Shown: positions 1 to 64,000 of the stretch, one piece after another | How the letters are laid out: the number at the start of each line of letters is the position of its first letter | Position numbering within the stretch: position 1 is the stretch's first letter | NCBI GenBank assembly: GCA_040752575.1 | Contig: JBFMGK010000052.1 | Span: 1,674-65,673 of the forward strand | DNA length: 64,000 nucleotides | From: Candidatus Bipolaricaulota bacterium | GTDB lineage: Bacteria; Bipolaricaulota; Bipolaricaulia; UBA7950; UBA9294 | Direction of reading: 5' to 3' | Notes under the pieces: generated by a model | Databases searched by the model: none | Seen by the model: only the letters and a program-made list of their open reading frames with translations | Told to the model about the DNA's origin: nothing | Made by a program: the position numbers and the translations under genes

Positions 1-194
1 CGCTGCGCGATAACGGACGAACCGGTCTGTCTCTGGGGGGAAGTTCGCGCGTAACGGGTGAGAGCCTCTCGATCTCTGATCACTCGGAGTTCGGGATCGC
101 GGCATTCGACGGATCCGTCCTCCGGATCTCAGGGTCGCGCGTTCACCACCAGGGAGCGGCGTGCATTCGGGTCGAGGACCAAGCCGACGCCACC

Positions 195-3100
195 GTGGAG
201 ACCTGCGAACTGCTGGGCGGCGAGACGGGGATCCGCCTTGTCGGGTCGGCGACGTTGGCGCTGCGGTCCACGACCCTCCGCGACTCGGTAGGCACCGCGG
301 TCGACTTGTCCGGAACGAGCGCCGCGACGGTCGACGGGACGGTGGTTGTCGCGGCGCGCGGCGACGGGATCGCCGCACGTGATACGGCCAGGCTCACCGT
401 CACGCGGACCACCATTGTGCAATGCGGAGGGGACGCCCTGCGGCTCGACGGCACCGCGTCGAGCGTCACCGACTGCCTCGTTGCCTACAACGGCGGCGCC
501 GGCGTGCGCGTACGGGACGCGCTGGAGGTCACCCTGGCTCGGAACGCGTTCTGGGCCAACACACCTGACTACGTCGGGGTCGGCCCGCGGCCGGGCGACG
601 AGACCGTCGCCCCCGAGTTCGTCGACCTTGAGGGAGGCGATCTGGCGTTGCGGCCGGGTTCGCCTTGCCTTGAGACCGGCGCCGGCTGGTTCCCGGCGGG
701 GGCGCTCGGCGCGGCGCAACCGCTGGTCGGGTTGTGCGTCGTTCCCTCGCTGCGCGATCCCTGGCTCGACGCGGTGTGGCGCGCCGAGCTGTGCATCGAC
801 GGGGAGACTGGGTCATGCCAGGGGGCTCTCCTCGGTGTACAATGGGAGCGTCCCGGGCTGACCCTTGGGGCCGAGTCGGCTCTGGCGGGGACATGGGGCG
901 GACGCACCGAGCTCCGTGTCGACGGGGAGATCTCCGTGGCCTATGCCGAGGGCGCGGGCTTCGCTCTTGGCTACGGTGGGGAAGCTGTGTTCGACGGCGC
1001 GCAGACGTCGCAACGGATCTGGGGAGCCCTGGGGATTGCGCAGCCGGGGCTCGTCGCCCGGCTGCACGGCGGCGTGTCCTGGCCGGGCCCGTGGTCTGCA
1101 GGGCTCCGTCTCACGCTGGGAAACGAAATCCGGGTTGGCGCCGAGGTCGGGGTCCTCGACGGATGGCTCCGTACCCTGGGCTTCTCGGCGAGGACGGCTC
1201 GTCCCTTGGGGGAGGGCGAACTCGAAGTCGTGACCCACGCCAACGTGCGCCCGGAACCCGTTGCCGGCCTCGAGGCGCTGTGGAGACGGGGGGGCCGCAC
1301 GGCCTCCGCTCGAGTGGAAGCCGAGCTCTCCGCTCCGGGGGCGTGGCGCGCTGAAGCCTCGCTCGGAGACGAGGCGGGGACTCTGAGCTGCCGGATACGC
1401 AACGTGGGGGGAGTGATGACGGACGGCGCTCTGTCGCTGTCCGTCGGACTCGGCCAGGGGCGGGTCACGGGGGAGCTTGAGTTGTCGGGATCCACGGGCG
1501 TGCGCGCTGCAATCCGTCTGGACCTCTCGCTGGGCCGATGGCTCGAGCCGAGAGAAAACGCGCTGCCTGTTCCGGCGCTGCGCGTCAACCCTCCCGATCC
1601 CGAAGCCGCGACGGTCGTGCGCTTCTCGGCCGACGAAGCGTTCGACCCGGATGGAGACCTGGTCGAGGTGTGGTGGGACTTCGGCGACGGAGCTGCGGCG
1701 ACCGGTCAAGCCACGGAACACGTGTACGCCGAGTCGGGAACGTTCCACGTCGTCGTCACCGTGCTCGACGATCGCGGTGCCGCCGTTTCTCTGGCATCGG
1801 CCCTTCGCGTGTGGCCGGCCGACACGACCCCCGTGGCGGCCTTCGTTGCGTACCCGGTCTCGGAGAGCGGGATCCGGCTGCCTCGCCCGCTGCGAGCAGG
1901 AGATCTCGTCCGCCTTGACGCGATGGGTTCGACGGATCGGGACGGAGCGCTCCTTGAGTTTGCTTGGGATCTCGGCGCGGACGGAGCCTTCGACGTGGTT
2001 GGCGCATCGTCTGCCGCGGTCATCGGTCCCGTGGCGGGCGGATCCTTCCCCGTCACGTTACGCGTAACCGACGACAGCGGACGGAGCGATGCCGTCATGC
2101 AGGTTCTCTGGGTCGATCAGGCGGAACCGCCCGTAGCGGCGTTCTCCCTTACGCCGTCGACCCCGGCGGTTGGCGACCCCGTGCGGTTCGCCGACCAATC
2201 GGAGGACTCAGACGGCGTCGTCGCATCCCGCGAGTGGACGTTCGGCGACGGGACGTCGAGTCGCGACGCGGAGCCTGTGCATCGCTTCTCTCTTGCGGGA
2301 TCCTATGACGTGGCGCTGCGCGTCGTCGATGACGACGGGCTCGTCGGCGTCGCTGAGCGCCGAGTGACCGTGACGCAGATTCCCGAGATCGCGGCGGTGG
2401 AGGAGATCTACGCCGTCGTGATCGGAATCTCCGACTACGCCAATGTGCGAGACCTTGCCTATGCGTCCGAAGACGCCGTTGCGTTCGCCACATGGCTCGT
2501 TGCCGAGGCGGGCGTTCCGCGGGCGAACGTCCGGTTGCTGCTCGACGGTCGCGAGGTCCCGGAGAGCCTGCGCGGTGTCGAGACGCGGTCGGCGACGCTC
2601 GTCCAGGTGCGCGAGGCTCTAGGATGGCTGCGTCGCGTCGCCAGATCTGATGATCTCGTGCTCATCCACTTCTCGGGGCACGGATTCCAGGGGCCCGATG
2701 ACGACGGAGACGAGGCCGACGGCGTCGACGAGTTCTTCATCCTGCACGACACGACGGATCAGGCCAAGGAAGACACCGCGCTTCGCGACGACGAGTTCGG
2801 TCGGTTCCTCGACCGCGTGGCTTCCCAGCACGTCGTCGTGTTCTTCGACGGCTGCTACTCCGGTGGGCTATCGCGGAGCCTTCCCGGAAGCGCGCGTCCC
2901 GTAGGCGGGGTCGCCGATGTCTTCGCCGACTTCTCGCTCGAGGGTCGTCTGGTGTTCTCGGCGTCGCGCGAGAACCAGGACGCCTTCGAGTCGCCCGAAC
3001 TGGAGAGTGGGATCTTCAGCCACTACGTACTCGAGGGGCTTCGCGGGGCGGCCGACGCGACGCAGGACGATCGCGTGACGGCGTGGGAGCTCTACGACTA

Positions 3101-3677
3101 CGTCCGGATCTCCGTCGCCGCGCGCGTACGGGACGAACGTGGCGCAGATCAGGAGCCCCAGCTCCTGGGCGAGGGGGAAGTGCGTGTCCTTCTGGCCGAG
3201 GTCCCTCAGCCTCCGGAAGCGGACTTCAGCCTGTTGCCGCCCTCCCCGTATGTGGGGGGCTACGTGGCCTTCATCGACCAGTCCGTGGGATCGCGGCCGA
3301 TCGTCTCGCGAGCCTGGGATTTCGGCGACGGGGCCCTCGCTCTGGGAGACTCGCCGACGCACGTGTTCGGCGAAGCGGGGCTGTACCGGGTCACGCTCGT
3401 GGTCACCGACACTTCGGGAGCGTCGGGGCGCGTCGAGCGCGAGCTTCGCGTTGGTCTCCCGGGGCAAGTCCTTCAGATCGACGCCGGTCTCGCCGTCATT
3501 TCGCTCGGGAGCGAGCATGGGTTGGCGCCGGGGGACCGCTTCACCGCTGCGAACGGTTCGATGCTCGAAGTCGTCGAGGTCCTCGAAGCTCGTACGACGG
3601 CATGCCGTGTGCTCGAGGGTGCAGCGCCCGAACCCGGGGAGATTGTGATGCCCGCGTCGCCTCCGGCCGGCGCGTGA
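195..3677 (+). CDS. Large multidomain protein: N-terminal right-handed beta-helix repeats, glycine-rich region, several PKD domains (WDFGDG motifs), a caspase-like peptidase C14 domain with the His/Cys dyad preserved (HFSGHG ... DGCYSGG), a further PKD domain and a small C-terminal barrel-like domain. It may extend upstream of 195.
   Basis: ORF track 1160 aa. Motifs read directly from the translation. No obvious signal peptide at the annotated start, so the true start may be earlier. Confidence 0.7.
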   Translation: METCELLGGETGIRLVGSATLALRSTTLRDSVGTAVDLSGTSAATVDGTVVVAARGDGIAARDTARLTVTRTTIVQCGGDALRLDGTASSVTDCLVAYNGGAGVRVRDALEVTLARNAFWANTPDYVGVGPRPGDETVAPEFVDLEGGDLALRPGSPCLETGAGWFPAGALGAAQPLVGLCVVPSLRDPWLDAVWRAELCIDGETGSCQGALLGVQWERPGLTLGAESALAGTWGGRTELRVDGEISVAYAEGAGFALGYGGEAVFDGAQTSQRIWGALGIAQPGLVARLHGGVSWPGPWSAGLRLTLGNEIRVGAEVGVLDGWLRTLGFSARTARPLGEGELEVVTHANVRPEPVAGLEALWRRGGRTASARVEAELSAPGAWRAEASLGDEAGTLSCRIRNVGGVMTDGALSLSVGLGQGRVTGELELSGSTGVRAAIRLDLSLGRWLEPRENALPVPALRVNPPDPEAATVVRFSADEAFDPDGDLVEVWWDFGDGAAATGQATEHVYAESGTFHVVVTVLDDRGAAVSLASALRVWPADTTPVAAFVAYPVSESGIRLPRPLRAGDLVRLDAMGSTDRDGALLEFAWDLGADGAFDVVGASSAAVIGPVAGGSFPVTLRVTDDSGRSDAVMQVLWVDQAEPPVAAFSLTPSTPAVGDPVRFADQSEDSDGVVASREWTFGDGTSSRDAEPVHRFSLAGSYDVALRVVDDDGLVGVAERRVTVTQIPEIAAVEEIYAVVIGISDYANVRDLAYASEDAVAFATWLVAEAGVPRANVRLLLDGREVPESLRGVETRSATLVQVREALGWLRRVARSDDLVLIHFSGHGFQGPDDDGDEADGVDEFFILHDTTDQAKEDTALRDDEFGRFLDRVASQHVVVFFDGCYSGGLSRSLPGSARPVGGVADVFADFSLEGRLVFSASRENQDAFESPELESGIFSHYVLEGLRGAADATQDDRVTAWELYDYVRISVAARVRDERGADQEPQLLGEGEVRVLLAEVPQPPEADFSLLPPSPYVGGYVAFIDQSVGSRPIVSRAWDFGDGALALGDSPTHVFGEAGLYRVTLVVTDTSGASGRVERELRVGLPGQVLQIDAGLAVISLGSEHGLAPGDRFTAANGSMLEVVEVLEARTTACRVLEGAAPEPGEIVMPASPPAGA

Positions 3678-4652
3678 TCACTCTTCGAGTTCCAGGGTCA
3701 GCAGGAAGGATCGTTCCGCTCGATGCACCTTGAGAACGACGCGCTCACCTGGTTGGCGCGAGGCGACCGCGGCGGCGAACTCCTCGCAGGAGTTGACGGG
3801 TACCGCGTTCACGTAGGTGACGACGTCGCCCGCTTGCAGGCCTCGGAGTTCGGCGATGGTGCCGGCGACGATCTCGCGGATGCGTACGCCGGTGCCCGCG
3901 TTGTCCTCGCACAGAACGCCGAGAGAGACAGAGGTTCGGGCGTAGCTGATGCGAACGAGATCGACCGGAGACGAGGTCAGACTCGCGAAGGCGACGGGCA
4001 CCGTAGGTTGGTCAATCACGCGCCCCGCTCCCGTCCCGCGCGACACGTCGCCGCGTGGGTCGGGGAGATAGACATGGACCTCAATCTGGCCGCGGGTCTC
4101 AGGAAGAGGAGCGTGCGCGGCGCTCGGCGTCTCGAAGCGGAAGCGAAGAGCCTCGTCGGAGCTCACTTGCCAACCCGCGACGCGAACGCTCTGGTTCGGG
4201 TCGAGGATCCACTTTCGGTCCGCAGAAGTCCCGGCGACCGGCTCGCTGCCGTTCGTGTTGAGGCCGTCGATGGCGAGAACCACGCCAAGAGTCATCTCGG
4301 TGAGGTTCGTGAGCACGACACGGTACATCGCGCCTACGACGGGTTCCATCGCGTATCGCCGGGTGAAGATGTACGCGACGTCGGCGATGCGCTCGCAGGT
4401 CGAGGCGTCGCCAAGTCCGTCCCCACAGGCCGCGGCGGCCTGCCCGACGGCCGCGACATCTGCGTCCGCGAGGCGCTCGATGTCCATCGAGAGGAAGCGG
4501 ACGTCGAGAGGTTCGAACCATCCGATCCCCAAGAAACCGAGAGGACGAAAGACCTCCACGTCGACGCGCACATAGCGCGTGTCCACGGCTGCCGAAGCCG
4601 CGACAGCGACGAGTGCTGCAGCAAGCACTGCAATCAAGACCCTGCGCACCAT
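3678..4652 (-). CDS. Secreted protein with a C-terminal PDZ domain
   Basis: 324 aa. N-terminal hydrophobic signal (MVRRVLIAVLAAALVAVAASAAV). C-terminal GxVxxxxxGxxAxxAGLQAGDVV pattern typical of PDZ. Convergent with the caspase-domain gene and abutting its stop. Confidence 0.55.
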   Translation of the reverse strand: MVRRVLIAVLAAALVAVAASAAVDTRYVRVDVEVFRPLGFLGIGWFEPLDVRFLSMDIERLADADVAAVGQAAAACGDGLGDASTCERIADVAYIFTRRYAMEPVVGAMYRVVLTNLTEMTLGVVLAIDGLNTNGSEPVAGTSADRKWILDPNQSVRVAGWQVSSDEALRFRFETPSAAHAPLPETRGQIEVHVYLPDPRGDVSRGTGAGRVIDQPTVPVAFASLTSSPVDLVRISYARTSVSLGVLCEDNAGTGVRIREIVAGTIAELRGLQAGDVVTYVNAVPVNSCEEFAAAVASRQPGERVVLKVHRAERSFLLTLELEE

Positions 4653-4737
4653 GCTTCCCCCTTCCTCGCTCGAGGCGCCCGCGACTCGTTCCGGGACGCG
4701 ACAGTATACCGGGGCCCCATGGGAGGATCTGCTGCGT

Positions 4738-5286
4738 CTAGACCGCCGGCGTGGCCCCTCTCTGCCCTTGATAGGCGCCGCCGGCCTCCTTCTCGCCGTA
4801 GGCGCGCGCCGGGCGTTCGCTACGCCAGAAGAGAACCTGCGCGATGCCGAAGCCGACGTGAAGGCGAACTGGGAGGCTGCCGACGTTCTTCAGGGAGAGC
4901 GTCAGCACGCCGTGCCAACCGGGCTCAAGCGGCGTCGCATTGACGATCAGGCCGCACCGGGCATAGGTGCTCTTTCCGTAGACCAGCCCGCAGAGATCGT
5001 CCGGAAGCGCGAGTCGCTCCTGCGACTCCGCGAGGACATGCGCTCCGGGCGCCAGGTCGAACGAGGGCTCCGCCTCCAGTCGGTGAAACCGTCCCGGGCT
5101 GGGATCGCGCGGATCCATCGTCGCGCCTTTGCCGCTCACCGCGACGAGGAACCCCTTCCCGAGCCGAAGGTCGTAACCGTAGCTGCCGAGCCCATAGGAC
5201 GGCTTGCCCTGCTGGTACGGGACGAACGGCGCGATGAGCGGCCGTTCGCCCCGACACAATCGGGCGATCTCGTGGTCCGGGAGCAA
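4738..5286 (-). CDS. dcd: dCTP deaminase
   Basis: Motifs SYGYDLRLG, GKSTYARCGLIVNATPLEPGWHG. The annotated ORF start at 5457 would overlap the glnS 3' end. A TTG at 5286 gives about 182 aa with an N-terminus (LLPDHEIARL) matching the Dcd N-terminus. Start is uncertain. Confidence 0.8.
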   Translation of the reverse strand: MLPDHEIARLCRGERPLIAPFVPYQQGKPSYGLGSYGYDLRLGKGFLVAVSGKGATMDPRDPSPGRFHRLEAEPSFDLAPGAHVLAESQERLALPDDLCGLVYGKSTYARCGLIVNATPLEPGWHGVLTLSLKNVGSLPVRLHVGFGIAQVLFWRSERPARAYGEKEAGGAYQGQRGATPAV

Positions 5287-5344
5287 CCCGTTCTGCCCGT
5301 CGATGCGTCCTCCTTGCGCGCTTGGCAGACCCTGCGGGACTGCG

Positions 5345-7030
5345 TCAGGCCGGCTCTTGCGACTTGGCCCACGTGTCGCGCAGGGTCGCCGTGCGGTTGA
5401 ACACGGGTCGGCCTGCCTGCGAGTCCGGATCGCACGCGAAGTACCCCTTGCGTTCAAACTGGAATCGGTCCCCCGGCGTGGCGGACGCGAGCGACGGCTC
5501 GAGTTTGCAGGGCGTCACGACCAACGAATCGGGCCGGAGCCCGGAGAGCCAGTCTTCTCCCGCGTCCGCAGCCTCAGGACGCTCTCGCGCAAAAAGCGTC
5601 TCGTAGAGGCGCGCCTCGCCGTCGATCGCGTGTCCGGCGGACACCCAGTGAAGCGTCGCCTTCACTTTGCGGCCGTCGGGTGCGTCGCCTCCTCGCGTAG
5701 CCGGATCGTACGTGCAGTGGATCTCGCTCACCTCGCCAGCGGCGTCCCGTACGACGCGTTCGCATCGAATGAAGTATCCGTAACGCAACCTGACTTCGCG
5801 GCCCGGCGCGAGGCGGAAGAACTTGCTCGGCGGATTCTCCATGAAGTCCTCGCGCTCGATCCATAGCTCGCGCGAGAAGGGAACCTCTCGCGTTCCGGCA
5901 CCGGGCTCCTCGGGGTTGTTCACCGCTTCGAGCCATTCCTCTTGGCCGTCAGGATAGTTGTCGAGGACGACCTTCACGGGGTCGAGGACGGCCATCACCC
6001 GCGGTGCCCGGAGATTGAGGTCCTGACGGGCGCAGTGCTCGAGAAACGCGAGCTCGACCAATCCCTCGGCCTTGGTGACCCCGACGCCGCGGATGAAGGC
6101 TCGCAGAGCCTCGGGCGTGTAGCCCCGGCGACGCAAACCACGCAGGGTCGGCATTCGCGGATCGTCCCATCCGCGTACGTGCCCCTCCTCGACCAGCCTC
6201 CGCAGTCTGCGCTTGCTCATGACCGTGTAGGTGATGTTGAGGCGGCTGAACTCGATCTGCCGCGGCCGGTAGGGCACGGGCAGGTTGTCGAGAAACCAGT
6301 CGTAGAGCGGGCGGTGGTTCTCGAACGCAAGGTCGCACAGCGAGTGAGTGATTCCCTCGATGGCATCGGACTGGCCGTGGGCCCAATCGTAGGTCGGGTA
6401 GATGCACCAGGCATCGCCGGTCCGATGATGCGAGGCGCGAAGGATTCGGTACATCACCGGATCGCGCATGTTGAGGTTCGGGTGCGCCATGTCGATTTTC
6501 GCGCGCAGTGTCCGGGAACCATCGGGGAACTCGCCGGCGCGCATGCGCCGCAACAGGTCGAGGTTCTCCGCGACGGGGCGGTCTCGGAAGGGGCTGTCCT
6601 TTCCGGGAGGCGTGAACACTTGTCCGCTACGTTCGATGGCGGTTCCACGATACGCGCTGATCTCCTCGGCCGTCAGGTCGCAGACGTAGGCCTTGCCCTC
6701 GCGAACAAGGACCTCGGCCCACGCGTACAACTGCTCGAAGTAGTCCGAGGCGAAGAACACCCGGTCCTGCCAATCGACGCCGAGCCATCGCATGTCCTCG
6801 ACGATCCCGTCGACGAACTCCTGCTCTTCTCTGGCTGGGTTCGTGTCGTCGAAGCGCAGGTTGAACGCGCCGCCGTACTCCTGAGCGATTCCGTAGCTCA
6901 GGAGAAACGCCTTGGCGTGTCCGATGTGAAGATACCCGTTCGGCTCCGGCGGAAAGCGTGTGCAGACTCGACCGCCGTTCTTGCCGGCGGCGACGTCGTT
7001 CGACACGATCTCGCGGATGAAGTCTCGCAC
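5345..7030 (-). CDS. glnS: Glutamine--tRNA ligase
   Basis: HIGH motif ([14 protein letters not shown]), VMSKR (KMSKS-like), class I aaRS catalytic core followed by a GlnRS-type anticodon-binding region. Start is probably the GTG at 7030 (VRDFIREIV aligns with the GlnRS N-terminus). The longer ORF to 7162 is probably an over-extension. Confidence 0.88.
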
Positions 7031-7154
7031 GCACCCCTCGCGGTCTTTCGCTACTGCCCCATGGCACCAACCTCCTATTCGATGAGACGGCCCGACGCGT
7101 TCGAGCCAACGAAGGAGAGAGTCTACTCCCCGCGCGCGTCGCCGACGAGGGGGT

Positions 7155-7200
7155 AGGGACACCTTGTGAAAGAAAAGCGACGGGCCCCAGCGTCCGCTCG
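7155..7200 (-). terminator. Intrinsic terminator-like hairpin (CGGGCC...GGCCCG) followed by TCGCTTTTCTTTC on the minus strand, within the glnS leader
   Basis: Read from the reverse complement: ACGGGCCTCGCGAGCGGACGCTGGGGCCCGTCGCTTTTCTTTC. Confidence 0.5.
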
Positions 7201-7415
7201 CGAGGCCCGTCCCACCCGCTCTGGTCTCTGCTTCCGGTTCGGCTTCGTGTACCCGTGTCGCTCAGCGGGTGGCCATCCACCATAGCACGTTGCGGGGGCA
7301 AAGCCAAGTTGCCTCGGCAAAAGGCCCGCGGTACGCGACGGAACCGCGCGTGCGGCCGACGTGGGCAACTCGTCCGCTCGTCGCGAACAAGTAAGGAAGC
7401 CGCCACGCAGGCGCG

Positions 7416-8069
7416 CTAGGAGGGGGTCGCGAGACCCCACAACGCCAAGACGACGAGGGCGAGCAAGGCGAGGCCGACGGCCAGACCGACGAAGCCGAGG
7501 ACGACGTCGCTCGGTCCCGCGTCGGTCTCCCCAAGTTCTGTCTCCTCTGGAGTGGGCTGCACCTCGGCCGGTGGGAGCGGCTCGGCCGTGAGTTGCTCGC
7601 TCGAGACCTCCGTTGGGGTGACGTCCGGCGCGGCGACGATCTCCCAGGCCCACGTCGCAGCATCGACGTCCGCCCCGAGAGTCCAGACGAGCGACAGCTC
7701 GATTCGGTCTCCGGGGCCGAATGACCCGAGGACGCGGGTCGTCAGGGATCCCTCTTTGCTCGGAAGCAGCGTCGGCGAGAAGTCGCTCGCGGCAAGAAGC
7801 GACAGCGGGACAGGCTCGCCGCCCTTGGCAGAGAGGAACGACCTGGCAAGATCGATCGTCAGCACATTCGTGGTGTCGTTGAGAATCCCAAGACGCATCG
7901 ACGCCAGGGCACTGTCCTCCCACTCGAAGCTATCCGCGAGGACCACGATGCCCTGTTGCGGCGGTTCCTCGACGAGGCGCACCGCCGGCTGAGCCCAGAG
8001 CGTGAGCGCCATGCCTGCGGCGAGCAGGGCCGCAGCGAGAAACGTATACCCAAAGCGTTGACGTGTCAT
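7416..8069 (-). CDS. Hypothetical secreted protein with N-terminal signal and C-terminal transmembrane anchor
   Basis: 217 aa. N-terminal LAAALLAAGMALTLWA signal. Pro/Glu/Thr-rich linker. C-terminal hydrophobic helix GFVGLAVGLALLALVVLALWGL. Confidence 0.5.
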   Translation of the reverse strand: MTRQRFGYTFLAAALLAAGMALTLWAQPAVRLVEEPPQQGIVVLADSFEWEDSALASMRLGILNDTTNVLTIDLARSFLSAKGGEPVPLSLLAASDFSPTLLPSKEGSLTTRVLGSFGPGDRIELSLVWTLGADVDAATWAWEIVAAPDVTPTEVSSEQLTAEPLPPAEVQPTPEETELGETDAGPSDVVLGFVGLAVGLALLALVVLALWGLATPS

Positions 8070-8224
8070 TGCCCCCTCCCTGCATCCGTCAAGATCGTCT
8101 GATCATAGCTTCGACCGCGCGGGCAGGCGAACGCTGGCGCCAAAGGCTCATGAAGAGGCGACCAAACAGGCCTCGCATGCAGGGAAGGCTTGACCTTGGT
8201 GGGGAATTCGTGTATATTGATGCG

Positions 8225-9058
8225 ATGTCGACATTTACGAAAGCCGACGTGGAGACCACCCGGAAGCCGCACCACTTCAACCAATCTCTCGATCGCGGAC
8301 TCCGAATCCTCGACCTCTACACCCGCGACATCGCGACGTTGTCTGCCAAAGAGATCGCCGAACAGCTCGCCGTTGGCGTCACAACCCTGTACCCGTTTCT
8401 CCATACCCTGGTCTCGCATGGCTATCTCGAGGTCGATGATCGAAAGCGCTATCGGCTGGGGTTGAAACTTCTCGAGAGAGTCGGCGAGATCGAGAGCGTC
8501 TACGACGTCCGCGCCATTGCGCGCGAGCACATGACGAAGCTCAGTCGATCGATCGCCGCCAATGCTCGGCTCGGCGTGCTCTACGGCAAGGACGTCTTGT
8601 ACCTCGAGCAAGAGGAGGGTGGCCCGGCGGCCAATGCCATGCTGCGCGAGGTGGTCGGCCTGCGCGTCCCCAGCCACTGCACGGCGCTCGGCAAGGTGCT
8701 GCTTGCCTTTCTCGCCGACGCCGATCGAGAGGCATTCGTTGACTCGCTTCCCCTTCCGCAGATCACCGAACACACCATCGTCGAGCGGGGCAAGTTGCGG
8801 GACGAGTTGGCCCTCGTGCGCGAGTGCGGCTACGCGCTCGAGGTTGAGGAGCTCCAGCCGGGCAGCGCGTGCGTCGGCGCGCCGATCCGCAATGCCGGGG
8901 GGCGGGTGATCGCCGCGGTCAGCGCTTCGATCTTCGCCTCGCGAGTCCGCGGTGACGAACGAAGCGGCATCGTCGGCGCCGTCGTGGACGCCGCCGCCAC
9001 GATCTCCCGTCGACTGGGACACAACGGTAAGCAGCTTACCCCGGGGCGCGTGGGGTGA
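8225..9058 (+). CDS. IclR family transcriptional regulator (KdgR-like by context)
   Basis: N-terminal HTH (LDRGLRILDLY...SAKEIAEQLAVGVTTLYPFLHTL) and a C-terminal IclR effector domain. ATG at 8225 is preferred over the ORF-track start at 8063. Confidence 0.85.
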   Translation: MSTFTKADVETTRKPHHFNQSLDRGLRILDLYTRDIATLSAKEIAEQLAVGVTTLYPFLHTLVSHGYLEVDDRKRYRLGLKLLERVGEIESVYDVRAIAREHMTKLSRSIAANARLGVLYGKDVLYLEQEEGGPAANAMLREVVGLRVPSHCTALGKVLLAFLADADREAFVDSLPLPQITEHTIVERGKLRDELALVRECGYALEVEELQPGSACVGAPIRNAGGRVIAAVSASIFASRVRGDERSGIVGAVVDAAATISRRLGHNGKQLTPGRVG

Positions 9059-9125
9059 GCTGCGGGGCGGCTTGCGTCGCCCCGCAAGCGCGTCGCATCC
9101 GGACGCGTCGCGCGAAGGAGGTGTG

Positions 9126-9971
9126 ATGTTCACGAAGTACTTCCAGAAAGTGAACGGAGACGAGGGGCTCAACCGTCTCCCAGAGAATCCCTGCCGGCTT
9201 CTTGACTTCGTGCGGCTGGTTCTTCCGCCGGGGACGACTTTCGACGGGGACACCGAAGATCGCGAAGGTCTCCTTGTTGTTCTTGCCGGGCAGGCGCACG
9301 TGAGTGCGGGCGGGATCGACTTCCCGAGCGTCGGCGGACGCGCGAACGTCTTCGCCGGGAGACCCCACGCCGTCTATCTGCCGCCGCGGTGCCGTTACCG
9401 AGTGGAAGTTCCATCCGGAGGAATCGGTTTCGAGGCGGCGCTGCCCCTGGCCAAGGCATCCGACGGTTCGCCTCCGTTCCTCATTGAGCCCGAGGCGGTG
9501 AGATCGGGCAAGTGGGGCATCTCGAACTTCTCTCGCACGTATCACCAGATCTGCGTGCACGGTCAGCATCCCGGCCGCAAGGTCAACCGGCTCATCGTTG
9601 GCGAGACCTTCACCCCCTCGGGGAACTGGTCAACGTATCCGCCGCACCGCCACGAGAAGGACGACTACCCGCGAGAGGTCTTCATGGAGGAGATGTACTA
9701 CTTCCGCGTTGCGCCCGCCGACGGCTGGGGCCTTGCGCGGTACTACACGGACGATCGGCAGATCGACGAGGCCTTTGCGGTCGAGGACAACACGATTCTG
9801 ATGATGCCCAGGGGCTACCACACCGTGACGTCGGCCCCCGGATACACGACCTACTACCTGTGGTTCCTCGCCGGGAACACCCGCTTGCAGGCAGCTGCGG
9901 ACGATCCCCGCCTTGGGTGGGTCAGCCGCACGGTTCCGATGATCAAGAACATCGAGGATAACCTATCATGA
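9126..9971 (+). CDS. iolB: KduI/IolB family isomerase (IolB-like 5-deoxy-glucuronate isomerase)
   Basis: Strong match to the IolB core SGNWSxYPPHxHxxDxxPxExFxEExYY...YTDDRxIDE...GYHxVxxxPGYTxYYL. ATG at 9126 is preceded by AGGAGG. Confidence 0.8.
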   Translation: MFTKYFQKVNGDEGLNRLPENPCRLLDFVRLVLPPGTTFDGDTEDREGLLVVLAGQAHVSAGGIDFPSVGGRANVFAGRPHAVYLPPRCRYRVEVPSGGIGFEAALPLAKASDGSPPFLIEPEAVRSGKWGISNFSRTYHQICVHGQHPGRKVNRLIVGETFTPSGNWSTYPPHRHEKDDYPREVFMEEMYYFRVAPADGWGLARYYTDDRQIDEAFAVEDNTILMMPRGYHTVTSAPGYTTYYLWFLAGNTRLQAAADDPRLGWVSRTVPMIKNIEDNLS

Positions 9972-10732
9972 GCGCGGATCGGTTTCGCCTTGACGGGAAG
10001 GTAGCGGTTGTGACCGGCGCGGCGCGCGGCCTGGGCCAGGGCATGGCCGTCGGCCTTGCCGAAGCGGGGGCCCATGTTGTTGGCGTAGACATCATCTCGC
10101 CTCTGGACGAAACGCGCGGACTCGTGGAGCAGACGGGGTGCCGCTTCGCCGAGGTCCGTGCCGACCTCTCGGGAACACAGGACATTGACCGCATTCTCGA
10201 AACTGCCCGGCGCGAGTTGGGCGGCCACGACATCCTCGTGAACAACGCCGGCGTCATCCGGAGGCATCCCGCACACGAGTTCCCGATGGACGAGTGGGAC
10301 TTCGTGATGAACGTCAACCTGCGGAGCCTCTTCTTCCTCACGCAGGCGTTTGGCAAGGCCCTCATCGGGGCAAGGCAACGAGGCAAGGTCATCAACGTGT
10401 GCTCGATGTTGTCGTTCTCCGGCGGCATCCTCGTGGCGCCGTACACGGCGAGCAAGAGCGCTGTGGCCGGCATCACGCGCCTTCTCGCCAACGAGTGGGC
10501 GCCTTTCGGGATTCACGTGAACGGCATCGCCCCCGGTTACATGGCAACGGACAACACGGCCCCATTGCGCGCCTCGGAAGACCGAAGTCGCGAGATTCTC
10601 AGCCGCGTTCCCTTGGGTCGCTGGGGCACACCCGAAGACCTACGGGGCGCCGTGATCTTCCTGGCGTCGAGCGCGTCGGACTACATCACCGGGACCGTCC
10701 TGCGAGTCGATGGGGGGTGGCTCACGCGATGA
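9968..10732 (+). CDS. SDR family oxidoreductase, KduD-like (2-deoxy-D-gluconate 3-dehydrogenase family)
   Basis: TGAARGLG Rossmann motif. YxxxK catalytic motif (YTASKSAVAG). Start overlaps the iolB stop (ATGA). Confidence 0.8.
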   Translation: MSADRFRLDGKVAVVTGAARGLGQGMAVGLAEAGAHVVGVDIISPLDETRGLVEQTGCRFAEVRADLSGTQDIDRILETARRELGGHDILVNNAGVIRRHPAHEFPMDEWDFVMNVNLRSLFFLTQAFGKALIGARQRGKVINVCSMLSFSGGILVAPYTASKSAVAGITRLLANEWAPFGIHVNGIAPGYMATDNTAPLRASEDRSREILSRVPLGRWGTPEDLRGAVIFLASSASDYITGTVLRVDGGWLTR

Positions 10733-10826
10733 GACGACGCCCGTCGACGGCCTTCCGCCCGTTGGGCCGCACGAGTCCTCACGCGGGACACGCGGTCGTG
10801 CGAGGCGCGAAGCGAGGTGGGGGCCA

Positions 10827-11825
10827 ATGAGCGGAGGATGCGATCTTGTGACGTTCGGCGAGCCGCTCGTGCGCCTATCGCCGCCGCACTTCAACCGCCT
10901 TGAGGTTGCGCCGACGCTCGACGTGCGCGTCGGGGGCTCGGAACTCAACACGGCCATCGCTGCGTCGCAGCTTGGCCTTGCGACGCGCTACGTGACGCGG
11001 CTGACCCGCAACCCGCTCGGGCGGATGGTATGCGGCGCGGCTCGCGCGAGCGGTGTGGACACTTCGCACGTCGTCTGGACAGACGAGAGCCGCGTAGGAC
11101 TCTATTTCACGGAGTTCGGCGCTTCGCCACGCGCCAACTCGGTGGTCTACGACCGAAGACATTCGGCCATCGCCGAGATCTCTGCGGGAGAGATCGACTG
11201 GGCGGCGGCGCTCGCGGGGGCGAAGGCGTTCCACACGTCGGGCATCACGCCCGCCCTCTCCAAGGGCGCCGCGGACGCCACCTTGGAGGGCGCGAAAACC
11301 GCGAAACGGCTGGGCATCACCGTCTCCGTGGACCTGAATTACCGAGCACGCCTTTGGTCAGAAAAGGATGCGCGGCAGGTCATGACCCAGCTGACCGAAC
11401 AGGCCGACCTCCTGCTGACGACCGAAGAGGACACGGCTCGCGTGTTCGGCATTCGCGAGGACTCGTACGAAGTCGTTGCCCAGCGTCTGGCTCGGCAGTT
11501 CGACCTCCGCGCCGTGGCCATCACGTTGCGCGAAACCCCCTCCGTCTGGCGCAACGGCTGGACGGCGATTGCCTACGACGCCAGCTCCGACCAGTTGCAC
11601 CGCGGGCCGCAGTTCGACATTGAGATTGTCGACCGCATCGGTGCGGGTGACTCGTTCGCCGGAGGTTTCCTCTATGGCTATCTCACGGGTGGGGTCACGG
11701 CGGGACTTCAGTACGGGATCGGCATCTCTGCGCTCAAGCAGACGATGCCTGGGGACATCGTCTACGCCTCGCGCGAAGAGGTCGAGCGGCTCCTTCAAGG
11801 CGGGGACTTGAGGATCCAGCGATGA
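10827..11825 (+). CDS. PfkB family sugar kinase (2-dehydro-3-deoxygluconokinase / 5-dehydro-2-deoxygluconokinase-like)
   Basis: PfkB signatures (GGSELNTA ... DRIGAGDSFAGGFLYG). ATG at 10827 after GAGGTGG. Confidence 0.8.
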   Translation: MSGGCDLVTFGEPLVRLSPPHFNRLEVAPTLDVRVGGSELNTAIAASQLGLATRYVTRLTRNPLGRMVCGAARASGVDTSHVVWTDESRVGLYFTEFGASPRANSVVYDRRHSAIAEISAGEIDWAAALAGAKAFHTSGITPALSKGAADATLEGAKTAKRLGITVSVDLNYRARLWSEKDARQVMTQLTEQADLLLTTEEDTARVFGIREDSYEVVAQRLARQFDLRAVAITLRETPSVWRNGWTAIAYDASSDQLHRGPQFDIEIVDRIGAGDSFAGGFLYGYLTGGVTAGLQYGIGISALKQTMPGDIVYASREEVERLLQGGDLRIQR

Positions 11826-12063
11826 GGGTGTCGGGAAGGCGCCGCGGCGCGCGGCCGGAACGCGGGTTGCCCGGCGGGAGCCAACCTCTTGGAGATTGTG
11901 TTTGGGACAGGAGTCGAATCTCGTGCCGCACCTGCAGGTCGGCGCACAGGGGGAGGTGATCTTGGCGGGAGAACATGTCCGGAGCGCCGTGGCCGCGTGC
12001 CGGCGCAATGAGGGGCAACGCGAGTCCAGATGCAGTGTGCGGAACGCACGGAGGAGGCTAGTG

Positions 12064-13065
12064 ATGTTGCGAAGCAAGGGGCTGAGCTTTGCGGTTCTGG
12101 TGGGCCTCGTGGTGGGGTTGGTCGGAGTGGCGGCGTGGGCCGACGAGTATACGTTCACGTTCGGACACGCTCAGCCGCTGACCCACCCGCGGCACCTGTC
12201 GATGCTGTTCTTCGAGCAGCTCGTAGAGGACGCGTCGCAGGGGCGGATTCAGGTGGAGTTGTTCGGGGCGGCCGTCCTCGGCAGCGAAGCGGAACTGATG
12301 GACCAGGTCAAGCTGGGCACGATTCAGGGTACGCGCGGCGGCGCCTTCCAGAAGGCGAGCGACAAGTACATCCTGATCACGCTGCCTTTCCTGTTTGCCA
12401 ACGTGGATCAGGCGCTGGCCGTCGTGCGCAGCGACGTTGGGACGAGCATCAACGCCGCCTCCCTCGCGAACGGGTACTACGTGCCCGCGCTCGGACTGGC
12501 CGGCGGCTTCCGCCAGATCACCAACGTCGTTCGGCCGATCGAGACGCCGGCGGACATCGCCGGACTCAAGATCCGTGCCCCGGGCATCGAGTCGATCGTG
12601 AAGACGATGGAAGCCCTCGGCGCGATCGTGACCTCGATTCCGTACAACGACACCTACATGGGTTTGAAGACGGGCGTTGCAGATGGCCAGGAGAATCCTT
12701 GCTCGAACATCTTCGAGATGAAGTTCTACGAGGTCCAGGAGTACATGACCATCGTGAACTACCAGGTCCATCCGGACGCTCTGTTCGTCAACCCTGCTTG
12801 GTACAACAGCCTTCCGGACGATCTCAAGGCGATCTTCGATGCGGCGTGCGTCGCGACGATGGCCTACAGCGACTCGATCTGGTTGGCCAAGGAAGACGGG
12901 TATCGGGCGTTCCTCGAAACGCAGCTCGAAACGAGCGTTCTCACCGAGGCGAACCGACAGCTGTTCATCACTCAGGTGGCGCCCGTGTGGCAGTACTTCA
13001 TTGACAAGGGGTACTTCACGCAGGCCGAGGTTGACGCAGCGGTGGCGATCGCTGCGGGCATCTAG
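12064..13065 (+). CDS. dctP: TRAP transporter substrate-binding protein DctP family
   Basis: Signal peptide followed by a DctP-type periplasmic binding fold. ATG at 12064 after GGAGGAGG. Confidence 0.85.
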   Translation: MLRSKGLSFAVLVGLVVGLVGVAAWADEYTFTFGHAQPLTHPRHLSMLFFEQLVEDASQGRIQVELFGAAVLGSEAELMDQVKLGTIQGTRGGAFQKASDKYILITLPFLFANVDQALAVVRSDVGTSINAASLANGYYVPALGLAGGFRQITNVVRPIETPADIAGLKIRAPGIESIVKTMEALGAIVTSIPYNDTYMGLKTGVADGQENPCSNIFEMKFYEVQEYMTIVNYQVHPDALFVNPAWYNSLPDDLKAIFDAACVATMAYSDSIWLAKEDGYRAFLETQLETSVLTEANRQLFITQVAPVWQYFIDKGYFTQAEVDAAVAIAAGI

Positions 13066-13077
13066 TCAGGCTGTGGT

Positions 13078-13126
13078 GGGGGGGGGGGGGGGGGGTGGGG
13101 GGGGGTATTTTTGTGGGGGGGGGGGG
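13078..13126. repeat. Three homopolymeric G tracts (about G18, G9 and G12, separated by T and TATTTTTGT) followed by a GC-rich palindrome (CGCGCCGGCGCGCG) and a C8 run, in the dctP-dctQ spacer
   Basis: Read directly from positions 13078-13151. Confidence 0.9.
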
Positions 13127-13180
13127 CGCGCCGGCGCGCGCGGGCCCCCCCACCGTTCCGACCCGCGAAGGAGGGCTCCT

Positions 13181-13678
13181 GTGGCGTGGCTGAACCGCGT
13201 CAATACCGTGGTAACCAAGGCGCTCGAGGCTGCGACCGCCCTGGTCTTCCTCGCGATGTTCGTCCTCGTTGCCGTGCTGGTGATTCAGCGGTATGTGTTC
13301 GCCGCGGGGCTTTTCGGGGGCGACGAGCTTCTCGAGTACCTGTTCATCTACACGAGCACGATCGGTGCCGCGGTAGTCCTCGCGCGGCGCGAACACGTCA
13401 GCATCCCCGTGTTCTGGGGCCGCATGAGGCCATGGATTCGCAAGGCCTTCGACACCCTGAATCACCTCATCATCATGTTCCTCAACGCGTACATGCTGGT
13501 GCTGAGCCATAGGTGGATCGCCGGCGTCGGCGGAAGCCCCTCGATCATGTTGCACATTCCGATGTGGATCGTGGAGATCGCCCTGCCGATCGGATGCGGG
13601 CTGACCTTAGTCTACGGACTCCTCAACATCCTCGGTTCCTCTCCCCGTAAGGACGAGGCGCAAGGGGGCTGCGCATGA
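13181..13678 (+). CDS. dctQ: TRAP transporter small permease DctQ family
   Basis: GTG at 13181 after GAAGGAGGG. Four predicted TM helices, about 165 aa. In frame with the over-extended ORF from 12839. Confidence 0.8.
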   Translation: MAWLNRVNTVVTKALEAATALVFLAMFVLVAVLVIQRYVFAAGLFGGDELLEYLFIYTSTIGAAVVLARREHVSIPVFWGRMRPWIRKAFDTLNHLIIMFLNAYMLVLSHRWIAGVGGSPSIMLHIPMWIVEIALPIGCGLTLVYGLLNILGSSPRKDEAQGGCA

Positions 13679-14955
13679 TCCTCCTGTTGGCGAGCCTTCT
13701 CGTGCTTCTCGTCATCGGGGTGCCGATCGCCTACTCCCTTGGCTTCTCGGCGCTCCTCTACTTCTTGGTCGAACGACCGCAGCTCCTGCTTGTCCTACCG
13801 CAAAGGGTGTTCTCGGGCCTTGACTCCTACGCGATGATCGCCCTGCCGCTCTTCTGCCTCATGGGCCTGCTGATGAACGAGTCGGGGATCACGAACCGGC
13901 TCATCAACTTCCTCATGGTGTTCGTCGGCCGGCTTCCGGGAGGCCTTGCGCTCGTGAATGTCCTCGACAGCATGGTCTTCGGCGGGATCTCCGGGTCGTC
14001 GGTCGCCGACGTCGCTTCGCTGGGGACGGTGATGATCCCGGCGATGGAGAAGAAGGGCTATCCCAAGGAGTTCGCGAGCGGGATCACGGTGGCCACGGCG
14101 ACGATGGGTATGATGATCCCGCCGAGCATCCCCATGGTGATCTACGCCTTTGTATCGCAGGAGTCGGTCGGGAAGCTCTTCTTGGCGGGGGCCGTCCCCG
14201 GCGTCCTCGTCGGAGTTCTGATGTTCGTCCTGACGATCGGGATCTCGGCTCGGAGGAAGTACCCGGTAGAGGCCCCGGGGCTCACTCTGCGTGAGGCAAG
14301 CAAGCGGGTGATCTCCGCGCTTCCCGCCGTGCTGATGCCCGTGTTCGTCGTCGGAGCGGTCGTGCTCGGGATCACGACCGCAACGGAGTCGGCCGGTGTC
14401 GGCGTCCTGTACGCGCTCATCGTCGGGGTCTTCCTGTATCGGGGACTCAAGCTCCGGGCGATCCCGCGGATCCTGATTCAGGCCGTGCGGATGAGCGCTG
14501 CGGTGATGGTGATCATCGGATTCTCGCAACTCTACGTGTGGATTCTGGCGATCGAGAAGGTGCCTCAGATGGTGACCTCGTTCATCGCAGGACTCGATCT
14601 GCCCGTCTTTGTCATTCTCCTGATCGTCGATCTGGTCATCCTCGCGATTGGGACGTTTGTCGACGTCGGACCGGCGATCATCCTCTTGTGCCCGATCCTG
14701 CTTCCTGCCATGAAGGCGATCGGCGTGTCGCCGATCCAGTTCGGAGCGATGATGATCTCCGGCATGGCCGTGGGACTGGTCACCCCGCCCGTCGGCATGT
14801 GCCTGAACGTCGCCTCGGTGATCTCGGGACTCAACATCTTCCGGATTTTCCGCGGCGCGCTTCCGTTCATCATCATGAACGTCATCGTTCTCATCATGAT
14901 CACGCTCGTGCCCTGGTTCTCCCTCTGGCTGCCCAACTTGCTGATGGGTGGATAG
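13675..14955 (+). CDS. dctM: TRAP transporter large permease DctM family
   Basis: 426 aa polytopic membrane protein with DctM-type sequence. Start overlaps the dctQ stop. Confidence 0.9.
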   Translation: MILLLASLLVLLVIGVPIAYSLGFSALLYFLVERPQLLLVLPQRVFSGLDSYAMIALPLFCLMGLLMNESGITNRLINFLMVFVGRLPGGLALVNVLDSMVFGGISGSSVADVASLGTVMIPAMEKKGYPKEFASGITVATATMGMMIPPSIPMVIYAFVSQESVGKLFLAGAVPGVLVGVLMFVLTIGISARRKYPVEAPGLTLREASKRVISALPAVLMPVFVVGAVVLGITTATESAGVGVLYALIVGVFLYRGLKLRAIPRILIQAVRMSAAVMVIIGFSQLYVWILAIEKVPQMVTSFIAGLDLPVFVILLIVDLVILAIGTFVDVGPAIILLCPILLPAMKAIGVSPIQFGAMMISGMAVGLVTPPVGMCLNVASVISGLNIFRIFRGALPFIIMNVIVLIMITLVPWFSLWLPNLLMGG

Positions 14956-15021
14956 GGGGACGCCGGCGCGGGCATGGCCGTCGTGCGCGCCGAGCAAGAG
15001 CAAGCAGATTAAGGAGGTCGC

Positions 15022-15408
15022 ATGTTTGGAGAACTGGAGCATATCGGAATCGCGGCCAAGAACGTCGAGGCGCTGTCGGCGTGGTACGTCGAGGCGCTGG
15101 GCTACCAGGTTGCGTATCGGGATCCGAAGACGGGGACGCAATTCCTCAAACACGGCCGTCGCAGCATGCTCGAGGTCACGCCAGCCAACGACGTGCCGCG
15201 CAAGCCGCGGGACATGAAGGACGCGGGGTTGATCCACCTTGCCATCTGGACGGATGACTTCGATCGCTCCTACGCGGCGCTGAAGGCGAGAGGCGTCAAG
15301 TTCGTCTCGCCGGTCGACGAGGAGCCGGGCGTGAAGAAGGTCGTCTTCTTCGAAGACCCCGAGGGCAATCTCCTCCACCTGATGTATCGCCCCACACCGC
15401 TTGGGTAG
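15022..15408 (+). CDS. VOC/glyoxalase family protein
   Basis: 128 aa. Glyoxalase/bleomycin-resistance fold motifs (HIGIAAKNVE ... HLAIWTDD ... FEDPEGNLLHL). AAGGAGG before ATG. Confidence 0.75.
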   Translation: MFGELEHIGIAAKNVEALSAWYVEALGYQVAYRDPKTGTQFLKHGRRSMLEVTPANDVPRKPRDMKDAGLIHLAIWTDDFDRSYAALKARGVKFVSPVDEEPGVKKVVFFEDPEGNLLHLMYRPTPLG

Positions 15409-15552
15409 AACGTCCGCGCGTCGACGCCCGGTTCAGGGCGAGGCTGTGCACTGCGCGCGTTCCTCGGCGCTTGGCGTCCACGGGGGCAGAAGATTCGCAG
15501 ACCCTGGTGTTTCCAGTTGCCGGATTGCCCCATCGCCGGGTGCGCTGGCGGA

Positions 15553-15903
15553 CTAGGAGGCACCCGGGTTGCTCTCATGCCGATAGGCCATGACACGTAC
15601 AGGTTCTAGCGTGACCAGCCCCTCGGCGATGATGCCGTCGATCTCCTCGAGGAACGGCGCCAGACGATCTGCTCGATCGACAAGCTCGACCACGATGGGA
15701 AGATCCTCGGACAGGCGCAGAACCTTGGCGGTGTGCAGCCGGCTGTGAGCACCGAATCCCATGATCCCGCGCAACACCGTCGCCCCGGCGAGCCCCCGCC
15801 GGCGGGCGAGTTGGACAATGGCTTCGTAGAGCGGCTGATGCCCGGACTTGTCGCTCTCGCCGATGTAGATGCGGACGATCTGCGCTTCCTCGGGGAGATG
15901 CAC
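15553..15903 (-). CDS. DUF190 domain protein (crcB-associated)
   Basis: C-terminal 116 aa of the over-long ORF 15553..17199. GTG at 15903 preceded by GAAGGAGG. Lies immediately downstream of crcB. Confidence 0.75.
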   Translation of the reverse strand: MHLPEEAQIVRIYIGESDKSGHQPLYEAIVQLARRRGLAGATVLRGIMGFGAHSRLHTAKVLRLSEDLPIVVELVDRADRLAPFLEEIDGIIAEGLVTLEPVRVMAYRHESNPGAS

Positions 15904-15920
15904 ACCTGCCTCCTTCAGCG

Positions 15921-16298
15921 CTAGAGGGCACGGCCGACGGCCATGCCCACGAAGAACGATGCAAATCCCAAGACGTTCTGCGCAAGGACGTAGGCCGCCC
16001 CGCGAAGCCACTCCGCGCCTAGGGCCATCTGGCCAAACTCCGCCACGAACGACGAGAACGTCGTAAACGCACCCAGGAAACCGACGAGGATGACGGTCCG
16101 GACCTCGTGCCCGACTGCGAACCGCTCCGTGGCGCACGCCCAGAAGAGCCCGAACAGCAGACACCCCAACCCATTGACAGCGAGAGTCCCCCACGGAAAC
16201 GAGCCCCCGGCGATCCGCTGCACGATGCCGCCGAGTGCGTACCGTGAGAGCGTCCCCAGCGCTCCCGCAATCCCCAGCAACAGAAGCTTCTGTCCCAC
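15921..16298 (-). CDS. crcB: Fluoride ion channel CrcB/Fluc
   Basis: 125 aa, 4 TM, motifs GTLxVNxxG and GxxGxxTTFSTF. Confidence 0.9.
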   Translation of the reverse strand: MGQKLLLLGIAGALGTLSRYALGGIVQRIAGGSFPWGTLAVNGLGCLLFGLFWACATERFAVGHEVRTVILVGFLGAFTTFSSFVAEFGQMALGAEWLRGAAYVLAQNVLGFASFFVGMAVGRAL

Positions 16299-16340
16299 GG
16301 CCTGTCCCTTCTCCGGGCGGAAGCCCCGCCGCGGATCGAC

Positions 16341-16396
16341 GCGTAGGAGCCATCAGCCTGGGTAGGCGGTTCTCGGGGGACTCCATCCCCATCGCG
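16341..16396 (-). promoter_or_regulatory. Fluoride riboswitch (crcB RNA motif) in the crcB leader
   Basis: The minus strand reads CGAUGGGGAUGGAGUCCCCCGAGAACCGCCUACCCAGGCUGAUGGCUCCUACGCG. This matches the conserved GAUGG...AACCGCC...GCUGAUGGCUCCUAC core of the fluoride aptamer. It is followed by a GC hairpin before the crcB start. Confidence 0.85.
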
Positions 16397-16397
16397 A

Positions 16398-16430
16398 GGG
16401 ATCTTACCCTACACAGAGCCTTCGACAACC
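16398..16430 (-). promoter_or_regulatory. Putative promoter of the riboswitch-crcB-DUF190 transcript (TTGTCG-17-TAAGAT)
   Basis: The minus strand reads TTGTCGAAGGCTCTGTGTAGGGTAAGATCCCTCGCGATGG, just 5' of the aptamer. Confidence 0.3.
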
Positions 16431-16595
16431 GCCGGGTGAACCGTTGCCTCAAGATCCTGGCCAACTCTCCTGAGGATTTCGTGGGGCAGATCGAGGCACG
16501 TGCGCCGTGGGGCTCTGGAGAGGTCCGGCACAAGGCTAAAGGACCGGCGAAGGACTCGATGTGGGCTCCTCGCCCTCTATAGGCGGCACGCGACA

Positions 16596-17609
16596 TCACC
16601 CGCCGGTTCCCGCGTGCGGCGGTGCCGTGTTCTTCCTCCATCGGAACGTCAACCCGAGACAACCCGGCGGGCACTTGCTTGCGCAAGCTCCGCAGACGAG
16701 GCACTCGCCATCGTCGACTGACCCGCAGTCCATGACCCCTGCAGGGCAGGACCGCGTGCAGACATGGCATCCTCGGCAATCTCCCTTCTTCCGAAGAACG
16801 AGCAGGCGGGCGCGCGATACAAGCGACAGGAGCGCTCCGTAGGGACAGAGGACGCGACAGAACGGGCGGAAGACGACAACCGATAGAGCCGCCAACAGTG
16901 CAGTGAACGCGAGGGTCGCGGGGGGGCCGCCCCAGGTGAAGAGCGGTTTGAATGGCGAGAGGCCGTCGAGGATCACCTCGTGTGTGGCGAGAACCCGCGC
17001 GACGAGGTATAGGAGGATCGGGAAGCGAACCCAGCCAAGCGCTCGCGCCACGCGCCGCGGAATTCTCAGTGCCCAACGAGACACATGCAGGAGTTCCTGC
17101 AAGGCTCCGAATGGGCAGACGTACCCGCAGAACAGCCGGCCCATGACGAGCGCGCCCAAGACCGGGACGAGGAACAGCAGGAGATAGGCCGTGTCCCACT
17201 TCAGGAAGACGTTCTGTACGGCGGCCGTCGGGCAGAGGAAGCCGCCCATGACAAACCCCAAGACGACAACGGCGGCGGCGAGCGCGACACGCCGAAGGCG
17301 CGGTCTTCCCAGGAGCGCCAGGATGCCGCCTCCCAACATGAAGGCCAGCAGGAGGGCGAGCTTCAGGTCCTGATCGTGGCCGAAATAGGGCGTCTGCTTC
17401 GGCGTCGGGTCGGCGTCGACGTTGGCGGACTCGGACGGAGGGCCGAATCGGACCTCGCCCTCGAAAAGCGTACCCGGCCCAAAGGATTGTGCGACGGCGG
17501 CCACGCCGATCGACGCGACGACCGCGCCGAGCACGACCCCCCGCCAGAGCGCCGAGGGAGTCCTAGGATGGCCCTTCCGGGACGGGCTACGAGGCCAGAA
17601 GGTGGTCAT
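16596..17609 (-). CDS. NapH/MauN-like membrane-bound 4Fe-4S polyferredoxin
   Basis: Multiple TM segments. CGYVCPFGALQ motif. C-terminal double Cys cluster CRGCHVCTRSCP...CLVCGACASKCP. Confidence 0.75.
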   Translation of the reverse strand: MTTFWPRSPSRKGHPRTPSALWRGVVLGAVVASIGVAAVAQSFGPGTLFEGEVRFGPPSESANVDADPTPKQTPYFGHDQDLKLALLLAFMLGGGILALLGRPRLRRVALAAAVVVLGFVMGGFLCPTAAVQNVFLKWDTAYLLLFLVPVLGALVMGRLFCGYVCPFGALQELLHVSRWALRIPRRVARALGWVRFPILLYLVARVLATHEVILDGLSPFKPLFTWGGPPATLAFTALLAALSVVVFRPFCRVLCPYGALLSLVSRARLLVLRKKGDCRGCHVCTRSCPAGVMDCGSVDDGECLVCGACASKCPPGCLGLTFRWRKNTAPPHAGTGG

Positions 17610-18240
17610 AACGCCAGAACCAGCTCGGTCCGACGATCAACAGCGGCGACATCGCATCCCCGTCAACGAGGTAGAACACGACGACAGGCGACGACTCCTG
17701 CTCAAGGCCTGATGGCACATCGGACAGGGTTAGGGTATGTCCTCCGACCGTCAGGACACCGTCGGAGTAGGCGGGTGCGCCGACCCGATGGAGCACGTCG
17801 CCGGTTGAGGGGACCGAGAAGGGGTAGGTGCCGCCCCACGCCTGAGCCCATGCCCCATCGTCCGTCGCGGGCAGGATCGTCACGGGCATCCGGGCCTCCT
17901 CGTATCCCTCCTTGCTGCAGGTCTTCGAGACCATCACGTACCCCTCGCCTTCCTCGGCAAGCGAGATCATGAGCCACGTCTCGATGACGTTGCGCTGGAC
18001 CTCCGTCCACGGAGTCTGAGCGAGGATCTGGACTCCCGACACGGTGATGTCGTAGTCGTATGGGTCCGGCAGGCTGCAGTTGTTGTGGTCCTTGACCACG
18101 CGGACACCGATCTCGCCCGACGCGCCGAGGGGTGCGGCGATGGATTCGTAGCTGAACAGGAAGTCGCATCCCAGAGCGCCGACCGCGACGAGCCCAAGCA
18201 TCGCGGCAAGTGTCACGACGAACATCACGTTTCGAGCCAT
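17587..18240 (-). CDS. Hypothetical lipoprotein/secreted protein
   Basis: ATG at 18240 (MARNVMFVVTLAAMLGLVAVGALGC, lipobox-like). 217 aa. The ORF-track N-terminal extension was rejected. Confidence 0.5.
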   Translation of the reverse strand: MARNVMFVVTLAAMLGLVAVGALGCDFLFSYESIAAPLGASGEIGVRVVKDHNNCSLPDPYDYDITVSGVQILAQTPWTEVQRNVIETWLMISLAEEGEGYVMVSKTCSKEGYEEARMPVTILPATDDGAWAQAWGGTYPFSVPSTGDVLHRVGAPAYSDGVLTVGGHTLTLSDVPSGLEQESSPVVVFYLVDGDAMSPLLIVGPSWFWRYDHLLAS

Positions 18241-18421
18241 CCGTTCTCCCTTCCCTTCGAAGTCCTTCCGGCGAACGCCACACTCAGTGGACGTCCCGTT
18301 GCGCACAGATCCTGCACGCCGAGGCCCCTGCCCGAGCTTCGGCCCTCTGGCGAGCTGCACCCGATGCCCCAAAGCACGGCGCGGAGGGTTCCGCAAGCGC
18401 CCCCGCGCCGCATCTCGCAAA

Positions 18422-18733
18422 CTAGCTGCAGCTGCCGCCGCAGGACGCTGCGCCGCGGCCCATGCCTCGCCCGGCTCCGGTACCTCCGCGGTACCCCGTC
18501 CCATCTAGGGGGCGCGTTGGCGAGAGACCTTGGCCGTAGCCCTGTCCTGCTCCACCGCCGGAACCCGCCAGAGCGCGGACGCAGTCTCCCCCGCACGTCG
18601 CCGACGTGCACGTACCTGCGGCCTGCTGCCCGGCGCCACGCCCGCCCCATCCTGCGGCCAGAGCGACAACTCCCGTCGCGAGCAGCGAGACCACCGTGAT
18701 CCCTACCATGAAGCCCTTCATTCGCTTGTTCAT
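18422..18733 (-). CDS. Small membrane-anchored or secreted glycine- and cysteine-rich protein
   Basis: ATG at 18733 after GGAGG. 103 aa. N-terminal hydrophobic helix, then GWGGRGAG...CGGDC...GRGMGRGAASCGGSCS. Confidence 0.4.
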   Translation of the reverse strand: MNKRMKGFMVGITVVSLLATGVVALAAGWGGRGAGQQAAGTCTSATCGGDCVRALAGSGGGAGQGYGQGLSPTRPLDGTGYRGGTGAGRGMGRGAASCGGSCS

Positions 18734-19030
18734 GTGTTCCTCCGTGTGAAGCCGAAGATGGGATGATCCTGCCCGGGCCGGATGGGACGGCTGGGGCAAG
18801 GGTGTGGCAGTCCGTTGAGGAGATCGCGGACGATTTGTGGACGCGGCGTGGAGGCGAAGTGAACCGACGGCCGAACGAGCTGCCCGCGGGTTGCGCCTTG
18901 CTGCTCCGAGTCGCAGCAAGGCGTCTGCTGCTTGAAAAACCCGTGCTCACGAACAGACAGCGGCACGGCCGGTCGTAGGCCATGCCGCTTCGATCGAGAG
19001 AACAGAGTGCTGGCTGGCGGGACGCAGGCC

Positions 19031-19195
19031 CTAGCGGCCTGCTCTTGGCTGCTCCGCGGCTCCCTGTGCGCCGTCGCCGAGGATTGTCGACCCGATGCCC
19101 GTCTCTCCCTGGTTCTGGTCTCCCCCTGCGTAGACGGCGATCGATCCGAACAGCACGACGAGGCCAACAACCATGACCCAGACGATCTTCTTCAT
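19031..19195 (-). CDS. Small membrane-anchored glycine-rich protein (54 aa)
   Basis: MKKIVWVMVVGLVVLFGSIAVYAGGDQNQGETGIG... Same build as the preceding gene. Coding status is uncertain. Confidence 0.3.
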   Translation of the reverse strand: MKKIVWVMVVGLVVLFGSIAVYAGGDQNQGETGIGSTILGDGAQGAAEQPRAGR

Positions 19196-19745
19196 CAACT
19201 CGTCCCCTTTCATCTTGCCGGCGGTTCGCGCCGGGCGGTCGTGAAACACTCCAGAAGCACGAGGACTATACACGATGGCACCCCGCCTCGTCGGCGTTGC
19301 CGCTCGTTGAGCCTGGGCGCTTCGGCTCACCAAGATGCACTCTGAAGCTGTCCGCTTGCCGCATGCAGAACTCTGGTACGGGGACAAGACGGAGGACGGA
19401 GCCGCCTGCTCGCCGGCTGGGGCTGGAAGAGCCCAACGGGAGCCTTCGAGAGCGACGCTTCGAGATCTCGATCCAGAAGGATCCGCCGTCGTCTCGGTCT
19501 TGGGCCGTCGCGCTGCGGTCCACCAGGGCCGTACCCACGGCCGGCCTGCCCTCCGAGACTACGCGCTCTGCCTCGGGCTCTGTCCATCGATGGGGGTGTA
19601 CGACGACGCGACGCTCGATCGTCGAGAAGGCAGCTGTGCAGTCGCCGAGATGGGGCGGCGGGCCCCGCATGGGCTAAGCCTTCCAGACCGTCCAGGCGCC
19701 GATGACGATGAACAGCGCTCCTGCGCCGACGCGGACCCAACGTGT

Positions 19746-19949
19746 TCACGTGTCGGGGAGCACGTGATGGACGGCGACCGCTAGGAGCACGGCGATCAGC
19801 GTCGACGCGAGCCGAGCCGCCCCCGCACCGATCAGCACCCCCCAGGGAGACGCCGTCTCCGATGCCAGCGTGAACACGGCCAGTTGAGTCTTGTCGCCGA
19901 GTTCGGCAAGAAAGACGAGACAGAATGTTGACAGGACGATCTTGAGCAT
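19746..19949 (-). CDS. UPF0016 (GDT1/TMEM165) family membrane protein, apparently interrupted by an in-frame TGA; the domain continues to 19677
   Basis: E-L-G-D-K-T signature (FLAELGDKTQ). After the TGA at 19746-19748 the frame continues TRWVRVGAGALFIVIGAWTVWKA, the expected third helix of the domain. Confidence 0.6.
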   Translation of the reverse strand: MLKIVLSTFCLVFLAELGDKTQLAVFTLASETASPWGVLIGAGAARLASTLIAVLLAVAVHHVLPDT

Positions 19950-20174
19950 CTGCCCCTCCTTGGCCGTGCCGACCTTACTTGACGAGGCCGAGGCGCTCAG
20001 ATTCCGTCCGGTCTTACCGCTGCCCTATGCACCCGTCGGTCCCTCGACCTGCCCGGCGCAACGTCCGCGGATTGCGGGCCGATGTCCACGCGCTACTCTC
20101 TGGAGTTGCAGATCAGACGGTCGGCGGGAGGTGGCGTGGCGGAGCGGACGGCGATCTCATTCCCGAGGCGAACC

Positions 20175-23135
20175 ATGGCGGCGCGCTGGGGCGAGCGGCT
20201 CCTCCTCGCGCTCCTCGCGGGTCTTGGGACGGCCCTGTTCACGTTTCTCGCGCTGGAGCTGGCACGCGGGACGCCGTTCGCCGAGGCGCTGGGACGGGCT
20301 TCCGAGGCTCTGGGCGAATACCTGGGTCGGCTCCTGCGAGGCGACCTGGGGACGACGCAGGCAGGAGCCTGGAGTTCGCGAAGGATCCCCGTCGCTCAAG
20401 CCATGGCCGAGACCCTTCCACGCAGCCTCGGCCTTCTGGGCGTGACGTTGGGTTTCTCCACTCTGATCGGGATTGTCCTCGGAACGCTTGCCGCGGTCTC
20501 GAAGCGAAACCTCGGAGCGTCGCTCCTTCTGTTTCTCTCGATGCTCGGCGCATCGACTCCGAGCTTCTTCCTCGCGCTGCTCTTGCAGCTCTTCGTGCTC
20601 TTGTTGACTCGATCCGCGGGCCGGGCGATCCTCCCGGTGGGGGGCTTCGGATGGGGTCTACATCTCGTCCTGCCGACCCTGGTCCTGGCGGCAAGGCCGG
20701 TCTCTCAGATCGCAAGGATCACGTTCATTCGGACCCGCGAGGTTCTCAACGAGGACTTCGTGCGCACGGCACGGGCCAAAGGAGTGGGCCGCTGGGATGT
20801 CCTGGCAGGCCACGTCGCGCGCAACGTGGCCGTACCCGTCCTTACGACAGCCGCGGTCTCACTGCGCTTCGCACTGGCAAGCCTCCCCGTCGTCGAGATC
20901 TACTTCGCGTGGCCGGGCGCGGGACGGAAGCTTCTGCAGGCGCTATCCGACGGGGACGCCAATCTCGCCGTCGGGCTCCTGCTTGCGCTGGCCTTCCTGT
21001 TCTTCCTCGTTCAGCTCTTGCTTGAGTGGGTCTTCCCGGCCCTCGATCCGAGACTGGCGGATGCTCCGCCTGACGTGCGTGATGTACCGCGACGCCTGCG
21101 CGATCTTCTGGCTTACGCCGTCCAACGGGTCCGCGGCGCGTCCCTTCACCCCTTTCGTTGGCTTCGCCAAAGCCTCGGCGCGCTCGTTGCCCGTTCGGCC
21201 CGCGGGACGGCGCGGGACAGGTCCGAGAAGCGCCCGCGACGCAGCCTACGCAGACTCATCGCGTCGGCCAACCCGGCCTTTCTCTTCGGCGCTTTCGTTG
21301 GCGTTGGGCTTCTTGCCATCGTCTTCTTTGGAGCGTGGCTGGCGCCACATAGCCCGTACTTCATGGCCGGGGTCGAGAAGGCTGATGGCGTCTACAGGGC
21401 GCCGCCGTTTGCGCCGAGCGAGCGCTTCCCCTGGGGCACCGACGGCCTGGGACGAGACCTGATGAGCCTTGTCCTGATCGGGGCGCAGCAGACGCTGCTC
21501 ATGGCGTCCGTTGCGGTTGCGGCTCGCATGGTTGTCGGAGTGTCCCTTGGAGCGATCGCCGGATGGCGGCGAGGCTCCATACTAGATCGCGCAATCGTCG
21601 GCTTTGCACAGGTCCTTGCTCCGTTCCCGGCCCTTCTCCTGACGATCCTCGTCATCATGGCCGTCGGAATCCAACGGGGCATCCTTCCGTTTGCCGCCGG
21701 GCTCTGCGTCGTGGGCTGGGGAGAGATCGCGCAGCTCGTTCGCGCAGAAATCATCGCCCTAAGGGAGAGACCGTTTGTCGAGGGTGCGCGAGCCGTCGGC
21801 GCGAGCACACCGCGCTTGATTGTCGTTCACCTCATTCCGCACCTGATGCCGTCTCTGACGGCGCTGGCGGCTCTGGAGCTCTCGTCGGTGCTCATGCTGC
21901 TTGGGGAGCTGGGTTTCCTTGGCATCTTCCTCGGGGGAGGCTCCGCGGTGGAGGTGAACGCCTTCTCGCCCTTGGCGCAGTACTCGAACGTCCCTGAGTG
22001 GGGTGCGCTTCTCGCGACCTTCCGCCAGTCGGCGCGGGCCTATCCGTGGGTCGTGTTCTATCCGTCGCTCGCGCTCTTTCTTTCTTCGTTCGGGTTCCAC
22101 CTGCTTGGAGAAGGCATCCGGCGTGAGATCGAGCGAGGGCAGCTGGCGCTGCGCCGCGCCTTCCGCCGCCTCGCCGTCGCCGGCGTGGCTGTCGGAGGTC
22201 TCGCGCTCTTGCTCTTGGCAGGCAATCTGGGTCCGGAGGCGCTCTACCGAAGGGATGCCGCGCGGTTTGATGGGCAAGAGGCTCTGCTGGTTGTGGCGGC
22301 GCTGACCTCGTCAAACCTCCGTGGACCCGAGACGGGGTCCCCTGGGGCTGCGGGGGCGGCCGAGTTCATCGCGCGCGAGTACAAGCGCCTGGGCCTCCAA
22401 CCGGTCGGCGACGGCGGGTCGTATTTCTCCTCGGTTCGTGCGGTTGAGAACGTCGACGACGTTCCCAACCGGCGCGTGGTCGGTTGGGTGGCGGGAGCGG
22501 ACAGCGCGTCGAAGGACCGACTTGCCCGGCAGGTCATCGTGGTCATGGCGTGCTATGGCGCGCTGTGCGACGGTGACGCTGCGTCTGCTGGAAATGCCGC
22601 AGGGGACGTGACTGGTGTCGCCGTCCTCCTGGAGGCCGCCCGACTCCTGACGCAGACCGAGTATCAGGCGAACAGAAGCTTCCTCTTCGTCGCCTACGGC
22701 GAGGCGGGTTGGGGAGAAGACGGGGCTCGCAGCGACCCGACGGCCAGCCGCTTGCTCGACGAGATCTCGCTACCTTCGCACTACTTCACCCTCAAGGCCG
22801 CCGTCCGCCTTGAGGCCTTTGCCGGAGACGAGCGGGCGCGCTTGTGTGTCGAAACTGCAAGGGGTTCCGAGCTTTCGGAGATCTTCCGGTCGTCTGCCGC
22901 GCGCCTCGGGGTGGGCGCGTCGGTGAGCCTGCTGGAGGGTCGGACCCAAGACCCCGGGGAGTCGGGAGACGACGCGGTGCCCGAAGTCACCCTCTCCCTG
23001 GGCCGATGCGGGGAGAGGCTTACCGAGGGTCCCGTGGCGGATTCGGTCTCGACGATCGCGGTCGAACGAGCGGGGCGGGCGGTGACTTTGGGCCTGATGG
23101 TCCTCGGTCGGGAGAAGCTCGACGGATCGATCTGA
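20175..23135 (+). CDS. Fused ABC transporter permease (DppB-like plus DppC-like transmembrane domains) with a C-terminal extracytoplasmic M28-peptidase-like domain that looks catalytically degenerate
   Basis: EAA-type motifs in both halves (VRTARAKGVGRWDVL..., EGARAVGASTPRLIVVHLIPH). C-terminal approx 350 aa carries an NAAGDVTGVAVLLEAARLL motif (M28 DNASG-like) without the usual His/Asp metal ligands. ATG at 20175. Confidence 0.75.
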   Translation: MAARWGERLLLALLAGLGTALFTFLALELARGTPFAEALGRASEALGEYLGRLLRGDLGTTQAGAWSSRRIPVAQAMAETLPRSLGLLGVTLGFSTLIGIVLGTLAAVSKRNLGASLLLFLSMLGASTPSFFLALLLQLFVLLLTRSAGRAILPVGGFGWGLHLVLPTLVLAARPVSQIARITFIRTREVLNEDFVRTARAKGVGRWDVLAGHVARNVAVPVLTTAAVSLRFALASLPVVEIYFAWPGAGRKLLQALSDGDANLAVGLLLALAFLFFLVQLLLEWVFPALDPRLADAPPDVRDVPRRLRDLLAYAVQRVRGASLHPFRWLRQSLGALVARSARGTARDRSEKRPRRSLRRLIASANPAFLFGAFVGVGLLAIVFFGAWLAPHSPYFMAGVEKADGVYRAPPFAPSERFPWGTDGLGRDLMSLVLIGAQQTLLMASVAVAARMVVGVSLGAIAGWRRGSILDRAIVGFAQVLAPFPALLLTILVIMAVGIQRGILPFAAGLCVVGWGEIAQLVRAEIIALRERPFVEGARAVGASTPRLIVVHLIPHLMPSLTALAALELSSVLMLLGELGFLGIFLGGGSAVEVNAFSPLAQYSNVPEWGALLATFRQSARAYPWVVFYPSLALFLSSFGFHLLGEGIRREIERGQLALRRAFRRLAVAGVAVGGLALLLLAGNLGPEALYRRDAARFDGQEALLVVAALTSSNLRGPETGSPGAAGAAEFIAREYKRLGLQPVGDGGSYFSSVRAVENVDDVPNRRVVGWVAGADSASKDRLARQVIVVMACYGALCDGDAASAGNAAGDVTGVAVLLEAARLLTQTEYQANRSFLFVAYGEAGWGEDGARSDPTASRLLDEISLPSHYFTLKAAVRLEAFAGDERARLCVETARGSELSEIFRSSAARLGVGASVSLLEGRTQDPGESGDDAVPEVTLSLGRCGERLTEGPVADSVSTIAVERAGRAVTLGLMVLGREKLDGSI

Positions 23136-23467
23136 CCTGTCTGCGCGGCGTCTGCGCCTCTGCGCTCTCGAGATTCGGCGAGTTCATCCCCTTCGTTCTG
23201 CCGCTCTCAACGTCTTGGTTTGCCAGTTCTTCGCCATGGACCCGGCCTGGCGTCCTCGGCCGCAGTCCGCGGGATCCTGTCCGCGCGGACATCACACGGG
23301 GCGCGGAAGCTGCCGACGGAGCTCCCGCCAAGGCAGAGCCCGCGGGAATCGAGCAAGGCGATGGAGTGGTTGCCCGCGGACCGGTTCCGCCCGACGACCC
23401 AGACCCGAGGCGGGACGCCAGGGAGACGACTCCATGGATCGCTCACACCCTGTCCGCGGCCGCTGCC

Positions 23468-25318
23468 CTAGGGAGCCCAACCGATCGGTCCCGCGGTCAT
23501 CAACATCTGCGCGAACGCTGTTCCCCACTGCGCAGTAGACGCGATAACCCTTATCTGGTCGGTGCTTGCGGACGATCCTCCGTTGTATGAGACCTGCACC
23601 ACGGCGCTCCCCGTCCCCGACGAGGTCACCTGGGCCGGAGTCGCGGCGAATCCCGCGACCACCGATCCGCCCGAGAGCATCTCCACACGCAGCCAGACGG
23701 GGAGTCCTGCGCTTCCATCGTACGTGTAGCTCACGGTGATCTGTGCGCTCTTCCACTGCCCGAAGATCGGGCCCGATAGGCTCACGTGTACGTCGGTGAA
23801 GCCGAACGTGCCCGTCGGCGACGGTGGCGGCCCAAGAACCGGTGCGATCGACAGCCGGCCGATGAAGTTGCCCTGATCGGCGGTGAACCAAAGCTGCTCT
23901 TCCCCATCCAGAGAGAGGAACAACGGTTGGGGGTTGCCCGTCAGCGGGTAGATCGTCAACTCGTTTGAGAACGGGTTCAGTCGCCCGATGGTGTTCGCGG
24001 TGCGATCGGTGAACCAGAGGTTGCCCACGGAGTCCCGCACCAGGTCGAAGGGCTGCCCCCCTCCGGCGATCGCCCACAAGCGGACGTCGGCGCTCGCTGG
24101 CTCCAGCACGCCGATCGCCGGCCGGCCGAGGTCGGTGAACCAGACCCAGCCATTCGGGCCGACGGTCAGACCCAGGGCCTGCGTTCCCGGCGGCAGGCCG
24201 TAGTAGGATGCCACGTTGGTCGCTGGATCCAGAACCGCGATGCTCGTCGCTCCGTCCGCGAACCAGACCCGTCCATCGGCTGTAACCGCAGCCCGTACCG
24301 CATCGCCCGGACCGTCCCACTCGGCGAACGGGGCGGCGGGTGTGGGCGTCAGCAGCGCCACGGGCGGAGGCAGCATCGGGTTTCCGGGATGGAGTTCAGG
24401 CGACACGGTACTCGTGACGCCGACGATCTCGGAGGTCGTCGGCGCGACCGTCGTCGGCGACGTCGTGATCAGGATCATCGGGATGGGCACGATTGCGGGA
24501 GCGAAGCGCGCCAGCTTGCCCGTGTTTCGCTCAGGAACCCAGAGGTTGATCTGGCCTGGGCCCAACGGCGCGTAGACGGGAACCCCAGGCAGGGAGTTTG
24601 GCGTGGGCAGACTCCACTGGCTGGTCCCCCCGGTGAACGCCATCACCTCGAGGGCGTTCGCCGTCGCGAGCGAGTAGTAGAGCGATCCGCCTGTCGAGAC
24701 GTAGAGGCCGAAGGGACCTCCCGTCGTGTTCCGCTCGCGCATCTGATTCGCGGTGGGGTCGAGTTGACCGATCTTGTTGCCCGCGTACTCGGTGAAGTAG
24801 ACCTTGCCATCCGCGCTGACGCCGATCCCACTGGGCCGCGCGTTCGCGGTGGGGACTGCCCACCGCGTGAGCTGTGCAGTGTCCATCCCGGGCGACGGGG
24901 TCGGAGACGGTGCAGTGCCGACCGTTACCGTGATCGTTCCGCAGGGGAAAGACGTTGATCCGGGGACGGCGACCGTGGCTTGATAGGCCGAGCCGTCGCG
25001 CATTCCGCCAAGCTGCAGCACCGTCGGCGTCTGCTCGAAGTCGTACTCCAGCACGGTCGTCTCGCCGAGGGGCACGGTGTAGAGGGCAATCTGCAAGTGC
25101 ACGGGAACAATCAGAACCAGGAACAGCACTTGCGTGATCGTGAGCTGTGCGCAACTCGTGTTCGTCACCGCCAGCGTCACGTGCGTCGTCGCTACCCCCG
25201 TCAGCGACAGGCCGGCGATGAGCAGCACCACGACCGTGGCCAACACTCCCGTCTTCAGAGCCTTCCGAGCACAGATCACCTGAACCACCTCCGAAGCACT
25301 CCTTACGCCGTTCGGCAA
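23468..25318 (-). CDS. Secreted/membrane-anchored protein with two virginiamycin B lyase (Vgb)-like beta-propeller repeat regions separated by a Pro/Thr-rich linker
   Basis: Repeated G(P/x)xG(I/L)xxGxDGxxWFT(D/E)xxxNxIGR(L/I) units. N-terminal hydrophobic anchor. Confidence 0.65.
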   Translation of the reverse strand: MPNGVRSASEVVQVICARKALKTGVLATVVVLLIAGLSLTGVATTHVTLAVTNTSCAQLTITQVLFLVLIVPVHLQIALYTVPLGETTVLEYDFEQTPTVLQLGGMRDGSAYQATVAVPGSTSFPCGTITVTVGTAPSPTPSPGMDTAQLTRWAVPTANARPSGIGVSADGKVYFTEYAGNKIGQLDPTANQMRERNTTGGPFGLYVSTGGSLYYSLATANALEVMAFTGGTSQWSLPTPNSLPGVPVYAPLGPGQINLWVPERNTGKLARFAPAIVPIPMILITTSPTTVAPTTSEIVGVTSTVSPELHPGNPMLPPPVALLTPTPAAPFAEWDGPGDAVRAAVTADGRVWFADGATSIAVLDPATNVASYYGLPPGTQALGLTVGPNGWVWFTDLGRPAIGVLEPASADVRLWAIAGGGQPFDLVRDSVGNLWFTDRTANTIGRLNPFSNELTIYPLTGNPQPLFLSLDGEEQLWFTADQGNFIGRLSIAPVLGPPPSPTGTFGFTDVHVSLSGPIFGQWKSAQITVSYTYDGSAGLPVWLRVEMLSGGSVVAGFAATPAQVTSSGTGSAVVQVSYNGGSSASTDQIRVIASTAQWGTAFAQMLMTAGPIGWAP

Positions 25319-25507
25319 GCCGTCGCCCTGCGTCCCGAAACGCCGTGACTTGCCTGTCTAGCTTTCCTGCACCGTATCACGTCAGGCGAGCTGAGCCAAC
25401 CGCAACCCTCGCGCCAATCGGCGTTTCGATCCGCCGCTCGATGCCCGTCTGCCGTTGGCTAGGGCTCTCCAGACCTACACCACGGCGCATCTGAGAGTCC
25501 CTGGCGG

Positions 25508-27022
25508 TCACGCGCTGTGGAGCTCGAACAGGTGAAACCCGTATCCGGGGAGATCGACGTGGAGGCCGCCGTCCAGCATGTCGTCGCCTTGCCGCACATA
25601 CGACGTGCCGTTCAGGAGATCCTCAAGCCGGCACGCCCTGCCAGCCAGCGTGGGGAGGTCTACGGGGACGAGCACCTGAGCTCTCTCCGGCGAGAGGTTG
25701 ACCGTCACGAGACGGTGCTCGTCACCCAGGGACCAGCGATAGGCGAGAAGGTTGCAGGAGTTCGAGTTGCCGGCCGCTGTCGTGGTGGGCAGGGACATGT
25801 ACCAGTTGCCGTCGTGGAAGACGGGATGGCGCAGGGCCGCTAGCAGTCGCCGAAAGAAGGCGGCGACTGCGGGATGCGCTGGCTCGGCCGCCCGACGGCC
25901 GAGTTGCACGGGAAGCTTGACCTGCCAGCCATCGATCTGCCCGTCGTGAAACAGCCGCAGTCCGGGGAGCGTGTAGGCGAGGGCTGCCGCTGCCAGGCTG
26001 CGCTCCACGCCGAAGGCGACCGTCGCGCGCTGCTCGTCGTGATTCTCCGTGAACCGGGCCAGGCGCTGCGCGTGGTCGGCGCCGGCTGTCAGGTGCAGGT
26101 GCACGCCGGCGATGTCGTTCGCCAGTAGCCGGTCGTAGAGGCGCTTGTCGTAGGCGTAGCTGAAACCCTGTTGCAGGAGCTCCCACTCCAGATCCCAGTA
26201 GACCTCGGCCAACAGCAGGAAGCCGGGTTGCCGGGCGTAGAGGTCGGTGGCGACGGCCGGCCAGAAGTCGGCGCGCGGCGGCTCGAAAGCACCGCCCCAG
26301 GTGCGAAGGAAGACGTCTCGCGTGACGAGCATGGCCATGTCGCAGCGCGCGCCATCGCACCGCTCGGCGATCGAGAGCAGGATGTCGGCCATGGCTCGCC
26401 GGGCGGCTGCACTGCGGTAGTCGACCTGAACCGTGTCGCTCCAGCCGCAGAAATGTGGATCGCGGCCATGGGCGAAGATGCGCCGGCGACCGGCCTCCGC
26501 GACGTCGAAGAAGTTCTGCGGTTCGCGGCTCAACGCGGCCGGCTCGCGCTGCACCAGCCACTCAGGATGTTCCGCCACCCAGAGGTGATCGCGAGCAAGG
26601 TGGTTGGGCACGAAGTCGAGCATCAGGCGCATCCCCAGGTCGGCCAATCGTCGGCGCAACGCAGCCAGCGCGACGTCGCCGCCGAGCGCGGGATCGACGC
26701 GGTACGCCGCGATGGCGAAGGGTGAGCCGGTCACGTCCTCGTCGCCACAGTCTGGCAAGGCCCTGCGGCACTCAGCTCGCACGCCGGGATGCTCTCGTGC
26801 GAGACGGCGGCCGACAGCGCTTCGCTGCCAGACGCCCATCAGCCAGACGCCGTCGAAGCCAAGTGCCGCGATCCGATCGAGCTCGGTCTGGGGAACCGAG
26901 TCCAAGGTGACACGCCGTCCGGTCGCCTGGCTCAGTTGGTCAAGCCACGGCCAGGTGTTGATCTCGTAGAGCGTAGGGTTCTTCGGCCAACTCAGTCCGC
27001 TTGCGTGAGAGACGCCCGCCAT
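25508..27022 (-). CDS. Alpha-amylase family (GH13) glycoside hydrolase, cytoplasmic
   Basis: GH13 conserved regions DFVPNH, GARCDMA, AEVYWD, FTENHD. No signal peptide. Confidence 0.85.
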   Translation of the reverse strand: MAGVSHASGLSWPKNPTLYEINTWPWLDQLSQATGRRVTLDSVPQTELDRIAALGFDGVWLMGVWQRSAVGRRLAREHPGVRAECRRALPDCGDEDVTGSPFAIAAYRVDPALGGDVALAALRRRLADLGMRLMLDFVPNHLARDHLWVAEHPEWLVQREPAALSREPQNFFDVAEAGRRRIFAHGRDPHFCGWSDTVQVDYRSAAARRAMADILLSIAERCDGARCDMAMLVTRDVFLRTWGGAFEPPRADFWPAVATDLYARQPGFLLLAEVYWDLEWELLQQGFSYAYDKRLYDRLLANDIAGVHLHLTAGADHAQRLARFTENHDEQRATVAFGVERSLAAAALAYTLPGLRLFHDGQIDGWQVKLPVQLGRRAAEPAHPAVAAFFRRLLAALRHPVFHDGNWYMSLPTTTAAGNSNSCNLLAYRWSLGDEHRLVTVNLSPERAQVLVPVDLPTLAGRACRLEDLLNGTSYVRQGDDMLDGGLHVDLPGYGFHLFELHSA

Positions 27023-27267
27023 GTCTTCATGCTACGGGCCGCCGAGGGCTTCGCCAAGGCGAGAAGCCTCCGCCGAGCCGGGGCGTCCATCGTATGCTTT
27101 CTCGAAGGCTACGCGGGCGAAAGACGGTTGCGCGGCGGCAGAATGCGGCGAGCGGCCGGGCCCGAACCATCAGACGCGCCACGGGGTGCTACGGCAGTGG
27201 AACCCTCCGATGGACCGTCGGGGAGCATCCTTGGCCTTCGCCGACGCCGCTTCCCACCGGATGAGCA

Positions 27268-28707
27268 TCAGTCCGGCCCGGCGGATGGCGACGAGTAGTA
27301 GGGGCTTCTGTTGACCACTGACTCGATCTCCGCGCGGAACGCATCTCGGTCGGACTCTGTGTAGTAGGTCTCAAGCGCCTCCCACGCGGATGTAGGGTCC
27401 CCGGAGTACAGATAGTCGAGAACGAGCGGGAGCACGTCGCATTTGTCTGTGCCATCCCATCCGCCGTCTGCCTCTTCCGATACCCGCGCGCGGGCACGCT
27501 CGGTGTGGCGGGCGATCTCATCCTGGTAGAGGTTGGGGTAGCGGTAGCTTGCCGGGACGTACTTCCCCTCCGCCGGCGAGTACTCGAGGATGGCCAGCGT
27601 GGCCGGGCTGTCGGCGAAACAGCAGTAAGTGTAGGCGAAGGAGTCGTCGCGCGTTTCGAACTCGAACACGCCGTCTCCGTTGAGATCCACGAAGCCTCCC
27701 GGTGCATTGCCGCCGGGCGAAGCCGGCACGTCGATCGAGACGAGAGTCGATGAGAGGTCGTAGACGGCGACCGCGAAGCAGCAGTGCGCTCCTCCGCTGT
27801 ACGTCTCGATGATCAGATCTGGGTAGCCCGTTCCGTTGATGTCGGTTCCGGACAGCGGATCGAGGCCTGTGACCCAATCCCGACAGAGAAGCCGGATGCC
27901 TCCTCGATCGACCGTTACGGCGCGGTAGTACGTGGGGGCTTCGTTGTCTAGGCTCTTCCAGACCCTGACGACGTACTCCCCGTACCCCCGAGTCTCCTCG
28001 CACGCGTACGGCGGCCAAGAGGCGCACTCGGGGGGCAACGCAGAGCCGGCGTGGGCGGGAAACGTCCGGAATGTTCCGGCCATTGCGTCAAGGGTCTTCA
28101 CGAACGGCTCGGGATCGAATGCAGTGACCGTGCCAAACGAATAGAAGCTCAGGTTTCCGTAGTGGAAGAGGAGCGAGATCTCATACGGCACTTCGCTCCA
28201 TGTGGCACGGTAGGTGATCTTCTCGTATACGTTTCCGGCACCCGCGTCGCAGCAACGCGTCACAGCGAAGGCGCGGCCGCCAACGATTCTGGTCTCCGAA
28301 GGGTTGGAGCCGCTTGCCTGGGTGAGATGGTGTGGATTCCGCGCAGGGGAGGAATCCTTGCTCCTCGCCACGGCGACCGTTACCGAAACCTCGCCGAGGT
28401 TGGTCCGGACGCCGTCTGCGCCGATTGAGGGATCGAATGTGGGGACGAAGGTGATGACCGAGCTGTTCGCCGTGGTACATCCATCGCCAAGAGCTGTCGG
28501 CGCGAAGTCTGGCGGATACTCGATGGCGAATCCAGAGTCGCTGTTCGTGTAGGTGTGCCAAGGTCCGGATGGAGCGACCGGTGCCGAGCAGGGCGGTGAG
28601 CAGCTCGAGTCACCACGATCGACCGACCAGCCGACAGCCCACACGGCTGCGACAACAATGCCCAAGAGGAAACCGCTCAGTCTCTGTTTCTTCGCAGAAC
28701 CGGCCAC
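27268..28707 (-). CDS. Hypothetical secreted protein (FG-GAP/VCBS-like region)
   Basis: N-terminal signal (LLGIVVAAVWAVGWS). Cys pairs and TGYPDLIIETYSGGAHCCF...LNGDGVFEF motifs. Confidence 0.5.
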   Translation of the reverse strand: MAGSAKKQRLSGFLLGIVVAAVWAVGWSVDRGDSSCSPPCSAPVAPSGPWHTYTNSDSGFAIEYPPDFAPTALGDGCTTANSSVITFVPTFDPSIGADGVRTNLGEVSVTVAVARSKDSSPARNPHHLTQASGSNPSETRIVGGRAFAVTRCCDAGAGNVYEKITYRATWSEVPYEISLLFHYGNLSFYSFGTVTAFDPEPFVKTLDAMAGTFRTFPAHAGSALPPECASWPPYACEETRGYGEYVVRVWKSLDNEAPTYYRAVTVDRGGIRLLCRDWVTGLDPLSGTDINGTGYPDLIIETYSGGAHCCFAVAVYDLSSTLVSIDVPASPGGNAPGGFVDLNGDGVFEFETRDDSFAYTYCCFADSPATLAILEYSPAEGKYVPASYRYPNLYQDEIARHTERARARVSEEADGGWDGTDKCDVLPLVLDYLYSGDPTSAWEALETYYTESDRDAFRAEIESVVNRSPYYSSPSAGPD

Positions 28708-29109
28708 GCCACCTCGCTTCGTGCTGAAGCCGTCTTGGGAGACGTCAACTCCTTCGAAGCTCCTGCGCCCAATCGACCGTAGCGCAGCGACCTGCCTGCG
28801 CGTAGGCCCTAGGTGCGCGACCCCAGTGCGTGATGATCCGCACTGAACACGGACAGCCGACCTAGCTCGACAGCGAGGCGCAAGGCGGCGGTGGGGTGCG
28901 GTCGTTGCTCGCGTTGGTCGCGGTCGATCTCTGGATGCAACGGGCGCCTTCCTCCTGCGTCGGTCGCCCGTGCGCAGGCTTCCGACGACACGGGGGCCTG
29001 CCTGTCCTCAGCCGACGGGAGACGTGCTAGACTGCTCATGACCCAACAGACGTGGAACTACCTACCACACCGGAGGCATCCGCCTGACCCGTGGGGAGGG
29101 AGGTACGCG

Positions 29110-29685
29110 ATGAGCGTCGAGCAACCCAGGTATGCGGTCCTCAGGTCTTCCGCCAAGCGGGAGGTTCGCCGCTACGAAGCGAGGACGGTCGCGGAGACAG
29201 CGGTTGAGGGGTCCCAGGAGAAGGCACTGAGCGAGGCATTCTCGATCCTCGCGGGCTACATCTTCGGTGGCAACGTGCCTGCGGCCAGGATCGCGATGAC
29301 GGCCCCCGTGACGCAGTCGCGAGAGGCGCAGCGAATCGCCATGACGGCGCCGGTTCTTCAGCACAAGATGAGTTCAGGCGAGGCACCCAAATGGGTCGTG
29401 CAGTTTACGATGCCGTCCAGGTACGCACTCGGTGACCTGCCCCAGCCGACCGACAAGCGGGTAAGAATCCGGGAAGTCCCGGCCACGACGATGGCCGCGA
29501 TCCGCTTCTCGGGTCTTGCACGAGCCGAGACGCTTGCAGCGAAGGAGAGGGAGTTGCGGGAGTTCATGGCCGACCAGGGACTCAACACCCTTGGCGCGGC
29601 GGTCTACGCGTTCTACAACGCACCGTTCACCCTACCTCCCCTTCGCCGCAACGAAGTTCTGATCGAAGTTGCTCCGACGGAGTGA
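29110..29685 (+). CDS. SOUL heme-binding protein family
   Basis: 191 aa from the ATG at 29110 (GGGAGG upstream). YxxLxxxxxYExR pattern typical of SOUL/HBP. Confidence 0.75.
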   Translation: MSVEQPRYAVLRSSAKREVRRYEARTVAETAVEGSQEKALSEAFSILAGYIFGGNVPAARIAMTAPVTQSREAQRIAMTAPVLQHKMSSGEAPKWVVQFTMPSRYALGDLPQPTDKRVRIREVPATTMAAIRFSGLARAETLAAKERELREFMADQGLNTLGAAVYAFYNAPFTLPPLRRNEVLIEVAPTE

Positions 29686-29702
29686 TCGGTTGCTTCGCTT
29701 AC

Positions 29703-30158
29703 GTTGGGAGAGGAGGATGGCTACAGGAGCGGCTGCCGGTTCTCCTGTAGCTGCCGAGTTTGCTTGCGCAAACTCGTGGCACCAGTCCTCGATCTCGGAT
29801 CTCCCGTGGCTCGTGAGTCTGCTGTGCAGACTCCATCCTTGATTTGGGGGTTCTCACCACCTGCTCCCAATGCAGAGCCCCAGGAGCGAAATGGCGCCTG
29901 GGGCTTCTCGCTGGAGAGGAGGATGGCGACTGGAGCGGCTGTTCGATGCTCCAGTCGCTGGGGAGTTCGCTAGCGCGAACTCTATCCTTGAGTGGGAGTT
30001 GTCACCGACGTTGGGAGAGGAGGATGGCCGCTGGAGCCATTCCGCGATTCTCCAGCGGCTTGGGAGTTCGCTTCGCGAACTCCATCCTTGGCTTGGCGTT
30101 TCTCACCCCGCACTCCCAACCACAAGCCCCCAGCGACGAAAACGCGCCTGGGGGCTTG
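29703..30158 (-). repeat. Three tandem structured repeat units (about 208, 99 and 149 nt), each beginning on the plus strand with a copy of the tRNA-Gln 3' end (GTTGGGAGAGGAGGATGG) and containing two or three conserved hairpins with compensatory substitutions
   Basis: Units start at about 29703, 29911 and 30010. Hairpin 1 is GCTACAGGAG/CTCCTGTAGC, GCGACTGGAGC/GCTCCAGTCGC or GCCGCTGGAG/CTCCAGCGGC. Hairpin 2 is GAGTTTGC-ttg-CGCAAACTC, GAGTTCGC-tag-CGCGAACTC or GAGTTCGC-ttc-GCGAACTC. A closing CCATCC pairs with GGATGG, and CTCCCAA(C) pairs with (G)TTGGGAG. Strand was assigned by analogy with the tRNA. Confidence 0.8.
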
Positions 30159-30232
30159 TGGTTGGGAGAGGAGGATTCGAACCCCCATTAACAGGGCCAG
30201 AGCCTGCTGTCCTGCCATTGAACGATCTCCCA
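30159..30232 (-). tRNA. tRNA-Gln (anticodon CTG), 74 nt with encoded CCA and a U1:A72 pair
   Basis: The minus strand reads TGGGAGATCGTTCAATGGCAGGACAGCAGGCTCTGGCCCTGTTAATGGGGGTTCGAATCCTCCTCTCCCAACCA. The cloverleaf folds with a 7-bp acceptor stem, the anticodon loop CUCUGGC and the T-loop TTCGAAT. Confidence 0.85.
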
Positions 30233-30313
30233 GATGAGCGGCATGGTACGCGAGCACACGCACGTCGTCAAGACCGGCTGGGCCTTTCCGCAAGAGGGAG
30301 GTACAATGGCCGC

Positions 30314-31147
30314 ATGAGTCGCGGGGTCCGTCCGCCGGTCGTTGCTGGAGCGTTCTATCCGGAAGACCCGACACGGCTTCGCGAGATGGTCCAGCGCCTT
30401 CTCGGCACGGCGCCCGCCGCGGCGAATCCGTCTCCACATCTGGGGTTGGTCGTTCCCCATGCCGGCTATCCCTACTCGGGTGCGATTGCCGGGAAGGGCT
30501 TTCGCTTCGCCGCCGAGCGCGGCACGCCCGACGTCATCGTCTTCCTTGGCGCGAATCACACGGGGCGCGGGCCGGCGGTCTCGCTCTCCGACGACGCGGC
30601 GTGGGCCACGCCGCTGGGAACCGTGCCGGTCGACGATGAAGCCCTGGCGCACTTGGAGTCGCTCGGCCTACGCCGGGCGCCCGAGGCGTTCGCGGGCGAG
30701 CACGCGATCGAGGTCGAGCTGCCGTTCGTCCAGGTTCTGTTCGGCGACCGTGTTCCGATCCTCCCCGTGTCGGTGCAATGGGCGCCGCTGCTCACGCTCC
30801 GCGCCGCGGCTACGGCTATCGCGTCTGCCTTTCGAACGCGCCCGGCCTGGTTCGTGGTGAGTTCGGACTTCACGCATTACGAGCCCGACGATCGCGCACG
30901 GGCGCGAGACGCGCGGGCCCTGGACAGGATTCTGGCCGGCGACGAGGAAGGGCTGCACGCGCTCGTCGCGCGCGAGCGGCTGTCGATCTGTGGCGCCGGC
31001 GCGCTCGTCGTGCTGTTGTCGATGTCACGTCATCTGGACCTTTCCAGGATCGAGAGGATCGCCTACGCGACGTCGGGCGACGCAACGGGGGATCGAGAGG
31101 CCGTAGTGGGCTACGCTGCGGTCGGACTTACCGAGGAGGTTTCATGA
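30314..31147 (+). CDS. MEMO1 family protein (AmmeMemoRadiSam system protein B homolog)
   Basis: ATG at 30314. HAGYxYSG and FxxxxDxTH-type motifs. 277 aa. The N-terminal ORF extension spanning the repeat region was rejected. Confidence 0.85.
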   Translation: MSRGVRPPVVAGAFYPEDPTRLREMVQRLLGTAPAAANPSPHLGLVVPHAGYPYSGAIAGKGFRFAAERGTPDVIVFLGANHTGRGPAVSLSDDAAWATPLGTVPVDDEALAHLESLGLRRAPEAFAGEHAIEVELPFVQVLFGDRVPILPVSVQWAPLLTLRAAATAIASAFRTRPAWFVVSSDFTHYEPDDRARARDARALDRILAGDEEGLHALVARERLSICGAGALVVLLSMSRHLDLSRIERIAYATSGDATGDREAVVGYAAVGLTEEVS

Positions 31148-32010
31148 TCACGAGCATGACCGGCTTCGGGCAGGGCAGCGCGACGCGGGGCGGCTGGCGA
31201 GCCGAGGCCACGCTGCGCGTCGTGAACCACCGCTTCCTTTCGATTCGCATTCGCTCGCTGGCCGACCACCCCTGGCTTCTCGCTCAAGTCGAAGACAAGC
31301 TGCGCGCCGCGTTCCAGCGCGGCGAGGTCGGGGTGTGGCTGTCCGTAGAGCCGGATCGCGAAGCCGACGGGGCGCCGGCCTTTGACCGCGAGGTCGCCGG
31401 GCGCGTTCTCGCAGCGCTGGAGGCCGCGTGCCGGGAGTTCTCACTGCCAGATCGTCCGACGCTCGCGGATCTGATCCGGGCGGGCGGCCTGCAGACCCCT
31501 CAAGAGAAGGACGAAGCCCTTTGGCCGGCGATTGGGGATGCACTGGATGTTGCCGCGGAAGCCGTGCGAGCGAGCCGCGCGAAGGAAGGCGCGGCGCTGG
31601 CCGCGGAGACCGAACGGCTGCTCAGGGTCCTCGAGCGCGGAGCGGCGACCGTCGTCGAGCGCCTGCCGGAAATCATGGACGGGGTTCGCGCGCGACTCCA
31701 GGCTCGGGTCGAGGAACTGGGAGCTCGCGTCGACGCGGATCGCATCGAAACGGAGATCGTTCTCCTTGCGGACAGGTTCGACGTCCAGGAGGAACTGGTT
31801 CGCCTGACCAGCCATCTCGCGCGCGTTCGCGAGTTGCTCGCCAAGTGCGACGGGCCCGCGGGCAAGGAACTCGACTTCCTGGGCCAGGAACTGCTGCGCG
31901 AGGTCAACACCCTAGGTTCGAAGGCGCGCGACGGCGAGATCGTCCGCACGGTGGTCGAGATGAAGGTCGCCATCGAGCAGTTGCGGGAGCAGATTCAGAA
32001 TGTCGAGTGA
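31144..32010 (+). CDS. yicC: YicC family stress-induced protein
   Basis: MITSMTGFG N-terminus. C-terminal LDFLGQELLREVNTLGSKA motif (DUF1732). ATGA overlap with the previous gene. Confidence 0.85.
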   Translation: MITSMTGFGQGSATRGGWRAEATLRVVNHRFLSIRIRSLADHPWLLAQVEDKLRAAFQRGEVGVWLSVEPDREADGAPAFDREVAGRVLAALEAACREFSLPDRPTLADLIRAGGLQTPQEKDEALWPAIGDALDVAAEAVRASRAKEGAALAAETERLLRVLERGAATVVERLPEIMDGVRARLQARVEELGARVDADRIETEIVLLADRFDVQEELVRLTSHLARVRELLAKCDGPAGKELDFLGQELLREVNTLGSKARDGEIVRTVVEMKVAIEQLREQIQNVE

Positions 32011-32623
32011 GCGAATCGTCGAGCGACGCCGCGGCGCCGGCAGCGGGCTTGCGTTGGTGGTGTCCGGTCCCTCGGGAGCTGGCAAGAACACGGCGATCAA
32101 CGCGCTTCTCACGCGCGATCCGCGGCTCGCCTACTCGGTTTCCCACACGACGCGCCGACCGCGCCCGGGCGAGAGCGAGGGGGTCGACTACCACTTTGTC
32201 TCCGGAGACGCATTCGACGCGCTCGCGGACGCGGGCGAGTTTCTCGAGCACGTAACCTACCTGGGCGATCGTTACGGGACGTCAAGAGCCGAGATCGCGC
32301 GGCTTGCAGCTCTTGGGCGAGACATCGTCCTCAACATCGACGTGCAGGGCGCCCGTGCCCTTCGCGCTCGGACGGTCCCGGGAGTCGCCCTTGCCTTCGT
32401 GTTTTTCGCGCCGCCCAGCCTCGCGGATCTGGAAGCGCGACTGCGGGCGCGCGGCTCTGAGGGGGAAGCGGAGAGGGCGAACCGGCTGCGCGTCGCACGC
32501 GAAGAGCTCGACGCCATCAAGATCTTCGACTATCTGGTGGTCAACGACGAACTGGACCAGGTCGTTCGCGAGCTCGAAGCCATCGTCGCGGCGGAACGAC
32601 TGCGAGTCCGTACGAGCGGGTGA
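32000..32623 (+). CDS. gmk: Guanylate kinase
   Basis: P-loop GPSGAGK. YHFVS motif. Confidence 0.9.
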   Translation: MSSERIVERRRGAGSGLALVVSGPSGAGKNTAINALLTRDPRLAYSVSHTTRRPRPGESEGVDYHFVSGDAFDALADAGEFLEHVTYLGDRYGTSRAEIARLAALGRDIVLNIDVQGARALRARTVPGVALAFVFFAPPSLADLEARLRARGSEGEAERANRLRVAREELDAIKIFDYLVVNDELDQVVRELEAIVAAERLRVRTSG

Positions 32624-32815
32624 ACGTCGGAGACGGACTCCAACCTACGTCGGAGACAAGATCCGACCCAACGTCGGAGGCAAGCTCCGACGCTACAGGG
32701 GAAGGAAGCCACGCCCTAACGTCGGAGACAAGCTCCAACCGAACGTCGAAGACGGGCTCCAACCTACGTCGGAGGCAAGCTCCAATCGAACGTCGGAGAC
32801 GAGCTCCGACGCCAC
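32624..32815. repeat. Seven tandem copies of a 24-nt unit ACGTCGGAGACAAGCTCCGACGNN, each an 8-bp-stem hairpin (CGTCGGAG/CTCCGACG, degenerating to CTCCAACC in some copies), with two copies carrying about 23-nt insertions
   Basis: Units at 32624, 32648, 32672, 32719/20, 32744, 32768 and 32792. They begin directly after the gmk stop codon. Confidence 0.8.
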
Positions 32816-32852
32816 AGAGGGACGTGGAGGTCGCGCGACAAGGGCAAGAAAG

Positions 32853-32875
32853 AGGGCGCCGGCGTCGGCCGGCGC
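32853..32875. terminator. Perfect GC palindrome GGCGCCGGC-gtcg-GCCGGCGCC between convergent genes (possible bidirectional terminator, no U-tract)
   Basis: Read directly from the sequence. Located between the gmk-repeat region and the 3' end of the HU gene. Confidence 0.4.
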
Positions 32876-32906
32876 CCCCCGGTGCTTCAGAAGTTAGCGC
32901 TGCGAG

Positions 32907-33218
32907 CTACTTGCGGGTCACACCCTTCGGCGCCGTCTTCAGGGACTTCTCGATGCGGCGCTTCAGTTCCTTCCCTGGCTTGAACAGGGGGACGACCTTG
33001 GCCTCGACCTGGATCGGCCGCTTGGTCTGGGGGTTGATTCGGCTCGACGCCTTGCGAGCGCGGACGGCAAACTTCCCGAACCCGACGAGCTTGACCTCGT
33101 CTCCCGTCAGGAGCGTATCCGACACCAGGTCGAGCACGTCATCCAGGAGCCGACGCGCCTCCTTCTTCGTCAGGTTCGATTTCTCCGCCAGCCTATCGAT
33201 GAATTCGCCCTTGTTCAT
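32907..33218 (-). CDS. HU/IHF family nucleoid-associated DNA-binding protein
   Basis: 103 aa. MNKGEFIDRLAEKSNLTKKEARRLLDDVLDLV ... GFGKFAVRARKASSRINPQTKRPIQVEAKVVPLFKPGKELK. Short lysine-rich C-terminal tail. Confidence 0.85.
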   Translation of the reverse strand: MNKGEFIDRLAEKSNLTKKEARRLLDDVLDLVSDTLLTGDEVKLVGFGKFAVRARKASSRINPQTKRPIQVEAKVVPLFKPGKELKRRIEKSLKTAPKGVTRK

Positions 33219-33242
33219 GAGGTACAGGCCTCCTTGCCTCGG

Positions 33243-35024
33243 CTACGCCTCGTCGTCGAACCCGTCTTTGCCCAGAAGGTCCCGCATGCTGAGCGACTCG
33301 TGCCCCGCATCGTCAAGGAACCTGCGATCCACGCGGTCGCGCGGCTTCGCCTGACGTTCCTTCCCTCCCGCCGTGGGTCGACGCCGTTTCCCTCCTCGCC
33401 CGGCGCGATCGCGCTCGGTGTCCTCCGACGGCTCCACGGGAACGTCGGGCGGACCAAAGAGGTTGCGCATGCTCAGGCGAACCTGGTGTTTCTCCTCGTT
33501 GATGCCGATGATCTTGGCCTGCACCTTCGATCCGACGGCCAGCACATCCGCCGGAGTGGCGATTCTCTCGTTCGAGATCTCGGACACGTGGATCAGGCCG
33601 TCGACGTCCTCGGTGATCCTCATGAACGCGCCGAAGTCCTTGAGCTCGGTGATCTCGCCCTCGATGACGTCGTCGATCGAGTACTTGTCGACGAACCGCC
33701 GCCAGGGGTTGTCCTTCAGCTCGCGGATGGAGAGTGAGATGCGTCGCTCTCGCGGGTCAGCGCTCAAGACCTTGACCTGGACCTCGTCGCTCTCTTTCAG
33801 GACGTCGCGCGGATGGTTGACGTGTCCCCAGTCGATCTCCGAGACGTGCACAAGCCCCTCGACGCCCTCCTCGAGTTTGACGAAGGCGCCGAAGTCCGTG
33901 ATCTTCGTGACCATGCCGGTGGCAACCTGTCCTCGGGCGTACTTGGTCTCGACGCTCTCCCACGGATCGCGTTGCGTGCGGCGCAGCGACAGGCTGATGC
34001 GGCGTGCCTCTTCGTCGCAGCTCAGGATGACGACCGGTACGCGGTCGCCCTCCTTGACGACGTCCTTGGGGTTCTCCGGGTGACCCCACGAGAGCTCCGA
34101 GATATGGACGAGGCCCTCGACGTCCGGCTCCAGCTCGACGAAGGCGCCGAAGTCGGTGACGCTGACGACCGTCCCCTCAACCTGTGCGCCCGCGGCATAG
34201 CGGTCGCGGATCCCGGTCCACGGATTCGGCCGCAGCCGCTTGATCGACAGCGACACCTTGCCCTTCTCGCGGTCAAAGTCGATGACCTTCACCTTGACCT
34301 TCGAGCCGACGCGATACTCTGACGGGGGAACGGGAAGGTCTTTCCACGCAATCTCCGACCGGTGAACGAGCCCCTCGAATCCGCCGATGTCGACGAACAG
34401 GCCGAAGTCGACGATGCTCCGGACCGTGCCTTCGATCTCCTGGTCCGGCTGCAGGGCGTCGAACAACGCCTTACGGCGCATTCGCTCGCGCTCTTTGACG
34501 AACTCCTTGTGCGACACCACGAGGTTCTTGTCGCGTCGGGAAAGTTCGAGGATCTTGAACTCGATCCGCTTCCCGCGCAGCTCGTCGATGGCACTCGGCA
34601 GGTCGCTGCCGAGGTGCGAGCCGGGGAGGAAGGCTCGGATTCCATCCAGGTTGACGTGGTATCCGGCGCCCTTCACCTCGCTCGTGATCTCGCCTTCGAC
34701 GATGTGGCCTTCTTGATAGGCCGCCTCGAGTCCGTCGATGCGCTTCTCGTACTCGGCCTGCTTCTCCGATGCGTAGACAGTGCCCTTCTCTTCGTCGATG
34801 TACGTAACGAGCACCTCAATCTGCTCGCCCTCATCGATCTTCCCGCCTGGGCGGAACGGCGACAGCTCGGACACCGGGAGGATTCCCTCCGACTTGTAGC
34901 CGATGTCGACGAGGATTTCGCTGTCACCGACCTGGACGACCGTTCCGGAGATCGTGTCGCCGCGGCTGTAGGTCTTGACGTCGCTTTCCGAGAAAGCGTC
35001 CTCCATCTTGATTCGCTGTTCCAT
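33243..35024 (-). CDS. rpsA: 30S ribosomal protein S1
   Basis: Repeated S1 domains. Acidic/basic C-terminal extension. Start at 35024 or the internal ATG at 35006. Confidence 0.9.
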   Translation of the reverse strand: MEQRIKMEDAFSESDVKTYSRGDTISGTVVQVGDSEILVDIGYKSEGILPVSELSPFRPGGKIDEGEQIEVLVTYIDEEKGTVYASEKQAEYEKRIDGLEAAYQEGHIVEGEITSEVKGAGYHVNLDGIRAFLPGSHLGSDLPSAIDELRGKRIEFKILELSRRDKNLVVSHKEFVKERERMRRKALFDALQPDQEIEGTVRSIVDFGLFVDIGGFEGLVHRSEIAWKDLPVPPSEYRVGSKVKVKVIDFDREKGKVSLSIKRLRPNPWTGIRDRYAAGAQVEGTVVSVTDFGAFVELEPDVEGLVHISELSWGHPENPKDVVKEGDRVPVVILSCDEEARRISLSLRRTQRDPWESVETKYARGQVATGMVTKITDFGAFVKLEEGVEGLVHVSEIDWGHVNHPRDVLKESDEVQVKVLSADPRERRISLSIRELKDNPWRRFVDKYSIDDVIEGEITELKDFGAFMRITEDVDGLIHVSEISNERIATPADVLAVGSKVQAKIIGINEEKHQVRLSMRNLFGPPDVPVEPSEDTERDRAGRGGKRRRPTAGGKERQAKPRDRVDRRFLDDAGHESLSMRDLLGKDGFDDEA

Positions 35025-35109
35025 GCTCCTCTGCCAGATCCGGACGTTAGTGTTCCCGGGCGAGCTTGCGCTTCCCGGCCCGTCTCCGACGCCACCTCCT
35101 CAAGTGCGG

Positions 35110-35742
35110 TTACGCCCGATCGACCCTCTCCATGAGGCGTTCACTCATCTCGCGATACCTCTCCGACCGGCGTGCCGTATCGCCATCCTGCGTGTCCAAC
35201 TCCTCGACACGCACCGGAGATCCGATGGAGACTCGCGTCCGCGGAAAGCGGAACGGGTACTTCGGCGGATACGGACCTTCGGCGTGGATGTTGACCGGGA
35301 GGATCCTCTTGTCGGCCGACGTCGCCAAGTATCGCGCGCCGGCCTTCGCGTCGCCGCGTCGCCGCGTCGTCCCCTCGGGAAACACGCAGACCAACCGATG
35401 ATCGCGCGCTGCAGCGATCATTTTGCGATAGTCCCCCACGCCGAAATCCTCGCGGTCGATCACCGTCGAGTAGGTACGGATCAGGGGCTGCAGGAACGGC
35501 AAACCGCGCAACAGCCCCTTTCGTGCCACGAAGTGGAGCTGATGCCGCGGGCCGAACGCCGCGATCATCATGAGGATATCCCAGTAACTCCGATGACGCG
35601 CCACGACGATGAAACCTTGATCGTGAGGCACAGACGCCCTTCCCTCGATTCGAAGGCGGAACAGCACCTTCAGGAGGAGAAAGGACAACAGCGAAGAAAC
35701 GGTATAGAACCCCGTCTTCAGCTCGCTTCGTAGCCGTGACAA
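35110..35742 (-). CDS. plsC: 1-acyl-sn-glycerol-3-phosphate acyltransferase
   Basis: HRSYWD (HxxxxD) and FPEGTTRRRG (FPEGTR) acyltransferase motifs. Start is probably the TTG at 35742, overlapping the cmk 3' end. Confidence 0.75.
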   Translation of the reverse strand: MSRLRSELKTGFYTVSSLLSFLLLKVLFRLRIEGRASVPHDQGFIVVARHRSYWDILMMIAAFGPRHQLHFVARKGLLRGLPFLQPLIRTYSTVIDREDFGVGDYRKMIAAARDHRLVCVFPEGTTRRRGDAKAGARYLATSADKRILPVNIHAEGPYPPKYPFRFPRTRVSIGSPVRVEELDTQDGDTARRSERYREMSERLMERVDRA

Positions 35743-36353
35743 CGCTCTTCCAGACGCTCCTTGACGAGGTCTACCGCCTCGCGAATGACCGCTTCGAGGG
35801 TCTTTCGATCGGTGTGGATTGTAATCGCGTCCCAAGCTGCGTTCAAGGGTGCGATGGCACGCGTGGAGTCCCGCTCATCGCGGACTCGGAGCTCGACCAA
35901 CGTCTCCTCGATGTCGTCCTCGCCGCGTTCGGCCGCGCGGCGCTCGGCGCGCGTCTCGGGGCTCGCCTGGAGAAAGAGCTTCACCTCGGCATCCGGCAGG
36001 ACGACCGTCCCAATGTCGCGTCCTTCCATGACGACGCCTTCGGACCGTGCGAGGGCGCGCTGTGCGGCAACCATCCTTTCCCTCACATCTGCTCGCGTCG
36101 CGACTTGGGAAGACGCCTGATCCAAGGTCGGCGTGTGCAACGCATCGGTTACGTCCTCGCCGTTGAGCAGGATGCGTTCGTCCACGGTGACCGTCACGTC
36201 GATCTCGCCGAGGCCTTTCCCGCGCGCGAGTCCAAGGGCGACGGCTCGGTACATGCGCCCCGTCTCCACAAACCGAAGCCCGAAGCGTCGCGCCAGCGCT
36301 CGTCCGACGGACGTCTTGCCCGACGCGGCGGGCCCATCAATGGCGATTCTCAT
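35718..36353 (-). CDS. cmk: Cytidylate kinase
   Basis: MRIAIDGPAASGKTS P-loop at the ATG 36353. The 40-aa N-terminal ORF extension was rejected. ATGA overlap with ispE. Confidence 0.9.
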   Translation of the reverse strand: MRIAIDGPAASGKTSVGRALARRFGLRFVETGRMYRAVALGLARGKGLGEIDVTVTVDERILLNGEDVTDALHTPTLDQASSQVATRADVRERMVAAQRALARSEGVVMEGRDIGTVVLPDAEVKLFLQASPETRAERRAAERGEDDIEETLVELRVRDERDSTRAIAPLNAAWDAITIHTDRKTLEAVIREAVDLVKERLEERCHGYEAS

Positions 36354-37186
36354 CCCCCGTCTCCCCTCTCCCAACGCCCGCCCTCCGGGGTCGATTCCGC
36401 GATCCAGACCGCGGCAAACGGTGCTCGACGCAAGCGTTCTGCGGCCTTCTCGGCCCCGGCGCGAGAAGAGCACGCGGCGTAGAAGGCCGAACCGCTTCCG
36501 CTCATCCCGGCGTAGAGCTCGCCGGCCTCTTGCACGGCGGCCGCGACGCGCCTCAGCCCCGGGGCAACGTGCAGGGCGGCAGCCAAGAGGTCATTCTCCC
36601 CGAGAGCGAGTTCGCGTTCCTCTACCCCCGTCTGGATCCGATCGTACGCCGCATAGACCGCCGCCGTCTCGCAGCGCTCGTACGGCACGACGACGACGAA
36701 GGTCTCGCACCCGGAGGCGATCCGATCGAGTCGCTCTCCCCGTCCGCGAACCCGCAGCCGGCCCCCGGAGAGGAACAACGGGACATCGGACCCCAACTGC
36801 TCCGCGATCGCCGCGAGACGACGGGGACCGAGCGACGGCGGGATGCCGGCGTCGAGCACGCGCAGAACGATGGCGGCATTGGAGGAGCCGCCGCCAAGCC
36901 CCGTGCCGGGCGGTATCGTCTTGGCGATCCGAATCCCGATCCCGCGCTTCGCTCCCTTGGCCGCGAGGACCGAGATCGCGGCGCGCTCCGCAAGATCGGG
37001 CTCCGTGAAGGGCCCGGCGCTGTTTTGCACGGCGAGCTGATGTCCCGGGCCGAGTGTCAGCGTGATACGGTCTGCGACGTCGATCGTCTGCACGATCGAT
37101 TCGAGCTCGTGGAAGCCGTCGCTGCGGCGCCCGCGCACGCGAAGCGCAAGGTTCAGTTTGGCAAAGGCCAAGGCCTCGACTCTCAT
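36350..37186 (-). CDS. ispE: 4-diphosphocytidyl-2-C-methyl-D-erythritol kinase
   Basis: GHMP kinase motifs (PPGTGLGGGSSNAA). KLNLALRV N-terminus typical of IspE. Confidence 0.85.
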   Translation of the reverse strand: MRVEALAFAKLNLALRVRGRRSDGFHELESIVQTIDVADRITLTLGPGHQLAVQNSAGPFTEPDLAERAAISVLAAKGAKRGIGIRIAKTIPPGTGLGGGSSNAAIVLRVLDAGIPPSLGPRRLAAIAEQLGSDVPLFLSGGRLRVRGRGERLDRIASGCETFVVVVPYERCETAAVYAAYDRIQTGVEERELALGENDLLAAALHVAPGLRRVAAAVQEAGELYAGMSGSGSAFYAACSSRAGAEKAAERLRRAPFAAVWIAESTPEGGRWERGDGG

Positions 37187-38310
37187 CGGGCAGCTACCTC
37201 GCGGCCTGCGCGCAGGACATGCGAGACCGGCATGCCGACGGCAAAGCGGGGAATGTCCCGGTAGTCATCGAGATCGAGGATCACCAGATCGGCGGACTTG
37301 CCCACCTCCACGGTCCCTGCGACGTGCGCTCTGTGCGTCGCGGCGGCTCCATTCAGGGTCACCGCGCACAGCGCCTCGTTCAGGCTCATTCCCATGCGTT
37401 TGACCGCGGCGGCAACGCCTGTCCAGAGTGAGGCGACTCCTCCCATGATCAGGTCAGCGTACGACGCGAGGGCCACCGGAACGCCTGCGTCAAGAAGCGG
37501 CCGCGCGCTCGGCCACGCCTCATCGAAGATCAGGGGTCTTCCCGGCTCCAAGACGGCGATGACGCCCGCGTCGCGCAACGCCCGAGCCTCGTCGTGAGAC
37601 ACGTGCCGGACGCGGTCGATGGCGGTCAGTTCGACAACCCCCGCCACGCCGACAGCTTCCGCGACGGAGCCGCACGACTCGATGCGGAGCTCCAAGCCGG
37701 CTCCCCGCGCGGCACGCAGCGCGACCAGCGCTTCCTTGCGGGTATAGCCTGCCGCACCGCAGGCGACAGCAAACGTCGCGACTCGCCGTGCCCGCCGAAT
37801 CGCAGGGATGGTCTGCCCGACGAGGGAGGTGACCCTGTCCTCGTGCCCGGGGGATGGCGTTTCGCTGGGCGCCGAGAACGCGGATACGCTGACGTTGAGC
37901 AGATCTGCGTGGCCAAGCTCGCTGGCGAGGGCGAGGCCTTCCTCGAGCCCCGGACTGCCGTCGCGGTGCGACATCCGAAGATCGACCGCGGTCGTACCGA
38001 GTGCGGCGACCGATCCGAGAGCCGCCAGGGCGCGCCGGCGCACGGCGCTGTCGGTGGCTCCGCGGATCCTATCGAACGTCAGGCACGCATCGACGAGCCC
38101 CGGAAGCACAATACCCCCTTGGGCATCGACTTCCCGATCGGCCCTTGCGCCTGAACCCGCGGGTAGAATGGCGCCTACCCGGTCGCCCTCAAGAAGGATC
38201 TCCACGTCCTTGTGAATGGCAAGTCGCTCGGCACCTCCTCCGGGAACGGCGCCATTCCCCGTTGGCGTAACAAGTTGGCCGATGTGGTGAACGAGCGTCG
38301 TCGCGGGCAT
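37183..38310 (-). CDS. Amidohydrolase family protein
   Basis: Metal-dependent hydrolase signatures (GIVLPGLVDAC...). ATG at 38310. Overlaps the ispE start by 4 nt. Confidence 0.7.
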   Translation of the reverse strand: MPATTLVHHIGQLVTPTGNGAVPGGGAERLAIHKDVEILLEGDRVGAILPAGSGARADREVDAQGGIVLPGLVDACLTFDRIRGATDSAVRRRALAALGSVAALGTTAVDLRMSHRDGSPGLEEGLALASELGHADLLNVSVSAFSAPSETPSPGHEDRVTSLVGQTIPAIRRARRVATFAVACGAAGYTRKEALVALRAARGAGLELRIESCGSVAEAVGVAGVVELTAIDRVRHVSHDEARALRDAGVIAVLEPGRPLIFDEAWPSARPLLDAGVPVALASYADLIMGGVASLWTGVAAAVKRMGMSLNEALCAVTLNGAAATHRAHVAGTVEVGKSADLVILDLDDYRDIPRFAVGMPVSHVLRAGREVAAR

Positions 38311-38397
38311 CGCGGCAGTATAAGCGGCGGATCTGTGCTTTACAACGCGATTCCCGCTCCGTATACTCCACCCCAACGGGCGGCGAGAGGAGGACCG

Positions 38398-39288
38398 ATG
38401 CCGGGGTTCCGGGCGGGATTCATCGGAATCGTCGGACAGACGAACGTCGGGAAATCTACGTTTCTCAACGCCGTGATGGGAGAGAAGCTCCTGATCTCAT
38501 CGCCGAGACCGCAGTCGACGCGCGTCGCCGTCCGTTGCATTCTGACGCGCGAGGATGCCCAGCTCGTGTTCGTCGACACCCCCGGCCTTCATCATCCGCG
38601 GAATCGACTCGGCCAATCGCTCCAACGCGAGGCTCGGCGGAGCGTGCGCGAGCTGGACGTCATCGCGTACATGACTGTGGCACACGGAAAGGTGGCCCCG
38701 TTCGACCGCGAGCAACTCGAGCGCCTCTCGGAACTGGACAAGCCCCTCGTCCTCCTCGTGAACAAGATCGACCGGGCTAAGGGTAACGAGCTCGAGGAGA
38801 CGTTGTTGGCCTACGCGGCGTTCGAAGCTCTACGGGACCTCGTCCCCGTCTCGGCCACGCGGCGACTCGGTCTGAGAGAGGCGGTCGAAACGCTCATCCT
38901 GCATCTCCCCGAGCGCCCGCTCGTCTTCCCCGCGGAGGTCCGCTGCGACCGCCCGGAGACGTTTCTCGTCGAGGAGACCATTCGCGAGAAGGCGATCGAA
39001 GCCACGTACGACGAGCTTCCGTACGCGTTGGCGGTTCGTGTCCAGTGGATGCGCGAGCGCGAGGACGGGCTCATGGAGATCCGAGCCGAAATCCTCGTCA
39101 ACCGCGAGTCGCAGAAGGCGATTATCATCGGCAGGAAAGCCGAAGGCGTGCGCCGCGTTGGGATGAGAGCGCGCGCGGACCTCGAGAGGCTCCTCGGGCG
39201 TCGGGTCTTTCTGGATCTCCACGTTAGCGCCCGCCCGGGTTGGACCGCGAGTGAGCGGGACATTCGGGAACTCACGGGGGCACAGTGA
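38398..39288 (+). CDS. era: GTPase Era
   Basis: G1 GIVGQTNVGKST, G3 DTPG, NKID and a C-terminal KH domain. ATG at 38398 after GAGAGGAGGA. Confidence 0.9.
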   Translation: MPGFRAGFIGIVGQTNVGKSTFLNAVMGEKLLISSPRPQSTRVAVRCILTREDAQLVFVDTPGLHHPRNRLGQSLQREARRSVRELDVIAYMTVAHGKVAPFDREQLERLSELDKPLVLLVNKIDRAKGNELEETLLAYAAFEALRDLVPVSATRRLGLREAVETLILHLPERPLVFPAEVRCDRPETFLVEETIREKAIEATYDELPYALAVRVQWMREREDGLMEIRAEILVNRESQKAIIIGRKAEGVRRVGMRARADLERLLGRRVFLDLHVSARPGWTASERDIRELTGAQ

Positions 39289-41711
39289 ACGCTGGCGAGG
39301 TCCGGGAGCGCGCAGGCCGAAACCCCTCTGACGATGCCGTGCGCGCGCTGCGGATGATGGCGGGCATCCCGATCGGGGTGTTCGAGATCGAGAACGGGAA
39401 GATCACCTATGCCAACGACTACCTTCTTTCTCGCTCAGGCTATTCGATCGAGGAGATCCGCGCCCTAGATCCCGCAGAGCTGTTTGTCCCCGTCGACCGA
39501 GATCGCGTTCGTCAGGCGCTGTCCGAGCGCGCCCGCGGCGTCCCCGGCCAGCCGACGACGTACCGCCTCGCGGCCAAGGATGGGACCGAGTGCGTCGTCG
39601 AGATCGTGTCGCATCCGATTGGAGATGGGGGACGCGTCGAGGGAACGGCTCGCGACATCACGTCGGAAGCACGACTCACAGAGCTTCACCGCGCGGTCCT
39701 TGAACTCGGGGCCGTCATCCTCGGCGAACAGGATGTCGACCACATTCTGCAACTCGTGCTGGACACGATCACCGAGTACAGCGGCTTCCGTCGCGCGGTG
39801 CTCACGCTCTACGACCTCTCCGTGCCGGTGCCTCTCGACGGAGAGGCGAAAAAGATCCTCTCGTCCGGCCTAACCCTCGAAGAGCGGGCGGCGCTGCAGG
39901 GCCAGACCCCCATGCCTCCACAAGATCGGCGACGAGCATTCGACGACGCTTTTCGGATGGGATCCGCGTACTACATCCCGCACGACCGTGCGCCTTGGGG
40001 ACCCGAGCACGGTTTGTCCGGGACCCTCGCAGTGGACGGTTGGCACGTCGACGACTACCTGTTCATCCCGCTTCGCGGCTCTGCAGGGATTATCGGCCTG
40101 ATCTCCGTCGACGACCCCGTCGACGCGAGCGCGCCGACGGCACTCTCCATTGAGCCCGTCGCTTCGCTCGCCAACTTCGCGGCTCTTGCCGTCGAACGGG
40201 TCCATAAGTTGAATCAACTTCGGACTCAGAAAGACATCCTGCGCGGGCTCTCGCGGCTGGGCGAAGAGATCTCGCAGATCCAGGATCGAGGCGAGCTCTG
40301 TGCGGCAGCGGCCCGTCGCGTCTGCGACGACTTGGGGCACGACTATTGCGGCGTCTGGCTCCGCGATCGCGACGAGATTGTGCTCGAGGGTTGGGGTGCG
40401 AAAGGGACGTTCACGCGCTCGGAGATCCCGTCCCGCGGCACCCGACGGCCGCTCGAGGGTGGAGGGCTCACGCGGTGGGCCATGCGCTACGTCGAGCCCG
40501 TCCTCGTCGATGATGTGGCGGCCGATCCGCGCCATCGCGGGACGCGGCCCTCGGTTCGGTCTCTGGCTGCCGTTCCCATTCTCGGCCGCAAAGGGGTTCG
40601 CGGCGCTCTGGACATCGAGTCCGAGAAGCTGGCCGCCTTCGGCGAACTCGACCTGGAGGTCTTTGCGTCGCTCGCAAGCCAATTGTCGATTGCGCTGTCC
40701 TCGCTCGACCGACGGGAAACCTTGTCGCGCGTTACAGCCCTCGGCCAGCGCATCGCGACCTCGACCGAAGTGAACGAGGTGCTGGCCAGCGCGCTCGACT
40801 ACCTCGCGGAGCACTTCCACTACGAGTTGGCCACCGTCTTCCTGCCGGGTGATGGCGATCGACTTGAGATTCGCGGCATTCGAGGACCGTATCCCGAGTT
40901 CGGCAAGGGTCCGGGATGGGTCTTGCCCTCGGGGCGGGGGATCGTGTCGTGGGTGGCACGCAACCGCCGCTTCGCTTTGGTCAACGACGTTAAGGCCGAT
41001 CCACGCTACCTTGAGGCGCTTCCAGAGACCCGATCGGAGCTCGCGGTTCCCCTGCTCTTCGCCGACATGCTGGTGGGCGTTCTCAACGTGGAGAGCCCCG
41101 CGCCGAGCTTCTTCGACGATGAGGATCGCGTGGTGCTCGAGATGGTGGCGAACTACGTCGCGACGGCGCTCTCGAACCTCGCTTCCCAGCAAACGCTGCG
41201 CGCTCAGGCATTGCGGGATCCTCTCACAGGGCTGTTCAACCGCCATCACTTCAACTCGATCGTCGGGCCGGAGATGTCGCGCAGCGATCGTCATGCCCGA
41301 CCCTGCACGATCATGATGGTCGACGTCGATGGCTTCCGCGCCGTCAACAACCGGTTCGGCCACCTGAAGGGCGACGAGGTCCTGCAGGAGGTGGCACGCA
41401 TTCTGCTCGGGCAGACCCGCGCATCGGATCATGTCATCCGCTACGGCGGCGACGAGTTCGTCATCCTGATGCCCGAGACCGAAGAGAAGGAGGCGTCGCT
41501 TGTTGCCGACCGCCTTCGGCAGCACATGCCGCTCGTACCGCGCCGGACGGGCGTGTCGGAGATCGCGATGGGGCTCAGCATCGGGATCTATACTCGCAGG
41601 CCCCGCGAGTCCTCCTCTTTGGAGTCGATGCTCGAGGAAGTCGACCGGCGCCTCTACGCCGACAAGCGAGCGCGCAACGTCGAGCGGGCGGATGACTACA
41701 AGCATGGATAG
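39285..41711 (+). CDS. Sensor diguanylate cyclase: PAS domain, three GAF domains, C-terminal GGDEF domain
   Basis: RYGGDEF active-site motif. PAS N-terminus (GVFEIENGKITYANDY). GAF-like repeats. Start is either the GTG at 39285 overlapping the era stop or the ATG at 39354. Confidence 0.85.
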   Translation: MNAGEVRERAGRNPSDDAVRALRMMAGIPIGVFEIENGKITYANDYLLSRSGYSIEEIRALDPAELFVPVDRDRVRQALSERARGVPGQPTTYRLAAKDGTECVVEIVSHPIGDGGRVEGTARDITSEARLTELHRAVLELGAVILGEQDVDHILQLVLDTITEYSGFRRAVLTLYDLSVPVPLDGEAKKILSSGLTLEERAALQGQTPMPPQDRRRAFDDAFRMGSAYYIPHDRAPWGPEHGLSGTLAVDGWHVDDYLFIPLRGSAGIIGLISVDDPVDASAPTALSIEPVASLANFAALAVERVHKLNQLRTQKDILRGLSRLGEEISQIQDRGELCAAAARRVCDDLGHDYCGVWLRDRDEIVLEGWGAKGTFTRSEIPSRGTRRPLEGGGLTRWAMRYVEPVLVDDVAADPRHRGTRPSVRSLAAVPILGRKGVRGALDIESEKLAAFGELDLEVFASLASQLSIALSSLDRRETLSRVTALGQRIATSTEVNEVLASALDYLAEHFHYELATVFLPGDGDRLEIRGIRGPYPEFGKGPGWVLPSGRGIVSWVARNRRFALVNDVKADPRYLEALPETRSELAVPLLFADMLVGVLNVESPAPSFFDDEDRVVLEMVANYVATALSNLASQQTLRAQALRDPLTGLFNRHHFNSIVGPEMSRSDRHARPCTIMMVDVDGFRAVNNRFGHLKGDEVLQEVARILLGQTRASDHVIRYGGDEFVILMPETEEKEASLVADRLRQHMPLVPRRTGVSEIAMGLSIGIYTRRPRESSSLESMLEEVDRRLYADKRARNVERADDYKHG

Positions 41712-42567
41712 GCTGTCCACGCCGGGCGATCTCGCGGACTGCGAGGCGTTGCAGTGCGCGGTCTTCGGTGCACGCTCGCCGGCGGTCTTGCGAAGGCCGG
41801 CGCTTCACGTCGTCGCGGAGAGTGGCGGCCTCCTCCTCGGCGTGCGCGAGGCTCGCGGCCTGCCGTTGCTGGGTTGTCTGGTCGACTTCCCCTCCTCCTT
41901 CGGAGGGTTCGCGGCGCTTGTCTCGTACGCGCGGCTTGTCGCCCCGGAGGCCCGAGGACGCGGGTTCGGACTCGCTCTGCACGTCGCCGAGTGGGAGGAG
42001 GCTCGTTCTCTGAGCGCAGCCGTGATTCGCGGCTGGGTTGACCCCCTGTCCAGCGTCGAAAGCCACCTGCTATTCGGCCGCATGGGCGCCGTGGGAACCG
42101 ACTACGGGCGCGACATCTTCGGCGACGTCAGCGACCTCGGGCAGCGCGGCCTGGCGACGGACCGGGTTGCCTACGAGTGGTGGACCGAGTCGCCGCGCTC
42201 CTTGGCGGCGATGCAAAGCGCCTCGGCGTCGCACCCCGCGGTCGGATTGCACGAGATGGCCGTCGCCACCAGGACGAAGCCCGCCACCGGCGGGCACCGC
42301 GTCCTGCTCCATCACGATCTCGCCGGAACGCCGACCCACGTCCTCGTGGAGATCCCGGCGAGTCTCGAGGGCATCCAGTCTGCTGACCCCGGGGCCGCGC
42401 GGGATTGGCGCCTCGGAACCCGGGAGTTGTTCGAAGGGTTGTTCAAGACCGGGTATCTTCTCGTCGGCCTTGTCCACGAAGCCGGGCGCAGCTTCCAGTG
42501 GTTCGAGCGCGTCGGCCGTGGCGAGATCCTGGGGCGGGATCCGCGTAGCCATAGGAGGACGACATGA
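41704..42567 (+). CDS. GNAT-like acetyltransferase fold protein with C-terminal extension (hypothetical)
   Basis: RGRGFGLALHVAEWEEAR resembles GNAT motif A. The ATG at 41704 overlaps the cyclase stop. About 288 aa. Confidence 0.45.
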   Translation: MDRLSTPGDLADCEALQCAVFGARSPAVLRRPALHVVAESGGLLLGVREARGLPLLGCLVDFPSSFGGFAALVSYARLVAPEARGRGFGLALHVAEWEEARSLSAAVIRGWVDPLSSVESHLLFGRMGAVGTDYGRDIFGDVSDLGQRGLATDRVAYEWWTESPRSLAAMQSASASHPAVGLHEMAVATRTKPATGGHRVLLHHDLAGTPTHVLVEIPASLEGIQSADPGAARDWRLGTRELFEGLFKTGYLLVGLVHEAGRSFQWFERVGRGEILGRDPRSHRRTT

Positions 42568-43250
42568 AGCGAGAGGATCTTGCCGCCGCGATCGACCACA
42601 CGCTTCTTGGTCCCGCGGCGACGAGCGAAGCCGTGGATCGGTTGTGCGACGAAGCCGTGCGCCTCGGCGCCGCGTCGGTGTGCGTGAACCCTCGGCACGC
42701 CGTCCGTGCTCGCGAACGGATCGCCGGAACCTCTGTCCGGCTATGCGTCGTCATCGGCTTTCCGCACGGGATGACGACCCCTGCCGTCAAAGCGTTCGAA
42801 GCCCGCGAGGCCATCGCAGCCGGGGCAGAGGAACTGGACATGGTTCTGGCGGTTGGGGCCCTCAAGGACGGCGATGACGAGGGCGTAAGGGCCGACATCG
42901 CCGCCGTGTGCGATGTCGCCCATGCCGCCCGGCCGAGGGCGACCGTCAAGGTGATCCTGGAGACCTGCTTACTGAGCGATGACGAGAAGCGCCGCGCGGC
43001 TGTTCTCGCCGAACACGCAGGGGCCGACTTCGTGAAGACCTCCACGGGTTTCGCCGCGGGCGGGGCTACCGTGGAGGACGTACGGCTGCTGCGCGCTTCG
43101 GTGACCCCGGGCGTCTCCGTTAAGGCGGCGGGAGGCATCCGAGACACCGCCACGGCCCTCGCGATGCTCGATGCAGGCGCATCGCGAATCGGCGCAAGCC
43201 GAACGGCGGACATTCTCGCCGGGCTCGACGCCGGATCCGCAAGGAGGTAG
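42564..43250 (+). CDS. deoC: Deoxyribose-phosphate aldolase
   Basis: VCVNP, VKTSTGF and VKAAGGIR motifs with the active-site Lys context. Confidence 0.9.
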   Translation: MKREDLAAAIDHTLLGPAATSEAVDRLCDEAVRLGAASVCVNPRHAVRARERIAGTSVRLCVVIGFPHGMTTPAVKAFEAREAIAAGAEELDMVLAVGALKDGDDEGVRADIAAVCDVAHAARPRATVKVILETCLLSDDEKRRAAVLAEHAGADFVKTSTGFAAGGATVEDVRLLRASVTPGVSVKAAGGIRDTATALAMLDAGASRIGASRTADILAGLDAGSARR

Positions 43251-43253
43251 GAC

Positions 43254-43625
43254 GTGCTCCGTTGCGAGCTGCGATCGCCTGACCGCTTGCTGTTCGACGG
43301 CGAGGCCCGCGAGGTCTCGGCGCGCAGCGGACGCGGCCCGTTCACGATTCTCCCGCAGCACGCCGCGTTGGTCGTTGCCCTCGAGCCGGGACTCGTGCGC
43401 ATCGGAACGCCGGACGGCGTCAGGCGATTCGCCTGCATCGGCGGAACGCTCGTCGTGGACGAGGACCGCGTACAGATCTCGAGCCCCGAAGCGGTTCCCG
43501 TCGAAGAAATCGATCTCCAGGCGGTTCGCGCACAGGCGTCCGACGCATCCGGCCCCCCGGAAGAGCGCCAGCGCATCGCCGTGCGTCTTGCCGCGCTCGA
43601 ACGGGCGGTGGAGGGTCGTGTCTAG
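43254..43625 (+). CDS. atpC: F-type ATP synthase epsilon-subunit-like protein (orphan, outside an atp operon)
   Basis: 123 aa. GTG after AAGGAGG. N-terminal beta-sandwich motif SGRGPFTILPQHAALVVALEPGLVRI and a C-terminal helical region. Confidence 0.65.
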   Translation: MLRCELRSPDRLLFDGEAREVSARSGRGPFTILPQHAALVVALEPGLVRIGTPDGVRRFACIGGTLVVDEDRVQISSPEAVPVEEIDLQAVRAQASDASGPPEERQRIAVRLAALERAVEGRV

Positions 43626-44880
43626 GCGGGTCGTCGTCACCGGCGTCGGGCCCGTGACGCCGATCGGCGCCGGGAAAGACGCTTTCTGGGATGGTCTGCG
43701 CTCCGGGCGAAGCGGCGTGCGGCGGGTCGACGACCTCATCGACCTTGAGGGGATCGACGTCAAGATCGGCGCGCCGATTGTCGGGTTCGACCCCACGCAG
43801 TTCATCGACCCGAAGAAGGCACGTCGCATGGACCGTTCCATCCAGCTCGCGCTGGCCGCGTGCTCCCTCGCGCTGGCCGACGCGAACATCTCCTCCAGCG
43901 CGATCGACCCGTATCGAGCGGCGGTCGTCGCCGGCACGGGGATCGGCGGGATGGAGACGTTCGACGCGAACCTTCGAGAGATGCTATCCCGCGGCCCTCG
44001 CCGCGTGAGTCCTTTCTTCGTGACGAGCCTCATGCCGAATGCTATGGCGGGCGAGATCTCGATCGAGCACGGCTTCCGCGGCGTCAACCTCGGCGTGGTC
44101 TCGGCCTGCGCATCGAGTGCTCACGCCATCGGCCTGGCGGCGCACCTTGTCGCAACCGGCCTCGCCGACGTCGCTCTAGCCGGTGGAGCCGAGGCCGTCC
44201 TCCTGAGGATCACGTACGCGGGGTTCGCGCGCATCGGCGCCGTATCCCGGCGCAACGACGAGCCGGCGCGCGCTTCTCGACCTTTCGATCGGGATCGAGA
44301 TGGGTTCGTGATGGGCGAGGGCGGGGGCTTCGTCGTCCTCGAAGCGGAGGAAGGCGCGACACGTCGCGGAGCCCACGTCTACGGCGAACTCGCCGGCTTC
44401 GGGATGACCGCCGACGCGAGTCACATCACAGCCCCGGCCGAGGACGGCGATGGGGCGCGCCGTGCGATTCTCCTCGCACTCGCTGCGGCGGGTCGGCAGC
44501 CGGAGGACGTGGACTACATCAACGCGCACGGAACCTCCACGGAAGCCAATGATCGCGTCGAGACACTGGCCATCCGCCGTGCCCTCGGCGATCACGCGGA
44601 TCGAGTGCACGTGAGCGCCACGAAGTCGCAGATCGGCCATCTCCTGGGGGCCGCCGGCGGCGTGGAAGTCATCGCCACGCTCCTGGCCATGGAAAACTCG
44701 CTGATCCCCGCAACCCTCAACTACGAGGTTCCCGATCCGTCGTGCGACCTGAACTACACGCCGACGTCGGTGCGTCGGCCGATTCGCGTGGCCCTGTCGA
44801 ACTCGTTCGGGTTCGGGGGCCAGAATGCCTGCCTCGTCTTCGTTCGCGAATCGGAGGGTTCCGCTAGAACTGGCGGATGA
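43618..44880 (+). CDS. fabF: Beta-ketoacyl-ACP synthase II
   Basis: VVVTGVGPVTPIG N-terminus. Active-site Cys context (VSACASSAH). HGTST and GHLLGAAG motifs. GTG start overlaps the atpC-like stop. The 150-aa ORF N-terminal extension was rejected. Confidence 0.9.
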   Translation: MSRRVVVTGVGPVTPIGAGKDAFWDGLRSGRSGVRRVDDLIDLEGIDVKIGAPIVGFDPTQFIDPKKARRMDRSIQLALAACSLALADANISSSAIDPYRAAVVAGTGIGGMETFDANLREMLSRGPRRVSPFFVTSLMPNAMAGEISIEHGFRGVNLGVVSACASSAHAIGLAAHLVATGLADVALAGGAEAVLLRITYAGFARIGAVSRRNDEPARASRPFDRDRDGFVMGEGGGFVVLEAEEGATRRGAHVYGELAGFGMTADASHITAPAEDGDGARRAILLALAAAGRQPEDVDYINAHGTSTEANDRVETLAIRRALGDHADRVHVSATKSQIGHLLGAAGGVEVIATLLAMENSLIPATLNYEVPDPSCDLNYTPTSVRRPIRVALSNSFGFGGQNACLVFVRESEGSARTGG

Positions 44881-45871
44881 ACCGAAGGTCGTTGGACAGG
44901 AAGGCGCGAATCTCGTCGATCCCGTACTTGAGCATCGCCATACGTTCGATGCCAAGCCCGAAAGCGAAGCCTGTCACCTTCTCGGGGTCGTAGCCGACGC
45001 CCTCGAGGACCGCGGGGTCGACCATGCCGGCTCCCATGATCTCGAGCCATCGCTCGGCACCGGGAGCGCGGATATGCACTTGAACCGACGGTTCCGTGAA
45101 CGGGAAGAAGTCGCCCGAAAAGCGCATGGCATAGCCGGGGCCAAAGAACTCGCGTGTGAACAGCTCGAGCACGTACTTGAGATGGGCGAGAGACAGGCCG
45201 GCTTCCACCCAAAGCAACTCGATCTGGTGGAACACGGGCGAGTGGGTCGCGTCCTGCGCGTCGCGGCGGTAGCATCGTCCCGGGCAGATGATGCGAACGG
45301 GAGGCTGCGTCGACTCCATCACGCGAATCTGCACAGGCGACGTGTGGGGTCGGAGCAGTGTCGTGTCGGTGATGTAGAACGTGTCCCAGTCAGCCCGGGC
45401 CGGATGGTCAGCCGGGATGTTCAACGCATCGAAATTGTAGTGCTCGGTCTCAATCTCGGGACCCGTTGCGATGTCGAATCCCATTCGCAAGAAGATCGAC
45501 TCGATGTCTCGTTGGACCCGCGTCAGGGGGTGAAGGTGCCCCAGCGGACGAACCGCGCCCGGCATCGTGACGTCGACCCTCTCGCGTTCGAGTCTTGCGC
45601 CTCGGTCCGCCGCCTCCGCCGCGGCTTGTCGCTCCCCGAGCCGTCGCTCGGCCTCGGACTTGACTGCGTTCAGAAGCTGACCGGCGTCGCTGCGGTCTCC
45701 GGGCGGCAAGGCGCCCAGGACCTTGAAGAGCTGAGCGATCCGACCTTTTCGTCCTAGAAACTCCACGCGCAGAGCCTCGAGCTGTTGTGGATTGCCTGCC
45801 TCGGCAAGGGCGATGCCTAAGGCGCCGTCCAGATCGGCAATCTCGCGCTTCAGGCTCTCCAGTGTGGCCAT
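44864..45871 (-). CDS. pheS: Phenylalanine--tRNA ligase alpha subunit
   Basis: Class II aaRS motifs (FPFTEPS, GxGxERxA). ATG about 45871 (MATLESLKREIADL). No pheT follows it. Confidence 0.9.
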   Translation of the reverse strand: MATLESLKREIADLDGALGIALAEAGNPQQLEALRVEFLGRKGRIAQLFKVLGALPPGDRSDAGQLLNAVKSEAERRLGERQAAAEAADRGARLERERVDVTMPGAVRPLGHLHPLTRVQRDIESIFLRMGFDIATGPEIETEHYNFDALNIPADHPARADWDTFYITDTTLLRPHTSPVQIRVMESTQPPVRIICPGRCYRRDAQDATHSPVFHQIELLWVEAGLSLAHLKYVLELFTREFFGPGYAMRFSGDFFPFTEPSVQVHIRAPGAERWLEIMGAGMVDPAVLEGVGYDPEKVTGFAFGLGIERMAMLKYGIDEIRAFLSNDLRFIRQF

Positions 45872-45983
45872 TTGGCGCGGAGTATAACGGTCGCTTCTCC
45901 CATTGACAAGTGGGTTTCCGCGTGTAGTCTCAAGAGGAGCGAGGTGGCCCGCCCGAGCGAGGCAGCCTCGGGAAGGGGAAACC

Positions 45984-47087
45984 GTGGACCAGGAGCAGGC
46001 AGTCTGTGGCCGCCGGCGGAACGCTCTCCTCGAGAGCCTCGGCGGCAAGGCCTTCGTGGCCTACAACTACGAGCACTCGGACAGGGCAACCCTCCGGTAC
46101 TTGACAGGGTTCACGGGCGAGGGGGCGCTGGTCCTCGCGCCCCGCAGCGCGGTCTTGCTCACGGATTCCCGCTACACCGAGCAAGCGCGCGGCGAGGTGG
46201 GCGACGTCGAGGTCGTGGAGAGCCGTGAGTGGATGGCCAAGGATCTTGCCACGACGCTGTTGGCCAGAGAACTCGACACCGTCGTCTTCGCGGCGCGCCG
46301 CGTGACCTACAGCTGGTTCGACACGCTGCGAAAGCTGGGTTCGTTCACCCTGTTCGACATGCCCGACCCTACGCTGGAGCTCCGCGCCGTGAAGTCCGAA
46401 GAAGAAGTGGGTGTGCTGCGTCAAGCGGCACGGTTGGCCGATGAGGCCTTGCGGGCTCTGCTCCCCGAGATTCGCGTCGGGGCGAACGAGGCCGACCTCG
46501 CGTTGCGACTCGAGGGCCTGCTGCGTGCAGCCGGCTCGGAGGGTGTCGCCTTTGAGACGAACGTGTCCGCGGGGCCCAACTCGGCCCTCAATCACTACAA
46601 TCCCTCTCTGGGTCGGCGAGAACTCCAACGCGGGGACCTCTTGCTATTCGACTTCGGCGCCTGTGTCGGCGGCTATCGCTCCGACCTGACTCGGACGTTC
46701 TGCGTGGGCAGAGCATCGCGCCAGGCAGCGGAGATCTACGACGTTGTGCTGCGCGCCAACGAAGCGGGGATCCGTGCCGTGACCGCCGGTGCGCCGGGCG
46801 TTGCGGTGGATACCGCGGCGCGTCAAGTGATCGTCGACGCCGGGTTTGGCGAACGCTTCGGTCACGGACTTGGGCACGGAGTCGGGCTCGAGGTTCACGA
46901 GCGGCCGGCGCTGGGGCCGTTTAGCAAGGACGTGCTGTCGGCCGGGATGGTGACGACTGTGGAACCGGGCATCTACATCCCCGGCTTCGGCGGCGTTCGG
47001 ATTGAGGACGACGTGGTCGTCACGGCGACCGGGTGCGAAGTTCTCACCTCGTTCCCCAAGGATCGCCTGCTGGAGGTGGGCACGTGA
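45984..47087 (+). CDS. M24 family Xaa-Pro aminopeptidase
   Basis: Creatinase/prolidase N-domain plus pita-bread metal ligands (DxGxxxxGYxSD, HGxGHGxG, EPG, IED). GTG at 45984 after GGGAAGGGG. Confidence 0.85.
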   Translation: MDQEQAVCGRRRNALLESLGGKAFVAYNYEHSDRATLRYLTGFTGEGALVLAPRSAVLLTDSRYTEQARGEVGDVEVVESREWMAKDLATTLLARELDTVVFAARRVTYSWFDTLRKLGSFTLFDMPDPTLELRAVKSEEEVGVLRQAARLADEALRALLPEIRVGANEADLALRLEGLLRAAGSEGVAFETNVSAGPNSALNHYNPSLGRRELQRGDLLLFDFGACVGGYRSDLTRTFCVGRASRQAAEIYDVVLRANEAGIRAVTAGAPGVAVDTAARQVIVDAGFGERFGHGLGHGVGLEVHERPALGPFSKDVLSAGMVTTVEPGIYIPGFGGVRIEDDVVVTATGCEVLTSFPKDRLLEVGT

Positions 47088-48022
47088 GGCGGGGCGGGTC
47101 CGCGCTTGCGATCGTGGTGTGGCTCTTGGCCGCGGCGGGCTGCGGCCTCTTCGCTCCCGATCCCGCGGCGGAGTTCGACGTCTCTCCTCTCGTTGCCTAT
47201 TCAGGAGATCGGGTGACGCTTGATGCCTCGCCGTCTCGCGGCACGCTCGTCGACTACCGCTGGGAGGTCAACGGTATCCGCGCGAGCGGTCGGCAGACGA
47301 CGCTTACGTTGGAGCGTCCGGGCATCTACCCTGCGGTCCTGACGGTTGAAGACGGACGAGGCCGGACGGCAACCGTCGAACAGGAGATCGTCATCTACGC
47401 GCGGAGCGGCACGAGAATCTGGACCGAGACCTTCAGCGACGGGACCGCGGCGCTCGGTCGCTGGCCGCTTGACCCGACCTGGGCTGTTCCCGGGCAGAGC
47501 ACGGTGGAGCAGATCTCCGGGCCGCAGGGCTACGTCTTGGCGGTCGCGAGCTCCGGGCCGAACTACCACCGCCGCAGCGCGCACGTCGAGGTACCTCCGC
47601 TTCGCGTTGGGCAGCATCTCACGATCGAGGCGCGAATCATGGTCCTGCAGGTCCAGGAACACCAGACGATGCTCTTCGCGCCGGCTCGCTCCGACCTTGC
47701 CCTGCCACCGTCGGGTTTCCCGTACTACGTCCTCTCGACGGACTACGGGGGATCGGCGATCCGCGAACCCACGACGGCCGGCGGGGTCGAAGCCGCACAC
47801 CCCGTAGCCTTCTTGCCGGAGATCTACGTTTGGCACACCTACGCCATGGACGTTTCGCCAACCGGCTACCGATTCCGCGTCGATGGCTCGGTCCTGCTCG
47901 AGGGCCCGTGGGAAGCCGAACTCGCGCGCGGCGGCGTTTGGTGGATCGTCCTCGGCGACGAGAGCCTGACGGAAGAGTGTCGGGCGCACTACGACGACGT
48001 AGTCGTCTCGGTTCAGGAGTAG
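47084..48022 (+). CDS. Lipoprotein with PKD domain and C-terminal jelly-roll-like domain
   Basis: GTG at 47084 overlaps the previous stop. Lipobox LAAAGC. Confidence 0.55.
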   Translation: MRRGGSALAIVVWLLAAAGCGLFAPDPAAEFDVSPLVAYSGDRVTLDASPSRGTLVDYRWEVNGIRASGRQTTLTLERPGIYPAVLTVEDGRGRTATVEQEIVIYARSGTRIWTETFSDGTAALGRWPLDPTWAVPGQSTVEQISGPQGYVLAVASSGPNYHRRSAHVEVPPLRVGQHLTIEARIMVLQVQEHQTMLFAPARSDLALPPSGFPYYVLSTDYGGSAIREPTTAGGVEAAHPVAFLPEIYVWHTYAMDVSPTGYRFRVDGSVLLEGPWEAELARGGVWWIVLGDESLTEECRAHYDDVVVSVQE

Positions 48023-48061
48023 TCGATCCGCCGGTCGGGCTCGGGAAAGGGGGGAGGCGCC

Positions 48062-48550
48062 GTGGTCGGGCTGTTGACGCTCGTCGCCATGTGGTTTTCC
48101 CTTACCCGTTCCGCGGAGCCTCTCTCTTTCCTCGTCGCGGCCTGCTTGGCACTTGGCGCGATGGGCGCGAGCCGCTGGGTTCTGCCGAGAACCGAAGGTC
48201 TGGGATCTCTCGTCCTGCGTCGGCCGCACCGTGCAATAGCTTTCCTGGTTGGCCTTGTCTGGCAGATCGCCCGTTCCACGCTCTACACGTGCCGCGTGAT
48301 CCTCTTCCGCCGAGAGGAGGGAAGGATCGTCGCGCTGCCGACGGCCTTGCACGGCCCCCTGGCTCAGTTCCTCCTCTCGCATGCGGTCACGTTGACCCCG
48401 TCAACGATCAGCCTCCTCGTCGAGGAAGATCTGGTCTACATCCACTGGCTGGGCGTCGAGGGTCATCCGGGAGACCTGTCCGGCGTGAAGGAACCCCTCG
48501 AGCGGCTGCTAGCTCGGTGGACTGGAGGGCAGGCCGATGCCCGTCCTTGA
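48062..48550 (+). CDS. mrpE: Na+/H+ antiporter (Mrp/Mnh) subunit E
   Basis: 162 aa. MnhE-type sequence. Confidence 0.8.
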   Translation: MVGLLTLVAMWFSLTRSAEPLSFLVAACLALGAMGASRWVLPRTEGLGSLVLRRPHRAIAFLVGLVWQIARSTLYTCRVILFRREEGRIVALPTALHGPLAQFLLSHAVTLTPSTISLLVEEDLVYIHWLGVEGHPGDLSGVKEPLERLLARWTGGQADARP

Positions 48551-48791
48551 GGGGATCCTCCTTGCCTCGCTGGCGCTCGTTCTCGTGCGGCTGGCGTTCG
48601 GCCCCAGCCCCTGGGACCGCCTCATGGCCGCGAACTCGGCGTCGACCCGCGTCGTCCTGTTGATCTGCGTCGCCGCGGTGCTCCTGGAACGTCCGGCGCT
48701 TCTGGACGTGGCCCTGGTCTACGCCGCGCTCAGTTTCCTCGGCGTCGTGATCATGGCTCGCACCCTAGAGCGGCCGGGAGGGACGCGATGA
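48537..48791 (+). CDS. mrpF: Mrp/Mnh antiporter subunit F
   Basis: 84 aa, 3 TM, MnhF-like. Confidence 0.8.
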   Translation: MPVLEGILLASLALVLVRLAFGPSPWDRLMAANSASTRVVLLICVAAVLLERPALLDVALVYAALSFLGVVIMARTLERPGGTR

Positions 48792-49075
48792 CGGCCTGGG
48801 TGCTGATGGGCCTTGGAGCCGGTCTTGTTGTCGTCGGTACGGTCGGCGCTCTCAGGTTCCGCGACGTCTACTCGCGGCTCCAGGCAAGCGGCGTCGCGGA
48901 CACCACCGGCGCAGCCGTGCTTCTGCTCGGCCTCATCGTCCACGGGGGACTTCAGCGAGAAGACGCGACGCTCGCACTTCTGCTCGTCGTCCTCCTTGCG
49001 ACAAGCCCCATCGCAACGCACAGCATCGCCAAGAGCGCGTTCACGCAGCGTCATGGCAGCGAGGGGGGACCTTGA
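48788..49075 (+). CDS. mrpG: Mrp/Mnh antiporter subunit G
   Basis: 95 aa, MnhG-like (GxxRFRD ... LHGG). Confidence 0.8.
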   Translation: MTAWVLMGLGAGLVVVGTVGALRFRDVYSRLQASGVADTTGAAVLLLGLIVHGGLQREDATLALLLVVLLATSPIATHSIAKSAFTQRHGSEGGP

Positions 49076-49854
49076 ACGGCGTGACCGCCCTTCTGATCCT
49101 CCTCGTTCTGGTCGCAGGTTTTGCGCTCGTTCAGCGGCGTCGGCTGTTCGCGATCCTCGGCATGTCCGTGTTCAGCCTTCTTCTCTCCGCCGTGTTCCTT
49201 CTCGCCTCGGCTCCCGACGTCGCGATTACCGAGGCCGCGATTGGCGCTGCCCTCGGAACGTTCGTGTACGTGCTGGCCATCCGCAAGACGGGACGTCTCA
49301 TGGTCGCCGCCAACGACGTCCCCGGCCTCCTGCACGAGGAGACGGGCGTGCTCTCGGGATTCGAGGTCGACGTTCTGCGGCGCGTGGCCGCGGCCAGTGG
49401 CCTGGAACTGGTCGTTGGGCTGATGTCGCGCGACGAGGTCGAAGACGCCGTCCGACGAGGCGAGGCCGACGTTGCCGCCGGCGGCATCGTCGAGAGCCCT
49501 GATGCCCAGCCTGATCTCCTGGCGACGGAGCCCCACCTTGCCACGGCCCAGTTCACAGTCCGCACTCCATCTGCACAAGGGCCTTCCGCCATCTTCCGCG
49601 GCGAGGTTGGCGATCTCATCGATGCCGTGCGCGGGGGCGACGAGGTGGCTGTAGACCTCGATCTGGCGCGGCTGCTTGCGCTCTCCCGCGCGACGCCGCG
49701 TCAACTGGAGGTCGCTAGGCGAGACGGGACCGCGGGCTACGTGTTCCTTGTGGCCGGCGAGCGGGGGGATCTGCTGCAGCGCGTCAACGCGGAGATCGAC
49801 CGCATGCGACGGGCGGGAGAACTCGACGAGATCGCGCGGAGGCACCTGTCATGA
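49072..49854 (+). CDS. Fusion of a DUF4040 (MbhD/MrpB-N-like) membrane domain with a periplasmic type-3 solute-binding-protein-like domain
   Basis: N-terminal approx 75 aa LLILLVLVAGFALVQRRRLFAILGMSVFSLLLSAVFLLASAPDVAITEAAIGAALGTFVYVLAI. C-terminal part resembles SBP_bac_3 (GFEVDVLRRVAAASGLELV ... DVAAGGI). Confidence 0.55.
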   Translation: MNGVTALLILLVLVAGFALVQRRRLFAILGMSVFSLLLSAVFLLASAPDVAITEAAIGAALGTFVYVLAIRKTGRLMVAANDVPGLLHEETGVLSGFEVDVLRRVAAASGLELVVGLMSRDEVEDAVRRGEADVAAGGIVESPDAQPDLLATEPHLATAQFTVRTPSAQGPSAIFRGEVGDLIDAVRGGDEVAVDLDLARLLALSRATPRQLEVARRDGTAGYVFLVAGERGDLLQRVNAEIDRMRRAGELDEIARRHLS

Positions 49855-50558
49855 CGTGGCGTCGCGCGATGCCGTGGGCGGCCGTCGCCGTCGTCGCCGC
49901 GTTCTGCGGCCTGGTGCTCAGCCAGTTCGGTCTAGGGCAGGAGAGGGCATCCGACGCGGAGCTGTGGATGCGCGCTGCGGCATCCCTCGGTGCACGGAAC
50001 GTCGTCTCGGCGATCATCCTCGGCGTTCGTCTCCTGGACACCCTGGTTGAGGTCATCGTCTTCACGGTTGCCGTTCTCGGCGTTCGCTATTTCCTCAAGA
50101 TCCAGGAAGAGTCGACGAAGGCCGGCGAAGAGATTCCGGAGTCGCCTCTCGTCGCGGCATCGTCGGCCATCCTTCTGCCAGGCATTCTTATGTTGGGTGC
50201 GTACGTCACGGTCTGCGGGCACCTATCGCCGGGAGGGGGATTCAGCGGGGGAGCGATCGCCGCGTCGGCGCTTCTGTTGGCTGCTGCATCTCTGGGCGCG
50301 GAACGGGTCAGCGCGCGGTTCGCCGAGTCGAGGTTCGAACGCGTCGAATGGGGCGCTCTTGCGATCCTTCTCCTCGTGACCCTCGCGCCAGCTTTGCTCG
50401 GCCGAGCCGTCACGACGGACCTCCTCCCCGCAGGCGTCCGCGGGAACCTTGCGAGCGGGGGCACGATTCTTCCGTACAACGTTCTGATCTCGGTCAAGGT
50501 GTTCTTGGGATCGTGGGTGATCGTGCACCACTTCCTGCGGCATCGGGGGGAGATCTAG
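49851..50558 (+). CDS. mrpB: Mrp/Mnh antiporter subunit B
   Basis: MnhB motif ARNVVSAIILGVRLLDTLVEV. Polytopic. Confidence 0.75.
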   Translation: MTWRRAMPWAAVAVVAAFCGLVLSQFGLGQERASDAELWMRAAASLGARNVVSAIILGVRLLDTLVEVIVFTVAVLGVRYFLKIQEESTKAGEEIPESPLVAASSAILLPGILMLGAYVTVCGHLSPGGGFSGGAIAASALLLAAASLGAERVSARFAESRFERVEWGALAILLLVTLAPALLGRAVTTDLLPAGVRGNLASGGTILPYNVLISVKVFLGSWVIVHHFLRHRGEI

Positions 50559-50917
50559 TGGTCGGCTGGCAGGGAGTAGCAGCGGCGATCGTTCTGTTCG
50601 GCATAGGGACGCTCGGTCTCATCCTGCGCCGCGACCTCGTGGTCAAACTTCTCGCGCTGGGGCTCGTGAACTCGAGTGTCATCCTGGCGCTCGTCTCGCT
50701 TCGCGCACGGCCGAACCTCGTGCCGCCGCTTCTTGACGGACCTACCCCCCAGGCTCTTGCAGACCCTCTTCCACAAGGTCTTGTCTTGTCGGCGATCGTC
50801 ATCAATTTTGCGGTTCTGGCTGTGGCCCTTGTGTTTGTGATGCGACTGGTCGAGCGCTATCACACAACGGACTCGACGCGATTGGAGCGCCGGACGCACG
50901 ACGAGGAGGAATCCTGA
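50558..50917 (+). CDS. mrpC: Mrp/Mnh antiporter subunit C (NuoK-like)
   Basis: GTG overlapping the mrpB stop. 119 aa. LGLVNSSVILALV motif. Confidence 0.8.
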   Translation: MVGWQGVAAAIVLFGIGTLGLILRRDLVVKLLALGLVNSSVILALVSLRARPNLVPPLLDGPTPQALADPLPQGLVLSAIVINFAVLAVALVFVMRLVERYHTTDSTRLERRTHDEEES

Positions 50918-52449
50918 CCGCGCTAATCCTGCCTCTGGCCCGCTTCCTGTTTGGTGCCCTGTCGATTGTCTTCGCCCCGGCGCGACGAGCCCTGCTCGTC
51001 TTGGCCTGCCTGTGCGACGTCGCGCTGATCGCTCAGCTGTGCACCGTGTTGCGCGGCGGTAGCTGTGCGGTCACGTTCGGCGAGTGGGGGTCGGGCCTCG
51101 GCATCACGTTCGCCATCGACATCACGAGCCTGGTCTTCGCCGCACTCGGTTTGGCGCTCTCGCTGGCCGTGACCCTCTACACCTGGCGCGAGGACGTGCG
51201 GCCGGCTTCGGCGGCGTTGTTTCACTTTCTGATTGGGGCATGTTACGGGATCTCGTTCACCAAGGACCTCTTCAACGCATACGTTCTGTTCGAGCTGGTG
51301 ACCGTGTCGAGCTACCTGCTTGTGGGCACCGACCGACGACCTCGCCAGATCTGGGCCGGGCTTCGCTACCTGATCTTCTCGTCGTTCGGGATGAGCGTCT
51401 TCTTGCTGGGCATCGCCGTGGTTTACGCGCACGTGGGGTCGCTCGACCTCGATGTCGTCGCCGCCGCCGTGTCCGCCTCCGCCGGCGCATCCTGGGTCCG
51501 TCTTGCGTCGGCCCTGCTCGTCGGAGGCGTCGCCGTCAAGGCAGGGGTGTTTCTGTTCTCGCTGTGGTTGCCACTCGCCCACTCTCAGGCCCCACCTGCC
51601 GTCTCGGCCCTCTTGTCGGGACTTGTCGTCAAGATGGGCGTGGTCGAGCTCTATCGGCTCTCGGCAGCGTTTCCCATCGGCTTCGCGCTGACTGTCTTGG
51701 GCGTTGCGACGGCGGTCTTGGGGATCGCCTACGCGGTGTGGGCATCGGACCTCAAGAAGATGCTCGCCTTCCACACGCTCTCCCAGATCGGCTATCTGCT
51801 CATCGGGTTCGGCACGGGGAGCGAGGCCGCGCGGTACGGCGCGCTCGACTACGCGGTGGCCCATGGCCTGTTCAAGGCCCTTCTCTTCCTTGCCGCGGGC
51901 GACGCGGCGGCGGCTGTGGGGTCGTCGCGAATCGATCGGCTCGTTGAGGGACGCGACCAGTTGGGAGGCGCGACCCGTGCCGCCATAGGACTTGCCACGC
52001 TGGCCATCCTGGGCGTCCCGCCGTTCGCTGGCTATGCGGCCAAGGCCGTCCTCGAGTCGGGAATCGCTTCGGTTCCCCTACGCGTCTGCGTCTTCCTCAT
52101 CTCTGCCGGGACTGCGGTCTCATTTGCCAAGCTCTGGCCCGTTGTGGCGGGGAGTCCGAGAGGTAGGACGGCGCGTCCGCGGGCCGCCGCCTACGCGTTC
52201 CTTGGCACCGCGGTGATCCTATTCCTACCCATCTCCCGGGCCATGGAACCCGTCAGCGTGTGGTCGGCCACCCTCCACCTGCCTGCCATGGCCGAAGCGT
52301 TCGCCGCGTCGCTTCTGGGAACGGCCGGCTATCGATGGATCCGGCGGCATGCCCCGCGTCTTCCCGAGAGGATCTTCTTCCTCGAAGAGGGCATTCTTGC
52401 CGTCCTCGTCGGCATCTTCCTGATCTATGCACTCCTGGGCGGCTCGTGA
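50914..52449 (+). CDS. mrpD: Mrp/Mnh antiporter subunit D (NuoN/NuoM-like proton-pumping subunit); start uncertain, possibly a non-canonical start near the mrpC stop, with the ORF-track start at 51001
   Basis: About 480 aa polytopic protein with NuoN/MrpD motifs (YVLFELVTVSSYLLVG). A hydrophobic in-frame segment upstream of 51001 suggests an earlier start. Confidence 0.8.
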   Translation: MTALILPLARFLFGALSIVFAPARRALLVLACLCDVALIAQLCTVLRGGSCAVTFGEWGSGLGITFAIDITSLVFAALGLALSLAVTLYTWREDVRPASAALFHFLIGACYGISFTKDLFNAYVLFELVTVSSYLLVGTDRRPRQIWAGLRYLIFSSFGMSVFLLGIAVVYAHVGSLDLDVVAAAVSASAGASWVRLASALLVGGVAVKAGVFLFSLWLPLAHSQAPPAVSALLSGLVVKMGVVELYRLSAAFPIGFALTVLGVATAVLGIAYAVWASDLKKMLAFHTLSQIGYLLIGFGTGSEAARYGALDYAVAHGLFKALLFLAAGDAAAAVGSSRIDRLVEGRDQLGGATRAAIGLATLAILGVPPFAGYAAKAVLESGIASVPLRVCVFLISAGTAVSFAKLWPVVAGSPRGRTARPRAAAYAFLGTAVILFLPISRAMEPVSVWSATLHLPAMAEAFAASLLGTAGYRWIRRHAPRLPERIFFLEEGILAVLVGIFLIYALLGGS

Positions 52450-52481
52450 CCTGCTCACGGGTCTGGGATACGCTTGCGAAC

Positions 52482-53315
52482 ATGCAGCCGCGAAAGGATC
52501 TCCTGGGCTATCGCGCGTTCCTCGTCGACATCGACGGCGTCTTGACGCGGGGTTCTGCTGGCCTGCCCGGAGCTGCCGAAGCGTTGCGAGCTCTTGAGTC
52601 GGCTGCTCCGACGCTGCTGTTGTCCAACAACTCGACGCGGTCCAGACGCGAGCTGGCCCAGCACCTTCAGGCGCTGGGATTCTCTGTGGACCCGGCGGGC
52701 GTCTTGCCGTCGTCCACGCTCGCCGCGCACTACCTGTTGCAAGAGATTGGGCCGACGCGTGTCTGGGTTGTGGGAGAGGCCGGTCTGAGGGAAGAACTCG
52801 TGGCGGCAGGCCACGAGGTCGCGGCTCGGCCTGAGGACGCCGCTTGGCTGATTGTCGGGATGGACCGGAACCTCACCTACAAGACCCTCGATGCAGCGCT
52901 CCACGCCATGCTCGCGGGCGCACGGTTCCTCGCCACGAACGAGGACGCGACGTTTCCAACGTCGGATGGAGTCGTCCCCGGCGCGGGGGCTATCGTCGGA
53001 GCCCTGCGGGGCATGGGCTTCGCGCCGCATGCCGTCATGGGAAAGCCGTCCCCGCATGCGTTGGAGATCGCGCTGCGTAAGCTCGGCAGGCCGCCGGAGC
53101 AAGTCCTGATGATCGGCGATCGACTCGATACCGACATCGCTGGCGCGGCCGCTGCAGGGATGGACAGCGCGCTGGTCCTCTGCGGCGTGACGCGTGAGGC
53201 GGACGTTCCCCGCTCCGCGGCGGGTCCGACCTGGATTGCCGCAGATCTAGCGGCGCTCGTCCGCGGCGACGCTCGGCGCGTCGATCAGGGTGCAGGTAAC
53301 CAACCTGGCGTATGA
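52482..53315 (+). CDS. HAD-IIA family hydrolase (NagD-like)
   Basis: DIDGVL motif I. GDRLDTDI motif IV. ATG at 52482. Confidence 0.8.
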   Translation: MQPRKDLLGYRAFLVDIDGVLTRGSAGLPGAAEALRALESAAPTLLLSNNSTRSRRELAQHLQALGFSVDPAGVLPSSTLAAHYLLQEIGPTRVWVVGEAGLREELVAAGHEVAARPEDAAWLIVGMDRNLTYKTLDAALHAMLAGARFLATNEDATFPTSDGVVPGAGAIVGALRGMGFAPHAVMGKPSPHALEIALRKLGRPPEQVLMIGDRLDTDIAGAAAAGMDSALVLCGVTREADVPRSAAGPTWIAADLAALVRGDARRVDQGAGNQPGV

Positions 53316-53335
53316 TCGTCTTGGAGGTTGCGTCG

Positions 53336-54259
53336 ATGCATCGACCATCGCTGTTGCGCGTGGATCATCTGGTCAAGCACTACGGCGACGTCCTCGCCGT
53401 GGATGACATCTCCTTCTCTGTCCCGACAGGCGAGGTCTTCACGTTGCTCGGCCCGAACGGCGCGGGGAAGACCACGACCCTCGAGATTCTCGAGGGACTG
53501 CGTGAGGCGGACGCCGGGGAGATTGAAGCCTTCGGACGCCGCGTGCGCCGCATCGATCGCGTGACGAAGGAGCGGATGGGCGTCCTGCTCCAGGAAGGGA
53601 ACTTCGAACCCTACCTGAGAGTGAAGGAAGTCCTCCGGCTGTTCGCGTCGTTCTTCCGAGCGCCGCGCTCTCCCGATGACGTTCTACGCGAGATCGCGCT
53701 CGAAGAGAAGGCCAATGCCCTGGTGAAGACCTTGTCCGGTGGGCAGCGACAGCGCCTGGCGATCGGGGTGGCTCTCATCAACGATCCCGAGCTTGTCTTC
53801 CTCGACGAGCCGACAACCGGGCTCGACCCACAGGCGCGTCGCAACATCTGGTCGGTGGTCGCAGGGCTCACCGCCTCCGGCAAGACGGTCATCCTCACGA
53901 CGCACTACATGGAGGAGGCGGAGGCTTTGTCGCAGACGGTGTCGATCATGGACCACGGGAAGATGATCGCGCAGGGCGCACCGCGCGAACTGACCGCCCG
54001 ACTAGGGCAGGAGACGATCGTCGAGTTCGCCGCCGGCGACAGCGCAGGCGAGGCGGAGCAAGCCTTGACGACGTGTTGCCGCGCCGTGCGCCTGGACGGC
54101 GGGGTGATCTCCATCGAGACTGACGATCTTGTCGCAACGATGCGGCGGCTTCTGGACTGGTCGCGGGAGACCGGCGTGCCGCTCGCTGAGATGGCCGTGC
54201 GCCAGCCAAACCTCGAAGACGTCTTCCTGGCCCTCACCGGGCGGAGGCTGCGCGACTGA
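53336..54259 (+). CDS. ABC transporter ATP-binding protein (ABC-2/DrrA-like)
   Basis: Walker A GPNGAGKTT. Signature LSGGQRQRL. Walker B VFLDEPTTGLD. Confidence 0.85.
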   Translation: MHRPSLLRVDHLVKHYGDVLAVDDISFSVPTGEVFTLLGPNGAGKTTTLEILEGLREADAGEIEAFGRRVRRIDRVTKERMGVLLQEGNFEPYLRVKEVLRLFASFFRAPRSPDDVLREIALEEKANALVKTLSGGQRQRLAIGVALINDPELVFLDEPTTGLDPQARRNIWSVVAGLTASGKTVILTTHYMEEAEALSQTVSIMDHGKMIAQGAPRELTARLGQETIVEFAAGDSAGEAEQALTTCCRAVRLDGGVISIETDDLVATMRRLLDWSRETGVPLAEMAVRQPNLEDVFLALTGRRLRD

Positions 54260-55455
54260 TGGCCGTGCGATCGATCGCCCGCGCCTACATCATCACTTCG
54301 CTGCGCGAGCGAATCACTCTCTTCTGGTTCCTCGCCTTCCCGCTCCTTCTGCTGGTCCTGTTGACGTTTGTGTTCGGCAACGTCGGCAACAGCGTCCGCA
54401 CATCGTTCGACGTGACGCTCGTGAACTTCGACGACGGCCGCGACGCACGCGCGGCGGCCGCCCTTGCCGGTGCGATGGCCACGCTTGCCGCGACGGAGGA
54501 CGGAACTGCGCCGCTGTTCGTCCTTCATCTCCCGCCCGTCGACGCCGATCGAAGCGCGTTCCTTGTATCCGAACTGAACGAACTCCGTGTCGGACGGAGA
54601 GCGGTGGTCGTTGAGATTCCCCTTGGTCTGAGCGCGTCCGTCGATGCGGCCGCCCGCGGCGCGGCGAGCGCCACGCTCGCCGTCGAAATCCACAAGAGCG
54701 GCGGGAGGACTGGATCGGACATGGCGGCTTCGATCGTCGAACACGTCGTCGCCGGAGTTGATCGGTCGCTACTCGTGCAGTACGGGCTGTTCGATGAGAG
54801 CCGCACACTCCGCGTAGAGCGGCTCGAGTTGGGCGCCGGCGCGCGCACGTTCCGCTACGTCGATTTCCTCCTGCCGGGCATCCTGTTGATGGGCTTCTTC
54901 ACCGGCGGGCTGTTCGGCGTGCCGGGAACCCTTCTGTTCGGCCGGGAACGCCGGATTCTACGCGGTTATTGGGTCACACCGCTTGACGTACCCCACTACC
55001 TTGCCGGCTTCGCCCTCGGCCACCTCGGCCTGTGCGCGATTCAGTTCGCTTGCGTCTGGGGAGTCGCTCGCTTCGCACTCGGGGCCGACGTCCCGTTGTG
55101 GCGCCCGCTCGTACTCGCCGCCCTGCTCTTCGCGGCGATGACGTTCCTCGCGATCGGGTTTCTCGTCGCCGCCGTCGCGCGGACGGCGAACGGCGGGATG
55201 GCGCTAGCCAACGTCGTCAACATGCCGATGATGTTCCTCGGCGGGCTGTTCTTCCCCATTGGGCAGCTTCCCGGCGCGCTGCGGGCAGTGATGTTGGCCA
55301 ACCCCGTGACGTATCTCGCCGACCTCCTGCGCGGCCTGACGGGAACCGCGGCTCCCGTCCTGCCGGTGGCGGCGAGCGTCGGCGTTCCGCTGGCTTGGAT
55401 CGTGGTCTGTGCGCTCGTTGCGGCCAGACGGCTTCAGTGGGATGTGAGCCGATGA
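54259..55455 (+). CDS. ABC-2 family transporter permease
   Basis: 398 aa. N-terminal TM, large extracytoplasmic loop, C-terminal 5 TM. Confidence 0.75.
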   Translation: MAVRSIARAYIITSLRERITLFWFLAFPLLLLVLLTFVFGNVGNSVRTSFDVTLVNFDDGRDARAAAALAGAMATLAATEDGTAPLFVLHLPPVDADRSAFLVSELNELRVGRRAVVVEIPLGLSASVDAAARGAASATLAVEIHKSGGRTGSDMAASIVEHVVAGVDRSLLVQYGLFDESRTLRVERLELGAGARTFRYVDFLLPGILLMGFFTGGLFGVPGTLLFGRERRILRGYWVTPLDVPHYLAGFALGHLGLCAIQFACVWGVARFALGADVPLWRPLVLAALLFAAMTFLAIGFLVAAVARTANGGMALANVVNMPMMFLGGLFFPIGQLPGALRAVMLANPVTYLADLLRGLTGTAAPVLPVAASVGVPLAWIVVCALVAARRLQWDVSR

Positions 55456-56519
55456 CCGCATTCCGCGCCCTGCTTCGCGCCGAGGCTGCCGTTCTCCGCC
55501 GCGATCGTGCGTCGCTCGTGTTCACGTTCCTCTTCCCGCTCCTGTTCATCTTGATCTTCGGCGCGATGATGTCGAGCGTCGGATCGACCGAGTCAACGCG
55601 CCTCGGCGTTGTCGTGCTCGACGGCGCCGATCGCGACGTCCTCGATCGCGTCTTCGCTGGATCGGTTGCCGAAATACGCCACCTCGCGAGCCGGGCGGAG
55701 CTCGAAGCGGCGATCGACCGAAGGGATGTCGACTTCGGCGCCATCTGGGACGGTGTCACGTTGGGTTTCGCGTTCGACGTCCGGCGGACCCAGGACAACT
55801 TCGTGTTCGATGAGCTGGCCGACGGCCTTGCCGCGCAGATGGATCTCGCCCTTCAGGGGCGGTCGCCGCTCCTCGCGTCGACCGTCCGCATCGCCGGCGG
55901 CGAGCCGGACGCCAGCTGGCTGACGCTGGTCGTGCCGGGGATCCTCGCGTTTTCCGTGCTGTCGGCGGGGCTGTTCGCGATTGCCGGCCACCTGACGTCC
56001 ATGAAGCAGCGCCGGCTGTTGGATCGATTCGTCGTGACTCCGATGCGGCCGACAACGCTTCTCGCCGCAATCGTCGTCGTTCGCCTTGTGGTGGTCGCGG
56101 TGTCGACCCTGATGACGCTCGCCGTCGCGACAACGCTGTTCCGAATCCGCTACGACGTGAGTTGGGTCCGCTACGTGGCGTTCCTCATCTCGGCGACCCT
56201 CGGAACCATGGGGATGGGTGCGGTCTTCACGCTGCTCGTCCGCCAGCCGTCGAGCGCAGGGAACCTGGCGAACATCGTCTCGATCCTGATGATGTTCACC
56301 TCGGGCATCTACTTCCCGGTCGAGATCATGCCGCCCTTTCTGCGAGGGCTCAGCCGCGCGATGCCTCTCACATACATGGCAGACGCCATGCGCTACGCGA
56401 CGGGAGTCATGGACATGCAGGACTCGGACTTCTGGCTCATCTGCGGAGCGTTCCTGCTGCTTGGCCTCGCCCTTCTGCCCGGCCTCGCCCGCTACATCGT
56501 GCGCCCGCTTCGGCGCTGA
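55452..56519 (+). CDS. ABC-2 family transporter permease (second copy)
   Basis: The ATG at 55452 overlaps the previous stop. Same architecture. The 140-aa ORF N-terminal extension was rejected. Confidence 0.75.
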   Translation: MTAFRALLRAEAAVLRRDRASLVFTFLFPLLFILIFGAMMSSVGSTESTRLGVVVLDGADRDVLDRVFAGSVAEIRHLASRAELEAAIDRRDVDFGAIWDGVTLGFAFDVRRTQDNFVFDELADGLAAQMDLALQGRSPLLASTVRIAGGEPDASWLTLVVPGILAFSVLSAGLFAIAGHLTSMKQRRLLDRFVVTPMRPTTLLAAIVVVRLVVVAVSTLMTLAVATTLFRIRYDVSWVRYVAFLISATLGTMGMGAVFTLLVRQPSSAGNLANIVSILMMFTSGIYFPVEIMPPFLRGLSRAMPLTYMADAMRYATGVMDMQDSDFWLICGAFLLLGLALLPGLARYIVRPLRR

Positions 56520-56526
56520 CCCGGCG

Positions 56527-56985
56527 CTAGGTGAACCAGCGCAGGGCTCCCACACTGATCAGCGTGACGAGTCCGGCGGCGATCACAACGCCGAGCGCGA
56601 TCGACAAGGCCGCGCGCCGTGGCGGCAGCGCCGCGGCGGCCGCCACAAACGCCGCCGTCCACGCTCCGGTTCCGGGAAGCGGGACCGAAACGAATAAGGC
56701 GAGTCCGACCAGGCCGAGCTTCTCGATGAGCTCGGTACGTCGCGCCGCCCTGCGATCCATCCACCGCAGCACTTCGCGCACGAACGGCACCCGCGCCACG
56801 ACGGGTCGCAGGTGCATCAGGATGAAGAAAGCCATCGGAACGACCGCCACGTTCGCCAGGCCCGCGACGATGAACGCCAACGCCGGGTCCGCTCCGCGGG
56901 CGATCGCGTAGGGTAGACCGCCGCGCAGCTCGACAACTGGCGCGGCCGAGAGGAGAACCGTGATGAGCCAATCGCACCCCGTCAT
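56527..56985 (-). CDS. Small membrane protein, possibly small multidrug export protein family (COG2426-like)
   Basis: 152 aa, 4 TM, ELRGGLPYA motif. Confidence 0.45.
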   Translation of the reverse strand: MTGCDWLITVLLSAAPVVELRGGLPYAIARGADPALAFIVAGLANVAVVPMAFFILMHLRPVVARVPFVREVLRWMDRRAARRTELIEKLGLVGLALFVSVPLPGTGAWTAAFVAAAAALPPRRAALSIALGVVIAAGLVTLISVGALRWFT

Positions 56986-57064
56986 GGCGCGATTCTAGCG
57001 GACAAGGGCGATGATGGCAGCGTGGGTAGGCCCCACGTATACTGCGCGCCGGGAGGCGATCGAC

Positions 57065-58486
57065 ATGCGGCTTTACAACTCGCTGACGCGGCAGCTTGAA
57101 CCGTTCTCCCCTCGCGATGGGAAGACGGTAGGCATGTACGTCTGTGGGCCGACCGTCTACGACCACCTCCACATCGGCAACGTCAGACCGGTGATCGTAT
57201 TCGGTGCGCTTCGCCGTTACCTTGTGGCGTTCAAGGGATGGCACGTGCTTTACGTGCAGAACATCACGGACGTCGATGACAAGCTCATCCAGCGGGCCGA
57301 AAGCACGGGCGCGACCGTCGAGTCCGTTGCCGCGAAGTACGCGCAGGCGTACTTCGACCTCCTCGAGGCTCTGGGCATCGAGCGCCCCACCGCGAGCCCT
57401 CGCGCCACGGAGCACATCGAGCCGATGGTCGCCCTCATCGGGCGACTTGTCGAGCGCGGGGCAGCCTACGTCCGCGGTGGAGACGTCTACTTCCGCGTCG
57501 AAAAGGCCGACGGCTATGGCACCCTTTCGGGGCGTCGCCTCGAGGACCAGGAAGCCGGGGCCCGCGTCGAGGTTGCGTTGGAGAAAGAACACCCGCTCGA
57601 CTTCACGCTCTGGAAAGCTGCGAAACCGGGGGAGCCGAGTTGGCCGTCGCCTTGGGGAGCGGGACGGCCTGGGTGGCACACCGAATGCGTGGTCATGTCG
57701 CGGAAGTACCTTGGTGAGTTTCTGGACATTCACGCCGGCGGAAACGACCTCATGTTCCCGCACCACGAGAACGAGATCGCCCAAGCCAACGCGTCGGGCG
57801 AGGGTCCGTTCTTCCGCTTCTGGCTGCACAATGGGATGTTGCACCTCGGCGGCCAGGAGATGCATAAGTCGCTCGGGAACTTCCGGTACGCGCATGAGAT
57901 ACTCGCGGCTTACGACGCGCAGACCGTCGCCTACTTCTACCTTTCGCGCCACTACCGCAAGCCGCTGGAGTTCTCCGACGAAGGGCTGCGGGCGGCGCAG
58001 GCCGCCGTGCGCCGCGTGCAGAGCCTCGTCTCCGACATCGAGCGCGAGCTACCGGCGGCAAGTGGAGAAACCGCTGCACCGGCAAGCGCCTTTCAGGACA
58101 GCCTCGCCGGCTTCCGCGAGCGGTATGTCGACGCGATGGATGACGACTTCAACACCGTCGATGCCCTGGCCGCGGTGCACGATGCCGTCAGTGCGACGAA
58201 TCGGTTCCGTGCCGAAGCGCAGGGAAGCGATCGCCTGGCGTTGCGCGGAGCCGTTTCTCTCCTTCGCGAACTCGGTGCGCCCCTTGGCCTGTTCGGCGCT
58301 CGGCGCGTCGAGACCGCTTCGTCGCTCGAGTCGCCGCTGATCGAGCTCTTGCTCTCGCTGCGCTCCGGCCTCCGGGCGCGCAAGGCGTTCGACCTGTCCG
58401 ACCAAGTGCGCGACGGGCTGGCTGCACTCGGGGTGGAGATCAAGGACACGCCGCAGGGGACCTTCTGGTCGCGCAGCGAGGGCTAG
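57065..58486 (+). CDS. cysS: Cysteine--tRNA ligase
   Basis: HIGN (HIGH) and KMHKSLGN (KMSKS) motifs. Zn-binding Cys. ATG at 57065. Confidence 0.9.
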   Translation: MRLYNSLTRQLEPFSPRDGKTVGMYVCGPTVYDHLHIGNVRPVIVFGALRRYLVAFKGWHVLYVQNITDVDDKLIQRAESTGATVESVAAKYAQAYFDLLEALGIERPTASPRATEHIEPMVALIGRLVERGAAYVRGGDVYFRVEKADGYGTLSGRRLEDQEAGARVEVALEKEHPLDFTLWKAAKPGEPSWPSPWGAGRPGWHTECVVMSRKYLGEFLDIHAGGNDLMFPHHENEIAQANASGEGPFFRFWLHNGMLHLGGQEMHKSLGNFRYAHEILAAYDAQTVAYFYLSRHYRKPLEFSDEGLRAAQAAVRRVQSLVSDIERELPAASGETAAPASAFQDSLAGFRERYVDAMDDDFNTVDALAAVHDAVSATNRFRAEAQGSDRLALRGAVSLLRELGAPLGLFGARRVETASSLESPLIELLLSLRSGLRARKAFDLSDQVRDGLAALGVEIKDTPQGTFWSRSEG

Positions 58487-58499
58487 AGCCGCGCTCTTG

Positions 58500-59078
58500 T
58501 CATAGCAGGGCCCGGATCTGCGCCAGCGCGTCGCGGAGATTCGCGGCAGGACGGTACCGCAGATCCTTGGGGACGAACTCGAGAATCCAAGGCGCGGGGT
58601 TCACGAGGACGATCTCGGGAATCCCGGCGGCCTGAGCGGCCAGGAGATCGAGGTGAGCGTCGCCGAGCGCGACGGCTTGGTCGCTCGCTACGCGAAAGCG
58701 CGCGAGCGCTTCCCGCATGAGAAAGGGACTAGGTTTCGTCGGGCCGTCGTCGCGCGACAGGGTGAGGTCGAACCCGAGCGGGAACCTCGCGAGAAACGTC
58801 TCGACGCTCGCGCGTGAGTTGTTCGTGATCAGAGCCGTGAGCACGCCGCACTCGCGAAGCGTGTCGACGAGTTCGACCGCCCCGGGCATGAGGTCTCCGC
58901 ACGCTGCACCCTGTTCCTCCACCGCGACGAGCGCCTGCAGCCCTCGATCGCGTTGCGCCGGAGCGAGATCGAGGATCTGCTCCAGAATGCCGCGGCCGTC
59001 GCGCGGTAGACCGAACTCCTCGCGCACGGGGAGGAAGTCGACGCGCGCGTCGAAGATCGTTCCGTCCATGTCCAGCAT
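58500..59078 (-). CDS. HAD-IA family hydrolase
   Basis: DMDGTIF motif I. ITNNS motif II. GDAHLD motif IV. Start at ATG 59078 or GTG 59096. Confidence 0.7.
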   Translation of the reverse strand: MLDMDGTIFDARVDFLPVREEFGLPRDGRGILEQILDLAPAQRDRGLQALVAVEEQGAACGDLMPGAVELVDTLRECGVLTALITNNSRASVETFLARFPLGFDLTLSRDDGPTKPSPFLMREALARFRVASDQAVALGDAHLDLLAAQAAGIPEIVLVNPAPWILEFVPKDLRYRPAANLRDALAQIRALL

Positions 59079-59122
59079 CGCCGCACGGAGGCGCACGCTC
59101 TTCTCCCCGCAAGCGGCAGGCG

Positions 59123-59917
59123 TTACGGCGTGTCGAGAACCCGGAGCTTCACCTGATCCGTGAACTTCGCGCCGGATGGATCGGTGACGGTCAGGGTGAT
59201 CCAGACATCCTCGCCTCCCGTCAGCGCCGTTCCCGGAGCGAAGTACAGCGGATCCGGAGCCCTCGGGTCGAGGAAGTTCCCTCGGCTGGCCGACCACTCG
59301 AAGCGCACGTCGCGACACGTCGGCAGCGGGACATTCGCTCTCATTTGGACGAACGAGCACTCGCCGACGCACAGAGGTCCATTACGGCTGATGCCGGGAC
59401 GATCCGTGCAGGGATCGACCGAGCAAGGCGACGAGCAGGTCCACGTGGGGCACGCCGGCTCAGCGCAAGGCGTGTGCGGCGCGCGACAGCCCCCCACGAG
59501 GCTGACGGACGCGGGAGCCTGCGCAGAGCAGACGGCCGGCGCGGCCGTTGCCGTTCCACACGTTCCGCACGTCGCGGCGGCGCGGGGCGAGGCGGCTTGC
59601 ACAATCCCGTTCGTGGTCGGTGTGTGCAGCGCGGGCACGGGGCCCGGCGCGAAGGTCAACGAGGACACGGCGCAGCTCCCGCAGCCGGGGGACTCGGTGT
59701 CCGGCTCGGGGTTTGTGACGACTGGCCGTACGGCAGCCGGCGACACGGCGGTCCCACCGCCCGACGTCGCGTGCCAGTAGGAGGTCGTCTCGACGCTCCC
59801 AGCCGAATCCGCCACCTCAAGGGGCTCGAGAACCCCATCGGGGTTTCCCAGAACCAGGAACAGCACGAGGCCGGCGACGATGGCGCCGACCAACCAGACC
59901 GCGAAAGAATTGCCCAT
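59123..59917 (-). CDS. Cysteine-rich secreted protein with C-terminal Ig/PKD-like domain
   Basis: ATG at 59917 (MGNSFAVWLVGAIVAGLVLFLVLG signal anchor). Many Cys in CxxC/CxC spacing. Confidence 0.5.
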   Translation of the reverse strand: MGNSFAVWLVGAIVAGLVLFLVLGNPDGVLEPLEVADSAGSVETTSYWHATSGGGTAVSPAAVRPVVTNPEPDTESPGCGSCAVSSLTFAPGPVPALHTPTTNGIVQAASPRAAATCGTCGTATAAPAVCSAQAPASVSLVGGCRAPHTPCAEPACPTWTCSSPCSVDPCTDRPGISRNGPLCVGECSFVQMRANVPLPTCRDVRFEWSASRGNFLDPRAPDPLYFAPGTALTGGEDVWITLTVTDPSGAKFTDQVKLRVLDTP

Positions 59918-59954
59918 CGCTCGCGCACCTCCAGCGCGCCCCCTCCTTGCCAGG

Positions 59955-61769
59955 CTACACGCCAGAAGCCGTAAAGTCAATTGGGAACGGAGGAACGTGA
60001 TGCGCGTCACGCTCGCTGTCGTCCGATTCCGCGCTCCAAAGTCGGCGCATCTCCTCGCTCTCCTGCAGCACTTCGTCCAGCCGGCCTGACGCCTCGATGC
60101 ATCCGTCTTTCATGACCAGGATCCGGTCGGCGCGGCGCAACGCCGCACGGCGGTGGGAAACGACAAGCCACGTGCGCTGTCTCTCCGCAAATGCCCGGTC
60201 CCACAGTGCCTTCTCGGTCTCAACGTCCAGGGCACTCGATACGTCGTCGAGCACGACGAGCTCCGGGCGCGATACGAACATGCGGGCCGTCGCGGCGCGT
60301 TGGCGTTGCCCCCCCGAGAGCTTAACCCCGCGGGGTCCGACGACAGTGTCCAGGCCGTGCTCGAGTCGCACGATGTCGTCCTCCAGCACCGCGAGTTCGA
60401 TCGCCTTGTCCAGCGCCTCGTCGGGAACCTCTCGTCCCAGGCGCAGATTGTCGCGCAAGGTCTCGCTGAACAGCTGCGGAACCTGCGGCGTGTAGGCGGC
60501 GCGCGGAGGGACGAAGAACGTCGAGGGGTCGGCAACCGGTTCGCCGTTCCAGACGATTCGCCCCTCCTCGATCGGCAAGAGGCCAAGCAGTCCACGAAGG
60601 AGCGTGGTCTTCCCCGAGCCGATCCGACCGGTGATCACGACGAATTCGCCCCGACGGATCTCAAACGAGGCACGCCGGACGCGGAACCCGCCACTCCCTG
60701 CCGCGGCAACCGTCATCGTCTCGATGGCCAGCCGCTCGAGCGCCGGCCCAGCGCACAGCGGTGGCGGCTCGGGGAGCGGCCCCGTGAGGTGGACCGGATG
60801 GTGAGCGACGACGTCGCCACGCGAGCCCTGAACGAGCGTCGCCATTCGATCGATCGACACCTTGGTCTGCTGAAAGTGGATCAGAAAGTCGCCGAACGCG
60901 GCGATGATCTCGGTCAAGAAACCGACATAGGTCACGAAGAGGGCGAAATCGCCGACCGTGAACGTGCTGCCGCGCAGTCCCTCCGCCGCAGCGAGCAAGA
61001 TGAGGCCCGTGCACAGTGTGGTCGCGTTCCAGAAGAACGAGTGGAACGACTGGGACAACAGGCGATCGCGCACCGCGGCGCGAAGCCGGATGCGGTTCAG
61101 CGCTTCGATGTGTGCAACGACATGCTCTTCCGCTCCGGCCAGTTGGATCGCCTGAACGCCGTCCATCGCCTCGCCGATCGCGCCAGTGACTCGCTCGGTA
61201 GACTCGCGGTGAGCTTCGCGGAACCGGCGGACGCTCTTCGACACCGCGCGGGCGCCGATCAACACGAGGATGAGCGGCAGCACGACGATCAGTGTCACGC
61301 GGGCGTCGATCGCCAACAGAATCGCCAGCGCAGCAAGGCTGTACGGAACGAAGGAGAACTGGTCGATCAGCCACGACAGGAGGTCCTCGACGGTCTGGAC
61401 GTCGTCGCGCACCGCGTTGAGCGCCTCGCCGACGGCGCCAGGGAGCGCGCGGGCGCCGGGTTTTGCCAGCACCGCGGCAAGGAGATTTCGCCGTAACAGG
61501 ACCTCGATCGAGTAACGATGACGGATGTCGATCAGCGCGCCGACTAGGATCGCGATGACGCGCGCGAGGCCCGCGGCCGCGACCAGGGCGATGACCGACG
61601 TCAGCGTGAACCCGGCCGCCGCGTCTCCCGTTAGCCAGTCGAAGAACAGCTTGGCGACGTAGCCAGTCCCGAGCTCAGTGAGCACGATGGCCGTCCACGC
61701 GACCGCGTCCATCGCGTACAGCCAAGGTCGGTAGCGAATGAGATGAAGGAGCGCTCGGAGTGCCGTCAT
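59955..61769 (-). CDS. ABC transporter permease/ATP-binding protein (type I exporter half-transporter)
   Basis: 6 TM plus NBD (Walker A GRIGSGKTT, LSGGQRQR). Confidence 0.85.
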   Translation of the reverse strand: MTALRALLHLIRYRPWLYAMDAVAWTAIVLTELGTGYVAKLFFDWLTGDAAAGFTLTSVIALVAAAGLARVIAILVGALIDIRHRYSIEVLLRRNLLAAVLAKPGARALPGAVGEALNAVRDDVQTVEDLLSWLIDQFSFVPYSLAALAILLAIDARVTLIVVLPLILVLIGARAVSKSVRRFREAHRESTERVTGAIGEAMDGVQAIQLAGAEEHVVAHIEALNRIRLRAAVRDRLLSQSFHSFFWNATTLCTGLILLAAAEGLRGSTFTVGDFALFVTYVGFLTEIIAAFGDFLIHFQQTKVSIDRMATLVQGSRGDVVAHHPVHLTGPLPEPPPLCAGPALERLAIETMTVAAAGSGGFRVRRASFEIRRGEFVVITGRIGSGKTTLLRGLLGLLPIEEGRIVWNGEPVADPSTFFVPPRAAYTPQVPQLFSETLRDNLRLGREVPDEALDKAIELAVLEDDIVRLEHGLDTVVGPRGVKLSGGQRQRAATARMFVSRPELVVLDDVSSALDVETEKALWDRAFAERQRTWLVVSHRRAALRRADRILVMKDGCIEASGRLDEVLQESEEMRRLWSAESDDSERDAHHVPPFPIDFTASGV

Positions 61770-63562
61770 GCCAGCACCTCCTCCATGCCCGTCACAAGCA
61801 ACCGCGCGAGACGCGAGCTCGGGTCACCGGCGAGCGCAGCGCGATCGCCAGCTTCGACCACACACCCGTCCTCGAGAATCGCGATGCGATCCGCACGCCG
61901 GACGGTCGAGAGACGATGGGCGATGACGATTGCCGTTCGCCCCTCGAGGAGGCGGTCGATGGCGTGTTCGAGCAGCCTCTCGGTGGCCGGATCGAGGCGC
62001 GACGATGCCTCGTCGAGGATGACAACGCCGGGGTCAGCGAGGAAGGCTCGTGCAAGGGCGAGGAGTTGGCCCTGGCCCGCGGACAGCCCGGCTTCCGGGG
62101 TTCCAACGACGGTGTCCAATCCCTGGTGAAGCGCGCAGACCCACTCCTGAAGCCCGAGCTCGTCGAGGGCCGCGAGGATGCGCGCGTCGGACACCGCCGG
62201 GTCGAACAGACGGACGTTCTCGCGCACCGAGGCGCGGAAGAGCTGCACGTCCTGCGACACCATCCGCACGCGCCGTCGCAACTCGCGCAGCGGCACGTCG
62301 GCCACGCCGACTCCGCCCACGCGCACCGCGCCCTCCTGGCAGTCGTAGAGGCGAGCAACGAGTCGCGCAGCCGTCGTCTTGCCGCTTCCGGTCCGGCCTA
62401 GCAGGCCCATCACCGACCCGGCGGGGACCGCGAGGTGCACGTCGCGCAGGGCGACCGTCGGCTCAGCGAGAGGTGTCGCGTCGCCTGACGCACCCGCATC
62501 AGCCGTTTGAGCCGGCGCGTAGGCGAACGTCACGCCGTCCAAGGCGACCGACAGCGCCCCATCGGAGAGGTGCTTTGAGCCGCCATCGAAAAGGGCCGAC
62601 GTCGTGGCGAGCATCGTGCGGATCCGGCGGATACCCGCCTCGGCGCGTTGCAGGTCGGTGATCTGCTCGCGCATCGTCGAGATGGGGCCGCGCAGGAGCT
62701 CGGTGTAGTGGAAGACGAGGTAGACCGTGCCGAGCGTGATGGCGCCGGCTCGCCAAAGCGTCGCCCCAACGCCGAACGCAACGACGTACCCGCCAGTGAA
62801 TAGTGCCACGTTGCTCATCCACATCGCGTACCCCGCGAGGGCCGAGCGTCGACGGACCGGGTAGAGGCCGCGGCACAGCTCGAAGAACCGCCGCATCGTG
62901 TAGGCGACCGCGCCGTTGGCCCGAAGGTCTTCGGTCCCCGCCAGACGTTCTCCGAGAAAGCCAAAGAACTCGGCCACCAGCTTCCGCCACGTCGTCCAGT
63001 GCGGCACGGCGCGAGCCCGGATGAACCCGAGAAGCCACACGGTGAACACGACAAATCCAAGAATTGGCAGCCCGATCCGCCAGTCCTCGCGGAACAGAAG
63101 GCCGACGATCCCGGCAACGAGGAGCGTGTTACCAAGGATGTCGATCACGAAGCGGGAGAAGAAGTTGGACAACGTGGCCACGTCGCCGTCGATGCGCTCG
63201 ATCAGCTGCCCCGGCGTGTGCTCCTTGTGAAACGTCGGATCGAGGGACAGCGCGTGGCGCAACAGGTCGAGACGCAAGGCGTTCGTCGCGGACCAGGCGA
63301 CGGTCTCCCCGACGTAGGTTGCGGCGACGGAGAGAACCTGCGCAAGGACGGCGACTCCAAAGAACAGAAGCGCGTTGCGAATCAACGCCGCTCGCGCGCC
63401 GCCTGCCGTCGCCGTGTCGATGAACTGCCGCAGGATCTGCGGATTGACCAGGCGGAGCGCGATCGTCACGAGAACGAGGAAGGCAAGCGCAACGACCCAA
63501 CGAGCATGCGGCCGCACGTAGCGACGCAAGAGCGAAAGGCCATCGCGCAACGGAAGCTTCAT
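61766..63562 (-). CDS. ABC transporter permease/ATP-binding protein (partner half-transporter)
   Basis: 6 TM plus NBD (GRTGSGKTT, LSAGQGQL). 4-nt overlap with the downstream partner gene. Confidence 0.85.
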   Translation of the reverse strand: MKLPLRDGLSLLRRYVRPHARWVVALAFLVLVTIALRLVNPQILRQFIDTATAGGARAALIRNALLFFGVAVLAQVLSVAATYVGETVAWSATNALRLDLLRHALSLDPTFHKEHTPGQLIERIDGDVATLSNFFSRFVIDILGNTLLVAGIVGLLFREDWRIGLPILGFVVFTVWLLGFIRARAVPHWTTWRKLVAEFFGFLGERLAGTEDLRANGAVAYTMRRFFELCRGLYPVRRRSALAGYAMWMSNVALFTGGYVVAFGVGATLWRAGAITLGTVYLVFHYTELLRGPISTMREQITDLQRAEAGIRRIRTMLATTSALFDGGSKHLSDGALSVALDGVTFAYAPAQTADAGASGDATPLAEPTVALRDVHLAVPAGSVMGLLGRTGSGKTTAARLVARLYDCQEGAVRVGGVGVADVPLRELRRRVRMVSQDVQLFRASVRENVRLFDPAVSDARILAALDELGLQEWVCALHQGLDTVVGTPEAGLSAGQGQLLALARAFLADPGVVILDEASSRLDPATERLLEHAIDRLLEGRTAIVIAHRLSTVRRADRIAILEDGCVVEAGDRAALAGDPSSRLARLLVTGMEEVLA

Positions 63563-63563
63563 C

Positions 63564-63974
63564 TCATCCTCCCAGACGCTGGGTCGTCAAGTCACAGCCC
63601 GCTCGGAGTTCCTTCTCGAACAGAACGCGCTCGCGAGCCACCTGCATGCCTGCCCTCTCGTACACACGGACGGCGCCGGTGAGGCTGGACCCGTCGACGC
63701 CAAGCGCCACGCGCCGCTTGCCCCTTGCAGCAAGCTGCCGGAACGAGTGGTGCAGCAGTGCGAGGGCCACGCCGCGACGTCGCCACGGACGGACAACGCC
63801 GAGGGTGTTGACGTAACCGAGATCAGGGTCCTCGGTTTCCATCGCCGAGCACAGCGAGACCCCCACGATCTCGGCCCCGGCCGTGGCAAGGAACCACAGG
63901 TTTGCGTCGAACGACTTCTCCTCGTCGATGACGTGCTGCCAGATCGCGAGGTCGGACTCGATCGGCGACTCCAC
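63564..63974 (-). CDS. GNAT family N-acetyltransferase (start near the window edge, may extend beyond)
   Basis: Motif A VRPWRRRGVALALL ... RVALGV. Confidence 0.7.
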   Translation of the reverse strand: MESPIESDLAIWQHVIDEEKSFDANLWFLATAGAEIVGVSLCSAMETEDPDLGYVNTLGVVRPWRRRGVALALLHHSFRQLAARGKRRVALGVDGSSLTGAVRVYERAGMQVARERVLFEKELRAGCDLTTQRLGG

Positions 63975-64000
63975 GTAGCCGAAATGATCGCGGAACGCAG

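Follow-up and report, generated by a model that had tools for sequence, protein, structure and literature searches.

A hairpin-rich array follows tRNA-Gln

The window, the whole 64-kb stretch of DNA analysed here, carries a 530-bp feature whose order on the tRNA strand is tRNA-Gln, hairpin A, U1, U2, hairpin B and U3. At 30159-30232 on the minus strand, both ARAGORN and Rfam find the tRNA-Gln(CTG) that an earlier note, made from the sequence by eye, had reported. The three related non-coding units that it described 3' of this gene are also present, with lengths of 111 nt (U1), 101 nt (U2) and 168 nt (U3). The features of the locus are as follows:

30314..31147, plus strand: Memo / AmmeMemoRadiSam system protein B gene, divergent from the tRNA (Pfam PF01875, E = 1e-56)
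30243..30271, minus strand: promoter-like TTGACG-17-TACCAT directly 5' of tRNA-Gln (sigma-70-like scan)
30159..30232, minus strand: tRNA-Gln(CTG) with encoded CCA (ARAGORN; Rfam RF00005, 57.1 bits)
30161..30176, minus strand: core copy 1, ATCCTCCTCTCCCAAC, at the tRNA 3' end (exact)
30113..30168, minus strand: spacer hairpin A, a 21-bp perfect helix (30168-30148 / 30133-30113) with a 14-nt loop
30010..30120, minus strand: unit U1, full type, 111 nt (nhmmer against the family profile, 108.5 bits, E = 7e-33)
29909..30009, minus strand: unit U2, short type, 101 nt (nhmmer against the family profile, 79.8 bits)
29871..29908, minus strand: spacer hairpin B, GAAGCCCCAGG / CCTGGGGCTCT (repeat search, folding)
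29703..29870, minus strand: unit U3, long type, 168 nt (two partial nhmmer matches, 52.6 and 46.5 bits)
28891..29685, plus strand: SOUL haem-binding gene, convergent with the array (Pfam PF04832, E = 4e-47)

The array ends 18 nt short of the SOUL gene stop codon. On the other side, the Memo protein is identical to protein P0001 of a Candidatus Bipolaricaulota MAG, and the Memo-tRNA-Gln synteny is kept in related loci L001, L004, L008, L009 and L011. TTGACG-17-TACCAT is the sole sigma-70-like match between 29300 and 30500, and the TCTTGAC..TACCAT context 5' of the tRNA recurs in L001, L004, L009 and L011. The same interval holds no terminator-like site, and a GC-rich hairpin with a T run, as in an intrinsic terminator, is absent from the array. 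With a promoter 5' of the tRNA and no T-run terminator behind it, the units are probably transcribed. In some relatives, TTTTGGG follows the hairpin.

The 16-mer ATCCTCCTCTCCCAAC occurs exactly three times, at the 3' ends of the tRNA (30176-30161), U1 (30025-30010) and U3 (29718-29703). In the tRNA it spans the end of the T loop, the 3' strands of the T stem and acceptor stem, the discriminator and the first C of CCA. A 17-mer version allowing up to three mismatches gives 5 matches against 0.15 expected, and none of 100 shuffles gives as many. The earlier note gave every unit a near copy of the tRNA 3' end at its own end; this copy is exact over 16 nt in U1 and U3, while U2 ends in a degenerate core, ATCCTCCTCTCCAGCG, and lacks the CCCAA end. 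The (G)TTGGGAG reported at the start of each unit likewise opens U1 and U3 but not U2, which is without the GTTGGGAG start. Tandem Repeats Finder detects a 101-nt period (1.9 copies, 77%), and a repeat search a super-period of 249-250 nt.

The left arm of hairpin A consists of the tRNA acceptor 3' strand, CCA and trailer, and the last part of its right arm is the inverted core TTGGGAG (30119-30113). This TTGGGAG opens U1, which continues with a GGTGAGAA loop (30107-30100), hairpin hp1 (30083-30063), an internal ACTCCCAAG (30067-30059), hairpin hp2 (30059-30027) and core copy 2 (30025-30010). U2 has neither spacer hairpin nor TTGGGAG and is built from GGTGACAA (30006-29999), hp1 (29982-29963), hp2 (29958-29926) and the degenerate core (29924-29909). 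Short units are also seen elsewhere in the family, as in an array with the junction CTCTCCC|GGTTCTGGGCGGTGAGAA. U3, which is long through an internal partial duplication, contains TTGGGAG (29870-29864), GGTGAGAA (29858-29851), hp1a (29834-29815), a 38-nt insert (29814-29777), hp1b (29776-29755), hp2 (29751-29720) and core copy 3 (29718-29703); the same long variant is found in L001, L007, L011, L015 and L081. All hairpin stems listed in the earlier note are there and perfectly paired. Its count of two small hairpins per unit fits U1 and U2 but not U3, which has three, and the long hairpin it saw as a separator stands between the tRNA and U1 and between U2 and U3, with none between U1 and U2.

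The units are neither tRNAs nor tRNA pseudogenes, as the note had argued: ARAGORN returns only the genuine tRNA, and no second RF00005 match appears at E up to 10. At that threshold, Rfam matches to 29600-30300 other than the tRNA are generic hairpin matches far below threshold. The family profile (nhmmer --max) detects no further unit copies elsewhere in the 64-kb window, and a pattern scan of the whole window detects no pseudo-T-arm motif, a feature of related loci described below.

The units belong to a family that adjoins tRNA-Gln

The family profile identifies 198 copies, spread over 77 Bipolaricaulota loci of genomic or metagenomic origin; besides L001, the unit-bearing relatives are 6 genome contigs and 71 metagenome contigs, all of them metagenome assemblies. 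In L001 the units lie in the same synteny, next to a Memo protein 55% identical to that of the window, and one 22-nt stretch is identical between the two loci. A tRNA is present in 45 of the 77 loci, and in all 45 it is tRNA-Gln (36 CTG, 9 TTG), on the same strand as the units and 5' of them. In 44 of these 45 a unit directly follows the tRNA, which bears on the earlier note's question whether copies in related genomes always adjoin this gene. The linkage to tRNA-Gln is exclusive and the polarity strict.

The unit ends match the tRNA that they follow. CTCCC-type ends are present on 69 units of CTG arrays and GCCC-type ends on none; in TTG arrays the counts are 14 GCCC-type and no CTCCC-type. 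The 5' strand of the unit also tracks the isoacceptor, with TTGGGAG in CTG arrays and TTAGGGC in TTG arrays. At the Rfam gathering score, the window and 12 related loci give real matches to tRNA and fluoride riboswitches, with the units unmatched, and our search of the literature on Bipolaricaulota integrons, tRNA-linked attC/CALIN, integron-like tRNA hairpins and tyrT/rtT found no description of the unit family. The window units are members of a conserved, previously undescribed family of hairpin-rich non-coding elements.

Hairpins in the units covary

Compared with shuffled sequences, U1, U2 and U3 fold with z-scores of -4.7, -5.3 and -5.4, and the tRNA end with hairpin A folds at -50.3 kcal/mol (z = -9.8). 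We counted covariation on 81 distinct units, using a MAFFT alignment and a nucleotide profile HMM; the alignments were adequate. Hairpin hp2 is 97.4% paired, with double changes in 7 of 10 pairs and up to four different pair types at single positions, pairing being kept by compensatory changes. Hairpin hp1 is 92.2% paired, with double changes in 5 of 9 pairs, and the spacer hairpin (helices 1-3) shows many double changes across the family. The whole structure is 85.7% paired; for shuffles the figure is 75.2%, and none of 500 attains that of the real units. Sliding the 3' partners lowers pairing to 37-53%. These data support selection for intramolecular pairing, which the earlier note had proposed from covariation. 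The motifs GGTGAGAA and GCCATCCTCC are single-stranded and invariant across the family.

Two other helices proposed in the note do not stand as described. GGATGG/CCATCC shows no covariation, one of its pairs forming in only 24 of the 81 units, and we rejected it as a family feature. TTGGGAG, taken to be a pseudo-acceptor strand for its own unit, pairs at least as well with the upstream core copy at the base of the spacer hairpin; both arrangements are ~75% paired and inseparable. When U1 is folded alone, an acceptor-like stem closes the unit.

Several properties of the hairpins are strand-specific. Loops of 3-4 nt have the form G..A on the tRNA strand in 58 cases and the complementary pattern in 2, the closing pair is C-G in 99 of 121 hairpins, and G-U pairs in the spacer hairpin number 72 on the tRNA strand versus 18 on the complement. 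Fold energies of the two strands give a mixed picture: the spacer and GGTGAGAA hairpins favour the tRNA strand, hp1 and hp2 are symmetric, and for the unit as a whole additional G-U pairs make the G+T-rich complement the favoured strand. Within hp1 and hp2, G-U pairs are almost absent (~1% of cells); GNA and GNYA loops outnumber GNRA, and UUCG occurs once. Loops of the cGNAg/cGNNAg kind are typical of stable single-stranded DNA (ssDNA) hairpins, and the argument for ssDNA rests on such loop rules. Given these loops and the near-absence of G-U pairs in hp1 and hp2, we lean towards folding at the DNA level.

Units alternate with gene cassettes in related loci

In relatives, the units alternate with cassettes of 0.8-8 kb carrying diverse genes, and in 28 intervals same-strand unit blocks lie 1-9 kb apart. 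The cargo includes MFS and Trk transporters, KdpD, GH5 and GH127 hydrolases, a serpin and GNAT proteins, together with AbiE-type and AbrB-type toxin-antitoxin pairs, Schlafen/AlbA and HEPN proteins, with genes in both orientations. Every cassette ends in GAGTTCTAAAYCTGTCCAYYACTCCCAA, a pseudo-T-arm followed by the same core as in the units, and these ends are without exception on the array strand. Recurrent ORF clusters near the arrays proved to be housekeeping neighbours, diverse cargo or spurious ORFs through the repeats. One such "208-aa" ORF is spurious, and its cassette encodes an AbrB-type antitoxin and a toxin on the other strand.

Where otherwise similar loci begin to differ, the junction lies at the core CTCCCAA. 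One cassette recurs in five settings, each time with the same boundaries: the left edge is ...CTCCCAACCA|, and the right edge is the cassette's own pseudo-T-arm followed by CTCCCAACCA|. In one setting the genuine tRNA immediately precedes it. L059 and L081 are 99.96% identical over 2742 nt and then split exactly after CTACTCCCA|A. Among 83 homology breakpoints, 30 are within 14 nt of the core motif, compared with a background of 6%. Occupancy of the site also varies: L004 and L005 keep the synteny and the tRNA-Gln but lack units, whereas L001 is occupied. Partial, decayed tRNA pieces are present at the left ends of cassettes in relatives.

Searches for a recombinase and a carrier

The earlier note reported no integrase in the window, and profile searches agree: phmmer and jackhmmer with XerD, IntA and lambda Int seeds found no tyrosine recombinase in the 64 kb. 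In the 83 related loci (~570 kb), the same programs gave two unrelated recombinase matches, at about chance density. One is a truncated XerD-like integrase fragment ~330 nt from a cassette end in L049, and the other a 189-aa Phage_integrase protein 1.1 kb beyond the array in L026. A six-frame motif regex for tyrosine and serine recombinases gave 0 matches and proved too strict. No intI was found beside the array in the window or the 83 related loci, and we saw no circular or excised forms. Neither the unit pattern nor the pseudo-T-arm pattern matched anything in IMG/VR, and hence there is no evidence for a phage or plasmid carrier.

A serial insertion array as the preferred explanation

We think it somewhat probable that the feature in the window is a cargo-free stretch of an array built up at the tRNA-Gln 3' end by serial, site-specific insertion. 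Of the three possibilities that the earlier note had guessed at, two best fit the comparative data: an element that targets and duplicates the tRNA 3' end, and serial integration at a tRNA att site. Each unit sits after a copy of the acceptor-strand core CTCCCAA (within ATCCTCCTCTCCCAAC) and bears its own 3' copy. Because an insertion would bring its own core, the target would be regenerated, and modules would stack head to tail in one orientation. Recombination would be site-specific at this core. The enzyme would be encoded elsewhere, a tyrosine recombinase being the most likely candidate. The unit hairpins are predicted to fold in the tRNA-sense single strand, as ssDNA rather than RNA, and the long hairpin, with the core and its inverted copy TTGGGAG, may be a structured recombination or accessory site.

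Several considerations weigh against an insertion array. No recombinase is consistently linked to the arrays, and neither circular or excised forms nor a phage or plasmid copy came to light. The window has neither cargo nor pseudo-T-arm, and its array could have arisen by local tandem duplication alone; and since the relatives are all metagenome assemblies, some junctions could be assembly artefacts. Finally, given their probable transcription, the units may have a role as RNA.

This last idea, in its full form, holds that the units resemble RtT RNAs: co-transcribed as a 3' trailer of tRNA-Gln, freed at their tRNA-like ends by enzymes of tRNA processing (RNase P, RNase Z or exonucleases), and active as RNA, for instance as decoy, regulator or stabiliser, the DNA array being a by-product of unequal recombination between repeated tRNA ends. 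The promoter-like site, the missing T-run terminator, the loop and G-U asymmetries that put the folded strand on the tRNA-sense strand, the acceptor-like closure of U1 folded alone and the ends of many relatives' units in ...CTCCCAACCA, as in a mature tRNA, are all consistent with it, and the E. coli tyrV locus has the same layout with an annotated small RNA, RttR, that matches Rfam RtT. However, it leaves the coding cassettes with pseudo-T-arm ends and the core junctions unexplained, and tRNA-Gln does without units in L004 and L005. The 21-bp hairpin ties up the tRNA acceptor 3' strand and CCA and would compete with tRNA folding; RNA helices do not usually have as few G-U pairs as hp1 and hp2; among the loops, GNA and GNYA exceed GNRA and UUCG is single; and neither RF00391 nor other Rfam families match even at E up to 10. 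We regard an RNA function of this kind as rather unlikely.

Less likely again is a palindromic ssDNA element moved by an HUH/Y1 enzyme (IS200/IS605-, PATE- or REP/RAYT-like) that inserts 3' of CTCCCAA beside a hairpin. Each copy would end in the same motif, so the target would be recreated and oriented tandem arrays would form. This would account for the strict single-strand polarity of units and cassette ends, the start of the spacer hairpin 3-5 nt after the left junction, the invariant 16 nt between the end of hp2 and the right junction, the target motif regenerated at the right end, and the cGNAg/cGNNAg loops. Against it, we noticed no Y1/HUH transposase or TnpB among the annotated cargo; such elements are normally dispersed at high copy number, whereas the units are confined to tRNA-Gln arrays with none elsewhere in the 64 kb; and arbitrary host-like operon cargo is atypical for them. 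Inert debris, in the sense of att remnants in decay or of copies of the tRNA 3' flank made by slippage, the hairpins being leftover terminators, would suit the degenerate core of U2, the partial duplication in U3, the decayed tRNA pieces in relatives and the lack of cargo in the window, but is very improbable when units are conserved beside a flanking protein only ~55% identical (with 22 nt identical between the window and L001), hp2 is kept 97% paired by compensatory changes with four pair types at single positions, and the single-stranded motifs GGTGAGAA and GCCATCCTCC are invariant.

On the insertion-array explanation, the tRNA-Gln site looks like a gene-capture hotspot that is "empty" in the window genome. 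A more specific proposal, which we put forward tentatively as possible rather than probable, is that Bipolaricaulota possess a hitherto undescribed, integron-like gene-capture platform anchored at tRNA-Gln, in which cassettes and non-coding "empty" modules undergo serial insertion targeted to the core. The site would be a folded-ssDNA hairpin in which the tRNA 3' end pairs with its inverted copy, and the recombinase would act in trans. If true, this would define a hotspot of gene gain and loss for a candidate phylum without a cultured model, and would add to the structured recombination or junction elements a new class, mimics of a tRNA 3' end. It would link three phenomena usually kept apart: RtT-type tRNA repeats, tRNA-anchored flexible islands and integron-like arrays. 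Rfam 15 has no entry for the unit family, whose 81 distinct full copies, with their covariation, suffice for modelling and searching.

Comparison with known systems

The nearest layout is that of the RtT repeats (RF00391). At tyrV in E. coli (NC_000913), a 178-nt unit occurs three times, each copy including the 3'-terminal 21 nt of tRNA-Tyr, from within the T loop onwards; there are four RF00391 matches, the E. coli copies scoring 133-138 bits. Both systems consist of tandem non-coding units of 100-180 nt directly 3' of a tRNA, on the tRNA strand, that copy its terminal 16-21 nt from inside the T loop (AATCC... in E. coli, ATCC... in Bipolaricaulota). Unlike RtT, the Bipolaricaulota units follow tRNA-Gln rather than tRNA-Tyr, belong to another phylum, have a different hairpin architecture and show no sequence or covariance-model similarity to RF00391, and the gene cassettes with pseudo-tRNA ends in relatives have no counterpart at the E. 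coli locus examined.

Tycheposons of Prochlorococcus integrate serially at the 3' part of tRNA genes, newer elements pushing older ones outward, with partial tRNA copies between elements and flexible, adaptive cargo; they span several kb and encode a tyrosine or large serine recombinase of their own, together with replication genes (bioRxiv 10.1101/2020.12.28.424599). The Bipolaricaulota arrays similarly have the form of serial insertions at a tRNA 3' part, in which newer elements would displace older ones outward, with partial tRNA copies between them and flexible, adaptive cargo. As at tRNA-targeted islands, direct repeats of the tRNA 3' segment flank the inserts, and occupancy varies (L004 and L005 versus L001; L059 and L081). 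In contrast to tycheposons, the modules are single genes, small operons or non-coding units of 100-170 nt, the junction modules are structured and covarying, and no integrase of their own is linked to them beside the att site, apart from the L049 fragment and the small L026 integrase.

Like the Bipolaricaulota loci, integron attC and CALIN arrays run in one orientation and consist of cassettes that mostly carry a single gene, toxin-antitoxin pairs and acetyltransferases among them, with structured separators of ~60-150 nt whose stems covary while the sequence varies and which fold strand-specifically. One-orientation arrays with structured repeats are present in relatives; the window has the repeats only. 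The arms of hairpin A (CCCAAC...GTTGGG) recall the attC core sites R''/R', but the AAC/GTT triplets are not conserved in the family, where AAAAC/TTTGG(G), ATAC/GTAT and TAAGA/TCTTA predominate. Hairpin A is also a perfect helix with no extrahelical bases, and the other family hairpins are likewise continuous, unlike attC, whose imperfect hairpin has extrahelical bases and a central spacer that is unpaired. The anchor is a tRNA gene rather than an attI beside intI, no intI having been found, and cassette genes lie in both orientations, unlike those of integrons.

CTX-phi integrates through XerCD using a folded ssDNA attP, in which direct and inverted copies of the core in one strand rebuild a duplex site, and it forms tandem arrays at one chromosomal site, dif. 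The Bipolaricaulota target is a tRNA end rather than dif, with no phage genes and no viral contig bearing the motifs; in both systems, direct and inverted core copies can pair on one strand and tandem arrays build up at a single site. The closest analogues of the Bipolaricaulota arrays are RtT repeats, tycheposons and integron attC arrays, and the family is a member of none of them.

A repeat array directly follows tRNA-Gln(CTG)

As the earlier note had read from the sequence, both ARAGORN and Rfam call tRNA-Gln(CTG), the sole tRNA in the 64-kb window. It is followed on its own strand by hairpin A, U1, U2, hairpin B and U3, where U1–U3 are non-coding repeat units and A and B are long spacer hairpins.

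Features of the tRNA-Gln locus
30271–30243, minus strand: promoter-like TTGACG-17-TACCAT, just 5' of tRNA-Gln
30159–30232, minus strand: tRNA-Gln(CTG), CCA encoded (ARAGORN and Rfam)
30120–30010, minus strand: U1, 111 nt
30009–29909, minus strand: U2, 101 nt
29908–29871, minus strand: hairpin B, between U2 and U3
29870–29703, minus strand: U3, 168 nt
ATG 30314, plus strand: true start of a Memo/AmmeMemoRadiSam-B gene, divergent from tRNA-Gln
Stop codon 18 nt beyond the array end: SOUL haem-binding gene, convergent with the array

The 16-mer ATCCTCCTCTCCCAAC spans the last two T-loop bases through the first C of CCA. Its exact copies number three, at the ends of the tRNA, U1 and U3, and U2 ends in a degenerate copy. 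Core matches with up to three mismatches number five against 0.15 expected, far above chance. Repeat periods in the array are 101 nt (TRF) and a 249–250-nt super-period (repeat search), and a profile search with heuristic filters off found no further unit copy in the window. U1–U3 represent three recurrent variants of a non-coding module: full, short (without the hairpin) and long (partly duplicated internally). The window array carries no cargo.

We rejected a 425-aa ORF (29870–31147, plus strand) as a run-on through the repeats and tRNA, with a Pfam match that begins only at residue 156; a database protein matches the 277-aa Memo product from ATG 30314 exactly. Repeats in this GC-rich DNA give rise to long spurious ORFs in both the window and related loci.

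The units form a family tied to tRNA-Gln

A Candidatus Bipolaricaulota MAG encodes a protein identical to the window Memo protein, whose next relatives are ~54% identical. One of these, at locus L001, shares the window's synteny and has an identical tRNA-Gln; a hairpin and three units come next, with a second unit block 4.1 kb further on. Another relative (L004/L005) has tRNA-Gln and no units. Three short Memo contigs (L002, L003, L006) end inside tRNA-Gln, ~110 nt upstream of Memo. Assemblies are prone to break here, which would be expected if the DNA behind the tRNA differed between co-occurring strains.

A 22-nt pattern across the two small hairpins inside each unit, hp1 and hp2, retrieved six genome contigs, and a gapped pattern retrieved 71 metagenome contigs. 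A nucleotide profile then counted 198 unit copies in arrays of 1–8 at 77 loci, all metagenome or MAG assemblies; several cover a genome region already represented, so that independent loci number nearer 60. The units in the window and in 12 related loci match no Rfam 15 family, and our literature search found no description of the family.

ARAGORN detected a tRNA in 45 of the 77 loci, in every case tRNA-Gln (36 CTG, 9 TTG). It always precedes the units on their own strand, and in 44 loci a unit comes immediately after it. In CTG arrays, 69 unit ends carry a CTCCC-type core and none a GCCC-type, whereas in TTG arrays (tRNA end ...CGCCCTAA) 14 carry the GCCC-type and none the CTCCC-type. The inverted 5' strand shifts likewise, from TTGGGAG (CTG) to TTAGGGC (TTG). 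The units track their own tRNA.

Covariation supports the hairpins

Folding energies of U1–U3 lie well below those of shuffles (z = -4.7 to -5.4). Hairpin A, which pairs the tRNA acceptor 3' strand, CCA and trailer with the U1 start (inverted core TTGGGAG), is a 21-bp perfect helix (-50.3 kcal/mol, z = -9.8). We aligned 81 distinct full units, each extended by 52 nt of upstream sequence (alignment A1), and counted pairs for explicit structures, in cells that represent sequences and not independent events.

Pairing in A1
hp2: 97.4% of cells paired; double changes in 7/10 pairs; one column A-U 36, G-C 20, C-G 17, U-A 5
hp1: 92.2% paired; double changes in 5/9 pairs
Spacer hairpin: ~82% paired, limited by an imperfect alignment; many double changes
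Spacer extension via CCA into the core: 75.5% paired; double changes in 6/9 pairs
Unit 5' strand with own 3' core: 75% paired
GGAT/ATCC: ~70% paired; no double changes; one pair present in 24/81 units
Whole structure: 85.7% paired; shuffles 75.2%, 0/500 reaching 85.7%; slid partners 37–53%

RNAalifold also arrived independently at hp1, hp2 and a portion of the spacer hairpin. All hairpin stems quoted in the earlier note are present and perfectly paired. Its pseudo-acceptor stem does pair, but no better than the same strand pairs with the upstream core, and the two cannot be separated. Its GGATGG/CCATCC helix is unsupported across the family, given the lack of double changes and the one seldom-formed pair, and we rejected it as a family-wide feature.

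Invariant single-stranded motifs in A1 are GGTGAGAA, ACTCCCAAG (between hp1 and hp2) and GCCATCCTCC. Between hp1 and hp2, each unit thus has a third core-like motif, internal to the unit (ACTCCCAAG or ACTCCCCAG), which unlike the terminal core is unchanged in tRNA-Gln(TTG) arrays. Some units outside the window also carry extra mini-hairpins, GTTCTCC-GNA-GGAGAAC or GTRCCC-GNA-GGGYAC, with cGNAg triloops and compensatory changes (GTGCCC/GGGCAC versus GTACCC/GGGTAC).

Additional motifs
30059–30067 and 29958–29966 of the window, minus strand: internal core-like motif (A1 columns ~186–196)
L007:300–370, L009:7760–7815, L081:3165–3215 and L025 (array orientation) ~6040–6080: extra mini-hairpins

Among 121 distinct perfect hairpins with 3–4-nt loops, G..A loops occur on the tRNA strand in 58 (GNA 25, GNYA 22, GNRA 11) and the complementary pattern in two; a C-G pair closes 99 of the hairpins, and UUCG occurs once. 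Spacer hairpins contain 72 G-U pairs on the tRNA strand versus 18 on the complement. These asymmetries indicate that folding is selected on the tRNA-sense strand. In hp1 and hp2, G-U pairs are nearly absent (~1% of cells). In single-stranded DNA hairpins, cGNAg and cGNNAg are the classic loops of very high stability. From the scarce G-U pairs and the loop types, we favour, without treating it as proven, folding of DNA over folding of RNA, a preference that depends on these loop rules.

In relatives, units alternate with protein-coding cassettes

In 28 cases, same-strand unit blocks lie 1–9 kb apart, separated by diverse genes in both orientations. This cargo includes transporters (MFS, TrkAH, MgtE, ABC-2), a KdpD sensor kinase, GH5 and GH127 glycosidases, beta-helix proteins, a serpin, a trypsin-like protease, GNAT acetyltransferases, a metallo-beta-lactamase-fold protein, a PAS-HD signalling protein, Schlafen/AlbA and HEPN proteins, AbiE and AbrB-type toxin-antitoxin pairs, and occasional IS3 and IS21 insertions.

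Insertion-sequence genes inside arrays
L042:709–1602: IS3-family rve transposase
L012:258–536: transposase-associated helix-turn-helix-like ORF, read by eye
L016:2880–5158: IS21 IstA/IstB

Fluoride riboswitches occur in the window (16337–16399, minus strand; crcB motif, Rfam RF01734, 54.6 bits) and inside array cargo, beside a DUF190 gene (L038:8309–8372).

All coding segments end, on the array strand, in a conserved tRNA-T-arm-like sequence (pseudo-T-arm) plus core, GAGTTCTAAAYCTGTCCAYYACTCCCAA(CCA), and a mismatch-tolerant search found these ends confined to that strand. In the units, hp1 together with the internal motif resembles the pseudo-T-arm, as the two stretches each begin GGAGTTC and end ACTCCCAA. 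One 0.8-kb toxin-antitoxin cassette occurs in five contexts: directly after the genuine tRNA (L038), after a unit (L033, L034) or another cassette (L016), and in L025. Its boundaries (/) are constant: the left one is ...CTCCCAACCA/ and the right one the cassette's own pseudo-T-arm-CTCCCAACCA/. A unit or another cassette lies 3' of it. Loci L059 and L081 are 99.96% identical over 2.7 kb, then split exactly after CTACTCCCA/A. Comparison of the loci gave 83 internal homology breakpoints, and 30 of these have a core motif within 14 nt, versus 6% of random positions. Cassette left ends share CCA/RCRCNGGAAAC...CCTGTCTG, often with an extra decayed T-arm/acceptor-like piece 40–60 nt in, which suggests older, classical integrations of longer tRNA segments.

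A model of serial insertion at the tRNA 3' end

Every module, coding or non-coding, has a core copy before it and its own at its 3' end, in one polarity. Together with variable occupancy among relatives, this is the pattern left by serial, site-specific insertion at the 3' end of tRNA-Gln; the window alone cannot show mobility. Recombination would occur at the core through a recombinase acting in trans, and the hairpins, chiefly the long core/inverted-core one, would form in the tRNA-sense single strand as a structured site.

A six-frame profile search seeded with XerD, IntA and lambda Int found no integrase in the window, as the earlier note had stated, and only two hits in the window plus 83 loci, about chance density.

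Recombinase-like hits
L026:2369–2938, minus strand: Phage_integrase protein, 189 aa, catalytic domain only (PF00589, E = 3e-17), 1.1 kb past the final unit in a tRNA-Gln(TTG) array and following a GNAT gene
L049:5126–5425, plus strand: truncated XerD-like C-terminal fragment (49 residues align with E. coli XerD at 55% identity), beside a HEPN_LA2681 gene and ~330 nt from the pseudo-T-arm end of a cassette

The first, a tyrosine recombinase seen once, is a possible candidate for the missing recombinase. No viral contig in IMG/VR carries unit or pseudo-T-arm motifs.

Single-strand transposition of the modules by an HUH/Y1 enzyme is a less likely reading; it fits the polarity, end hairpins and regenerated target, but no such gene was seen among annotated cargo. 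In addition or alternatively, the units may be processed RNAs like RtT: the E. coli tyrV locus has a matching layout, and transcription of the window units is likely because a promoter-like site precedes them and no T-run terminator lies in 29300–30500. This reading leaves cassettes and junctions unexplained, however, and the 21-bp hairpin would compete with tRNA folding. Inert debris is contradicted by both covariation and conservation across distant genomes.

Comparison with known systems

In E. coli tyrV-rttR (NC_000913 1286600–1287400), a 178-nt unit is repeated three times, each with the last 21 nt of tRNA-Tyr; these repeats are annotated as the small RNA RttR and match Rfam RtT, a covariance-model match that the Bipolaricaulota units fail. 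Identity to the tRNA starts in the T-loop at the same kind of boundary (AATCC... in E. coli, ATCC... in Bipolaricaulota units), raising the question of whether RtT repeats, too, arose through insertion at a tRNA. The array logic resembles that of integrons, but the conserved AAC/GTT core, extrahelical bases and intI are absent; unlike integrative elements, the modules have no self-encoded integrase. The array thus falls outside RtT, integrons and integrative elements by their defining tests. Tycheposons are the closest published case of a tRNA-anchored integration hotspot, and the Bipolaricaulota array, which works likewise, may prove a distinct gene-capture platform.
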